From Chlorokybus atmophyticus (lineage: Eukaryota > Plantae > Mesostigma and Chlorokybus algae), in assembly GCA_009103225.1 (NCBI GenBank), contig RHPI01001292.1, forward strand, positions 352,430 through 416,429: 64,000 bases of DNA. The letters are read 5' to 3'. The translations under genes and the position numbers were made by a program. Shown piece after piece: positions 1 to 64,000 of the stretch; position 1 is the first letter of the stretch, and each line of letters opens with the position of its first letter. The notes under the pieces are model-generated. The model saw only the letters and a list, made by a program, of their open reading frames with translations, was not told where the DNA came from and searched no databases.

Positions 1-534
1 CCTTGGCTGATGTGACCAGCCTAGGGACGTTTACAATGTCCGAGGCTGATGTGTGATTAGTCTTGGGCGTTGAAAGAGGTCCAAGGGCTGATGTGGCAGC
101 CCTAGACATGAGTTGTGGTAAACGCAGCCATGACAAGGCATGTAGCCTTGGACTTGGATGTTCTAGGTCGGAGAGTAGCAAAGAGAGGGTATATGAACGA
201 CCTCAACATGTGTCGAGGCAGCTCAGCATGTGCATACTCGACTCTTGTGTGTGGGGTGCCTCGTTTAGTTGTTTAAGGGGCTCTCCCTCTCATCCCATGT
301 GGGGTGTGATGTTCGTGGCAGCTTTGCACATGTGTGTGAGGTGTGCTTGAGTGTATGAGTGTGTGGGAGCTGAGTAGAGAGGTTGGTGTCATCCTCTCCT
401 TCCTTGGTGCGGTGCTGTGACTTCATCTGCAAGGTACTGCACCAGTGACGCTGGTAGGGCTTCCAGTAGTAAGTCCTTGTGCTTGTGCATAACTTTGCCA
501 AGCCGCCCAGCAAGTAAGTGAGTGATATGTTACA
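1..534. mobile_element. Possible LTR/repeat remnant, truncated by the window edge
   Basis: Non-coding. Degenerate ~40-bp repeat with core GGCTGATGTG at 5, 44 and 86. Segment ends in TGTTACA (528-534), a typical LTR terminus. No retroelement ORF seen. Confidence 0.25.
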
Positions 535-2771
535 GCGAGGGAAAACAAGCGGGGCGGCCAAACTACTTTGGTAGTGATATTTACAAATCGGAATTGTGGT
601 GGCATATCACAATTCATCTTTTCACCATACCGTTTTTCAAGCCCCAATCTTCACTTTTGCCCCCTCTGCGACCTTAGACGTCCCTAAATTGGCTTTTTGT
701 CTAGATGTGCTTCTTTCATCACACGATCAACTCCATCGTGCAATAACGCATCATATGTCTAGAATACCACCTTTTACCTCCATGTATCATAAGGCACTCA
801 CGATCAGAGTAACAGTTTCAAGTGACATAATGGAGTGGTTTGTGTAGAATGTGACATAGTTCGTCATATGAAATCCACGTTAGTTTTTGTGTGAATCCAA
901 TGGTTTGGTGTGAATCTATGTTTTTGTAGAACGTGTTACACCGATCATCGTTTTCAATAAGCGTGATGATCAAAGTTACTTGAGTGTTGGTAACACTCAC
1001 AAATGATGTGATTGAGGGGTTAGCAGAAAACGTTTTGTACACGCTATGTTTATTTATGATATAGATATTGCATTGTACTGCTTCTTATAAACCTACACAA
1101 GCTCGTAGAAGACAACACCATGCCCTTCTTTATGCAACTCGAGAGGGTTTTTGCGTAAACTAGTTAAATCGTGTCATAACAAAAACTTGTTTTACATACC
1201 ACCATCCAGCTTTTCACCACACGGTTTTTAGAATTGTCATGTACACATTGCCCCCATATGTGCACATGTCCACGAAACTCCAATTAAAGTGCGGATATGT
1301 AAATGTCCCGACCGCCTTGTCTTCATGTGTCACGGTGGTGACCCTCGACACGCACTATCCCCTCGCCACCCTATAACGCACTGGTGTTGCCTAATTGACA
1401 GCCGGGCCGATCAATTCGTGTCCAAATTATCGGCTCAAATGCTCTGCCAATCAGGACATGGTCCTTATGTTGGTGGGCCGCCTAACCGCCGACTGCCGCA
1501 GTCGGCTGGCGGCCAGCACTGGCCTCCAGCCGAGACACCGTCCCTATAGCGGCGGGCCGCGCTGACACTCCACTTAAGCAATGCCCGTTAGAAGCGTCGG
1601 CAATGAGTTGCAAGTAGACGGACTGGAGCAGAAGCGGCGGTGGCATAGCCCGAGACTGATCAGTTGGCCCACTTGGAGCCGCTGAGCGCCCGAGGCTCAA
1701 TGAAGTAGAACCCCCGTAGTACAAGTAGTTCAGCAATAGATGTGTATGTGGTGTTAGGTGTACCAGCTGCTCCGACAGACAGTTGGTTATCCCCGGCTGC
1801 ACAATGCTGCAGTGCTTGCTCGCACTTGCACACTTGGTGCTTATAGTATGTGATCTCGTCTTACTTCGCTACCCATCCCTGCACACCTACACCGCGTGAC
1901 TGTGTGCATTCCCCAAGCATCCTTGTTTGAGAGCTTGTAAACTGATTACCACTTCTTACCAAGGTAAGGGGACTACATAGTTATATTTCCTCTCCACAGT
2001 CTCATGTACTCGTTATTGCATTACTACACGCATTGCAGCTTCGGTGCCCTTTTGCTTGGCCACTCGCAGGCTGCTCAATAGCACCACTCGTTTCTTAACA
2101 CTTGTACACAGTTGTGTACGTACTCCCACTGCGAGACACACCCTGCAGTCGAGGCTTCCTTGCACGACATATGTGTTACTAATTTGCATGTTAGATTTGA
2201 TCCATGCTGTGTTATTGCTGTCATTGATGTGTTTGATAGCAACCTGACACCTTTACCCTCCAATCTGCCTTATACATGCTAATGCAATACATCATATGAT
2301 GTGAAGTAAATAGAGCATTGCTTCATGGTGTTGGTTGCTGCTCGTTGCTTGCTTGTCCATTCATTGCTATACCTTATGCAAGTGAAAAATCTCGATACCA
2401 CCTGCAGCAGGTGGTATCAAGGTGACCTGCTATTGCTTTTCGCTCTTTTGTTACACAGCAGTATGCATACCATGCTTGTAGGCTACCGTAGGACGCCCTA
2501 CACACAGGCTTTGGCTGTGGGCCTAGCCTATGATATCACAGGTTGCTTAAGGAGTTGGACTTCATGAGGACGGCCCTTCGCGCGGTGAATACACACGGCT
2601 CGCCACTGCCACGTGTGTTTGCGTCAGCAGCGGTAGCAGCGTGGCCGGCGTGGGCGACGTCGCGATCGTCGGGGTCGTCGTTGGCGACAGTGGAGGAAGA
2701 GGATTGAGAAAAGCTTAGCAGCGTCCTTCTTGCCGTTGTCTCCGCCGGCTGCTTGATTGTTTACCCTCCTC

Positions 2772-3447
2772 ATGCTGCGGTGAGACGACGTTGGCTGCTG
2801 AAGTTACCAAGCTGGACAGTAGCAGTCGTTGTTTGCCGGTGGGCGGACTGCTTTGATTTTTTGTGTGTATGCTGCGGCGGTGATTGTCGGCTGAAGGTGC
2901 TTTGTTGGCTGGGTTTTTCTCTGGGCCAGAATTGCTGTGAGTGTGGAGTTGCTCGCAAAGCTCACGCCGTTGCCGCTTCTTGTGCAAGGTGAAGGTATGC
3001 GTGTTAGGGTTTCGCTGCGTGGTTTCAAAACAGCCGCATTGAAGCCCGTCATTACTGTTCTTTACAGGTTGCTGTTGCCGTTGTTGTTGTTGCTCTTGTC
3101 GCTGTTGCTGTGAGCCGGGAAGCACCGTTGGCGAGACGAAAGGGACAAAACACAGGACGCAAGAACATGCTGGTGTGTAGCATATTGATTGCTTGATGGC
3201 GTGTGGGTGTGTGGCGACGACTGCTTCAAGTTCCTTTGCTCCCTCATCAACAACATCGCAATGCTGCACCAGTGGCAGCATGCGAGAGGGATTCCTTACC
3301 GGGGAACAGGTATTGTGAGCGAACATGCAATCTGCGCATTTTTCTGCATTGTCATGCATTATCAGTGCTAACGAACAGTTATTATATTAACAGCAGCAGC
3401 AACTGATCTTTTACCTGTTGGCAGGGGCAGCCAAGAGGTCGCTGTAG
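2772..3447 (+). promoter_or_regulatory. Putative spliced Cys-rich upstream ORF in the SAT 5' leader
   Basis: ATG 2772. Predicted exons 2772-2779 (CG|GTGAGA), 2930-2994 (AG|GTATGC; alternative donor 2988 has the same phase) and 3068 onward give MLRIAVSVELLAKLTPLPLLVQGEG-CCCRCCCCSCRCCC-EPGSTVGETKGTKHRTQEHA. Stop is TAG 3178-3180, or TAG 3445-3447 if 3173-3230 and 3315-3424 are spliced. Confidence 0.45.
3004..3012 (-). promoter_or_regulatory. Telo-box (AAACCCTAA) in a SAT leader intron
   Basis: TTAGGGTTT at 3004-3012, inside predicted intron 2995-3067. Confidence 0.4.
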
Positions 3448-5583
3448 AGTGTGCCATTGCCACATTGCTCGGTTTAGCGGTTCCTCGCGCAGTGCGCATA
3501 GGGCTGGTGCTGTTGCGTGTGCGTGGCCTACCAACAAGAATGCAGACGATGTCGGCAAAAGCATTGCCAATGGCGCCAATGGCTCTGGGGATGTGGACAC
3601 GTGGCGCCACAGCCACCCTGTCTACATGCAGGTGTGGACTTTTCCGCTTGTTGGTCCGAAGGCAATGCTGTACTTGGCGCGTAGGCCATGTGTGTGCGTA
3701 GCAATTCGGCCTCAACCATTTTCTCAACCATTTGCTTCAGTTGCACGCTGTAAGGGACTGCACCTGTGTGCTTATTGCCAGCAGTGCGCTTGCAAGAAGT
3801 ACCTATATGGCATGTACTTTACGCAGTATGTGCTTCTGTGTTTAGTGGCTGCCTGCTGACACTGATGTTTACTGTTGAAGTCCATAGAATGGCCTATGCC
3901 ACGCACAGTAGCTAGATATGCAGTATACTAACAGGTTTCTTGCTGGAGGCTGAATGTCGGAGTTTATTTCGCTGGTTTTGTAATTGCTGCAGATGCTGCA
4001 ATTAGTGCATTGCGTGAGCTTGCTTGCATATCTACTACTTTTCAAGGTGATGCGTGCGCAGGGAGACGCAGTGGGCTTTTGCAACCTGCTAGAGAAGCCG
4101 AAGGTGGCGGCAGCAGGGTCAGACCCCGTGTGGGAAGCTATCAGGGCGGAAGCGCATCGCGATGCGGACAAGGAGCCAATACTCTCCTCTTTCCTATATG
4201 CCAGCATCCTAGCGCATGACAATCTGGAAGCCTCCTTGGCGTTTGTGTTGGCCAACAGGCTTACGTCCCCCGTCCTCTTGCCCGCACAACTCATGGAAGC
4301 CTTCCAGGACGTGCTTGATGCGGACCCGGGGATCAGAGATGCCATACGCGCTGACATTCAGGTGTGGGGTGCAACCTGTTCACTGCAAGGCGTCGTTGTG
4401 ACCTACTCAAAGGGTCCACTGTGCAGTCCTTTGGTAAACTCCTATATGCGTACAGGCTTTCTACGAGCGGGACCCAGCATGCACTGCCTATAGCCAAGCT
4501 CTGTTGTACTTTAAGGTAATGTGAAGCTCCTGTGTTGTATATGGCGTATGTTTTGGTCTACAGTAACAATTGTTTGGTTGTAAGTATTGTCAAACATCAA
4601 TGGGTAAAAAATGGTTGTTCATACTGCGCATCAATGTGTGCAGGGGTTCCATGCCCTGCAAACATACCGCATTGCACACCACTTGTACAAACGAGGTCAG
4701 ACGTTCCTGGCCGTCACTCTGCAAAGTCGTATGAGTGAGGCAAGTTTGCTGCTACTGAGCACCTGTTTGCTGAGACCCGGAAGTACTGACAAGTGCAATG
4801 CCTTAGTTAACGTCATCAGCCGACTGATGTGCGGGTTGCTTGCAGGTACTTGGCATTGACATCCACCCTGCAGCACAGATCGGTGAAGGAATACTCATTG
4901 ATCATGGCATGGGAGTTGTGATTGGAGAAACAGCTGTTGTTGGCGACAATGTGTCTATACTGCAGGTAATGTTGCATTGAACGTGTTTGTATCAGGAGCC
5001 TTTTTCATCTGCAAACTGAGCTCACACTGGATGTGTTGTTGCTACTGCATGTTGCATGGAGTAGAGCACGAGACCCACAGTTGCTGTGATGTGTAGGGCG
5101 TGACACTCGGTGGAACAGGCAAAGACCGCGGCGACCGGCATCCAAAAATCAAGGCGGGTGTGCTCATTGGTGCAGGTGCCACTATTCTGGGTAACATAGT
5201 TGTGGGACAAGGCGCCATGGTGGCCGCCGGCTCGCTCGTGTTGAAGCCAGTGCCTCCGCACAGGTGCACCATGATACTGTCTCGCATGTTACCCAACAGT
5301 CCTCTTGGGGGCTTTGTTGTGAGCTGACGGCGTGTCCATGTGTGTGCACATGCGGTTGCAGCATTGTTGCTGGCATCCCTGCAACTGTGGTGGGTGATAA
5401 ACTGCAGACAGTACCTGCGCTGGACATGAAGCAAGGTGTGTTTCGGTGTTGCCGTGGTTTGTTCTTATGCGTTTGCACATATTTACATGTAACACTTGCT
5501 CACTACCAGATGTGAGGTTCAACTTCTGCAACTTCTGGGATGAAGAAGTCAAGAAGCAAGTGGAGAAGCAGGCGCAAGGATAA
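3261..5583 (+). CDS. SAT: Serine O-acetyltransferase (CysE family, plant SERAT3-like)
   Basis: In-phase exons 3425-3631, 4062-4361, 4456-4515, 4644-4739, 4846-4965, 5097-5263, 5362-5435, 5510-5583. Motifs: [49 protein letters not shown], hexapeptide repeats [33 protein letters not shown]. Start unresolved (ATG 3167, 3261 or 3280). Confidence 0.95.
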
Positions 5584-6709
5584 GCACAGTACGCCGCACT
5601 CATGTAATTACAGCATAGCTCTTTGGTCTTCAAGTTCGTTTGGTTTGCACACATAAGGCTAGCTGCTTTGCGGTTGTCTCAGTTGTTTTAGATAGAGCCT
5701 CAGTACATATTCACTGTAACTAAAAAGAGAAAACAATGTTCACATGGTGCTGTGGGCATGCTGTAGTTGCATGGCTTAAAACAAAACCTAAAGTATCGAT
5801 GTTGTATGGTATCTACCCCCAAACAGCAGGCTGCGCCGCAAAGTATGCGCAGCCTGTCCCTTCACAGGACATGTGCAAGTGCATACATATCATCGCATCT
5901 TCTCTGCGCCGCGCCTCTCCTCTGCAGGTTGATGTAACTTCTACACCTCCCGCACCTTGCTGCTGCATGCTGCCTGAGGGTCTAGCTGGGAGTCTCAGTC
6001 CAAATCGCCAGCTGTCTAGTGTAAGTGGTAAAGTCTATGATTTGCCTTGGCCCCCATCTAATTGATTGCTATTGTATAAGAGGTAGTTTGCTAGATTAAC
6101 AGCAGTGTATAACATAGCATGCAAGGATTGTGGCATGCATGAGAATGTAGCAAACATGCATGCAGTCCGCACACTACATCGCATGTGTTTGGCCGTCTGC
6201 TTGCATTCGCCACAGTATGTTTGAGCGTGTCTCGCGCAGCTTTTTTGTGATATGTGCATGCTGCACATGACTTACAACATCAAACGCCAGCAACAGCAGC
6301 TTCATTACCATCTACTGCACATTTGGTTTTGCATTGGCTGGTCGTGTAAAAGCAGACAACATGGAAAGGGCTACCAAGCTATACAAATGCTGCCACAAAT
6401 GATGCGTATGTTGTTGCAAAGTCTTGATGCCAAGGATCGACCACTACCACTGCTTTCTGTACACTACAACAGTGCACACAAACAGTACTTGTAAGGCAAG
6501 TTGAGTGACCACCCCGCGTACCACAGTAACAGCATGCATAAAAGAGTCTTTGTACACCACATTGCATATTGGCATGGCAGCCACAACACCTGCCACAATG
6601 GCATCAACCAACAACTGGCCGCATATATATACACTGCTCAATAACCGTGCAATAGAGGTCCAACTGGTAGTCTCAACTACCAATGGGCTGAACAAGACAC
6701 CGGTGGAGC

Positions 6710-9700
6710 CTAATTGAACAGATCTTCTCGGTCCGCCTCAAGATTATCGCCCTCTTCAATGGTGCTAAACTCCAAGAAGTGGGTGGGTCGATGGACCTCA
6801 TCATAGTACTCGCGCGGGTTGCCCAGCCTCAAGTTGTACTTCATGCTGGATGAGTGCTTAACGCCCATAAAATTGTAGTTCCAGGAAGCCCCAGCTGGCA
6901 CCATGTAGAAGCCGAGGAAGCGATCACTGAGCAGCATCTGCACCTTCTCATAGTGGGTTGGCAGGTAGCCTTGCGGGTTGTTGGGATCGCGATTGTTCTT
7001 GCCCCACTCGTAGCCGGTTGGCGTGAGCTTGTAGGCAGTCAGGCTGCAGGAGCCAGGAGTAAAGCTGCACGTGATGACCACGCACTTCTCGCCGTCCCAC
7101 TGCTTGCTGCGCTCCAAGATGTGGGCGTGCTGCACAACATCCTGCGGGGCCATCTGTGGAAGCTCGTTGGGCTGTGTGTGCATCCAGCCAAGGGGCTCAA
7201 GGTCTTGCAGGTAGTCATGCTCTGGCAACTGGTTCGGCAAGTGGACCTGCTGATGAGTACCCCACTGAGGCACCATCACCACACACCTGATCTCCTTCAC
7301 TTGCGGGTTGTCAGGAGGGCTGACACCATACAGATACCCAGCAACCTGTGTCCTGAGATCAGCGATGCAGATGAACTTTTTGAGCACGTTCTTGGGCAAG
7401 ATGTAGGTGTAGCCAGTCTCCCTGATGTCCTCAGAATTCACGTAGATGTGGTTGACTCGCAGGTGCAGGTTGGCGGCCGAGATGGCACGCACGCGCCAGT
7501 CAGTCTTGGACCCAAACACGGCCTGCTCGTATGGACTGGTGGTGGTCACAATCAGCTCATCACCATGGACGTTCGTGGTCTTGGTTGTGACGGCAGTCAA
7601 CTGCGTAGCATCCTTGGCCTGCTTCTCAATCTCCGCAATCTGCTGGCGCTGCTGGGACGGAGGCGTGATCTCTGCACCCAAGATGATGTCTCGGATCTCA
7701 GACGATGTGAGGGCAGACACGTTGACATTGTTTTTCTTGGCATAGTCAGCAAGAATCAGGTCCTTCAGCGCAATCTCAACCTTGATCCATTGCTGGTCAG
7801 TCAGAGTGGGCCAAATGTGATGCGGCTGCGTCACCACTGTCTTGTCTGGCTTGAGAATCATTTTGGCCTTCTCGTTATTGACGTGCAGAGCCCTAAGAAT
7901 CAGGATGAGCCTGGAGAAGGCTGTGTATGAGGAGATGGTCTTCAGCCAGTCATCATAGATGTTGAACAGCACCATCTGCGGCTCCGTGGCCTTGAGGATG
8001 AGATCGCCAAACTTCTCAATCTTCAAGCATGCCTGGAAAGGCAGCTGCAGCTCAGAGCCCTTGATGACGATGTTGGGGAAATCGAGCAGATGCACCTCCA
8101 ACGGATCAAGCATGCCTTTGCGCGTGACAATGATCTGCTTGGGCTGTTCTTCCACTGGCAGCGAGCGAATGAGAGCGGCAACCTCCTCAGCAGTCTTCCA
8201 CTTGGCTAGCTGACCCAGACGCTTCTGGCCGGCCCACACGCTAGTATGAATGACCTTCAAAAACAGCTGTCCAGTGCGGGGGTTGAAGATGAAGATAGCG
8301 CCGTTGATTGGCTTGGTGGTCAGGTTACCCTCAAAGGTCTTGTGAATAGTCACGCGGTACACATTGGTGTCATCCACAAACCAAATGATCTGGTTGCTGA
8401 ACAGCTCGCCATAGTTCTGCGCGCTTAGGTAGGGCTCTGTTGGCTCGGAGGAATACAGCTGCAGACCCTTGCGAATGCGCTCCCTGAGCACATACAGAGC
8501 TGGGTTGGCCTTCATGATCTTTGCCATTGCCTGTGCGATCAAAGGCTTTGCTCCAGGGAACCAGTTGCCGAAGGCAGAGTGCAGATTGTATGCCAGATCA
8601 ATGCCAATCATGCACCCTGTTGGCGAGGGGTAGATGGACATGGTGTCGGTGGTGTAATCCAAGAACTTGGCGCGGGTGTAACGCTCAATGTCATGGGAGT
8701 CATAATCACCCCACCTCAACTGCACATCCAGCCAGTACTTGTTGCTCGACTTCTGGTCAAACACATCCTTCTGATCAGCGACAAGGCTGGGCTTGCTGAT
8801 GGGCCACTTGTACGCTGCAAACAGCAGGATGTCTGCACAGGAGCTGTTCATCTTGTAGCTCTTCCTGGGATGGATGGTTTCCTTCTGCACAGTCTCAATC
8901 TCAAGGGCGTCCAGCTCCTGATCAAAAACCTGGCAGAGATCCATCACCACACTCTCGTGAATCTTCTGCCACAAGTGCGCACGGAAGATCTGGATGAGGG
9001 AGATCTTTAGGGTGGGAATCTTGCCGTGCATGAAAATGCCAGTAAGATCCAGCTGGACTTGGAAGCCGACATACACATTGGCACGGTTGATCGTGGGGGA
9101 CCACCAGAGCGTGAAACGCCTGTTGGGGATCTGGTTGAGACCGGACCGCTGTGCATGGGTGAGCTTCTTGTACTTCATGGACTCCTCAAAGCCAGAGGCC
9201 TTCTCCCAGAAGAGACCCTCCCAGGTCGGGAAGTAGGTGCCCTTGAACAGAGTGTGCTCCAGAATACCCTCAACACCACCCAGAGCCTGGATGACATCCG
9301 TTCGGTAGTTGTTCAGGTTCCAGAGCTTTCCATCGTGACGCTGATGAGTCCACCAGAAGGGGTTCTGCTTAAGGACCTGGTACTGCTTGAAGTCTGTGCG
9401 AACGCGCCAGCCTTTGTCATAGGCCAGTGTGTGGCGATCCTTCTGGAACAGAGTGTTGATGCGAGGAATACCACGGTCCCAGGAATCCTCCAGATCCTCC
9501 AGTGTCAATCTGCGGTTCTGAGCAAGCGCCTCCTGCCGCTTCAGTGCATACTCAGCCCACACGCGCTGCGAGTCAATGAACTCACTCTCCCAAGGCTGGA
9601 TGTAGCGGTACAGGTTGGGGATGAGCTGATCTTGCTCGTGCGACATGCCGGAGCGGAAGTGGGTGACGCCCACATCTGTCTGCCTGGAATACTGAAGATC

Positions 9701-12700
9701 ACTCTGTGGAATGAGGATGTGGCCCATGCTCAGCATACCCAAACCACCGATCTCCTTGGGAGTGTAGAAGATGACGGGCGGGAATCTGCTAGGCATCTTG
9801 GAATTCAGCCCAATCTTGATACGTGTCTGGATCTTGTTCTCGCACTTGACCATCAAGTCCAGCAACTCCTGCGTGTGCACACTAGCCTCTCGAACATAGG
9901 TCATCAGCCCGATCAGAGCTGTGTTCCACTTGTTGGCGATCTTGGTGAATGTTGTCGAGCCACTGGACATGAGAATCTGGCGCACACGCGTCTCGAATGC
10001 CTTCATGAGCTCATCATCCACTCGAAGGAACGCCGTGGCCGTCCGCTCCTTGGTAGCTTCGTTCTGCAGGTTCCAGACACCATCCTTGCTGGTGAAGGCC
10101 TCCTGTGCCATGCGAATCTTTGGAAGTATGCGCACTTCAAACCCAGACATGGAGAACAGCAGATTGGGGTTGTCCTTGCTGTACACGGACACAAAGCTGT
10201 TGTCCCAGTCTAACGTGGTGATGCTGCGAGGCAAGCGGTTCCTCATGTCCCAGAAGACAGCGCGGCCAAGGTTCACGTCATGCTTCATGAGACGCATGCG
10301 AGCATCGCGGGGCCAGCACTTGCGGTTGTTGTAGCCCACGATATTCTCGTTGTTGGGATCTGGATGCTCAGTGAGGTAGCGCTGGATAAGATCGCGTGCC
10401 TCCTCATGAGTAAAGCGGAACAGAATGTGCAGCCTGTCGATGTACCGCGAGTACATGCGAATGGGATGCCGCGTCTCTGTCTTGATGTCCCTAAATGAGG
10501 CGAAGTCGTTGGGAGTCTGAGGAGGCCCCGCCAGCTCACTGGCGCGCGTCAATCCCAGCAGCAGCAAGTCCAACACCAACCCATAGTACTGCACAATGAA
10601 GGAAGCAAACTGCAGCCCGCGGATCAAGCCATAGGAGTTGGTGTGGCTCATGTCCTTGTAGGAGATGACAATATTATTCTTGGCTGTCATGTAGTCAGCG
10701 ATGTTGTGATCCACGATCAAGCGCAACAGCCTGTTGAGCATAGTCAGATCCACCTTCTCGTACAAGCGCTCCAGGCGTGTCTGCATCATCACAAGGCATT
10801 CGCCATTGCCGGTTTCCCACACGTCAACGAGGTTGTTGATGCCCTGGCACCACTTGTAGACAAGTAGCGGAGGTGGCTCACTGTCAGCTGGCTTCACCCA
10901 GTTGGGAAACAGAGACCGCTTGTCACCCTCGTACCAGAGGTACTGATCAAGGTAGGCATCCGTGATCTTCTCCAGAGGCTCGATCTCGTAAACCGGAATC
11001 AGGTGAGTGTAGAGGTCCATGAACTCAATTCCGACCTCCTTGAATGCGCGCTGGGTGAGCAGGTGGCGCTTGATGCGAGACAAGGCCTCATGTGGGTTGT
11101 CATATGCCTGCTCAATCAGCCCAAGCTCCTCGCGCTGCTGCTGATTCAGGCGCACAGACACTGTGTAGGCCTCCTTGAGTCTCTCCAGCGCCAGGATGAG
11201 CAGCTTGGTGTCATGCTTGTAGGAAAGCGGCGGGAAGGGGATGGGCGAGAATTTGCGGGACTCCAGCCAGTGCACAGTGGTGGTGTAGATGGCGACAGCC
11301 TCTTCTGCAGTGACATATGGCCCATCCTTTAAGTAGTTGTGCTGCCTCTCCTGCTCAGCCTTCAGCCAGAGACGAGTGAGGCGCCCGAGGTTCTTGCGGG
11401 AGACAGTCTTGTCAACTGTGGCACCACGGCGAATGCGCTCTCTGTTGTAGTGCGCAACGTTCGTCCACCAATCTGCCTTGGACTTGACATACCGCAAAAT
11501 CATGTTCTCGATAGGAGCTGGCAAGCCAGGGACCTTCCAGGGGATGTTCGCCTTCCAACAGCGCCACGCTTCGCTAAGATGCTGAAGAATGGTGCGAGCC
11601 TTGTTCTGCTTGACACCTTCTGGCATCATGTCAAGAATGTCATGCATGACTGCAGCGCGCAGCTCCAAATCATAGTGACTCTCCACTCTCTGCTTGGTGA
11701 CAGTCTTTGCCACAGCCTTGGACTGCCTGCCCTCAAACTGACGAGCAAGAAGGTTGCCGAGCCAGCGCTCCAGCAATGGGACAATGCCGCGCAGGAAGAA
11801 CAGCCACACGCGCCACACTGGCGCCCAGAAGCCGCAACCAGGGCCCTTGCCAACTGGACCAGAGTTGAAGCGGTAGTAGACCAGGTGCTTCAAGTCTTTG
11901 CACATGCGAATCTGCCGCATCAGCCTGTACTTGTACCTGTACATACCCGTCAACTGGCCAACGTGGGCGAAGATGTACTGCAGCCCGTCTGCAAGCTGGA
12001 AGGCATCAACGTTGCCAAGCCGGAACTGCACATTGCTGTCCACCACCAGCTTCGTCAAACGCAAGATCTCACGGCACAAGTGGAACGCATTGCCAAAGCG
12101 TGACTTCTTACGCTCCTTCGTGGTCAGAGTCTTGATGGGCTTGAGATTGAAGTTGTAGTCCAGATGCAGGTAGTTGAGGTTCTTTCGGTGAATCAGCAAG
12201 TTGAGCATGTTGTACCCCTGGCGACACACCTGCAGGCCAACCTCCACCCAGTCCAGCTCAGTGGTCTGAAAGAATTTTGTGGCCCGCAGCGACCGGAACA
12301 GATACTTCTTCTTGAGTGCCTTGGGCGCTCGATGATGCAGAGTGTTCAGCACATACATCTTCAGCAGCTTCTGGTAGCTGACGCGAACCTTCACAGGGTA
12401 GTTGGGAGGGCAGTGCTCTCTAAACCAGTTGGCCACAAGCGGCACATCCACAGCACGCCTTGTACGACCGGAGCGCTTGTTGAAAGGATGAGGCGCGAAC
12501 AACAGCGCAATTGCACTGGCAGTGGTGTCAGTGTACAACGGCTTGCTCTCCAGGAAAGGCTCCACACCATCAGGCAACACAAAGTCATCATCATCTTCAG
12601 CTTCTTCAACCTTCCGGTCAGCCTTCCCAGTCTTGTAGAAGGCAATGGGATGAATGAGAGGGTCAAAATAGAAGGCTGGCAGCTCAGGGTCCTCAGACTT

Positions 12701-14387
12701 GATGTACATGGTCATAGGCGTGTGGTATGTGGAGAGCGCCACCTTCCTAGGCCTGTTGTTGTACAAGTGGGGGAAGGCGATGCGGTACTCAGTGCGAATC
12801 TGGTTGCGAATGATCAGCTTGTTGATGTCATTGAACTCATTCCACTCCTCATCACCAGCCTCAGAGTCGCGATACAAAGGCTCAAACTTGGGACCTCCAG
12901 GAATGGCCATGTTCAGAGCCTTGGACGTGAAAAAAGACTGCATGTCGAAGAGGTAGAAATAGTTGCTGTCCGTCAAGTCACTGAGCAACTGGCCAGCAAG
13001 CCGATGCAGTGTTGCCATAATGGGCAAGGACAACCGCCACTTGCGATAGCTGGGACCATTAACCAACTTGGTGTGGGCCAGTGGCATGTGGTCATAGAAC
13101 CAGTCATACACAGCAGCGTCATCCTCCTCATCCATCTCCAGGCGGATGGGTTCCAAGGGCTCCACGTCCAGCAGGTTATCAGCGTAATCCAATGGAGGCT
13201 CCTCATCATCAAAGGGTGGAAACCGCATGCGCTTGAAGTGTCGCCGATCCCTCTTCTCCCGCCGCATCATGATCCACATGCTGCCCCATTGTGCTATGTA
13301 CACAGGCTCAATAACACGCGGCGTTTCATCAATGAACGTGATGGCGCCAGTGATATGGTATAATACTCGACAGTTCCGGACTTGCTCCCAAGGCATGGGC
13401 ATGTTCTCCAGCAGCTTCAGGACCGCATGTGGAACAAACTTCAGCGCACCAAGGTAGACGCGCTTGTCTCGCCTGAACTTTCGAGAGCTCATGTCCCCAT
13501 GATCCCTGATAATCTTGCGCACATGCTCTGGGGGCATCGCCTCCTTCTGCGTCTCCACATACCCAAACTTCCGCTTGTCACCATACCTACAAGCCAGCAT
13601 AAGGTAAGTTGGGCTGTAAAATAGGCAGAGCAACAATAACTACAACCTAACACGAAAGCTTTCACAGCTCAAAAGAATATAGGAAAACAAACAACAACAA
13701 ACTGCCAGGTAACAACCAAACAAGCGGACATCGTGGCATGATGGGCTGCACGACACAACACCACCAACCTCCGCATACTCACTGTGTAAAGTGTAAACTG
13801 CGAGCTGAGCACATAGCAGGATACCTATACTAAACAAGAACGCAACTAAAGCTGCAGCGTGCTATTCGCAACGGCCTAATAATGGTTGTAAGCTTGTCGC
13901 TGACTTTTCGCCTGAAAAAGTCAGCGACAAGCTTACAACCAATAGCATCAAGGCTGCCAGTACATCCCCAGCAGTGAAACCCTAAACAACTCAACTCACA
14001 GAACGGGAGCGGCTAAACAGTACACATAAAACGCAGCAATATCGCTTCATTGCTATTGTTGATTCGTTAACACACATAGATGAACCAAGATAGCAACATC
14101 GCAATTGAGTTCAAGTAGCAGACTGAGCTGTTGAACGGCAAATCAACATGCATGCAGCGCAAGTCTGCATGCTAACATAAACATGAACAACACACCCACC
14201 TTTTGCTGTTAAGCTGCTGCCACTTGCGCGCTTTCTCCTCCAAAAACGCCTCCTTGGCTGGGTCGTAAGCTGAGCCTGGAGGCAAGGGCGGCGTGCCCAT
14301 CCCAGTGGGCGGTGGAGGAGGCGGCTGAGCCGGAGGCATGTTGACAGCTGGACCCGGAGGTGCTGGCGGTGGAGGCGGCGGCACCAT
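6710..14387 (-). CDS. PRP8: Pre-mRNA splicing factor PRP8 (U5 snRNP), ~2354 aa
   Basis: Exon 1 14387-14200 (Pro-rich N-terminus, ...[11 protein letters not shown]), one GT-AG intron 14199-13587, exon 2 13586-6710. Near-continuous PRP8 signature ([26 protein letters not shown], RNaseH-like and Jab1/MPN C-terminus). Confidence 0.99.
13883..13941. repeat. Perfect 26-bp inverted repeat (hairpin) in the PRP8 intron
   Basis: 13883-13908 TGGTTGTAAGCTTGTCGCTGACTTTT is the exact reverse complement of 13916-13941, with a 7-nt loop. Confidence 0.95.
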
Positions 14388-14611
14388 CTTTTCCACCTTC
14401 TGCTCAAACAACGAGCCGCACCGGCTTCAGCAAACTTCAACCACCCATACGCTTGAAGCCAGAGCGATCACTGTGCTCTGAAGAGCAACGATACCACACA
14501 GCGTCCTTCTCAAGAGAACAGACCACAACGGCCCCGCAGACCTCCCGACCAACAAGCCGCCCGCCGCAGCCGCTGCCGCCGCCCTGACGGCTGCTGTGAG
14601 CAACTCACAGG

Positions 14612-14620
14612 TTAGGGTTT
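14612..14620 (-). promoter_or_regulatory. Telo-box upstream of PRP8
   Basis: TTAGGGTTT, ~230 bp upstream of the PRP8 ATG. A second AAACCCTAA lies at 13977-13985 in the intron. Confidence 0.5.
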
Positions 14621-15293
14621 GGCTGGAAGGGTTTGTGTTGAGGGCTTGTATTATAACCAAGTCAGTTACTCCGCGGTAAATGACGCGGTTAAGCAGTTCC
14701 GCGGTCATCGTAATGCGCCGTAACTGCTAGGGGTCGTGTTCGAGATACGTCCCGTGTCAGACGTGTTCGCTCCGCAACCGCGTTACGTCTTTGCGGGGCG
14801 TCGCGCGCTGAGTTATTCAGGACACGGTCAGGTGTTAACTGTAAGCGCCGTAACCCTAAATGAGGACTTTAACCCTCTATTGTTTCACATAGACAGGGTC
14901 TTGCACTGTGCAAGTTGCACAGCGTTCAAAGCCCATTATATATATTAGCTCCACCGTGCATGGTGCGAACATGTCTGTCAGTGAGGGGATGTGTTTCCCT
15001 CTATGAATTTGTCATGCAAGGGCAGACGCGTGCATAGAAAATCAGTTGGACTGATATGCCGCATAGCAGCAAGTACTCATAGCATCAACAGGCACATGTA
15101 CACACAAACAGGCTCAGTCTGTAGTTTACAATTCAACATGCTGCGCAGCGCAACACGGCAATCGATGTATAGCATGCTGAGCTTTCAAATGCAAGCATGC
15201 TGGCAAGTAGCCCAAAACATTATGTAACAAAGGCATGACTGAATAACATAGCTAATTATGGAACACAAGAGAGTGGTGTGTGGTGTCTGCTCA

Positions 15294-16598
15294 TCACCGT
15301 CGCCGTCCGCCAGCAAGACCGGGTATCGACTCCCTAACCTCCTTTGCCTGGTTGGGATCTGCACAAACACACACAGCACATGGCATGAATGCTATGGTCT
15401 GGCCAATGCAGATATGTGGATGAAAGTACAAAGCTGAAGCCAATCCAACTTACCTATGAATTGGGTAAATATGCGCGTAAAGAAGCTGAAGTTCCGCAAC
15501 ATGCTTTGTCTCAAAGCTGGTGGTAGCGGCTGCAAAGACAAGGCATCAGCATCAACTCTACAACATCAGCGCGTGCGACGCATCAGCTCTTCACAAACAG
15601 CCTTACCTGGAAGAGGCTTTCAGGGCTGAACACCCTTTGAAGGAAAGCAAAGTTCCTGCCGAATGCTTCGGAGATTTCAGAAGGCATCTCGAACAGATCG
15701 CTGTCTTCATCACCTTGCTGTCCTCCTTGCTTCTGCATGCGCGCGTGCAGCTCCCTCGCCCCTTGCCTCATCGCTGCACGCCTGCCCGTCCCGCCCCTGA
15801 CAACCTACCACATGCGCATGATGATCTGTGTGTGCTTCCTCCATAGCCGCAAACTCAAAAGTGTTCTGACTGTCGATTGCTTTGGAATCTGGGACCAAAG
15901 CTACCACTGATGGACGCAGCTTCAATTTTTGTCCAGCAAATGCACGTCATGGTTTGCATTCCATGCAGTGTATGCAGAGCTACAGGGTTGGTGTCATTTA
16001 TGTCAAGCTGTGCTAACTGAACTGGCCAGCATGAGGGGAGAAAGTACACAATATCTGTGCAGTCAGTGCCTGAAACGGCAAGCACACATACACGTGCAAG
16101 CTATGACCTGTGACACTGCTCTGACCGAGCTAGGTCCACATGGTAGGTCCGTTTAGCCCAAAATGTGGCGACCGGATTGCTCTATGCTACGCTCTGCCAT
16201 ACCCGCATTTCAATGATAAAAAGGCATGCAGCGATTGCACGAGACGTTCATGCCGCAGACTTGCCTGGCTAACCCTAGCGCTGCTCCGCTCGACCTCATG
16301 ACAGCAAGAAACGGCGATGAGCAAACTTACACCAAAGCATGAGCAACTTCAACATGGACATAGACATAGACGGCAACGACGACGTCGGCCATTCCTACCA
16401 GACAAGCCCTTCAACACACCACAGACACACTTTCTCACGCACCTGCTGAGGGGTGCCCTGAGTGACAGAGACGCTCTCCTGCTTGACGACCCGCTTGGTT
16501 GCGGCTGACTTGGACGACACGGGCGAGGAGGCTTTGAGGCCATGCTGCCCCTCGCGCCTTGCAGCCCCCTCCCCCGTCCTGTCCGCCGCCGCCGCCAT
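15294..16598 (-). CDS. Small multi-exon protein of unknown function, resembling a conserved plant family
   Basis: ATG 16598 (MAAAADRTGEG...). Downstream exons splice in phase to ...DEDSDLFEMPSEISEAFGRNFAFLQRVFSPESLFQ|PLPPALRQSMLRNFSFFTRIFTQFI|DPNQAKEVRESIPGLAGGRRR*. Middle exon(s) uncertain. Confidence 0.7.
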
Positions 16599-16905
16599 GG
16601 CTGCCAGGCGGGGTATGCTGCTAGCCTCACAGTGGATAGCATTGCCACCAGTATCGCAACGCGATACTTTACGACACTACAGATATCTTTCAGGCTCCAG
16701 ATACTGCAACCTAAGTACCTTAGCAAAGTACTTGGTGTTCTGCTTTGCTGCCACGTGGCGCAGGTAGCGAGCTGGGCCGTGGCGGCAGCGGTGGCGTTGT
16801 TGTGTAGGCGTACGTGGTTGGAGGACGAGGCGTTGGCGGTCTCAGTGGGTGACAGTAGCCTTGCTGCGATTCAAGCCCCTGTGCAGCTGATTTGTCCTCC
16901 ACAGC

Positions 16906-18501
16906 ATGCGGCCGCCGCTGATCGACGCTGACATGCGGCCGTCGAGGTGGGCTTGTTGCGCAATCGGTGTGCCAACACGTTGTGTAGGTTACTGTGAACG
17001 TCGCATTGCTGCTGAGTGATGATGGTTGTTGATCATCAGTGATATTGTGTGCGGTTGCAGTCAAGTGCACTGGCTGCTATGGTGGTTGCATGGGTGGGGT
17101 TCACTTGTAGCAACTGCAGCTTGAGGTTGTTATCAGATTCACTAAGTATACATGCCCAATGTTGAGCTGTGTAAAACCGTACATGACAGCTTGCTTGATA
17201 GAGAGCTTGGTGCTGATCAACAGTTGAGCGCTTCACAAGCTCTTCCAGCTATTTACCATGCGCACGTCATTCTCACACTTGACCGTCTATGCATGACCAT
17301 TTCACTGCATGCATGACACTCCTGTTGTAGTTAAATGCTGGCTTGATTTGGGGGGAAGTACTTCAGTCAGTCAGTCAGTTACGAGCGTGCTTCAGTTAAG
17401 CACGCTCTTGCTACTGGCATCTCAGCTATTAACAGTCTCATGCTGCAGTGGACCGCCTGGGGGACCGGGAGGCGCGCAGCTGGCCTGCCCTGAGCTCGCC
17501 CAGATGACGCCTGAGCGGCTGCAGGTGTGTGTTGAGGTCCTGCGTGCGTGCTCGTGCTTGTGTGTTGTCTGGACCCTCTGCTTGAGATTGGAACCGCAGT
17601 GCTGTGACTCATTTGTGAACATGATGTTAGGAGTTGCTGACTGATGAGCGGGCGTTTGCGCGGTTTGCAGAGTCGCAGAACGTGCTGGAAACCGTGATCA
17701 GAATGGTACACCCACTACATCCACCAAACGAATGCGCATTGGCTTTGTGTTCTGCAATAGTTCGTTGACATGTTGCTTGCCCTCGCAGCAAAAGAGGGAG
17801 CAAGTCACAGTGAATGAAGCCATTGCGAGAACCAACCTAGCGCTGGAACCATCCATAAAAACGCTGCAAGACGAAGTTAGGGTTGTTGCCACTTCTAAAG
17901 TTTAACAGTGCACTTATGTATTGAAATTGATTTAAGGTGCTTTGCCCCTAACATGACAGATAGCCACCATGAGTGCCCAAGTAGAGGATGCCCGTCGCGC
18001 CTATGAGAATGCACGTCGTGAACAAAGCGCGATGGTCAGCTCCGTCAGCCCAGCATCGCTTCTCGACAGATTGCAAAGTCAGTGTATGCTGGGTGTGACA
18101 ATGCAGTGGGGCAGTCATTGCTACAGTAAATACTGACCATGTGGACGTTTTTGTTTTTCAGAAGCCGCAGCCGCTGCAGATGACGAGTCAGAAGACTTGA
18201 TACGGTATGTGGTGGATTGTTTCTGCGGCTAGCTTATTTGTGGCCTCCAGTTGACGTGTGCCTTGCCTGTTGTGTAGTACATCAACGCTGTGTGGGTTCA
18301 TCGCATATTAGGTCTTTGTTGGGACGTGTGTTAGGCTAGGGCTTGCCAATACAATGTAGGATACTACTCATGGTGTTCATGCTCTGCAGGAATCAAACTC
18401 CAAACATGGAGCTGTTGGATCAGTACAAGGCGCTACGCATATTGCATCATCGGCGTGTAATGATAGCGCGAGCGGCTCAAAGTCTTGTGCAGGGCAATTG
18501 A
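16906..18501 (+). CDS. VPS37: ESCRT-I subunit VPS37 (Mod(r) domain)
   Basis: Exons give PELAQMTPERLQ|ELLTDERAFARF...|VNEAIARTNLALEPSIK...|SPASLLDRLQ|.AAAAADDESEDL...|ELLDQYKALRILHHRR, the VPS37 C-terminal pattern. Stop TGA 18499-18501. Confidence 0.8.
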
Positions 18502-19954
18502 TAGTGCCGTGTGACTGGATGTCATCTGTATATATGTTGCAAATGTGGGCTATTGATGGTTGCTGTGCAACTGTCGTGTGCAGACGCATGCATAGTTATA
18601 GTCAAAAGTCGGTCATGCATGCGCTGTTGAGAACGCCGTACTGGTGTTGACTGACACTGTGTGCAGGTTTGGAGAGTCTTCAGAGCTAACAAGCCGCATT
18701 GAGAATTGGAATAATGAACATTTTGGTATACAGTCAACCGCCTGTCTGAAATGATCCACCCCTCATTGTTACAACCCTCAACATGTTCAGCATGTTTGCA
18801 CTATACAACCCAATTATTTACTGCTATGCTACGTTGGTATCGTTGCACATGTATAACACCAACCAGCCTGTCCCTTGTCTCCTTGCAGCAGGTAGCCACA
18901 TCTACTACTTTTTTCTTGTGGTCAACCATTCCATTCTAGTAGAACAGCATAGTGCGCTACGCGCACTCATGTACATGGGTTTCCTCTCCCCTCTCCTGTG
19001 CTGCTCAGGTATACTTGAGCGGCAAAGTAAAGCCGACTTGCCCGACTGCCTGCCTGCTGGCTATCATTGCACATAGCCCCAGCCCCAGCCCCGTAGTTTA
19101 GCTAGGTTGTGCGCTTGTGCTTAATTGTTGGGTTGTTTTGCTGTGAGCTGTGACTGCCTGCTTGTGCTTGTGTTTGTACTTGCTTGCTTATGCTTCAGTT
19201 TCAACCCTATACCGTATAGGTGCATAGAACGGTTTTCACCGCAAATGAAGTGCCCGCTGCAGCAAAGTTGAACACCATTTCCGGCGTAATGACACTGAGG
19301 AACCACAAGACAAGCATGCCTTGATCAGTAATTGACAAAGCTGGAGTCCACTGCATTAGGCATTGGTAGGTGACAAGACAGCGTAGTAAACTGACTGACT
19401 TACATGTGTTGTGCTGTAGATTCGCGCCTTGAAGTGTATATAAACCTGCTGTTGCTGTCATTGTTGATGGCAGGATAGGTTCTTTGATTGTGACATCTGC
19501 AGTTGCACTGGGTATCCATGGTCACGATGCTGACGCTGATATCGTTGCTTTGAGGGCGCCACTTCTTAAGCTCTAGCATATCGTGGACCAGCGTCTTGCG
19601 GCTGTTGGAACGGTAAGCACTTATGCATCAGTCAAATTGTCGAGCCGCAATGCACGCACGCACGCCTGATGCATGCCTGTACAGGTGCGTGCACTCGCTC
19701 ACACATGGCATTGTCATTGCACGGTGTGTAAGCATTAACTCACACTGCATGCCGAGCACCCTGCCAGGTGTACAGTGTACCAGTGCGGTGTACGCACACC
19801 CGCGCGCACAATCTCACACATACTCCACCACTTGTATACACCTACCTGCTGAAGAAAAAGCCCAGAAAAGCCTCCACTACACCCCGTGCTATGCCAGCCC
19901 ATACTGCGTCGACATAGTCCCTGCCGCTGCCCTGCGTACGAGGCGATCCTCCAA

Positions 19955-20237
<283 letters not shown>

Positions 20238-21043
20238 NTGCTCGCACGCAACTATGAGACGCACCAAAGCTACGCTCGCGCACAGACTGCCTAGTTTGGG
20301 GGCAGCAACGCATCACGTGATATGGAAAGGCGCTGGTGCTAGTGGCGCAACGACCGTCGAGTACCGGTCCAAACCTGGGGATTGCCTGTGGATGTGACGG
20401 GCCGATGCCAAGGGAGGTTTCTGACCGGACCGACCGGCTGCACAACGGCAGCGTAATCGAGGTGACGTATATCCCTCCTTTTCTGGTTCGTGGTTTATAC
20501 GCATAGCAAGACAGCGACCACCCGTACCTTGTAAGCACTATGGGTTCAGTGCTTTGTGTGCGGGCAGTTGGCAGCCACTGGTGGTTGTGTGTGTGTCCAG
20601 CAGAGTGCGTTCTGTTTCCCCGGTATAGGTAGTGGTAGTTGCGCTATGTCTTGCCCTGGTAAACTATGACTTGCATTCAGATGTAAATTAACACACCAAG
20701 CAGGACGCATACAGCAACCCGCATCATCATCAAGTCCTTGTGAATATTGCAAGAACGACATTCATTACAAATTACAATACACTTTTAGCAGCTACGGGTT
20801 GAAGAGTGACACAGGCCGCAATACGACACTCTGTGTGTAACAACACCCCTATGACACATGATGGCCCTTGTGGATATAGCCAGAACTCTGCTGCCTGCTT
20901 GTTATCAATAGTCATTCAGTCTAAACCAGTTTTCTGCTCTTATCTTACATAATCTGTACATAAAACACGACTAACCAGTAATTTGCTAGCTACTCTGCTA
21001 TCTCTAATCCTGATGACGCTGGTGCTGATCTCTTTGCTTGCGC

Positions 21044-24000
21044 TCAAGGCATAGTTACAACCACATCAAATCTCCCAAGGCGCATCCCCGCGCTAGCAGC
21101 GTGTACCAAAAAAGACTGAGAAGAACATAAGCATGTCAAAGAGAGATTGCATAAGTAACCGTTTTACGAAGAAAAAAGGGTATCCATGGCAGATTTGCAG
21201 TAACAAAGGTGCAGTAATAGCCAGTTACTCTGAGAGTGCTGTTCAAGGAGAGATGCAGAGCTGAGCTGGTATTTACCAGCACAACATCAAGGCAAGGCAG
21301 GAAAGACAAACATCCTGTTGTTACCTGTTCACCGAAGTAGCTTCCAGTCCAGGTATGGTGTGGATCCCAATCATGTCTGAACGGTCTGCGCGCAGGACTT
21401 CCAAGTACTTGCTGACAGCGTAGTTGCGGTGGTTGAATCTGCTGTCTCGTATATCATTTTCTGAGCCATGCACATCACCAGGTATACGCCGCTCTACTGG
21501 AAACGACCTGAAGATAACAAAGCAGCTTGAATCACGCACTAAGAGGATGTGATGCACACATGCAGAGACACACAGATGCACAGGTGCAATCAATGCGCAT
21601 GCGCATGCGTACATGCGCATGCAGATGCACACACTCGCATACACATGATCCTTCCTCACCCAAGTACTGTATGCACCATCGCCTCTGCGGTGCCCAGCAT
21701 AACCCCAGCGCAAAGGGAGTGCTGCATCCTGGGCTGCTAGCTGTTAGCAGCTGCCGAGGGGAGACACAGTATACCTTGGCTTGATGCACTAAAGTAGTGG
21801 TAACAAGTAACAAACAATCTGCCCCCATTGCAGTTTAGCAAACCGTTGCCTGCATGTCTTGCTTTGCCTCTCTGCTTCTGCTCCTCAGCAGCTGCGGTGC
21901 GCATGCAATTTGGGAACATCACGTGATCTGGACCGCCGCCTTCAGGAAAGGCCGCTGGCTGCCGGACACGCTCCCTGCCTTGGCCTGTGCCAGGCTGGGA
22001 TGCAGCACTGCCGTAGCCGCCGGATTGACCGGCATAACTACCGGCGGCAGAGTACGTCGGATTACGTTGGCGTAGCTTAGTGACGTATTCTTCGGGTCCA
22101 GAGGGGATGGCTCAATGCGGGTCACCTCTGCAAGGGCAGGACTAAAGATGTGAGTAGCCATCCTGAATTGCTGCTTTGTGTGGAAGTTCTTGCACACACC
22201 GCTGGCACGACCCCTGTGCCAGTGACGTGCAAGGCAGCTGCGCATGCCTGACCAGAGTCATAATGTTGCTTGTACCAACTGCCACACGCGCAGAAGGCGT
22301 TGCTGCATCAAGCCTGCATACCCTAAAACGCTGCAGGTAGCAATATGCAATGATACAACCGTTCACAACCCATCCTAATGCATATGTTACGCGAGCTGCA
22401 CCATGTTCTATAGAACGTAAGAACTTCTGCACTACGCACGCTACAGTATTACATATACACTGTGTGGCAAAGTGTGCAACAAAGCAAATACAAGGATGTT
22501 ACAATACCAAATACAATGTTGGCAGCTGCAATATTCCAAGGATGTGCACTCGCAGAGAACACGCCTTGGTTTCTCCAACAAACCGACACCCCACTCCATT
22601 TTACCGCCTTTGTTGATGCCTCTTAGTACAGTCATATGGCCCTGCAGGCTGGTTCCGAATCTGTGCGAAGCCAGGATTCGATGAGCTGATAGCCAAGTAA
22701 CTGCACAGTGCTACTGCAACATTTTCCAGATTCACTTACTGGAGACCAGAGGTTATATGGCTGAGTCTGTGGCGTTTCTGGAGAGTTGGCAACACGCCCA
22801 CCCTTCTTGGCAAATGCCTGCAGGACGCAAGTGTCTGGCGATCACTGTGTCATGTGCTACAAGTCATGCAAGGACACCCAAACCCAACACACCAGCTGAC
22901 CTCATCCTCATTCTGCAGCAGTGCCGCCAACCGCTCTTCAGTATAGAGGTTCTCGCCGCCACCGCTGCTGCGCTTCTGTTTCTGTTTCTGCTGCTTTGCT
23001 TTGGCGCTGGAGGCTGGAGGCTTGGATAAACCGATTACCGGCTGCCCAGGCGGCTTCAAGCGGCTGGTTGAGTTGGTTGCCACAGGAGCAGCCGCAGCCT
23101 TGACTGGAGCAGCATTCATCTCCAGTAGAGGCGGCCTGAATGGGGAGTTTGTGCAAACACACATACGCACACGCATGTGAATGCACACATTCATATGCAC
23201 GCAGTTCAGGACAGACTTACCTCTCTTGCGTGCAAGACCGGGACTCCACTGCAGCCACAGCGCCGGAGTCACTTCTGGGCACAGTTGCCTCCGTTGCGGA
23301 CATCCGCTGTATCAGAGTGGACGTGCGGGCGACTGGAATCTGCTCAACGGCAAAGACAACACTTCAAGCGTTGGCAAACACCAACCCGCTTGTGTGTGAG
23401 TATTAAATTTCTACCTTGCACTGTGAGAAGTCCACAACTGGTCTCAAAGGCCGTCTTGGTGTTAGCTTGCTGGGTGTTGGGGCAGCATTGGTTTGAGTGT
23501 CGGCCGCTTGCATTGCAGTAGAACACGGGCTTGCAGCGACTGAGGCCGCGGTGGGTGTCGCACTGCATGACTTGGCTGGTGACGCTTCAACCGGACGGTC
23601 AGCCATTGTTTGCTGCTGCTCAACTGCTTTAGCTGGCTCTGGGCTTGCTGTACTAGTATCAGGCAGCTGAAGCGGAGGGAGGCGCGGCGTCCTAGTCTCC
23701 AGGCTAGGTGTTCTTTTGGACTGTATGGGTTGCTTTGGAGTAGTCAGTGCTGGAGTAAACACTGCTGCCGCTTGCTTTGCTATTGCAGGCAATTGTTCTG
23801 TCATTTGCGCGCGTGTGTCGCAATCTGATGTGCTGGGCTGCTCAGCTTGTGGTCGTGACTCTGCGCAACAGCCACAGCAAATGAGACACATACGTACACA
23901 TACATGACACATACCGAAACCGCAGGCATTCGCTAACTTTCTGTACAGTGTTGCGTGGGCTTGATAGCAGTGATTCCTATTGCGCAACTCACCAACGCAA

Positions 24001-25680
24001 CAATGGGTGGAGTTGGTGCTGAGGGCTATCATGTTGCATGACAAAAAGAGAGTGTTCTCCTGCAACAAATCAGTGACAAGCTTTTATTTTCTTTTCGCTG
24101 CAGTTCTGTCATACTGTTGGTACATTGCATGCGACAAGGAGCTGGTCTCAATATAGCAGCATTGTGATAGCACCATCATGCAAGATGCTGATCATCTGCA
24201 ATGCAACCTCCAGTCAATGCACGTACTGTCACTTTAGTCGCGCTGGGTACGTCCCTGGCAGGCACACTGCGGAGACATGCATCTTCCTCAAGTTGTTCGA
24301 GCCTTTCATCCATCAACTGTGCGTCTGCAAATGATGCAAATGTCAACGCAACAAGCAGTGCCATGCTGCATCTTGAGAACCAAGTGACAAACTCAGCAAC
24401 ACATTTACCGCGCAAGTTTGCGAACGCCTCCCACGTCATGGTCTGGCGCGAGTTTGCTTTGAGGCGTGAAGGCAGCAACGAGTCTTGCTGTATGGGTTCG
24501 CAAGCCACCTGCACATGCTTGTTGCCAGTTGTCGTGCATTCCTGGCAAGACTCAAGCATCAAACAGGTAAAAGCTTCCGATCAAGATTGACTGGAGTGCG
24601 CATGCTACCAGTTTGTGTACTCACCGGTGCAGTCGGTGCCTTTGCTAACACCGCACTTGCATTGACATCGGATAGCAACTCGTCATCTGTAAACGGCAGA
24701 CTGAAAGGATTACAAACTTCATGTTGTAATGGTTTGACGCTGTGTGCGTGTGGGGATACATGACTGTATCCTGCATTGTGAGCAGAGCTGATAGCCTCAT
24801 CAGGTCAAGCTCACTGACACGCAACAGTCAAGAGCTTTACATATTCAGTGTAAGTGCAGACTGAAGTACAGTTCAGTTCAGTAACAATTCAGCTCAAGTT
24901 AAAATGTGACACACATGAAAGCCGAAGATGACAACAACACGTTCATGTGGGAGCAACAGCACAAACCTTCAACTGTGAATGCTTCAAACCAGTTGCTGTC
25001 CCGCAAAGTTCGTCGCATCCGCTTCCCGCGCACGGCAGACTGCCGACGACCGCATTGCTGCTCACACCTGCCCGACGCTGTCGGGCTTTCGCTGCGTGGC
25101 GGGCTTGCGGGCAACTTGTCTTCCTCTGCAATAGGCTGCACATTGCGCCGTAAAGTAATCAGCGGTATAACTAGCAATATCACTTCCCATGCATCGCTGA
25201 GACTGTTTCAGAAGCAGTACCGAACAACAGGTGGTGAAACGGGCTTTGCTTGCAGGCGCATGCACAGCGTCATTCCCGCCTGTGATGGTACTCCCGCCTG
25301 GGGTCTTTGACTCGTCTGTCAGTGCATTGCTCTACTTTGGTGCTTAAGTCAACACGCAACACGGTACTAGCAACATCATCACTTTACAGTGCACTGTGCA
25401 GCTGTCACTGTCCTACAGCAGTCGGTAAATCTTTCTTTGAATCGCACAATGCCAATTCACAATGCGTGCAGTCTTTCCGGGAAATTGGTTCACATAGGTT
25501 CAATTGTTGAACAACTGCGTGACGCATACCAGATGGGCGCAGTGGCGAAGGTGTGAACGGCAGCTTGCCAACCGGGGAGCAGCTGGCGGCCCCTCCTCCT
25601 TTCGCAGAAGCACCAACAACCTCCACGAGCGGCGAGCCCCCAGTATGAACGCTCAAATCTAACAGACCCTCAGCGTCCAT
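21044..25680 (-). CDS. Hypothetical multi-exon Pro/Ala/Ser/Thr-rich protein (structure tentative; may be two genes)
   Basis: Probable start MDAEGLLDLSV at 25680. Series of open segments bounded by GT/AG (e.g. 23870-23418 ...TPSKLTPRRPLRPVVDFSQCK; ...LYTEERLAALLQNEDE; ...PLRWGYAGHRRGDGAYSTW). No family recognised. Confidence 0.45.
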
Positions 25681-25754
25681 GCCCTGCAAGAGAGATCGAC
25701 CCTTTGGACCCCCTCCTCCTCCTCTTCCTCCTCCTCCTCCGCCCCCGCCGCCTA

Positions 25755-25763
25755 AAACCCTAA
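25755..25763 (+). promoter_or_regulatory. Telo-box in a divergent promoter
   Basis: AAACCCTAA between the 25680 (-) and 26661 (+) starts. Confidence 0.45.
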
Positions 25764-26660
25764 TCGCTTCCCGCCAAATAAAACCCCAAGTTCGAATGTT
25801 CGAACCAAGCTTGCAGTCAACGGCCAAAGGCGATGATTGTTTGATAACAACAAGTGAAGTGATATCTGTTCTATCTGGTTTAGACCAGGCCGCCGCTGCC
25901 TGTCGCCGCTGCCGTCGCCGTCGTCATTGACGTTGTGGTCGTGGTCGCCGTTTCCGCTCCCGGTCGGTGCGTCGTCATAGAGGGAGGAGCACGAGGAGAT
26001 CAGGCTTGCAGGCTGCGGCAGCTGGTAGGTGAGCGCTTTGCAATCGCACTGGCGGGGGTTGCCAACCTAGACAGGCAGGCCACTGAGCCTTGACAAGGCT
26101 AGGCTCTGAGTCTCCGCCTTTTCAGAGCTTTGTGATTGTCGTCTTCAGTTGACTTCCAGTCCAATGGTTGCTGCGCGAGTGTCGCGTAGAGTGCTGATCA
26201 CGCCGCAAAGCAGCTGCTGCTCGCTGCATTGTTGCTGGTTTGCTGCTTGCTTGGTCGGCAGCAATGACGGCTGCTTTGCAGTCAACAAGTGTTGCAGCCG
26301 CTTTTTGTGAGTTGCTTACACGCAGTTTAAGATCAGTCAGTGACCTTTCTTGCGGCGTTCTGTGTGATTGTTAGCTTCACATGTCATTTCAATTGCACAA
26401 CATATTAGCGACTGCCTTCATCACCTGCACAAAGCCGAGGTTACTGCTGGCTGCTTCCATTTTGTTTGGTTGGTTTCAATCTTGTGTGATGACAGTTGAT
26501 GCCGTAGCGTTTGTCAGTTCATTCTACAACGAGGTGGCATTGTGGAAGTTCCATCAGCTGTGATTCAAACCAGTTGTTTGGTGGCGCCTCAGCTTGTCAG
26601 TGCAAGCATCACACATTATAAGCAGACGAAGCGTGAGCAGGTCGAAAGAAGGCGAAAGCC

Positions 26661-28205
26661 ATGCCACAGAAGAAGCGCAACAACAAGAAAAAGAACGGCC
26701 CTGCAACAGCAGCACCAAGCAATGTGAAGACCACAAACCCAGGTTAGTCTCCATATAATACATTGCAACGCAAGCCAACCAACTGTACAGTCCCCGCTAG
26801 CTGTACTGTGATTGAACTTGTTCAAGAATTGTGAACAGCATTGTCACAAGACACAGCGTGCAGACCGGTGTGTATGTGTGGAGGGTTGGTTACTTAGGTT
26901 TAACGCGCATGTGTTCTCATGTTCTTTGGCTTGAAAGGTGCGGAAGCATGTGAGGACGAGGGCAGCACCCCTGGCTCAAGTGTAGCGAGCACGCCTCGTA
27001 GCCCTCCGCTGTCTCCCAAAGACGCCAACAGCGCCCCAAAGCCATCTGATGGGAAGCAGCCTGTAAGCTACACGCATCTCCAACTCAAAACTTGTAGTGT
27101 TGACTTGCATGCAGTACATGTGGGTCGCGGTGTGGACTTTTGTGGGTGTTAACTTGTTCGACTGTGTACAGGCTGCGGTGGCAAGTGCGGCAAGCAGTGC
27201 AGCAGCCAAACAGCAAACCAATCCGAAGCAAGAAGCGGAGTTGAAGGCCAAACAGGACACTGAAGCAAAGGCACAGCAGGAGGCTGAAGCTAGGGCGAAG
27301 CAACAAGCAGCGGAAACGAAAGCCTTGCAGGAGGCTGAAGCAAGCGTGAAGCAGGAGGCAGAAGCGAAAGCCAAGCAAGAAGCTGAAGCTAAGGCAAAGC
27401 AACAAGCAGAAGCCAAGGCCAAGCAGGAAGCTGAAGCCAAGGCGAAGCAACAAGCAGCACAAGCGAAAGCCAAGCAGCAAGCGGAAGCCAAAGCTAAGCA
27501 GGAAGTGGACGCTAAGGCAAAGCAAGACGCCGAAGCTAAGGCTAGGCTACAGGCGGAAGCAAAAGCCAAGCAGGAAGCTGAAGCGAAGGCGCAGCAACAA
27601 GCGGAAGCAAAGGCCAAGCAGGATGCAGAAGCGTTGAAAGCGAAGCAAGCAGCAGAGGCGAAGGCAAGGCAACAGCAGGAGGAAGCTCAGCGACAAGTTG
27701 AAGAGACACTCAGGTTGCTATCAGAGCAGAAGCGCGCAACAGAGAGCACTTCGCAGAGTGACAAGAAGACTGTGCGCTTTGCGAATGAGTCATCATTGCA
27801 CAGGGCCGAATCAGCTGCAAATAGCACACCCACAGTCCCGCAGTCACCCCCGCGGCAACAGGCTGTCGCAGAAGAGATCGCGCGACGCAAGGAGGCGGAC
27901 AAGGCCCTCAAGCAGGCCCTCAAGCAGGACGTCGGTAGCAACACCGCACGAGGGTCTCCTAAGTCACTCAAGATAATCCCACCTGATCAGGTGCAGTGTG
28001 CATGTGTGTGTGTGCGCATGTGCGCGTGTGTTCACTGCGAGTGTAGTGTGCGTTGGTAGCTTATGTTGCGAACATCACACCAATCAATCAACAACTCTCT
28101 TACTATTGCAACTTGCAGACTGCCAGGGGTTCACTCGTGGAGCCGTTGTTGGACGGGGCAACAACCAAGAAAGAACGGAGGTGCTGTGGCTGCACCATCT
28201 CATGA
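26661..28205 (+). CDS. Ala/Lys/Glu/Gln-rich coiled-coil protein with 8-aa repeats and a C-terminal CaaX box
   Basis: Four exons in phase: MPQKKRNNKKK..., STPRSPPLSPK..., a large exon with (EAKAKQxA)n, and a last exon ...TTKKERRCCGCTIS* (TGA 28203-28205). Confidence 0.75.
27241..27680 (+). repeat. Coding 24-nt tandem repeat (EAKAKQ[EQD]A)
   Basis: More than a dozen degenerate units visible in the translation of ORF 27097-28059. Confidence 0.85.
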
Positions 28206-28624
28206 GAGTCAGTCCGCGTCGCACACCAGTTTTTTTGCCATGTTGCTGCCACCACACGCGCGCGGTCCGCAGCGTTTACCGCACAGCAGAGAAGACAAAC
28301 AGCCGGAGTACAGTTAAGAGCCGCAGCACAAGTTTCAGACAACATGGTTGTAGATTAGCTCAGTAGCTAGTTTGGAGATTTTGGAACTAGTTCTAGAGAG
28401 TGGAGTTACCCAGTGTCATGGCCCATGCCACTTGCTCTATCAGTACACATTCACACCGAGCAGCTTCGTCAATACAGTTGGTGGCATACCACGAATTATA
28501 CCCTATGCGTACAGTGCATGCACGGCTCTGTATGCGAAATGCAGATATAGTACATTACATTGCAGTATCCTGCACAAAGCCTTGCTGCTAACACTGTACA
28601 GCATCTGTATATATCCGCAAAGCA

Positions 28625-31041
28625 TCATTGACGGGTCTCCGCAAGAAGCGCCTTCGCAAGTTCGATGTGCAGCGCGTGACTGGCCTGTATCACCCAAAAC
28701 GTGTGTTTGGTTGTAGTTTGTATGCTTGTCGTTACCAATCCAATGTGCCCGTCATATGACTAGCTAACGTTGCACATGGCTGTGAGCATAGTTGCTTCAG
28801 GCACATCGCGTATGTACATGCATGCATGCATGCATGCATGCGTGTGTGCGAGCGCATGCACGCATGCTGGTATGCAGTGCGTGCGCACGTGTGTGGTGTT
28901 GCTAACACTGTGTGTTGTGGTCATTGGGCAACGATCAATGGTCCGAGGCAAGTCTTGCGCACCTTGTAAGCGACCACATGCGCAACGGGCAAGCCGGGGT
29001 TGCCATTCATGTTCAAGAGCGCCAGGTCGCCAATCAGATCGAGCAGCTTGTGCCTGCACGGCTCGTTGGCAAAGCGCAACGGCGGGTTCACCCAGCCAGT
29101 CTTCATGCTGCAAAGCACACAACCATACCGCATCATACTCAGCAAATTATCGCTGAACCTGTGAGGTAATACCTGCACACCAGGGCATTCTCCAACGATC
29201 CGCCCTTGATCAAACCCATTGCGCGCAACTGCTCAATCTGCAAGACAAGGCAATAGCTTGAGTAACAAATGTGCACGTGCACAAGTATGCGCTTGCGCAC
29301 GCACGCACTCACGCATGTGTAGGCACAAACCCGCAAAAACGCCAAATCTATAACACGCATGCTCAATCATCAACGTGTTCATGCTGACACCGCGTATAAG
29401 TGCTACCTGTTCGAGTATGCCGAACGTGCGCGCGGGCGCAACCTCCTCCTCGTAACTCTCCGCCGGCGTCCACGAGTACCATTGACTCCCCACCACAGGC
29501 AACTACAACATCACACCACATCACCACACAACCCGCACACGCCACCTCCACTCCTTTCATTACACACCTGCGGGAAGTCTATCCCGTACGTGAGTCTTGT
29601 CTCGTTGGCGGGGAACGCAGCCACGAAGGCGTCGCCGCCTGTGACGGTGATGGGCTTGTGGACATGTAGAGGGACGCGGGAGTGGTGGGAATGTTGGGGT
29701 GAAGTGTTGTTGTTGGAGTGAGCGGGGATGACGCCGGAGTCGCGGATGGCGGCGACCCAGTCACGCGCGGAGCCGTCAAGCAAGGGGACCTGCATGAGGA
29801 GATGTGATACACAGCAACATGAGTTCGAGATATGTGCACGTGTGCGCGCGCGTGCGTGTGTATGCGCGTGGTTGTGCGTGTAGGCACTCACACGCGTGCG
29901 CACGCACACACATGTGCATGGCTGTGTATATGTATCTGTTGACGCGCACACACGCATACAGGCGTGCGTGCGTGCACATGTACACGTGTTGGTGCGCACA
30001 TGCCTGCACATGTACATGCGCATGTGTGTATGCAGCCCCACATACACGTGTATCTGTATATCTTGTACCACCAGCTACCAGCTCAGCATCATGACCTTCC
30101 ATGTACGTTCCCCACACTACTACCCACCTCCGCTCCGCCCCGTAATTCAATCCGCGCGTTATCCACCCCGCACCCTTCCAACGCAGATAGCAGGTGCTCG
30201 ACCGTTCTGATAGAAGTGTCCTTCGCTCCATCCCCAAGCGTCGTGCTCAGTTGGGTGTCGACCACGCTGTCGACCGTCGCCGCCACACGAAGCTGAGCCA
30301 GGAGACATAGATGAATACACACGTGCATGTACACGCACGCATGCACGCATGCACGCATACGTACGCATGCGCGCACACGCGCATGTGTGCGCCAACACCC
30401 GTGCAGATGCTATACTTGTATCAGAGCAGTAGCCAACTGAGGTAAGTGGTTGTTTCGATGGTGGTGTACTACCTCTTTGTTGTTGTCGTCAAAACAGGCA
30501 AAGTAGCGTCCTTCACCAGCTGCTGCAGGCATCACTCTCACCTGAGAAAATATACTTACTCTACTGCATGCAGCCATGCATTGCTATACACAGAGTAGCA
30601 GCTCTATGCGCCATTATCAGAAGTAAAGTGAATCTACAAAAGGTACGACAGGATTATCATCCTTGAACAAATTATGGTGCAACAGTGTCTGACTTGTTGA
30701 AAAAGAATACGCGTACAGGTAATACAAAGTCCTCTGCCTCACACCTCAGCCAGCTCGCCGAGGTGAAGGCCCACGCCTGAGCGAGTGAACGCTGACCGCA
30801 GAGTGCACTGCTGCGAGGAGGATGTGGCGGCGGCGGCGGCGTTTTTTGATGATGATGAGGAGGAGGAGTTGGCAGTGGCGGAGGAGGAGGACGAGGCGGA
30901 GGGAGTGGAGGAGGAGGGTAGTGTGGCTACCACAGTCATGAGCGTTGAGGTCCTTCGCCTGCGCGAGAGGGATGTCAAGCGCATGCGAGCAGTGGAGTGC
31001 GCCGCTACGGATGCCGCAGCGGCCGCCGCCGCCGCCGCCAT
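28625..31041 (-). CDS. lpxC: UDP-3-O-acyl-N-acetylglucosamine deacetylase (LpxC), plant type with a transit-peptide-like N-terminus
   Basis: Exons give [18 protein letters not shown]|[14 protein letters not shown]|...[16 protein letters not shown]|[12 protein letters not shown]...TYGIDFPQ|...APARTFG|[12 protein letters not shown]|[25 protein letters not shown]...AYK|ASHALH. Zn-binding motifs intact. Start approximate. Confidence 0.95.
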
Positions 31042-32318
31042 CGTTGCCGCCGCGGCCAGCAACAACGCCAACGTCGCCAGCAATGGCGCCAAAGTGTTGC
31101 AGCGGACATCAACGCAAGTCATGTCTACATCTACACTTGTATACAGACTGTCTTGTATCCTCATCGCTGTATGTTAAGCATCCCGATATCGTTTACAGCC
31201 TCTACATCGGACTGTAACGGCGCGTTAGTTAACCGACGAGGGTGTATATCTGCTGCGCACGTGAGGAAGTGCTCAGCAAGCAAAGCAGTCAAACTTTACT
31301 ACTGTTACCACTTCTTACTGCGCTGATATACATGGTGCCCTGCGGCGGCGGTTTCAGGTGAATGAGGACCCTGTTGTAAATAGCTCATTTAATTAGATTA
31401 AAACAATCACTGTGGTAGGAAGCGGCAGATTAGCGACAAGCACAAGTTTGCATTAAACGCAATAAAGGGGCTAACTATAGGCTGCAGTCAGGGGCCTGTG
31501 CTGGTCAGAGATCACAAGAGCTAAGGCAGAGAAGAGATTAAAGAGAGTAAGAGTACGAGAGATAAGAGCCACCTTTAGTGAATCAAAAGTTTGACTGTGA
31601 CTGAGTCTCCTCACAGCAACGCAGCCCCTCTGGTACCAAGTAGGGGGTGTTAGTGCTGCCACTTGGCAAAACAACACCCCAAACTATCTCTTTCTCTCTC
31701 CCTCAGGACCGTGTGTATCTGTAACTGGTGGGAGGCAGAGAGAGAGAATGGACCGGTCCCAGGCTTTGACTGTAACGTCTAGCAATGATACTGCTGCTGT
31801 TGAGTATGACCAGCCCAGACTAGGCTGGTATATAGACCAGGCCAGAACAGCCACTACTTCAGTAGACCGACAAGCTACAGTCGCAGACCAGCGGCCTGGT
31901 CCGCTCACACCCACACTCTCCTCCAGCCACTACAAGGAGGAGGAGCAGGACAGGGACAGAGAGGTGCTGCAAGAGAGAGGGTTAGGGGTTGGTTGACCAG
32001 GCCAAACTCCACACCAGACCAGGCTGTGCAGCAGGCCAAAGGAGAGCAGGCGACCAGAACAGACCGGAGTGCACAGTGGAGAGACCAGGCTGCTGCTGCT
32101 GTTGCTGCTGCTGCGTGGTGTCGCAGACTTGTGGTGTGCATGAGCAAACTTAGGTGGGTGAGGTTGGAGAGTTTGACTACACTCGATGACAATGTGTGAC
32201 ACTTTCCCGCTCTGTGACACTCTGTCATACACAACACCAACTCGCTCGCCACAAAGCCACAGCCACACTCACTGTGTTTTTGTCCCCTGCAGCTGTGCTC
32301 TCCTCCCCGGCGCCAGCC

Positions 32319-35300
32319 ATGGCTCGCCCAGCCCACCTCCTCCTCTTCCTCCTCCTGGGGGTTCTCCTCTCTCACCCCACCTCCGCCCAGTATGACAACT
32401 CCACCTCCTACCCCGGCGACGAGCTCTTCCCCCTCTCCTCCGGCGTCTCTCCCTTCCCCGACGACCCCTCCCTCGTCGCCTCCGTCCAGGCCGCCCCGCA
32501 ACCCCCCGCCCCCGCGGTCCTGACGGGAACCGTCTTCTGCGACGCGTGCAGGGATGGGAAGATGGGAGGAGCGCCGGATAGGGCACTGAGTGGGGTGCAG
32601 GTCATCGTCGTTTGCAGAGGTGAGGGGGGGGAGAAGGGTGTGGGTGTATCTGTATCTGTACTACAGATACAGATACAGAGCTTGTATCTGTACCTGTACC
32701 TGTATCTGTATCTGTGTGCATGTACGTTGTTGTTGATGTTGGTGTGTTGATTACTAACTCACCTCCTCCTCCTCCTCTCTGCAGCTACCGACAACACCAT
32801 CTACAAGCACTTCGCCTTGACTGACTCCAAGGGTTTCTGGCGCGCTTCGGTCCGCAGCGTGGAGACGGAGTGGTACGCCCGCAAGCGTTTCGCCAACTGC
32901 ACGGTGCACCCGTACCGCAACCCACACAGCGACTGCAACACGATGATCGGACATGATAATTGTGCGCTGGATGCCGTGATGAAAGATTTGAGGTCAGGGG
33001 TCACGTATGGGGTCACGCCCAGGTGCTATACCGGAGCGAACAGACCAGCCGCGCCGGCGTGCCCAACACCGACGGCGAGCGCGGTGAGTGGGCATATACA
33101 CTTATGCACAAGTGCGCGTACCAGTGTGTCAAAACACACATGTCCTTGCGTGCGTGCGTGCGTGCGTGTGCGTGTGTACATGTGAGGTTTTACTCCTGCC
33201 TGCGTCTGTGCGTGTGCGTGTTCGTGTGCGCATGCGTGTGCGCGTCTATGCACGCCTCTATCTACGCTTGCGTGCACATGTATGCGTCACACTGATACAA
33301 TGATCGTTCTAACACATCCCCTCCACTCCACAGCCCGAGATCAACCCGACCGTTGGTCTCCGCACCCTCCGCAAGGACCACCCTCGTCTCCTCATCACCT
33401 CTTCCCAGGTCTCTTCCATGCGTTCCACTTGCAACGCTCCTTCCGGTCCACTGCGCGGCCCGGCCTATTGGATGTGTTGGTCCAACCTCAACACGGCCAA
33501 CGACTACAAGAAGACTCGCTTGTCCTCATTCCAGACCGACAACGGCCTCGGGATGGCCAGGGCCGCCATGGATAGGATCAGTTCACTCGCGGGGGCGTGG
33601 TTGGGTACCGGTGATGCGAGCTTTGCGGGTGTGGCGAGGGAAGACTTGAGGTATCATGTGTTGGGGAGCACCAACTGGAACCCGGATAACTCGGTGGACC
33701 CCGGGTATCTGAATATTGGGATGAGTCTGCAAGCAGCAGCGCTGGGATATGACTGGTTGTACTCGGAGCTGTCCACATCAGAGAGAGCTGTAAGTGAACG
33801 AGGTCACTCGCTTGTTGGCTCAGGCACCAAACACACACACACACACACACACACTGATACTCCCCTCTCCCCTCCAGGCTGTCTGGAACGCTGTCAAATA
33901 CAAGGCTTTCCTCCCCGCTCTGGACCAATCCTCTCTGGAATACTTCTCCCAGACCTCCACCAACCTCAACGTGAACGTGTTGAGCGGTTACATCTCCGCC
34001 GCACTGGCCTTCGCGGACGTGGACTACGCGTTGTGTCGACAGATCCTCCTGCGTGCGGTGCCCGGGTTCAGCGCGGGGATGGGCATGATGAACCCAACAG
34101 GAGGGTGGTTTGAGAGCTATGTGTACTTGAGCATGATAGGGATGCATGCGGCCATAGCCATGTCGGCAATGGAGACGGCCATGGGAAGTGACTTTGCCAT
34201 CGGGACGAGATATGGCGTGCGACAATCATGTAAGAGAGGAGTTGATGTTGCTACTGTTGCTGTTGTGAGAGCTGTCTTGTACATGCACATGTGTGTAAAG
34301 TGCGCGCACGCACGCATGTGCGCACACACGCACACCTGCACCCACATACTCACACTTACCCACACCTCCTCTCCTCAGCTTACTTCCGTGCTCACGGCGT
34401 GTCTCCATTGGGCGCCTTCTTCCACTTTGGCGACGACTCCACCACCGACAAAGCCATCTCCGCCCAGCTCTCTTTCTACTTGGCCGGCCGCACCGCCGAC
34501 CAATGGTTGATGAACTACGAGTCCAACTTGCGTGCAACAGGAGGCCCATACAAAGTCTTTTGGTCTGCTCGCAACACCAACGTGTTCAATGGGTTGGCCA
34601 AGTCCACACCACCCCCACTCGACGCACGCTTCCAGGGCTACCAGCTCGATAATGTGTACATGCGTACGGCGTGGGACAACGCTAATGCGGGGTGGATTGC
34701 TGTGAAGGGTGGACAGAACCCGTGGAAGCCTTCGGGTGTGCACAACCACTTGGACTTGGGTTCCTTTGCGTTTGTTTTGAATGGAGTGGAGTGGTTCGGG
34801 GACCTCGGGGCCGATAGTTACTCACTCAGTAGGTACTTCAACGACCGTTACGTGTACTATCGCCCACGCACGGAGGGACACAACACGTTGGCGATCGCCA
34901 CAACCACGCAGAAAGAGCTCCAACTCAACAACCAGCCTCTCCACTCCTACTCCAAGAATGTTGGCTTCTACTCTTCACCGACACGTTCACACACCGTGTT
35001 GGACCTCACCAACGCATATCCCGACAGCAAATCGGCTTACCGTGGACTCGCTCTACTCAAAGATGTGCCTGGAGGACTAGCGAGGATGCTTGTTCAAGAT
35101 GAGATTGTGGCGAAGGGAGCTGCGATTGATGTGGTGAGCATGTTTCATACGAGGGCGGCGGTGAGTATTGCGCTGGATAGGAGATCGGTGGTGCTGACGC
35201 AAGGGGGGCAGAGACTGAGGGGGTACATCCTAACTACCGATGGATACTTCTTGTAAGTGACAATGAGATGCACGCAACTACACATACACACACGTGAATG

Positions 35301-35613
35301 CACACAAGCCCACGGACGCACACGTACATGGACTGTACAATAGCACACGCACACCCACACACACACCATGACTGACTTATACCTTCCCCCCCGCAGCACT
35401 ATTTCATGCGACCCCACCTCCCTCAACGTCGACAAGGGCTCCGGTCCCGCCGAGAACAACAACGCGGGCGTGACCAACCTGATCGTGCGTCCCCAGATCG
35501 GTGCCGGGGCGCGCGTCGGGTCCACTAAGATCGCCGTGTTGTTCCAGTTGGATGGCACGACGGTGGCGAAACCGAGCGTGACGGCATCTGTCCTCACATG
35601 GCAAAAGAGTTGA
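32319..35613 (+). CDS. Secreted protein (~832 aa): signal peptide, Pollen Ole e 1-like domain, heparinase II/III-like polysaccharide lyase
   Basis: Exons 32319-32619, 32785-33083, 33334-33789, 33878-34229, 34379-35252, 35397-35613 sum to 2499 nt in one frame. Signal MARPAHLLLFLLLGVLLSHPTSA. Ole e 1 pattern VLTGTVFCDAC...LSGVQVIVVC...TDSKGFW...C...C. Lyase motifs DHPRL, NWNP, AAALGYDWLY, WFESYVY, HNHLDLGSF, WFGDLGADSY, YYRPRTEGHNTL. Confidence 0.85.
32645..32677. repeat. 33-bp near-perfect palindrome in intron 1 of the lyase gene
   Basis: TGTATCTGTATCTGTA-C-TACAGATACAGATACA. Confidence 0.9.
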
Positions 35614-36159
35614 AAGGGGAGAGTTGATACAACTATATAGTCATTGTTTGGAGGAGGAGGAGGAGGAGGAGGATTTGTCATTCATTGATGAGATTATTAT
35701 TCTTTGCTGACCTGCTGGAGGAGGAGGTCAACGGGCGGATGCGTAAAGTTGATTGCGGTGCGATAATGGTGGTAGGCTTGAATTGGGTTAGGCGGTTATA
35801 CAGAGTAGTGTTAGGGCTTGGGCGCGCAAATGGTTGTTGTTGTTTGTTACTGTAGTGCTATTGATTAATGTATACATAGCGTGTGTATGTCACGCGTGTA
35901 CGGACCCCAGTAGTAGTAGAGCTGCTGCTGGTAGAACGACGTTGTAATGTGTACCAACATTGAAGTTTGGTTTCTTTCCAAAAAGTCCCCCACGCTGCAT
36001 CTCTGTGCTTGACGTGACATATGACACCATGCTTGAGGTGGCGTGGTTGCATGCGTGTCCACGCGTGTTTGCATGTTGGTGCACGCGCACGCGCACCTCG
36101 TGTACTGTGTGACGGTCACATCGACTAAACCAATACACAAGCGCAACACCAGCCCCGAC

Positions 36160-38182
36160 TCACAAGCGCTCGTACGCCGCAGCAAGCTCCCGCAGTGCTT
36201 TGGCTATCCTCATCCCCCTCTCCCCGGTAAAGAGGTCCTCCCCTTCAACCCGCCACGCCCAGTTCCCCTCCGCGACCCCCGGGACATTCATCCTTGTCGA
36301 GGAGTCGAGAGCGAGGACGTCCTGCATGCTGACTATGGCTGTGCGGCCCACTGAGGAGAGGGCGCAACGGATGAAGTCCCAGGAGATGGAGGAACCGTCG
36401 GTGCCGAGGTAGGATCTGCGGATGTGTGTGTGCGGGACAGTGTTGGTGGGGATGAGGTATGGGGTGATGGGAAGCAGCACAAGAGTTGAGTCGGGGTGTA
36501 CCTGATGCGGTGCTTGGTCAGCTCGTCGGCCTGCCATCAAACGGAATGTCAATGAGTGCTGTTTTTGGATTTGTGTACAGTAATGTGTCTCGATGTTTGC
36601 ATTCGCGTGTACGTGTGCACGTGCACGTGGGTGCGCGCACGCCTGCAAGGGCAAGCGTGCGGACATGTACGTACATCTGCGTGCACGCGCGCATGCAACT
36701 TGTGTAGGTCAGTATGCATGTGTCTGCATGTCTGTCATTATGACTGTTTGTGTGCCAATGTGGGTGTGCGTGCTTGAGTGTGTGATGGTGTGCGCACGGA
36801 CTCATGCGTGTGTGTGCGCGCACTTGCACATCGCACACCTTCTGGTAGTATCCCAGAACGGTGTCATTGTCATGTGTGCCCGGGTATACAACACTGTTCT
36901 CTCGGTGGTTATGTGGCAGATGCACGTTGCGCGGCTTGCCGTCTTCAAACGCGAAGAGCAGCACGCTCATGCCAGGCGCGCCCACACTCTCCCGCAGGGC
37001 CACCACGTCAGGCGTGATCACGCCGAGGTCCTCCGCCACGATCGCAGCACGCGCGTTGCCACCCAACCGCCGTGCAATGGCGTCGAAGAAACTTTGCCCT
37101 GGACCCACCCGCCATTCACCTGACACACACACACACACACACCAAATCAACCCAACACGGCTCCCATATACACAACCTCTCGTGATGTGTCTGTGAAGTG
37201 GTAATCTTACCTTCCATTGCTGTTGCTGACTTTGCGTTAATAGCCCAATACCCCGCAAGCCCCCTAACACAGACAAGTCAATCGTGTTTGTAACACACTT
37301 TGAGGAGGTGACGCAATGTAACACAACTCGCGCATGGAGTGCACAACCCACCTGAAGTGGTCTATTCTCAACTCATCATACAACTCCAAGCTGCGCCGCA
37401 ACCTCCCAGTCCACCACGCATAGTCCTACACACATCACACACATCACACACACATTCCCACATAAGCCACCCACCCGACCCCCCACCCCCCACCCACCCA
37501 CCACAACAACAACACCTCCTCACACCTCTTGTTGGTGCGCTGTCCAGTTGTACAGCGGCGACCCCCACCTCTGTCCCGTCGCAGAAAAGGCATCCGGCGG
37601 CACTCCCGAAACCTGGTGGTGGTGGTCGAAAGTCTCGAGGTAGTAGTAGTCTCTTGTTGTCTCATTCATAGCACGTGTGTCAAGAGATGGACTGAGTAAG
37701 TGATTCACTGACCTCTGCGGGGGCGCCCGTGACGGGGTCGAGGCAGAAGAGCGTGCGGTGGCACCACACGTCCGCGGAGTGGCCGCCGACGTAGATGGGG
37801 GCGTCGCCGAAGAGGGAGACGCCCTTGCTGTTGGCGTAAGACTTCAGTTCCTGCAGGCAATGTGAAGTGTTGGATTGGGGGTGCGTGGGTGGGTGCGGGT
37901 GCGGGTGCGGGTGCGGGTGCTTGCACGTGCTCGTGTGCGTGTGTGCGTGTGTGCGTGTGTCCTTGTACACGGCAGCTGTGCTACAAGTCGTACACAATGT
38001 GACCACATCAAAGAGAAATACTATGACACAGTGCAGTATCAGATAGTGCTGTCCACACCTGCCATTGCCGGTTGAAGAGGAACTGCTCAGCGACATAGAC
38101 ATCGACCTCATGACCCTTTTCTGCCCACACTCTGGCCAGTGCATCCCTGGTGCACGCAAGCATCAGACTTCAAGCCCACACC

Positions 38183-38214
<32 letters not shown>

Positions 38215-40996
38215 CAACACTCGCTCACTTGTCCCTGTCCCTCAGCTCCGGCGGCCACTCCCAGAAGTTCTTCCCTCCCAACATGCGATCGATCGCCGTG
38301 AAGAGCCCCGCGTCCCAGGCCCACGCGTTGGCGGGGTCGGACTTCCACGCGTCGAAGTGGACGCGGAGGGCGGGGGGACCGGCGGGGGAGAGGAGACGGG
38401 AGGCGGCTTTGTGGAGCAAGGGGTCTGTGGGGGCATGTGGGTGGGTGCGCGTGTGCTTGTATATGTATATGCATGCGTGTGCGTGTATGCGTGCGTGCGT
38501 GCGTGCACGCGCTTGTGCTTTATTGCATGTAAGCGCGCGCGTGTGAGTGCGCCTGCGATTGTATGCATTGTGCACGTGCGCGTGCGCGTGTATGCATGTG
38601 CGCAAGTGCATGGGTGTGCACCCGCGCACATATGCGTATATGTGCGCGTGCAGGCGCGCATGGCTTGCTGGCACCTGAGACACACCCACGCACAGTTGCG
38701 CGTTCATGTGCGTGTTGAAGTACCTAGCACACACACCTTTTATGGCTGCGACAGCTGGGAAGTCAGCTCGGCCGGCGGGTAGCGGGTGTGGGCGGTCCGA
38801 CTCGTCGAGGAGGCCGTCACCGATGAGGGCGTCTATCGCCACAAGCAGCGTGTTCCCTGCGCAATTCGCCCTGCGTGTATTGTAGTAAACACATACACAC
38901 TCAACAATGGCAAGCCAGTCTCATGGTGCATGACTGCTAAGATGCACACTGTGTTGGTGCATCCGTGGCCTTGACGATGACGGAGACCGTGCGTGCGGGT
39001 TGTTGTTCTGTGTGAGTTGGTACACATAACAACGTGTCAAAGGCCCACAGTACCAGCGCTGGAATCAGAGCCGGAGTATGGTGACCAGTAGTCTGGACGG
39101 CTTGGTGTGGGTCTACCAGGCGGCACCAAGGGCAACACCTGCCAGCACGCACACCCGCATACGACCTTCATCACCTCAAGCATGTGCATCATGTCAAACC
39201 CCCAAACATTCTCTCAGCCTCACCTGCCATATGGTCATCCCCGCTTCCGCCATCCAGTCCACGAACCGGTACGCGTGGTACCCCATGTCCCCGCAGCCGG
39301 CGGGTCCCGGGAGGGACGTCGGGTGGAGCAGCACGCCCGCGCGACGCCTCCTCGCGGGTGAGGAGGAAGCCTCTGCATACGGCTGAGGCATGGCGTGACC
39401 GACGTGGGGATCGGAGGCCCAGACGGACTCGGGGGCAGTGATGAGTTGGTCCTCTGTTGCAAAGAGGAGGAGACGTAGTCACAACCCAACATTAACTTCA
39501 TACAACTCGCGCATCCACGCACCTGTCAGCGACAAGCGAGTGCGCACGCGCACACATGCACGCACATGCAGGTGCGTATGCATACGCACACGCATGTGCA
39601 CACATGTATGCACGCACACAGTCACAGGCACACGCGCGCACGCGCACGTGTGCACGCGTATGCGCACGGGCACATGCAAGCACAACCTACCTGTGATGGA
39701 GAGTGCCATGAGCGCTTTGAGGTCCGCTCTCACGCGCTCGAACTCGGCCGCCGCCTCCTGCTGGCTGCGAGGGGGCCTGCCCGCGGCCTCCCAGCGCTGG
39801 TAAGCCCACTTCTCGCACAGACGCAGCGACGGCTCCACTGATGATGAGGGTGATGATAAACTCTGCTGGCCGTCTCGCTTGGCACACCCTGCGCGCATGC
39901 GCACTGAGAGAGTGTGTGTGCACGCGTGACTGTGCATGTGTGCACGCGTGCGCGCACATGTGCACACGCACACACATGCGCACGCGTGTATGTGTGTGCT
40001 TGTGTGAGAGTGAGCAAGTGTTGTATTGCTTCATCATGAGGCAGTGGGACTCACCAATGCCAGCTGGCAGCGGTGGAGGCTGTGGTGGTGGTGGTGGCGT
40101 TGGTGCCGGCTCTGTTACGTAAAGAGGGATGGAAAAGGGCGTGCCGGGTATGCCGTCGCGGTTGTGCCACACGCCCGAGTCGCCCTCGCGCACGGCGAAC
40201 TGAAGCTGCGTCCTGGGCGCCACACGACCGAGAGGCAAGACAGTCTGCTGCACGCCATCATCCCCCTGTGTGGTGCAAGGTCAACGTAGCACACATTCAG
40301 ACGCCCAGGCTCGCATACGCATGTGCACGCACAAACACATAGGTACATTTGCACCTATGCATGTGCGTGTGCACTCGTATATACATACACGCACACGCAC
40401 ACGCGCACGCGCACGAATTTCCATTTCCACCCCACCCTGAGTAGTGTTTCGACGGCCTGCCCCGCGACATCCACCGACCCCGCGGGCCAGCAGTTGTTGG
40501 GCGGCTGCTCCCATCTGCTCCCATTTGCAAGCGCATTCACCAGTCCCCAGTGCAGCGCCAGTCGACCGCGGGCACCCTCAGAACACACGTGAACGTGGAC
40601 GCTACCGTCCGAAGACTCAAAGACAGAAACCTGGGTGAGATTGTTGTAGTTGTTGTTGTTGTTGACGTTGTTGTTGATGCTGATGAAGCGGCACTGACTC
40701 GATCTTACCTTGATGAGGCCTGAATTGTTTGGGAGGTTGAAGGTGTGGTTGGCTTTGGTTAGGGCAGAGAGGGTTGTAAGCGTGCGCTGCGTCCTCCTTC
40801 TCCTTCTTGAGGATGTGATGCTATGGCGTTTATATCGTAGTGGGTGGTTGTTGTGAAGTGGTTGCGATGCGGTGTTGTGAAACGCTTTGTTGCTGGGCCT
40901 CCGCCAGCTTGCTGCTGATGAAGCAGCCTGCTGTCGCTGATGAGGCAGCTGCCATGAGGGTGATGGTGGCAACCACCTCGCAGCCAGCGACCACAT
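36160..40996 (-). CDS. DPE1: Plastid 4-alpha-glucanotransferase (disproportionating enzyme DPE1, GH77) with N-terminal CBM45 and a GWD-like segment
   Basis: GH77 motifs RRAGVLLHPTSLPG, WQVLPLVPP, WSPYSG, GDAPIYVGGHSADVW, GVPPDAFSATGQRWGSPLY, catalytic RIDHFRG / AEDLG / YPGTHDNDT, RMNVPG..GNWAWR. Upstream exons splice in phase (0,1,1) and contain LHWG...WEQPP...WPAGS...AVET. Start ATG 40996 or slightly upstream. Confidence 0.93.
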
Positions 40997-42429
40997 GCGC
41001 TTGCTTGTGTTGAGAATGCAAATGTCTTGGAAAGCTTCAGTCTCAGGCTTTGTTGCAGCTTCTGTCTGCATGCAAAGGAGAAAGTCACGCCTGCCAGCTG
41101 GCACACAGTACACGCGTTGCACACGCAAATCTACCCAATGCAGCAGGGTTCGGATGAGTGTGTGCTACTGAGGCAGGGCATGCCCATGTCCTTGTCAATG
41201 TAGCAATGAACGACATGTCATTGCTAGCACGGTCACTTCGCACGAGGCAGGCAAGCCTGGCCTCTCTTTCCTCTTGCCGCCGCCGCCGCCGCCGCCGCCG
41301 TCGCCGTGTGCGTGTCACTGTCCAGCTTCCGCTCTAGGTCTGATAAGTTATGCATCAATGAAGTGACATTATTGGACGAATCTCGTATGATTGGCAATGG
41401 TGTAAGTAAGGGAGTTTTACCAAGCCAAGTTGGCTTTTTACTAACCCACTTCAAGCTGCAAAAGTCCCCAAGTGTTCATTTCGCATCAGCAATTTCAAGC
41501 ATGTTCAAGATGAAGTGTGGCTGTATAGATGCTTGGAAGTAGCTACATACATTGCAGCATCATATTCTTGTTAAGCAACAGATAATAAAAAAGATGCATT
41601 GCAATAAAATGAATACGCAACTGTACCTACATATCTGTGGCACTCAATTATCCAGCATGCGTCTGTCCCAACTTAGCCATATGCGTAAATTGCTTGCAAA
41701 GCCAAACGTTATGAATAAGTGGCAGCGTTGCGCGCGTGCATACATTCATGTGCGGCTGCGCTTAGCGATTTATCAATGATGTTCATCCAAGGAGGAACGC
41801 TTCTTCTTGATGTGACCGACGTGCAACACAATACTATTGTGTTGCATAATGTTCACTGTCACATTTATCGCAGCTGGTGTGATGCCTTGATTATTGCCAT
41901 CACCTATATTAGCTAAGTTTACTTTTGCAAGAAGCTGCCCGCAAAAGATGCATGTTATTACCCGTTGCAGTTGTCTGTTCAACATATGGTGTTTGTACAC
42001 AATCATGAGCACTCATGCTGCTTCAAACATCATGAATGCATCGTGCGACACGTTCATTCACGTGAACTTTGTAGCCAATATAGAAGGCCCCTGTTAAAGT
42101 ATATCTCCTCCCACTTATTTGTTCCTGTTATTAATGTAAAAAAGTAGTTTTGACATTGATAGTATTACAATAAATGCAAAGTCAGCAGTGTATGTACAAT
42201 GGATCGAATGGTTGTTTGATGACATAATGCTATTGAAAATCATGTAATTTGTTTGTTTTTATGTGACATAGATGCGTTTAACAACCAGCCACTAACAAGT
42301 GCATTAATAGCTTAAAAGCGGTTACAAGGAATTATTTACGTATATTATACCAGTACGCAATCAATACGTGTGACAGACAACTAAGATACTTACATGTAAT
42401 ATACCTCAAAACATACCACCTTAATATAG

Positions 42430-42729
<300 letters not shown>

Positions 42730-43617
42730 ATGTNACAAAAGATGCAATTGGCCCATTTTTAGTCAAGACGCATGACGCTCTTCATGTCACATGGGAACAG
42801 ATTGCAACACTGTACACGCTAATGGCATCACTAAATTCATACATATACACAACTACTATAGCTTGAAATCCATACTTACGAGTGCACCCAATGCAATCGT
42901 TCACACACAATGCATGTAACACAAATCTACATGTAACACAGAGTGAGTTAATACACGATGCGCATGTTGATGGTCATGCATGACCATTAACATATTTACA
43001 GATGTGTTCTGGCGTCAAGTCAAAGTTGAGCTAGCCCCTTGCAACCTTTGTATTTGCACTTAGTTCACTGGGATGCATCATCACGCTGTGTGTGATTTGA
43101 CACATGCTATGTGATTCTTTTTCGTGCACTTGCGGCTGCATGGTGTGCCCAGTTACTGTATCTTTGCATATGTTCAAATCATGACATTTACAAAGTTGCC
43201 ATGGCGTGACTAGATGCTAGTGCTCGACCTACACACATAATGTCCCTAATCCTACAGTAACGCAGGGTAAATGTGCACAAAGCAACGCGAAGCAATTTGG
43301 CATTATCAAAAAACGCAGTCAATTGTTGCACGTGCTTCAAAAGCTCCTTATCCTTGAAATGGCTCCTTGAAATCTACAACGCGTTTGTGAGTGACCGATT
43401 GCATCGACTGATAGAGAGATCCTGCTGTAAGCACTATACAGTCACTTGTGGTACCTGATGTAAGTTAAACAAACGCAAGGTTTTCGATGCCGGCAGTATG
43501 CTCACATGCTAATGAAATAGCTGATGCACTGTCAACCAGTGTAACGCAAAAATGCCGCTTTAATACACAGCCTGTAATCATGTTATGTGCGCAACTTGAT
43601 CGCACAGTGAAGTGCAG

Positions 43618-45524
43618 TTATGCTACGGCTGCTCGCGGCTTTGGAGTGACCTCCACAGGGCTGACATTGCGAACAAAAATGGCGTCAAGAGGGTGATCTC
43701 GCTCGCCCTGCTCATATGTGTAGCTGGATGCCACGGCAAGCAGCGTGCCGTTGCTGTTGAACGCGAGCGCAGCTATGCTCGTGGGATACCTGTATTGCGT
43801 GAACTCAGATCAGTAGTGCCGTGTGCTGTTTGAGGAGGGGGAATACGCGAGTTCAACGTGTGCATGTCAGTGTGTGTCTGTGGGTACGTATTTGCGGGGG
43901 GGCGGGGCATGTGTCCAAGGCACAGGTGCACATGCACGCACGCCGGCATGCTATTGTACCAGCATGTGTGCATGTGCCTTGGGCGAATGCATGCCTTGCA
44001 CGTGCTTTCTTTGCTTTACTGTGGGGCATACCTGCTATACTGGTAAAGGCGCTTTTTGTTGGCACCATCCCACACATTAATGAAGCCGTCGCAGCCGCCT
44101 GTGGCGAATGTCCCGCACGGATGAAACGCAATCGCGTTGACGGGAAACACAGTATCCCTCCCCGCTTTGGTCTGCCGATGGCACTTGAACGCGTACTTCT
44201 TTGCTTGGACCGCCTCGCCCAAGTCAAAGTACTCCATAGCCACACGCCCCTCGACAGATGCCAAAGCATAACCTAGAAGATGCGAATGAGTTGCAAACAT
44301 GTTGCGCACGTGCATGGATGCACAAGATCACCTGCTGTTGCCATTGTTGTATATGTAACAGATGGACCCAAAATGCACCATAAACATATGCATGTCAAGT
44401 GCACGCACATTTACCATGGCAAACTACTCTTACCTGTGTTGTCGGGGTAACACCGAATGCTGCGCGTTTGATATTTGAGTGAGGACTCGCGCTGCTGCTC
44501 CGGCACGGACATGTTGCGCAGATCATAGATGAGCACGTGTCTGCCAGCGGTTCCAACAACCAGACGCTCGGCCGACCGTGAGATGGTATACACCTGTCGT
44601 AGAATGTTGGAGAACAGGAAACATGATAAGAGTGCCAGTGCTGCTGCTGTTGGCAACAATTGGTGGGCCTTTTGTACCCGGTCGGGCAAAGCCACTGTTC
44701 CAATCAACGCCCTGTCGGCGGGTGAGCGAGGGTCCCATCGCTTGAGCGTGCGATCCCAGCTACCCGTCACAACCTCGCCTGAAAAAAGGAAGAGATTGAT
44801 TGTATAACACCGCTACTGTGTATTGCCGCACATGTGACTTTGATTGCTACTCGACAACTGCGCAAGCACCTGTGGCGGGGACATGCTCGACGCACTTGAT
44901 GGCTTCATCATGCCGGCCCAGAATGTCCTCAGTGCCAGAGATGATGTCATATCTGAGCGTTACATGCATGCTCATCAGCTGAACCAAGCACAACCAATGC
45001 ACACTTTGTAACATTAACAGTTGTTGCGTGCATGCGGACACAATTGCAAACCAACTCACACTTTCACAGCTCGATCAAGGCCTCCGCTGATGACGTGCGA
45101 AGACTCCACAAAGCAGGCGTCCAGCACCGGCCCACGGTGCTTGTAGATGGACCGAAGCACGCACAGCCCAGCGTCATACAACCTCACACTCTGTGTTTGA
45201 ATGACAATGTGGTTAACTTCCAAAAACAGGGGAATAAACAAACCAGCACAGAGACAAGTAAGACAGCAAGCGAGCAAGCAAGCAAAGGAGCAAGTGAACA
45301 GAGAAGCAAGGCAGCAGAAACGGAAGTATGTGGGTGAGCATGTAAGCAAGCTTGTGATCCAGCAAGCATTCGTGCAAATGAGGCTATGCACTCACGCAGT
45401 CCCAGGAGGTGGCGACGAGAAGGTCTGTGTCGGGGGCGAAGCGCAGCGAAGATATGCCGTCGCTGGGAGGTGGTCCAAGCTCCCGCCCCGCCGCCGCCGC
45501 CCCCGCCGCCTGCGGCTGCTGCAT
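43618..45524 (-). CDS. BUB3: Mitotic checkpoint WD40 protein BUB3
   Basis: [119 protein letters not shown]. Confidence 0.96.
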
Positions 45525-45550
45525 TCTCTGCCCTCCACTTTAAGGCGGGG

Positions 45551-45558
45551 AAACCCTA
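45551..45558 (+). promoter_or_regulatory. Telo-box in the BUB3/CYP65 bidirectional promoter
   Basis: AAACCCTA, 27 bp upstream of the BUB3 ATG. Confidence 0.45.
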
Positions 45559-45927
45559 TTCAGCTACTTGTCATCGCCGTCGTTGTCGCCGTCGACGTTG
45601 ACGGTGCTGTCGACGTTGCTTCTTGCTGAGGAGAAGCTTCAGGCTTTAAGCTTTATTCAACCTGGTGGGCTACCCCAAAGGGGTGGAGCGTGTCGCTGTC
45701 TGTTTTGCTCTGAGAGGGAAACATGCTCCCTGTGTGAAGCCGCTGCTGTGTGTGTTGAGGCATAATCAGTACTTTTCAGCTTGTAGCAAGCCACACTGTT
45801 TTAAGTGTTAGCTAGAAGGACCTGCAGACTGTGCTTTTAGCCTGTCTCCAAGTGTGTGAAGCGTTTCCTTGAGGTGAGAGCGAATAAGCAATTGCGTAAG
45901 TGAGGGCAAGGTAGCAGAGTAGACAGG

Positions 45928-48900
45928 ATGGGGAAGAAGCAGCACAGCAAGGACCGCATGTACATCACGAAGACGGAATGGGCGACGGAGTGGGGCGGCC
46001 ACAAGAACAAAGCGCGCCTGCCCTTTCAGCGCCTCCCATTCTACTGCTGCGCGTATGTGTCCTGCCATAACTCGTTGTGTTATACATCTCTTAGCTATGG
46101 GGTAGTAGCTGAAAGACCATCACAATAACTTTGCTTACAACGCAGGCTCTCTTTCACACCGTTCGAGGACGCTGTGTGTACCGCCGACGGCACCGTGTTT
46201 GAGATCCTGTAAGCAGTTGGACTTCAATTTTGTTGTTGTCCTACTGTTACAGTGTGTGCTTTGGGGAACTGGCAGTAAGCAATCCTTGTTCATCTTGTCT
46301 GTGTGCGTGTTTGTTGAACTACTGTTACAGAATGTGCTCGGGGACTTGCAGTATGTGCTTATTGTTCATCTTGTCTGTGTGCGTTTGTTATGAAGGAACA
46401 TTGTGCCATACATACAGAAGTTTAAGAAGCACCCTGTCACTGGCGCACCGCTCAAAGTTCAAGACCTCATTAAGCTGAACTTCCACAAGAATTCAGATGG
46501 TGAGTGTTGGGTTATTGCCCCTCTTCTCACTCGGTTATGACAAAACTTTCGCTAAATCTCTGCATTTATGGTTTATTGCAGGGGAGTACCACTGCCCAGT
46601 GCTTCACAAAGTGTTCACTGAGTTCACGCACATCGTGGCGGTGCGCACCACGGGCAATGTGTACTGCTACGAGGCAATCCAGCAGCTCTGTCTCAAGACC
46701 AAAAACTTCAAGGATCTCCTCACAGACGAGCCGTTCATCAAGGCCGACATTATCACACTGCAGGTGTGCACACGTGCGATGGTGCGAGTGTTTGTGTGCA
46801 CACTTGTGTGCGTGCATGTGATGTCATGACCAAGTGTGCATATCTCCCTTCTCACAGTTATAAATTTCTCCACACAGGATCCCAATAATCTGGAAACACG
46901 AGTGATCTCCAAGTTTGATCATGTGGAGAAGGGCCTTGAGGTTGAAGATGAAGGTGAGGCCGTGGTAACATGGCTCTGCGAAGCGTGTGTAGTTGTCAGT
47001 GGCTTGTTGTTACACCATGTTACCAATTTGCTGTGCAGAGGCTGAGAAGCTGCGCAATGATCCCGCTTACAACATACGCACGAGTGAAGACATGAAGCGC
47101 GTGATACAAGCACTCGGGACACAAGATGTGCGCATGTGTCCTCATACACAGTTCACACGTACTGCCTTTATGTGTGCTTGACTTGCTTTTCGTGACGTCA
47201 TCCACCCGCAGGCAGCAGCTATTGCAGCGCATGGAGGTGGTGGCAAAGCGGCCGAGGCTGAGAGGAGAGCGGCGTTGGCGCTGGCGGAGGAGAGGACGCG
47301 CCGGGCCACCGAGGGTGAGGAAGCCGAGCCCGCGCCCAAGCCTATTCCTCAGAGCATTACTGACATTGCTGCCGCCACCGCTGGGCGAGGCCAACAGGAT
47401 AAAATCAGAGCCATGTCGAATGAGAAGGTGAGATGGCGTGCATTCGAGCATGCGCACATGTGCACGTTTATATCTGGGTGTGTGCGTGCGTGCATGTATC
47501 AATGGGTGCGCATGTGCATGTGCATACGTGTGCCTGTATGCGCGATATGCAGGTGCATGCGAGTGCGCAGGCATGTTGATGTGTGCTTTATTATGTCATT
47601 GACATAACTACTATTCCTCTACACAGGCTGCGGCACGGTTAGCTGCTGCTGCGGTGGACCAGGCAGCGGCTGCGCAGGCTGCGGCAGCAGCAGCCAGTGC
47701 AAGCAAGACGGTGAAACAGCGGTACACTACCGGTGCAGTGTCTCGTTCATTCACATCCACGGCCTGTGATGTGGCCACGCAAAACAACCTTGCCGAGCTC
47801 AAGGTTTGCCAATGCTGAGGTGTTATTATAAACTACCCTTGAGAGAGTTTGCTAACGCTGTTTCCTGGTGGCGTTGACGCACTCAGGTTGAGAAAACCCC
47901 CACAAAGAAGGGCTATGTGCGATTGCACACCACGCATGGCGACATCAACGTTGAGCTGCATTGTGACATTGTAAGTGTTGTTGGATTTGTTAGGTGTTTG
48001 CTGTGCTGGATACGAACGTTTTGGACCCATGCCTTTGCATATAGGTACCTCGCACATGTGAGAACTTCCTGACCTTATGCGAGGCCGGCTACTATGATGG
48101 TGTTGTCTTTCACCGCAGCATCAAGAACTTCATGGTTAGTTCTTGCATGCCCTAGCGATGCCGCACACAGCTGGCCTAGCAGGTATCTGTGTTGGACCAA
48201 CAATTTGCGTACAGATACAAGGAGGCGATCCAACGGGCACGGGCACAGGGGGCGAGTCGATGTGGAAGCGGGTTGGTCTTTCACTGCAGGCTGATAGTTG
48301 TGTCACACCCCGAGGCTGTTAACATAGTCTTATGAGTTCTTCATTGTGTTGCAGCCTTTCAAGGATGAGTTGAATTCCAAGTTGACGCATTCAGGGCGAG
48401 GCGTGTTGAGCATGGCCAACTCAGGGCCGCATTCAAATGGCTCGCAATTGTGCGTAGCTTTTCTTTTGCAGCGTCATCATGCTGATCTACATCACACAGT
48501 GTTTCTTATCTCTGTTTACTGTGCATACAGCTTCATCCTCTACAAGTCTGCAAAGCATCTGGACTACAAGCACACGGTGTTTGGGCGTGTCGTGGGTCAA
48601 ATGGACACTCTGTCCACGATGGAGAAAGTACCTGTGGACAAGAATGACAAGCCTTCAGTACGTAGATGGCTTCATCATTATGGTGCACCTTCCATGCATA
48701 GTGATGACCTTGTTGTATGGCTCACTCTGTCATGCAGGAGGAGATAAAGATTGAGAGTGTCACGGTGTTTGTCAACCCGTATACAGAAGAGGAGGAAGCA
48801 GAGGAGCCCGCTACTACGGCTGCCCCTGCATCAGATGCCGCTGATGTATGCACAAGACTTGTGAAGCTCTTTTGTAATACATGGCATTATGACGCATATT

Positions 48901-49215
48901 CTACTGACGTCATTGTGTTGGTTGCAGGAGGAGAGGGGCCAGTGGTACAGCAACCCTGCTCCTGCCCACAATGTGCAGCCCGTGCGTGCAGGCATAGGTG
49001 GGTGAATGTCCTTTCCATCGTGTTGTATGTGACTTTTCTTTGATGAGTGAATAGTCTATAATAGTCTCCTTACTGTGCTGTGTGCAGGCAAATACATAGG
49101 ATCCACCACGTCACAGGCGTCTGCCTCTAGGCCTAGTGCAGATGAGGGTGCACCAGCAGCTAAGAAAGCCAAAACAACACCTGCTAAAACAGCGTGGAAC
49201 TTCTCTAGTTGGTAA
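45928..49215 (+). CDS. PPIL2: U-box/RING-like plus cyclophilin peptidyl-prolyl isomerase (PPIL2/CYP65/PUB49 type)
   Basis: [16 protein letters not shown]...[38 protein letters not shown], cyclophilin core [13 protein letters not shown]...[46 protein letters not shown]. Ends ...WNFSSW*. Confidence 0.95.
46241..46394. repeat. Degenerate ~78-bp tandem duplication inside a PPIL2 intron
   Basis: CTACTGTTACAG...TTGTTCATCTTGTCTGTGTGCGT recurs at 46241 and 46319. Confidence 0.8.
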
Positions 49216-51693
49216 CCATGTACTGCAACGTGTACATAGTCAGGTATTTAGCATAAGCAGTGTGGCTCTTACATCGTGCAGGTTTTGCTGCGCGCAAGCT
49301 AGCCATATTCTCACAACCATTTTCCCATTGTTGCCTTGAGCACTCTCCCAGCATTGGTGGTCTATGTGGTCTTCCATTATTTTCCATGCCCAGTTGGCAT
49401 GTGCAACGCAACATTCTGCCTCGCCTTGACTTTCTTGGGGCGCAATGGACCAGCACGAGCGCATACTACCTGCACCTCGCCGATGCATTGCACATGGGCA
49501 ATAGTGCTAGTTAGTGAAGTGAGTAGCCCGGTGGTTGGATGTGTACGGGGTGCTACATCATTCATGCTGGCGCAAGCAATGTTGTGTGTGCGTGTATGGG
49601 CATGGCTGCATATCAATTGCCTGAACGCTGGGTCTTTGTGTGATAGAGGGAGGTTGAATATGCCTACATGGTGTGGCTGTTGTGTTGCACTTTGCATGCC
49701 GCCTATGACATGCATGTGCCAACCCTGTTACTCTTTATACACATGCTTGGCTGAGAGAGTTGAAATAGAAACACAAAGCTACATCCCCGGCAAGTGGTTT
49801 TGCTGAGCACTTTGCCTTGGTGATGTAGTGGCTTCGGAATTTATCTCATTTCAAGGAAAAGAGCCACAGGGTTGCAATATGCAAGCCATTACATCAATGG
49901 CATTTAACTAGGCGCATATTATGTTATGATGTGGCTCTACTAACTTGAGTATGGATAAATTGCTCCAAAGTGTGGCTCTTCAAGGAGGTAAATTCAGTTT
50001 GTTTCCATTTTCAAGCCAACAAGCAAAAATTAGCCAGTAATTGGAACACGGCCCCCGCCGTACATCTATGCTTGTTATCTGCTGCCTTGCTTGCTTGCTG
50101 CCATGTTTGAATGATAGTGTTGAGTTGATAAAGTTGCATGTACTACCATACCTTATATACATGCTTAATGATAGACTAGTAAAGCCTGTTGAAGGGATGC
50201 TACTGGCACAGCTTTTCGTAATCTTGAACACATGTTCAACTGCATGTGTGCATTGGGTTTTGCAGTGTCGCATCATCAACATGCAAATTGCGGACGTACC
50301 TTGGCATGTCTTGACCTGCAACACCATCATAGCTAATGTTGTTCCTATTTTGTGTTTGTGTCCTTTACCCCTGTCGTGATTTTGGGCTTATTTATAGCCT
50401 AAATGCAAAGCAATAATGGATAGCAAGCAATGCAGACCACTGTTTGTGACAACCACAGCTAAGGTAGGGGCAATGCAAGACTATGTGCAATAATATAGTC
50501 TAATTGTATAATGTATGGCATTTGCATGCAATGGACAACGAACAACTACCACATACATCTCTGTATGCAAATGGTGCTGAGGGACTGAGGTAGCAGTAGG
50601 CAGCAGGCATGCAGTAGACTACTAGCACCCAATTAATCTCTAGCAACAACGCTGGAGGTTGAACTCAAGTCCTCCCGCAGCAGCAAGCAGGCAGGCAAGC
50701 AAAGTAGCAGCAATGGGGCGAAGGGCGAAGGGTGCGGTGCTGTATGGTTGCGACTATGTTGTTATTGATCGTATAAGGCATATTTACATGTTTTCCGTCA
50801 GGTACTATAGCAATGTCTTCGAAGATATTTTGGCCTGCATGTATTTTACAAGTATGCGATATGCTGGTTGACTTAACAGAATTAAATAACAGTTATTACA
50901 AGTAAACGTAGTTAAAAACGTGGTAATATTCGGTTGTAGTCCAATTTGATTTGCATGCAATAGACGTACTGGAGTAACTCGTACGTTACAACTGAGAAAG
51001 TACCTTGAAAGGCTTAAGTTGTGGTGTTACTGAAATATTTTGGACATTAACAACACCAACATTAGTGCAATCCAATTTGTGATGTTACTTGCAAAAGATT
51101 GAATTGAAACAATTGTAATGTTGAGTGTGCGTTGTAACGTATGTGTCAATACGGTAATCTTGGCCAGACTTTACAACCATTCCACCGTGCAATGCTTGTA
51201 AAGTGCACGGCTTTGACCTACCAGGTACACAGCAGCACAAAAACGTTATACAAGTACATCAAGTTGAAGAGAACATGGCCTCGATGTGATTGTTATTCAT
51301 GTCTAAATCCTCACAGGCGGCCTGTCACTGAACTTGTCAAGTCCCTGAAGTCGGCGAATTGTCAGTTGCAGGCTATAGTCACGCGTGAGGACCACTGCAT
51401 TCCAATGCCAATTGTCCCTAATGCAAGACGCGCGGTATGCAGACAAATTCAAACGCATGCTGCTCCGGTGATCGCCGCGGCCGCCGGCGCTGCCGCCTCC
51501 TCTTCCTCCGTGGCGGCATAGCTGGCCTGGTCGCCGTGCTCGACGGCCCCATCTCTCCATGTCCCGCTGCTCTGGCTTCCAATGAGCAGCTCATGGCGGC
51601 GGAGGCAACCGAAGCAGGACCCGGATGAGTTGAAGGTGAACGAGGTGTTGGTGAAGGAGGTGGAGGAGCAGGTGGAGGAGGAGCAGGAGCACA

Positions 51694-53221
51694 ATGGGGT
51701 GCAGCAGGAGTAAGCATGCTGACGGCGAGGATCACGATGGGGAACCTGCTGAGGGCGAGGAGCTTGAGCTTGAGAGGTTCTGCGGGAAGTGGTACGTGGT
51801 GGGTTCAACGCTGCCACTGTGGAGGGAGAACATGCGGCCAGCTATGGAGTACACACTGCTGCAGGGCGGCGGTGGTCGTCGCCTCAGGGACGAGGTGACC
51901 TACATGGCCCCCGGCAAGGCCGCCCTCAACCGCGTTCTGGGCGTGGACACCGTCGTGGGGCGAGGAGCCTTCGTGTGGAGAGGCGCAGGGCTGCTACGCC
52001 TCGTCTCGTCACGATGGAGAGTAGCCTACCTGGACCCAGAGTACAGATGGGCGATCTCATCCTTTCAGGTAGGTGTGCATGTTGGTCGGGGGGGTGGGGG
52101 GGTGGGCATGCACACGCACTTGTGTGCATGTGTGCGTGCGTGCATGTGCATGTGCATTCTAGTGTAGTGGTGTCAAGTGTGCATGCAGTCTCAAGTGCAT
52201 GCTTGTAAAAGTCTGTGCATTGCGCCTCATGCTGTGTATGCCAAGTTCAGTGTACATACGGGCAGCATGTACGACTACTACTACTGCTGCTGCAGCAGCG
52301 TATGCTGCAAGCTACCATGACAGTAGTAAAGCTTGTCTTCAGCAGCACTGACCAAGCTATCCAATTTGCTAGCCGAGCCCAATGCCAGCATGTACGCCTG
52401 TACACACATGGACATGCACATTGACAGAAGCAACTGAAGCAAGCTTCCATACTTGCCAGCGTTTTGACAATACAAAGACAGCATGACTTTATCCATCATA
52501 CCTACATGCAGCTTATAGCGGTACACATCCGCATTGGTCGGTGACAGCAATCAATTCAACAATACACAAACTGTGCATGTTACCCCCCGGCGCGCCATGG
52601 CTAGTGTACATAACCATTTGTCCCTGGCAGAAAACCTTGTTCACGCCTCGCGGTGTGGACATCATAGCGCGCGAGCCGCACATGCCGCAGGACCTGTACA
52701 ACGCGCTGGTGCAGAAACTGCGCGACGACCCGCATTTGAGCTTCATGGCTGAAGACATGTTCCGGCCTCAGCAGGGCGAACTTGGCGTTGTGACCACCAT
52801 CGCAGAGGTACACACATGCACACACACAGAAGGAGGCACGCACACGCACATGCACACACGTACGCATGCACATGTATTTTGTGACCCGTTGCTGTGTCCT
52901 TTGCAACACGTTTCTGGTTACGCATGTACACACACAACCTTGTATAAATGTGGCGAGATGTTGTGTCGAATTCAAAAACTCGTGTCTATTCAGGGCGACG
53001 AGAACGTGTCAGGTGGCAACACGCCCGTGGCGCGGTTCTCAACGGAAGAGAAGGGCAAAGAGGCGGCTGAGCCCACGCCTGAGCCGTCTCCGCGGCATCC
53101 GCACACAAGCACTCAACCCACAAGCCAACATCCACCACCCGCCTCGGCCGCCTCCCAACCGCGCGCAAGCCGGTTCTCTGCGAGCACAAGCGAGATCACA
53201 CCTGAGATGCCACCATTGTGA
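51694..53221 (+). CDS. Lipocalin-like protein with a predicted N-myristoylation/palmitoylation start and a Pro/Ser-rich tail
   Basis: Exons 51694-52068, 52631-52807, 52994-53221. MGCSRSK start, LERFCGKWYVVGS (lipocalin GxW motif), FVWRGAGLLRLVSSRW, WAISSFQKTLFTPRGVDIIAR. Confidence 0.75.
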
Positions 53222-54162
53222 CAAAGTGGGCTCGCCGCAGGCTGTGCTTGCAGGATTTTAGTCTGAAGGGTGAGGGCTTCATGTGGGGCTATGCACTGGT
53301 TTTGTACAGTAAGGTGGGATCTTACTGGCCAGAACTCACTGTTGGGTTACTTTGACAGGGTCGCCCACGTTGGTTCTTGCCAGCTTAGATAGAGTTGTAC
53401 CTACGAAGGGGACTTAGAAGGTGTCATTGAATGTGCAATTGGCTAGCTAGTGCCTTGCGTAGGTGTTTAGTTGATACGTGAGTGGCAGCAAACAGCTGCG
53501 GTTGTTAGATTGGGAAGCGGCGTTTCATGTGCGGGGAGAGAGTTTCTGCGATTAGTGCAGGTGTTTTGGTATTAGTGCGGAAACATCAGAGGGATTACTT
53601 GTCTTGTCTGCTTGTCGCATCACATTTGCGCGAAACAGCTGTTAATGTCAATGTCGCTGTGTACAGAAACGCACCTGATGCATGTAACATGCACGAGTGT
53701 GAGTCTTCTCTATGACTGCATGCATGAGGCCTACATTAAGATCAGATACAGACGCAATGCTTGTGCTGGAACCATATCACAATGCATCACAGCCTGCTGA
53801 TGCTTTGCTTAGACCGGCCAAGACAGGACTCAATGAGAGTACTATGCAATTGACATTATGGTGTTCAAGTCATTCCCAACAACCGCGATGTGGCTGTATT
53901 TGTAGTCAATACCAAAAATGTTGGTAACTTTTATTTGTGTGGTGCACTGAAACTGGTGTACTCAAACAAAAAGGGAAAAAATTATTTCATCGTTTGTACT
54001 GTGTTGGCCTGGCCAGGTTGCCAGTCACAATGAACAGCACACATCACGCACGCCACTACTCTACATCACACCACTATGCTACATTACACTAATTACACGC
54101 GGCTAATCAGCCTATATCAGCTACACTATGTTACAGTACCCGGTTGTGTGACCTGCAGTCAG

Positions 54163-57013
54163 CTACAGGCCTATCTCCAGTCCCGGCTGTGCATCTTGAA
54201 TCTTGCACAGCAAGCGATCCTGAGCGTAAGGCAGACGGTTGTACCCCATGTGCACAAACTGGAGTGTGCGGCAGGCCTGTACGTGATCCACACAAGAGTT
54301 AAAATGTTGACTGCTTGCACCAAAGCTGCCATTGCAGCAATGGCTCATTACAACAAAGATTTGGTTATTGACAGTAGATGCTTACCCGAATGGACTCCAG
54401 GAGGAAGCGAGCGTCCTGTATGTTGTTATTGCGCACGTCCAAGTGCGTGAGTGAGGCACTTTGCCGAACACCATGTGCAAGTGCTGTGCCACCTGCAAAG
54501 ATACTCGCCATCACCTCCTGTGTGTATGCTACAGTGGCACTACCTCAGCTGCATGGCTCGTACTCACCGTGCGGTCCAAGCATGCAGTTTGCAACGTCGA
54601 GTGTTGCCAACGGCAATTGCGGATATGCCAATGCGGCTGCAAGGGAGCGAGCAGTGCGCAGAGAAGCATAGTTGTTGGCCATAAGCAGGGCGCGCACAGG
54701 TGGCGGTGTCGTGAACCCATCATCCTCATCAGCGTCACCGTCTTCATCGTCACTAACTTCACTGACCACTTCTTCATGGATCAGACTGAGCGGCAACAAT
54801 GCGTCCACGATGTGTGCACACGCACAGTCACTAAGTCCGTTCCGTGCTACATCTAGCACCTGCAAGTCACCAGCACATGCTCAGTAACAAACAACCCATC
54901 CCAGAACATTTGCAGGCAACGCGTTCGCCATACCTCAATGCAGTTGCAGTTGCGAAGAGCCACTGCCAGGCTCGCAGCTCCAATGTCCCCCATCATCACT
55001 TTGGCCAGCGATAGCTGAACCAGGTGTGGTGCTTCAGGGAGATGCAGGGCCAGGACAGTCACTCCAGCTGCGCCCAAGGCGTTGCCTGCGCAACGGGCAT
55101 TGAGGCTGTTATATACAACGCAATGCAACAGCCTTGAAGAAGGTGATTCAAGACACTGTTGGGGGGCTTACCACAGAGGGACAGGTGCTGGATAGCTGTA
55201 TTGGGCAAAGCAGCACTCAGCGATGCAGCACCGTGCTCGTGAATATTGTTGCAATCCAAGGAAAGGGTTCGCAATGACGTGGCATGAGGCAAAGCGTCCG
55301 CAATGATGGCAGCACTGTCATCACTGCACCAAGAAGACAACAATGTCAGGACACGTGTTGTTTGCTAGCATGGCACAAGTCATGTGGCACATACTCGAGT
55401 TCAGCACTGTCCACCCGCAGTTCACGCAGCATGGAGCAGCTGCTAAGCACCTGCACACTCAGCACCATCAGCTTGGGCAAAGAACACACGACCGACAGTG
55501 TCACGTGGCAGGTACAAGCATCACATTGACATCACCAACACGGACCCGCGCAACGGCAGAGGCGCCTTCCTTGCTGATAGGGTTTTCTGACAATCGTAAA
55601 GCTTCCAAGGAGGAGTGGTCAACCAAAGCACTCAATATTATGTGTGTGGTTTCACAAGTCAGCCTGGAGACAAACATAGAACGGTCTGGTGACACACACA
55701 TCATTGTTGATCAAACATGGACTGTGTGTCTGCCTGCTTTGAGTTTGGATGCAAAGAGAGCAGCTTACTTGTTGCAATGAAGCGTGAGGATGCGCAGGTC
55801 TGTGTTTTCACGAACGACACGTGCAAGGGCCAGGGCATCAGCGCGTAGAAGCATGCGAAAGCGCCACGTAAGCTCTTCACAGGTACCAAGTGCAGCTCCA
55901 GGCACGGCTGCTGTAGCCTCGCCTTCGTCGCTAGCGTCCACATGGCTGAGACTGTCCTCGTCCGCAGTAGGAAATGTCACACGGTGGGATGAGATTAGGC
56001 GCTCGCGATAGTAGTTGTTACGCGTGTCGGCTGCACGCCACGTTAATGTTCAGCGTGCACATACTTGACTTGCGAGCTGAACTCCAACTGCTTGTCAACT
56101 CTTGCTTACGTGTTTCGGGGCGCAGGACATCAACCACATCATGTGGCCTCTCGTCGTCATCGTCGTGGTCATCAACAATGCTATACTCAGCCATGTGTGT
56201 ATGCTCCACCTTATCAGCAAGGCGCTTGACATCAGCACTGTCGAAGCTGCTGCCGTTAACGCCGGCATCGTCAATATCATCAATGATATGAGATTCACGC
56301 TGGGCGACAATTCCGCCATCAACGGTATCTGCATCATATGGGATGCTCTTGGCTTTTTGTAATGAATCGATGGCCCGCCTGTACACAAAGCCCAAAGAGG
56401 GCATCAGCAAACAAAGGAGCCTCCCATTAAGACAACTACAAATGTAAGCGTTGGCCATACATCGTCAGCCAACTGTAGCCACTACTGTAAGGGCAGATTT
56501 GTTCAAGCCATGGGTACCAGCACTAAGCCGTTACTCTGCTTGCTCGTCCTTGTGAACGAACCTGTCACAATCAGGTGCACGGGTTCGGGTTTGGACTTGA
56601 CGTAACGACAAACATATGTACAGCATGTGTGAACCAACCGTACGACAAAACCAAACCTCCCAACAAATCTGCGCATTAGCAACCTGTGCTGCTACCAATA
56701 CTACAACTGGAGTTGCAGAATCACCAGATAAAGGTGCGCTGAGCCAAGCAAGGGCTTCTAAACTTAACACGCATTCCACTATATCTGTTGTACACACGCG
56801 CACTTAAACACTCACAGACCTGAGCAGCTTCCTGGGGCCGAGCAGAGTGACACCCAAGTCAGTCTTGATCTCCTCGTCCGTGAGATGGAGGAGGCAGGCG
56901 CCGTCAACCTGTTGGCAGCGGAACGCCGCTGCGTATGGCCGCAAGCCCGGGCCCAGCCTGCTCACCCACGCCGCCACGTCCTCCGCCTCCCACGCCTCCG
57001 CCACCCCCGCCAT
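54163..57013 (-). CDS. SAM-domain plus ribonuclease-inhibitor-type leucine-rich-repeat protein
   Basis: N-terminal SAM (WEAEDVAAWVSRLG..LRPYAAAF...VDGACLLHLTDEEIKTDLGVTLLGPRKLL), acidic linker, then repeats such as LRILTLHCN, LEALRLSENPIS, LRTLSLDCNNIHEHGA, IEVLDVARNGLSD, LTHLDVRNNNIQD, LQFVHMGYNRL. Some exon borders uncertain. Confidence 0.8.
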
Positions 57014-57303
57014 GACCCCCCCGCCCAACCCCAGGGCCAAGCTTAAGCAGCAGCAGTGTCAGCTTGAAAAGCAGCTTGCTAACTAAAGCTACGCGTCGTT
57101 GTTGCAACCTATTGACACATTGCAAGGGGTAAATGCAGTCCGTTGGCTCGGCTCTAACAGTCAGGTGGAGGCTGGTTGTCAGCCGTCCGATGGAAACCCT
57201 CGCCTGAGCCGCGTCGCATCGGACGGTCGCAAATAGTATAAGCATGCTTGGGGGCCTGCGCCTGTTTAGTTTGTTGGCATTGTCGGCGTGGCCTTCGTCA
57301 GCA

Positions 57304-57340
<37 letters not shown>

Positions 57341-57596
57341 TGGTGTTGGGGACGTAGTCGCTGCTGCTGTTGAACAAGGCGCTTGCTAGACTGCTGGACG
57401 AAAAGCGGCGGTGCGGACGTTTGAGGCGGTACTTTTGCTGGAAGTTTTGCATTTTCAGAGGGAGGGGACGGTGCAAGCAGCGAGGCGTTGCAGCTGCGAG
57501 AAGCGTCTGTGGAGTGGCAGGCCTAGTGAAGCGGAGCGTTGAGGGGTTTTGCTACCCGCTGCCCGTGCGGAGGTGAGGAGGCCGTAGCGTAGCGGG

Positions 57597-57919
57597 ATGG
57601 AGGCCGCAGATGTTGTCATCAAGCCCGTAAAGAGCTTTGCCAAGGACAGCTATCGACTTGTCAAGCGGTGTACCAAGCCGGACAGAAAAGGTAAATGACT
57701 TGCACTGTGTTGAACGAGTGTGAAGCCATGTGCATGCTTGTCCTGTATTTTTTGTTGGTACAATGGCTGAAGCACATTTTGTTGGTTTGTTGTGCAGAGT
57801 TTACGAAAATCGCCTTCAGGACAGCCATTGGTTTCGTTGTCATGGGCTTCATTGGTTTCTTCGTCAAGCTGATCTTCATACCCATCAACAATATCATTGT
57901 TGGCGGTGGCGCCAGCTGA
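57597..57919 (+). CDS. SEC61G: Protein transport protein Sec61 subunit gamma
   Basis: Exons 57597-57690 and 57798-57919: ...[54 protein letters not shown]. Confidence 0.98.
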
Positions 57920-59291
57920 GTGCGATGCAGGCAGTGATTCTGGACACAAGGCAGCATTGGCATTGCAGCCGCAATGGCCCATTGGAGTCACTGTTACTCA
58001 CCGCCTCCATGTCGAGAGTGTGGGTTTGCTGGAGTTGAGAGGCGGAGCTGTCTGTCGTTGCATGCTTAGGACCTTGTTGACTGCAGCTCAAGTGTTGTGT
58101 TTGCTGTATCCGATACTTCTGGCGACATGTTGCGGACAAACTGAGTGTTGCGAGGTGCCCAGCATCTACATATTGCATAGTTCCAGATAAACTAGAATGC
58201 GTGCAGCAGATGTGTTGTGCTGTGAGCGATTACTCGCGTCAAGGAGGGAATTCTGGCTCGTACGCAGTGGTGTATGTGGAGGTGCGTTCAGGCCACTGCT
58301 GCGCTGCACATTCGTATCTGCAATCTATTTGCGACTTCCCGGCTCACCAAGGGCGTTGCAAACACTTATGCATATACGGGTTGCATGTGCAGTTGTCCCT
58401 GAGGGCCCATGTTTGCGCTTATGGAATGGCCTTGACCTCTGTGAGTTACTGATACTCGCAGCCGCTGCATATGCCAGTCATAAAGGCACGTACAGTAGTC
58501 CACATGCTGTCGCTGGTGTGATACCTTGCATGCGCTCATAGCAGCTTACCCTCCAAATTCATACATCACTTGCATTTTCTGGACATACAGGTGAATGCGA
58601 GTTGATGAGTTGGCGTGTGCCATGTGAGCGGTGTGACTTGCATGTGTGCAATCCACCTTGCACATTTGTACGGAAGTGGCTTTTCAGTGAAGCCTTCACT
58701 AAACGTCCACTAATGGGTGCATGGGGTATCACGGTACATGCAGAAGTAAGTGAGAGAATTGCAAGTAGCGCAGCAAAGACAAAGCTTCCAATTTGGCCAC
58801 GGGGTGCAGCTTACAACTACTTTCAAAACTCACACTAAACCCACTACCCTACGTGCATGCGTGAATACGTACAAAAGATGTTATGCCTCATAGGTTGCAT
58901 GCAAGGGGTGTGTGCAGCAGTGGAAGCGCGGTGCAGGCAGCGGACATGGACAAGTGGACAACATGCGGCACAGGATGGAGGGAAGGAAAGGGGCACGTCA
59001 GTCCTGCTGCATGTTGTTGGGTTTGCCAACCAATTTTGTGCGAGGACATCATACCTCATTGTTATACCATATACTCAGCTGCAAACAATGGCGACCCAGT
59101 ATGACTATCACTATGTTACCAACATCACACCTTAGCAGGTGGACCAGGGTGATGCGCCAGCAAAGAAGCTGACAAAGCCAGAAGCTCTTTGAATGTATAC
59201 GGCGGGCAATGTCTAACCAGGCTGTACAACAACAAAATGCAGTATATACAACTGTAACAGTTTCTACCTACACGCACGCATCTACTCCTAT

Positions 59292-60439
59292 CTACTGATT
59301 ATCAGGTGTGATCTCCTCCAGTGTCATCTCCATGCCTTCAAGAGTCCCACGGCGCAGGCGCGGCAGCGCACCCTCCGGGTCAAAATCCCGCAGCAGGTCT
59401 CCATCTCCCTCCCCAACCCGCTCAGATTCAAACTCGGGCTTCACGCGGCGCACGGGCACACTCACGCTGTAGATCGTACCCAATTCGGGATCACTTGAGA
59501 CCGCCAAATCAACCTGCAAACCAAAGAAGTTCACAACACAATCACACAACCCAAACAACAGTACCAAATCCTAACCATGCTCATGGAGGCAGAGGCATTG
59601 AAGCAAGAAGACTACCAGGTTTCATGTACTGACCTTGTCTTCCTTTTCAATCTCAACGTATGATGATAAAGCTCGCACAATGGAGCGCTTCATCTCGGCC
59701 ATCGAGGCCGGGGAGAGAGCGCAGCGGTCAGCGACAAGAATCATGCGCAGGCGCTTCTTCGCGCGCTCCCGAGCAGAAGACTCCACGTCCAAATCAACCA
59801 CAGGCTCCACGCTGCCCTTGGGCTTCGGGAAGAAGATCTCAATTGCCGCTTGCAGCTGCCAGCCAACAGATACGAACATATGTAAGAGCTTGCACATGAC
59901 ATAATAAGAGCACACGACAAGCTTGCAGCACTACTTCCGTCTGTTATAAGTGATTCACATAAGCCAACGCAGTACGTTGCCTAGTAAGTTCTTGTAGTCT
60001 GATGGTGGGGTTTGCGTATTTTCCAGAACGCATGAGATGACCTGCCTCAGTAGCATTACCCAAAAACTACTTTAGAGCATGTCCAAACTGGTGTGCATGC
60101 TCTCCAGGTAGTCCAGAAGGCATAACTCAGTCACCATAGAAAACTAGACTGATAATAACAAACCACACTGCTGACCTTTTCCCAGAATGTGAGCGGCTCA
60201 CGCCGCCGCTCCGGCCTGGAGTACTCCCCGTAGGCGGCTCTGGCTGCCAGGCTCCGCCGGCCCACTGATCCTGCTCGCCGCAAGACGGGCGCAGGGATCC
60301 GGGCCCGCAGCAGCTCTGACGGCCGACAGGGCCGCAGCTGCGACCATCTAGACGACAAAGACGAAGACGGCGATGGTGACGCCGCTGCAGCGGCGGCCAC
60401 ACCGGCGGACCCTCCCGCTACTGCCGCCGCCGCAGCCAT
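59292..60439 (-). CDS. minE: Plastid division topological specificity factor MinE with a transit peptide
   Basis: Ala/Ser/Arg-rich transit peptide. SARERAKKRLRMILVADRC...MKRSIVRALSSYVEIE...VDLAVSSDPELGTIYSVSVPVRRVKPEF. Confidence 0.93.
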
Positions 60440-60608
60440 GTCTTCCCAGCAACCCCTCTCAGCTCACCAACCTGCCCTCCTTTTCTCCTTTGGTCAATGC
60501 GCCCTGCGTTGCCTTTGCCACCACGACCAACCACCAAGACGATCCCCAGCCACTCCCAAGCGCCGCACCTCGCCAGCAACACCGCCGCCGCCGCCTGCCA
60601 ATCGCCGC

Positions 60609-60616
60609 AAACCCTA
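60609..60616 (+). promoter_or_regulatory. Telo-box upstream of minE
   Basis: AAACCCTA, ~170 bp upstream of the minE ATG. Confidence 0.4.
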
Positions 60617-60799
60617 GGCTGTTCGGTCCAGTCAGCAGAGTTCAGTCTGGCGTTTTGGCGGGAAGGGCACGCACACGCCAGCAATTAGATGCCAAACAAG
60701 CACTGCTGTGTGGTAGGCCTAACGTAAAGTACTGCTCAAAGTCTATGAGCTAAAATGATCACACAACGACTGCCACATGAACTGCAGCCAGCAGCGAGA

Positions 60800-63700
60800 G
60801 AAGGAAGTGTACCGACAAGTTTGGTTGATAACAATAGAGTTTTGCAAAAGTAATGTTTGTTTTTGTCATTCAATGATCACAATCCAATTGCTAAAATTAT
60901 GACGTAAACATTGCTTTCTGCACTTATGATTACATTATTGTCATGATGTGGTAATTGATGTAAGTAGTTATGTGTATATTGTTTTAATATACTCAAACGC
61001 AAAAGTCAGGTTGATTTTACACATGCGTGTTATTTTGTAACAAAACCAAAATTGTTCAAGTGCGCAATCAAAACAATTTACGAAGGATTCCAACACAGTT
61101 ATAATTGATGCGATCCATACGCAATTATTTCAATTGATACGACGTTAGCGGCTGTACACCGAGACAATGGGTTATATAAGTTTACGGTAGGTGGGCTACG
61201 TGGGTGGTTTGCAGGAGTTGCATAATCGATGCGGTAGCTAGGGAAGCCGCTTTCGTTTATTTTATAACATAATAAACATGTTATAATTGACAACACGTGT
61301 GGTACGTTTTATGATCGACATGTGAGCCATTGATCGTGTTTGCGTGCATCAAAGCTATCAACAAGCAAATAAGTGAATGCACATCAGCCAACATCAATTG
61401 CTTTTGGGACAATTTTTCTGAGCGCTTGTAACTTCCAGTGAGTAGGTTAGCACGGAGGATTATTATTATTGGGGCATGCAACCTCTGATTTAAAGGCTCT
61501 AAGTATCATGCTTTTGTAATTTTAAAAATCACACAAATAAGAGCCGATTATAAATCTTTAAATACATGCACAAAAAGCAAAGCAAAGCACAGTGAGCATC
61601 AAGCAAAAATCTGATATATTACAGTATTGTTGTGCTCCAATATTTTCCTAAAAAGCTCCGATAAGTTTTATATTTTGTTAAAAACCCGCCAATCAATGCA
61701 TTCACGTTAATAACCATTGAGATGCATAAGCTGAGCCGCTGAAAAGTTAGTAAGGGTTCGTAAGAATCTCGTGAGTTGCCCTCGCACAATGTATTTCTTT
61801 ACAAAGATTTTGTAACATTACTGTATCAAGTCTAAAAGTGCTCTGGGCTGGCCCAGGCCCAAGATATGCATTAGCAATTATATGCACGCAATCTTGCTGT
61901 GTCCAATTTACGCAAACGCAATAACTACCTTATCATAAGCGTCCCTCATATAGTACAGCATGTATCGACTACAATATGATGCACCTCACATTATTGCTAC
62001 AAACTTCAAAAGTTGTGCAGTACCACAATTTAAAACTTATAAAGCCTTACGAAAAGATATTCCCCCTATTAAGTCCAGCAGTCACATTGCCACGCATTCG
62101 ACATTATCGTTGCAGCCGTGGTGATAGAAGGTGATGTCGTGGACAAGGCAGCTTTGAACCTTGAGGCATAAAGTCGTCAGAGCTAAATACTAGTGTCATG
62201 GCCAATGTCCGCATGCAAATGGCGTTCACTCCTCCTCCTCAACAACGTCAGCACTTATATTACCGCACGCATGGACATTGGCAATGATGATGACATTCAT
62301 CTCCATAGCTGCCTTAAAGCTGACCTCATCCACGGCATCGTCTTCTACAACAACAACTGCGATGATAGCCTCCAAGTCCATATTGCGGAAACACCACAGC
62401 TCTTGAAGAAGGTTGGCGCGGCGGTCGGTGCATTCAACATTGTTACCGATTAATGCAATTCTAATTCCCACTACAATTGCCGCTTGGGCTAGATTAATCT
62501 GATGGCGGCGATTTATTGGATTCCATGTAGCTTGTGGCAAGTGGCCCATATGGGCAATAAGAGCTGCATGTGCTAAAAACAACTCATCCATGACTTTCGA
62601 ACAGGTCACGTGATGCTCCTTGCCACATCTCTTAGCGCGCATAGTGGTCTTTACACAAAACTAAAGCACTGCATGGGACATGAGCTGCACATTGACTGCA
62701 ATGTCTCTCAAAACAACTTAGGCATTAATTCCATGTTTGCTTGAACCGTGCTGATGAAGGCTCTGTCATGCACGCACACCATGAATAGGTAAATACGCTA
62801 ACTTCAAACACGTTTTCTATGTAGATTTGCAAGAGCTTTGCAAATCAACATAACAAGCGCAAGCTTCTGGCAAGCTTAGTTGTTTTTGCACAAAGTGCAC
62901 CCATTAAGCATGTCGCACAATCCGGGAGTGCACTTTTTATGTTAACAATGTTAACTTAACATTGAATGGAGCTTTTTGTGAGCTTAATTTCGTTTCATGG
63001 TATAGTAAATACTCTGAAGCCTTTAAAGCTGCTACCTTTCAAGAACTTCCGCTACTACATCACAGGAACTCCCCGCGTCTACTAGTACAGTATGGTCCTC
63101 CGCTTTACGACGGCAGGATATGGGAGTTGTTGCATCAACTCCACGCCGTATTGAAAAGAGAAGAACAATACTGAATATGAGTGCGGTTGCTAGTTTCTAA
63201 ACTCCCGTTGAGTGGATTGAAGACAAGCGCGCTATCAGCTACGCCACGAGTATGCGACGAAAGCGACCAATGTGGAGAAGAGCATTATTACTAAACCAGC
63301 GCGTCCCACCGCGGTAGCCGAAGATGCTTGTGACAGTGCTCGTGCCTTGCTACCTGTGAGCTGGTCCAATCAACAACCCTCTCACCAAGACACGGTATTC
63401 ACACCAGAACCTTGCCCCCTCTGCCAAGCACACACACGCGCCCCGCCACTCACGTGCGCACGCGCATGCGCTCGAAGCTACACACCGACTTGTGTAGCGC
63501 CTTGGATCGTCACACAAGCAAGCATACACCGGTGGGCACACGCTAGCAACCCTTGCTAACCACCACCAAGCTTGCACACAAGAAACTAGGGAGCTAAAGG
63601 TTGTATTGCAAATTGTAGAATGTCACTTTTATACCTACCAGTCTGCACATGCTACTGTCTAGACGATTCTAGCGCTAGACGGACCTAGAAGCTAAGATAT

Positions 63701-64000
63701 TCTTGCAGAATCTTGTAGTACACTTCTAGACCTTTCCAACGCACCAAAGATCTCCTAATTTGCTGCTCATATGGTCAAGTTATACTACTTGGCGCCAGGC
63801 CCTTCCAGAAATCTGGTCGAGCCCTTCTCGACTGGCCCTCCGTTTTCTGGCACCTTCCGGACTGGTCTTGGGGCCCCGGTCGATATCCGCGGCAGACTCA
63901 TAACTCGCCGATATCCGCCACAAGTCATTAAAAACATGTACCTTACAAATAAGGCCTAAAACGGCCATGAAAATCACAGAATTTGGCCTTGACTGTTACA
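60800..64000. other. AT-rich, gene-free, probably repeat/transposon-derived DNA
   Basis: Sharp drop in GC, only short stop-riddled ORFs, CTAG-rich tail at 63540-63730. No diagnostic transposase or RT motif recognised. Confidence 0.35.

What the first reader, a model, noticed from the sequence alone, without database searches (positions are those of the whole stretch)
39221..40996. DPE1 carries an N-terminal CBM45 starch-binding module
Seen: exon 40996-40436 (transit peptide plus LALHWGLV...WEQPPNNCWPAGSVDVAGQAVETLL) joins 40265-40055 (LQFAVRE...WHN...FSIPL plus a Pro linker), 39837-39691 and the first GH77 exon at 39453 with matching phases 0, 1, 1 and no stop. Established: CBM45 (LHWG..W..P..P.G signature) is known from glucan water dikinase GWD and plastid alpha-amylase AMY3; canonical DPE1 has no CBM, and DPE2 has CBM20s. 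Inference: a granule-targeted disproportionating enzyme and a new domain combination in starch metabolism.
Basis: partly seen in the sequence, partly recalled or inferred. Interest (0 to 1): 0.8.

Follow-up and report, generated by a model that had tools for sequence, protein, structure and literature searches.

The report
Starch-gripping module fused to algal DPE1
The early-branching green alga Chlorokybus has a second copy of the starch enzyme DPE1 whose gene also encodes, at the front, the starch-binding module and helical hairpin normally found on glucan water dikinase. I found this domain combination in no other organism or paper, but could not confirm it with RNA reads.

Summary
On the minus strand, 41071-36160, there is one 16-exon reading frame. 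The public Chlorokybus atmophyticus gene model (JGI Chlat1 1258, 828 aa) threads onto it exactly.

- **Domains (Pfam):** a GWD-type Ig-like/CBM45 module (PF23166, E 6e-11), the GWD hairpin DUF7067 (PF23229, E 1.5e-6) and GH77 (E 5e-138). All three score above their curated cut-offs.
- **Fold:** an AlphaFold model of the front part is a confident beta-sandwich. Its best ESM Atlas matches are the CBM45 regions of plastid alpha-amylase AMY3 and of GWD.
- **Catalytic part:** an intact plastid-type DPE1, closest to solved plant DPE1 structures. It is a weakly supported sister of a second, canonical 570-aa Chlorokybus DPE1.
- **Rarity:** an exhaustive search of 1.84 billion proteins and a word search of 5.8 billion found no other CBM45-GH77 protein. 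No paper mentioned one.
- **One gene or two:** evidence for a single gene is indirect but consistent. The splice phases match. The 237-base gap looks like an intron. The first GH77 exon carries the conserved DPE1 N-terminal motif with no usable start codon.
- **Corrections:** The public model also mis-splices twice inside GH77.

Verdict: a new variant of a known kind, of moderate interest.

The parts
36160..41071 (-). Whole coding region of the CBM45-hairpin-DPE1 gene: 16 exons, 828 aa in the public model and about 850 aa after homology-based correction.
   Evidence: P0001 (EukProt EP00898 Chlorokybus atmophyticus P000286 = jgi/Chlat1/1258) threads exactly onto the window.
40709..41071 (-). 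Exon 1: start codon (41071 in the public model, alternative ATG at 40996), a transit-peptide-like presequence and the first beta-strand of the CBM.
   Evidence: Residues 26-104 have 0 Asp/Glu, 14 Arg/Lys and 18 Ser/Thr.
40631..40708 (-).
   Evidence: It has a gtaaga donor and a cag acceptor, GC 0.45, and is removed in P0001. The CBM45 alignment fits the spliced form.
40436..40630 (-). Exon 2: core of the CBM45-type module (LALHWGL, WEQPP, CWPAGS, AVETLL).
   Evidence: Pfam PF23166. Invariant W149, G150 and W161 in alignment A1.
40055..40265 (-). Exon 3: C-terminal strands of the CBM45 module (LQFAVRE, VWHNRDG, FSIPL) plus the proline-rich linker.
   Evidence: The AF2 model has strands up to residue 134 of the piece, followed by the linker.
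39691..39837 (-). Exon 4: alpha-alpha hairpin matching the GWD1 DUF7067 (CEKWAYQRWEAAGRPP...EFERVRADL).
   Evidence: Pfam PF23229 at 28.4-31.6 bits against a cut-off of 27. AF2 gives helices 160-176 and 183-202 at pLDDT about 78-86.
39454..39690 (-). The decisive 237-base intron between the GWD-like front part and the DPE1 part.
   Evidence: It has a gtaggt donor and a caacag acceptor. Purine-pyrimidine alternation is 0.78, like the gene's other long introns (0.72-0.82) and unlike the flanking intergenic DNA (0.55-0.60). There is an in-frame stop 9 codons before exon 5.
39224..39453 (-). Exon 5: the conserved mature N-terminal DPE1 motif (APESVW...VGHAMPQPY) and the start of GH77 (RRRRAGVLLHPTSLPGP).
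   Evidence: Alignment A2 with seven DPE1 proteins. tblastn of the homologues starts at 39445-39406.
36160..39138 (-). Exons 6-16: the rest of the GH77 catalytic domain, with the RIDHFRG, AEDLG and THDND motifs and the stop codon at 36162-36160.
   Evidence: Pfam PF02446 E 5e-138. Solved plant DPE1 structures 9lpw, 5cpq and 1x1n match at E 1e-149 to 1e-153.
38229..38424 (-). Homology-supported longer form of exon 8. The public model starts it at 38341, and exon 7 would then end at 38737 instead of 38735. This adds 27 residues (DPLLHKAASRLL...HFDAWK).
   Evidence: P0077, P0029 and P0061 align to 38434-38231. The score against a DPE1 HMM rises by 50 bits and the match becomes one unbroken domain. 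The gap in the PDB alignment lies at the same place.
36824..36838 (-). Fifteen bases (VCDVQ) that the public model keeps in exon 14. An alternative GT donor after 36839 removes them.
   Evidence: The score rises by 9 bits against the DPE1 HMM. The alignment to 9lpw has a 5-residue gap exactly here.
39949..40012 (.). They are not part of any coding feature.
   Evidence: After that call these letters were sent to no search tool. Only local scripts that read the window file touched them, for exon threading and composition.

Best explanation
This is one nuclear gene of Chlorokybus for a plastid-targeted, catalytically intact DPE1-type 4-alpha-glucanotransferase (GH77). Its transit peptide is followed by the N-terminal unit of glucan water dikinase 1: a single CBM45-type beta-sandwich, a proline-rich linker and the DUF7067 alpha-alpha hairpin. 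The alga also keeps a canonical 570-aa DPE1, so this gene is a paralogue that gained the GWD-like front by exon capture.

Proposed mechanism (inferred): the low-affinity CBM45 tethers the transferase reversibly to the starch granule surface or to long glucan chains. This raises its local concentration where GWD and amylases loosen chains. The enzyme could then disproportionate malto-oligosaccharides at, or onto, the outer chains of amylopectin, while the canonical paralogue handles soluble oligosaccharides. If the enzyme is a dimer, as I recall for plant DPE1 (from memory, not checked here), two CBM45 modules would act together, mimicking the tandem arrangement in GWD and AMY3. The hairpin may dock a partner protein, as the AMY3 hairpin is predicted to do with BAM9.

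Shown: the reading frame, the domains, the fold, the intact catalytic motifs and the rarity. Inferred: that all exons lie on one mRNA, plastid targeting, starch binding, and the biological role.
For: - **Reading frame:** the public model P0001 maps exactly in 16 GT-AG exons.
- **Domains:** PF23166 scores 43 bits and PF23229 28.4 bits, each against a cut-off of 27. PF02446 scores 461 bits.
- **CBM45 hallmarks:** the family-invariant residues are kept in a 45-row alignment.
- **Fold:** the AF2 model has mean pLDDT 86, about 95 in the sandwich. Its top three ESM Atlas fold hits are the AMY3 cluster, a stand-alone PF23166 cluster and a PF23166+DUF7067 cluster (TM 0.54-0.55, rmsd about 3 A).
- **Catalytic part:** GH77 aligns to solved plant DPE1 structures at E 1e-150 with RIDHFRG, AEDLG and THDND intact. 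It sits inside the algal DPE1 clade next to the paralogue P0077.
- **One gene:** the phases match and the 237-base gap has intron composition. Exon 5 carries the conserved DPE1 N-terminal motif. An in-frame stop lies 9 codons upstream, and the only ATG sits inside that motif. GC3 of the front exons (0.72) is close to that of GH77 (0.77). The only presequence lies upstream of the CBM. Run X1 holds 0.45 of the stretch's sampled words, close to the CDS share of the bases (0.50), which is weak support.
- **Annotation:** the genome paper reports transcript support for 9,066 of 9,300 models in general (PMC7027972).
Against: No transcript-derived protein fragment was found either. The public model has two probable mis-splices inside GH77, so it is not fully backed by RNA. 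The fusion was found in one species only, so conservation cannot vouch for it. The DUF7067 score is only just above its cut-off. Sisterhood with P0077 is weak (UFboot 83, SH-aLRT 78). Starch binding and localisation are untested.
Confidence: 0.8

Rival explanations
1. This is an annotation chimera. A small gene for a plastid CBM45-hairpin protein lies directly upstream of a separate DPE1 paralogue, and the in-frame join is a coincidence of gene prediction.
For: There is no RNA evidence here. The same public model is wrong at two splice sites. Other odd GH77 fusions exist in public models, such as P0104 and P0084. Stand-alone PF23166 proteins exist as an Atlas cluster. The fusion is seen in a single species.
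Against: Only 237 bases, of typical intron composition, separate the two parts. Exon 5 encodes the conserved DPE1 N-terminal motif but has no start codon upstream of it, and an in-frame stop lies 9 codons upstream. A separate DPE1 would therefore lack both that motif and a transit peptide. Phase compatibility holds at all joins.
Confidence: 0.1
2. The gene is real and fused, but the front module is a decaying relic of a partial GWD1 duplication and no longer binds glucan. It would serve only as a long spacer or presequence.
For: Identity to other CBM45 modules is only 17-32%. There is a single copy, whereas GWD and AMY3 carry two. The Pfam scores are modest: 43 bits against 120-160 for GWD and AMY3 proteins with two copies.
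Against: All family-invariant residues (LHWG, W161, PP, WP.G, the late W) are retained. The fold is predicted with pLDDT about 95. GC3 is as high as in the catalytic part and the frame is open across four exons. No close GWD source copy was found: the best outside CBM45 hit is 47% identical or less over short stretches. The module is therefore old yet intact, which suggests selection.
Confidence: 0.07
3. Alternative splicing yields both forms. Skipping exon 4 (147 bases, in frame), or use of other first exons, would give DPE1 isoforms with and without parts of the module.
For: Exon 4 is a multiple of three, and exon 3 ends in the same phase as exon 4. Two alternative in-frame splice choices exist in the GH77 part.
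Against: No data either way. Joining exon 1 or exon 2 directly to exon 5 would break the frame.
Confidence: 0.03

Closest known systems
Plastidial disproportionating enzyme DPE1 / D-enzyme (GH77; Arabidopsis 5cpq, potato 1x1n, 9lpw)
   Same: The catalytic domain aligns over its full length at E 1e-149 to 1e-153. The RIDHFRG, AEDLG and THDND motifs and the conserved mature N-terminal motif are present. It falls in the eukaryotic DPE1 clade.
   Different: About 210 extra residues (CBM45, Pro linker, hairpin) lie between the presequence and the DPE1 N-terminus. The listed homologues are 470-662 aa with PF02446 only.
[quoted passage not shown]
   Same: The order of elements is the same: presequence, PF23166/CBM45, then the DUF7067 hairpin. 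Both Pfam families are defined on GWD1.
   Different: There is one CBM45 instead of two, and no phosphohistidine or PPDK nucleotide-binding domains. The catalytic partner is a transferase, not a dikinase.
Plastidial alpha-amylase AMY3 (duplex CBM45 + alpha-alpha hairpin + GH13)
   Same: It is a glucan-active catalytic domain preceded by CBM45 and a helical hairpin. The AMY3 cluster is the best fold match of the module (PMC12458248).
   Different: AMY3 has a rigid duplex of two CBM45 modules that dimerises. The stretch after the CBM45 modules in the AMY3-like P0021, where such a hairpin would lie, does not match DUF7067. The catalytic family is GH13.
DPE2 and bacterial GH77 enzymes with CBM20
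   Same: These are GH77 transferases with N-terminal starch-binding modules. They are the nearest clusters by language-model features.
   Different: They carry a different CBM family (CBM20, PF00686) and belong to different GH77 subgroups. DPE2 is cytosolic and acts on maltose and heteroglycan (established knowledge).

Membership tests
GH77 / DPE1-type 4-alpha-glucanotransferase | Full-length match to the GH77 family model | tested here: met
   PF02446 E 5.2e-138, 461 bits. After exon correction there is one unbroken match of 775-783 bits to a DPE1 HMM.
GH77 / DPE1-type 4-alpha-glucanotransferase | Catalytic Asp / Glu / Asp motifs (RIDHFRG, AEDLG, THDND) | tested here: met
   The motifs sit at residues 640, 691 and 744 of the corrected model and align with solved DPE1 9lpw. 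The assignment of catalytic roles is from established knowledge.
GH77 / DPE1-type 4-alpha-glucanotransferase | Placement among plastid-type eukaryotic DPE1 rather than DPE2 or bacterial MalQ | tested here: met
   The eukaryotic clade has support 100/99 and the algal subclade 95/87. The best PDB hits are plant DPE1.
GH77 / DPE1-type 4-alpha-glucanotransferase | Disproportionating activity on malto-oligosaccharides | not testable with these tools
   This needs an enzyme assay.
CBM45 (as Pfam PF23166 Ig_N_CWD1) | Family HMM above the curated threshold | tested here: met
   43 bits against a cut-off of 27, E 6e-11, profile positions 4-114 of 121. Exon 1 alone gives 37.2 bits.
CBM45 (as Pfam PF23166 Ig_N_CWD1) | Conserved LHWG, W..PP, WP.G(S/T), AV.T and late Trp positions | tested here: met
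   W149, G150 and W161 are invariant, and L, H, P and P are at least 90% conserved, in 45 CBM45 rows.
CBM45 (as Pfam PF23166 Ig_N_CWD1) | Beta-sandwich fold like the AMY3 and GWD modules | tested here: met
   AF2 pLDDT is about 95. Atlas TM is 0.54-0.55 to PF23166 clusters. No solved CBM45 exists for comparison (PMC12458248).
CBM45 (as Pfam PF23166 Ig_N_CWD1) | Formal CAZy/dbCAN CBM45 assignment | not testable with these tools
   dbCAN HMMs were not available. The equivalence PF23166 = CBM45 is inferred from its two hits per GWD and AMY3-like protein.
CBM45 (as Pfam PF23166 Ig_N_CWD1) | Occurrence as a tandem or duplex pair, as in GWD1 and AMY3 | tested here: not met
   There is only one PF23166 stretch in P0001, so the architecture departs from the known members.
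CBM45 (as Pfam PF23166 Ig_N_CWD1) | Starch or cyclodextrin binding | not testable with these tools
   This needs a pull-down, SPR or ITC.
GWD1 DUF7067 hairpin (PF23229) | Family HMM above threshold and a helical hairpin | tested here: met
   28.4 bits on the whole protein and 31.6 bits on the piece, against a cut-off of 27. There are two helices in the AF2 model. The margin is small.

The most novel reading that the evidence does not exclude
Chlorokybus built a granule-surface D-enzyme by capturing the complete N-terminal docking unit of GWD1 (presequence, CBM45 and DUF7067 hairpin). That would show this unit is a portable address tag for the granule surface, and perhaps for a shared partner protein. 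It would also provide a natural test of the old proposal that D-enzyme can act directly on amylopectin outer chains.
Probability: 0.45. Interest if true: 0.6.

Novelty: new variant of a known kind. Interest (0 to 1): 0.45.

Why it matters
DPE1 is usually treated as a soluble stromal enzyme that recycles malto-oligosaccharides. Whether it also works on the granule, as was argued from Chlamydomonas sta11 mutants, has stayed open. A natural DPE1 carrying the docking unit of GWD1, next to a canonical paralogue in the same cell, offers a clean comparison: with and without the module, binding, localisation and activity on granules. It also widens the known partners of CBM45 beyond GWD and AMY3, and gives a first functional handle on the uncharacterised DUF7067 hairpin. 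The limits are that it is so far a single-lineage feature and its transcript structure is unconfirmed.

Tried and rejected
- **RNA evidence.** The look-up of sequencing runs gave four coded runs. No search tool received those letters afterwards.
- **Transcript-derived proteins.** The look-up of encoding contigs for P0001 found nothing. Its 90% cluster has one member. A 186-aa junction piece found only unrelated GH77 fragments.
- **Other CBM45-GH77 proteins.** The exhaustive phmmer search with the 72-aa CBM core gave 28 hits. Local phmmer found GH77 only in P0001. Pfam, run on 16 of them, showed GWD-like, AMY3-like, bacterial GH13 or CBM45-only proteins, and three others read as repeat artefacts. 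A word search over residues 100-420 found only plain DPE1. A search over 105-312 found only the protein itself, so it says little about distant relatives.
- **Chlorokybus GWD1.** I could not fetch it to date the capture.
- **PDB.** There is no sequence match for the module. Foldseek gave only generic starch-enzyme and CBM sandwiches (ISA2 N-domain, CBM56), because no CBM45 structure is solved.
- **AMY3-type hairpin rejected.** The stretch after the CBM45 modules of the AMY3-like P0021 gives no DUF7067 match.
- **Extension typical of algal DPE1 rejected.**
- **Papers.** Seven searches found no description of CBM45 with DPE1/GH77 in one protein.
- **Full-length AF2 model not run.** The tool returns no inter-domain confidence, and only one fused sequence exists.
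Full report
**What is in the sequence.** All donors are GT and all acceptors AG, and the incoming phases are 0, 1 and 1.

An exhaustive phmmer search with the 72-residue CBM core returned an 828-aa protein, P0001. This is EukProt EP00898 Chlorokybus atmophyticus P000286 = jgi/Chlat1/1258. A threading script placed P0001 exactly on the window as 16 GT-AG exons, 41071-36160. The window is therefore this published genome, and the fusion is already a public, unremarked gene model.

- The segment 40996-40436 contains an in-frame 78-base intron (40708-40631).
- The first GH77 exon ends at 39224, not 39221.

**What the parts are.** Pfam on P0001 gives three families, all above their curated cut-offs:

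| Pfam family | Description | Residues | E-value | Bits (cut-off) |
|---|---|---|---|---|
| PF23166 | GWD1 Ig-like N-terminal domain | 110-224 | 6e-11 | 43 (27) |
| PF23229 | DUF7067 of GWD | 263-300 | 1.5e-6 | 28.4 (27) |
| PF02446 | GH77 | (best stretch 456-802) | 5e-138 | 461 (25) |

PF23166 hits twice in each GWD-like and AMY3-like protein recovered, as CBM45 does in the literature (PMC6243121, PMC12458248). I therefore treat it as the Pfam equivalent of CBM45. dbCAN was not available.

In a 45-row alignment of such modules, the window protein keeps every family-invariant position: LHW149G150, W161, PP, WP.G and the late Trp. Overall identity is 17-32%.

An AlphaFold2 model of residues 100-320 has mean pLDDT 86. 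It shows a beta-sandwich at about 95, a proline linker and a two-helix hairpin. Its three best ESM Atlas fold matches are the streptophyte AMY3 cluster, a stand-alone PF23166 cluster and a PF23166+DUF7067 cluster (TM 0.54-0.55, rmsd about 3 A). The PDB holds no CBM45.

The hairpin matches DUF7067. The stretch after the CBM45 modules of the AMY3-like protein, where such a hairpin would lie, does not. The front part therefore resembles the N-terminal unit of GWD1 rather than that of AMY3.

**The catalytic part.** It aligns with solved plant DPE1 structures (9lpw, 5cpq, 1x1n) at E 1e-149 to 1e-153, and carries RIDHFRG, AEDLG and THDND.

The public model is probably mis-spliced twice:
- Homologues align to 38434-38231. 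A model with exon 7 ending at 38737 and exon 8 starting at 38424 gains 27 residues and 50 bits, and the match becomes a single domain.
- A donor at 36839 removes five residues that are a gap against 9lpw, and gains 9 bits.

The best model has 850 aa.

Trees place the domain inside the eukaryotic DPE1 clade (100/99) and an algal subclade (95/87). It is a weak sister (83/78) of a second Chlorokybus protein, P0077, which is a canonical 570-aa DPE1 with PF02446 only.

**One gene or two?** I obtained no RNA evidence. After that I sent those letters to no search tool. Only local scripts that read the window file touched them.

The indirect evidence is consistent with one gene:
- All phases match.
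- The 237-base gap 39690-39454 has the purine-pyrimidine alternation of this gene's long introns (0.78, against 0.72-0.82). Neighbouring intergenic DNA is at 0.55-0.60 and exons at about 0.5.
- Exon 5 begins with the motif conserved at the mature N-terminus of DPE1 proteins (APESVW...VGHAMPQPY aligned with TP..VW...IG.DLP.GY). In the unspliced frame a stop lies nine codons upstream, and the first ATG sits inside that motif. The exon therefore needs an upstream coding exon.
- The only presequence, 79 residues without any acidic residue, lies before the CBM.
- GC3 of the front exons is 0.72, against 0.77 for GH77.
- Run X1 holds 0.45 of the sampled words, and the coding sequence makes up 0.50 of the stretch's bases. 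This is weak, because X1's nature is only guessed.
- The genome paper reports transcript support for most models, but gives nothing for this gene specifically (PMC7027972).

I put the single-gene reading at about 0.8-0.85.

**How rare it is.** Local phmmer found GH77 in only P0001 among the 28 hits of the exhaustive search. Pfam, run on 16 of them, shows GWD-like, AMY3-like or CBM45-only proteins and a bacterial secreted GH13. Three others read as repeat artefacts from their sequences.

The 120 best relatives of residues 100-420 are plain DPE1 proteins of 470-662 aa, apart from two unrelated odd fusions. Language-model neighbours are GH77 enzymes with CBM20, that is, DPE2 and Bacteroidota enzymes. 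Seven literature searches found no paper that describes CBM45 and DPE1/GH77 in one protein.

**How it probably works.** CBM45 modules of GWD1 bind starch and cyclodextrin weakly (Kd in the 0.4-0.7 mM range). This is thought to allow dynamic, reversible contact with the granule (PMC6243121).

By inference, a single CBM45 on a flexible proline linker would hold the transferase near the granule surface or on long chains. If the enzyme is a dimer, as I recall for plant DPE1 (from memory, not checked here), there would be two such modules. The enzyme could then disproportionate oligosaccharides at, or onto, amylopectin outer chains, while the canonical paralogue serves the soluble pool.

The hairpin may bind a partner, by analogy with the AMY3 hairpin and BAM9 (PMC12458248). 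None of this was tested.

**Verdict.** It is a new variant of known kinds (DPE1, CBM45/GWD1 N-terminus). It is apparently specific to the Chlorokybus lineage and of moderate interest.

Noticed in passing
window 40266-40435, 39838-40054, 39454-39690, 38425-38736, 36531-36823: The long introns of this gene are made almost wholly of alternating purine-pyrimidine GTGCGC/ACACGC-type low-complexity sequence (alternation 0.72-0.82). The short introns (78-100 bases) are not. This may be a genome-wide intron filler with Z-DNA potential.
   Followed up: partly
P0077 (jgi/Chlat1/6436, not in this window): Chlorokybus has a second, canonical 570-aa DPE1 with PF02446 only. It is the weak sister of the window gene in GH77 trees.
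   Followed up: partly
window 38229-38424 and 36824-36838: The public gene model of this locus appears mis-spliced at two places inside GH77. It lacks 27 conserved residues and carries 5 extra ones.
   Followed up: yes
P0027 (1415 aa, database protein): This is a bacterial alpha-amylase (GH13) with a type IX secretion tail. It carries two PF23166 (CBM45-like) modules and a CBM48-like module, so CBM45-type modules are not restricted to plant GWD and AMY3.
   Followed up: no
P0104 (Tetrabaena, 1110 aa) and P0084 (743 aa): These are other public DPE1 models with extra domains (PF25752+PF02446 and PF02446+PF03134). They may be real fusions or annotation chimeras.
   Followed up: no
window about 41270-41300: There is a (GGC)n trinucleotide run about 200 bases upstream of the annotated start codon.
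   Followed up: no
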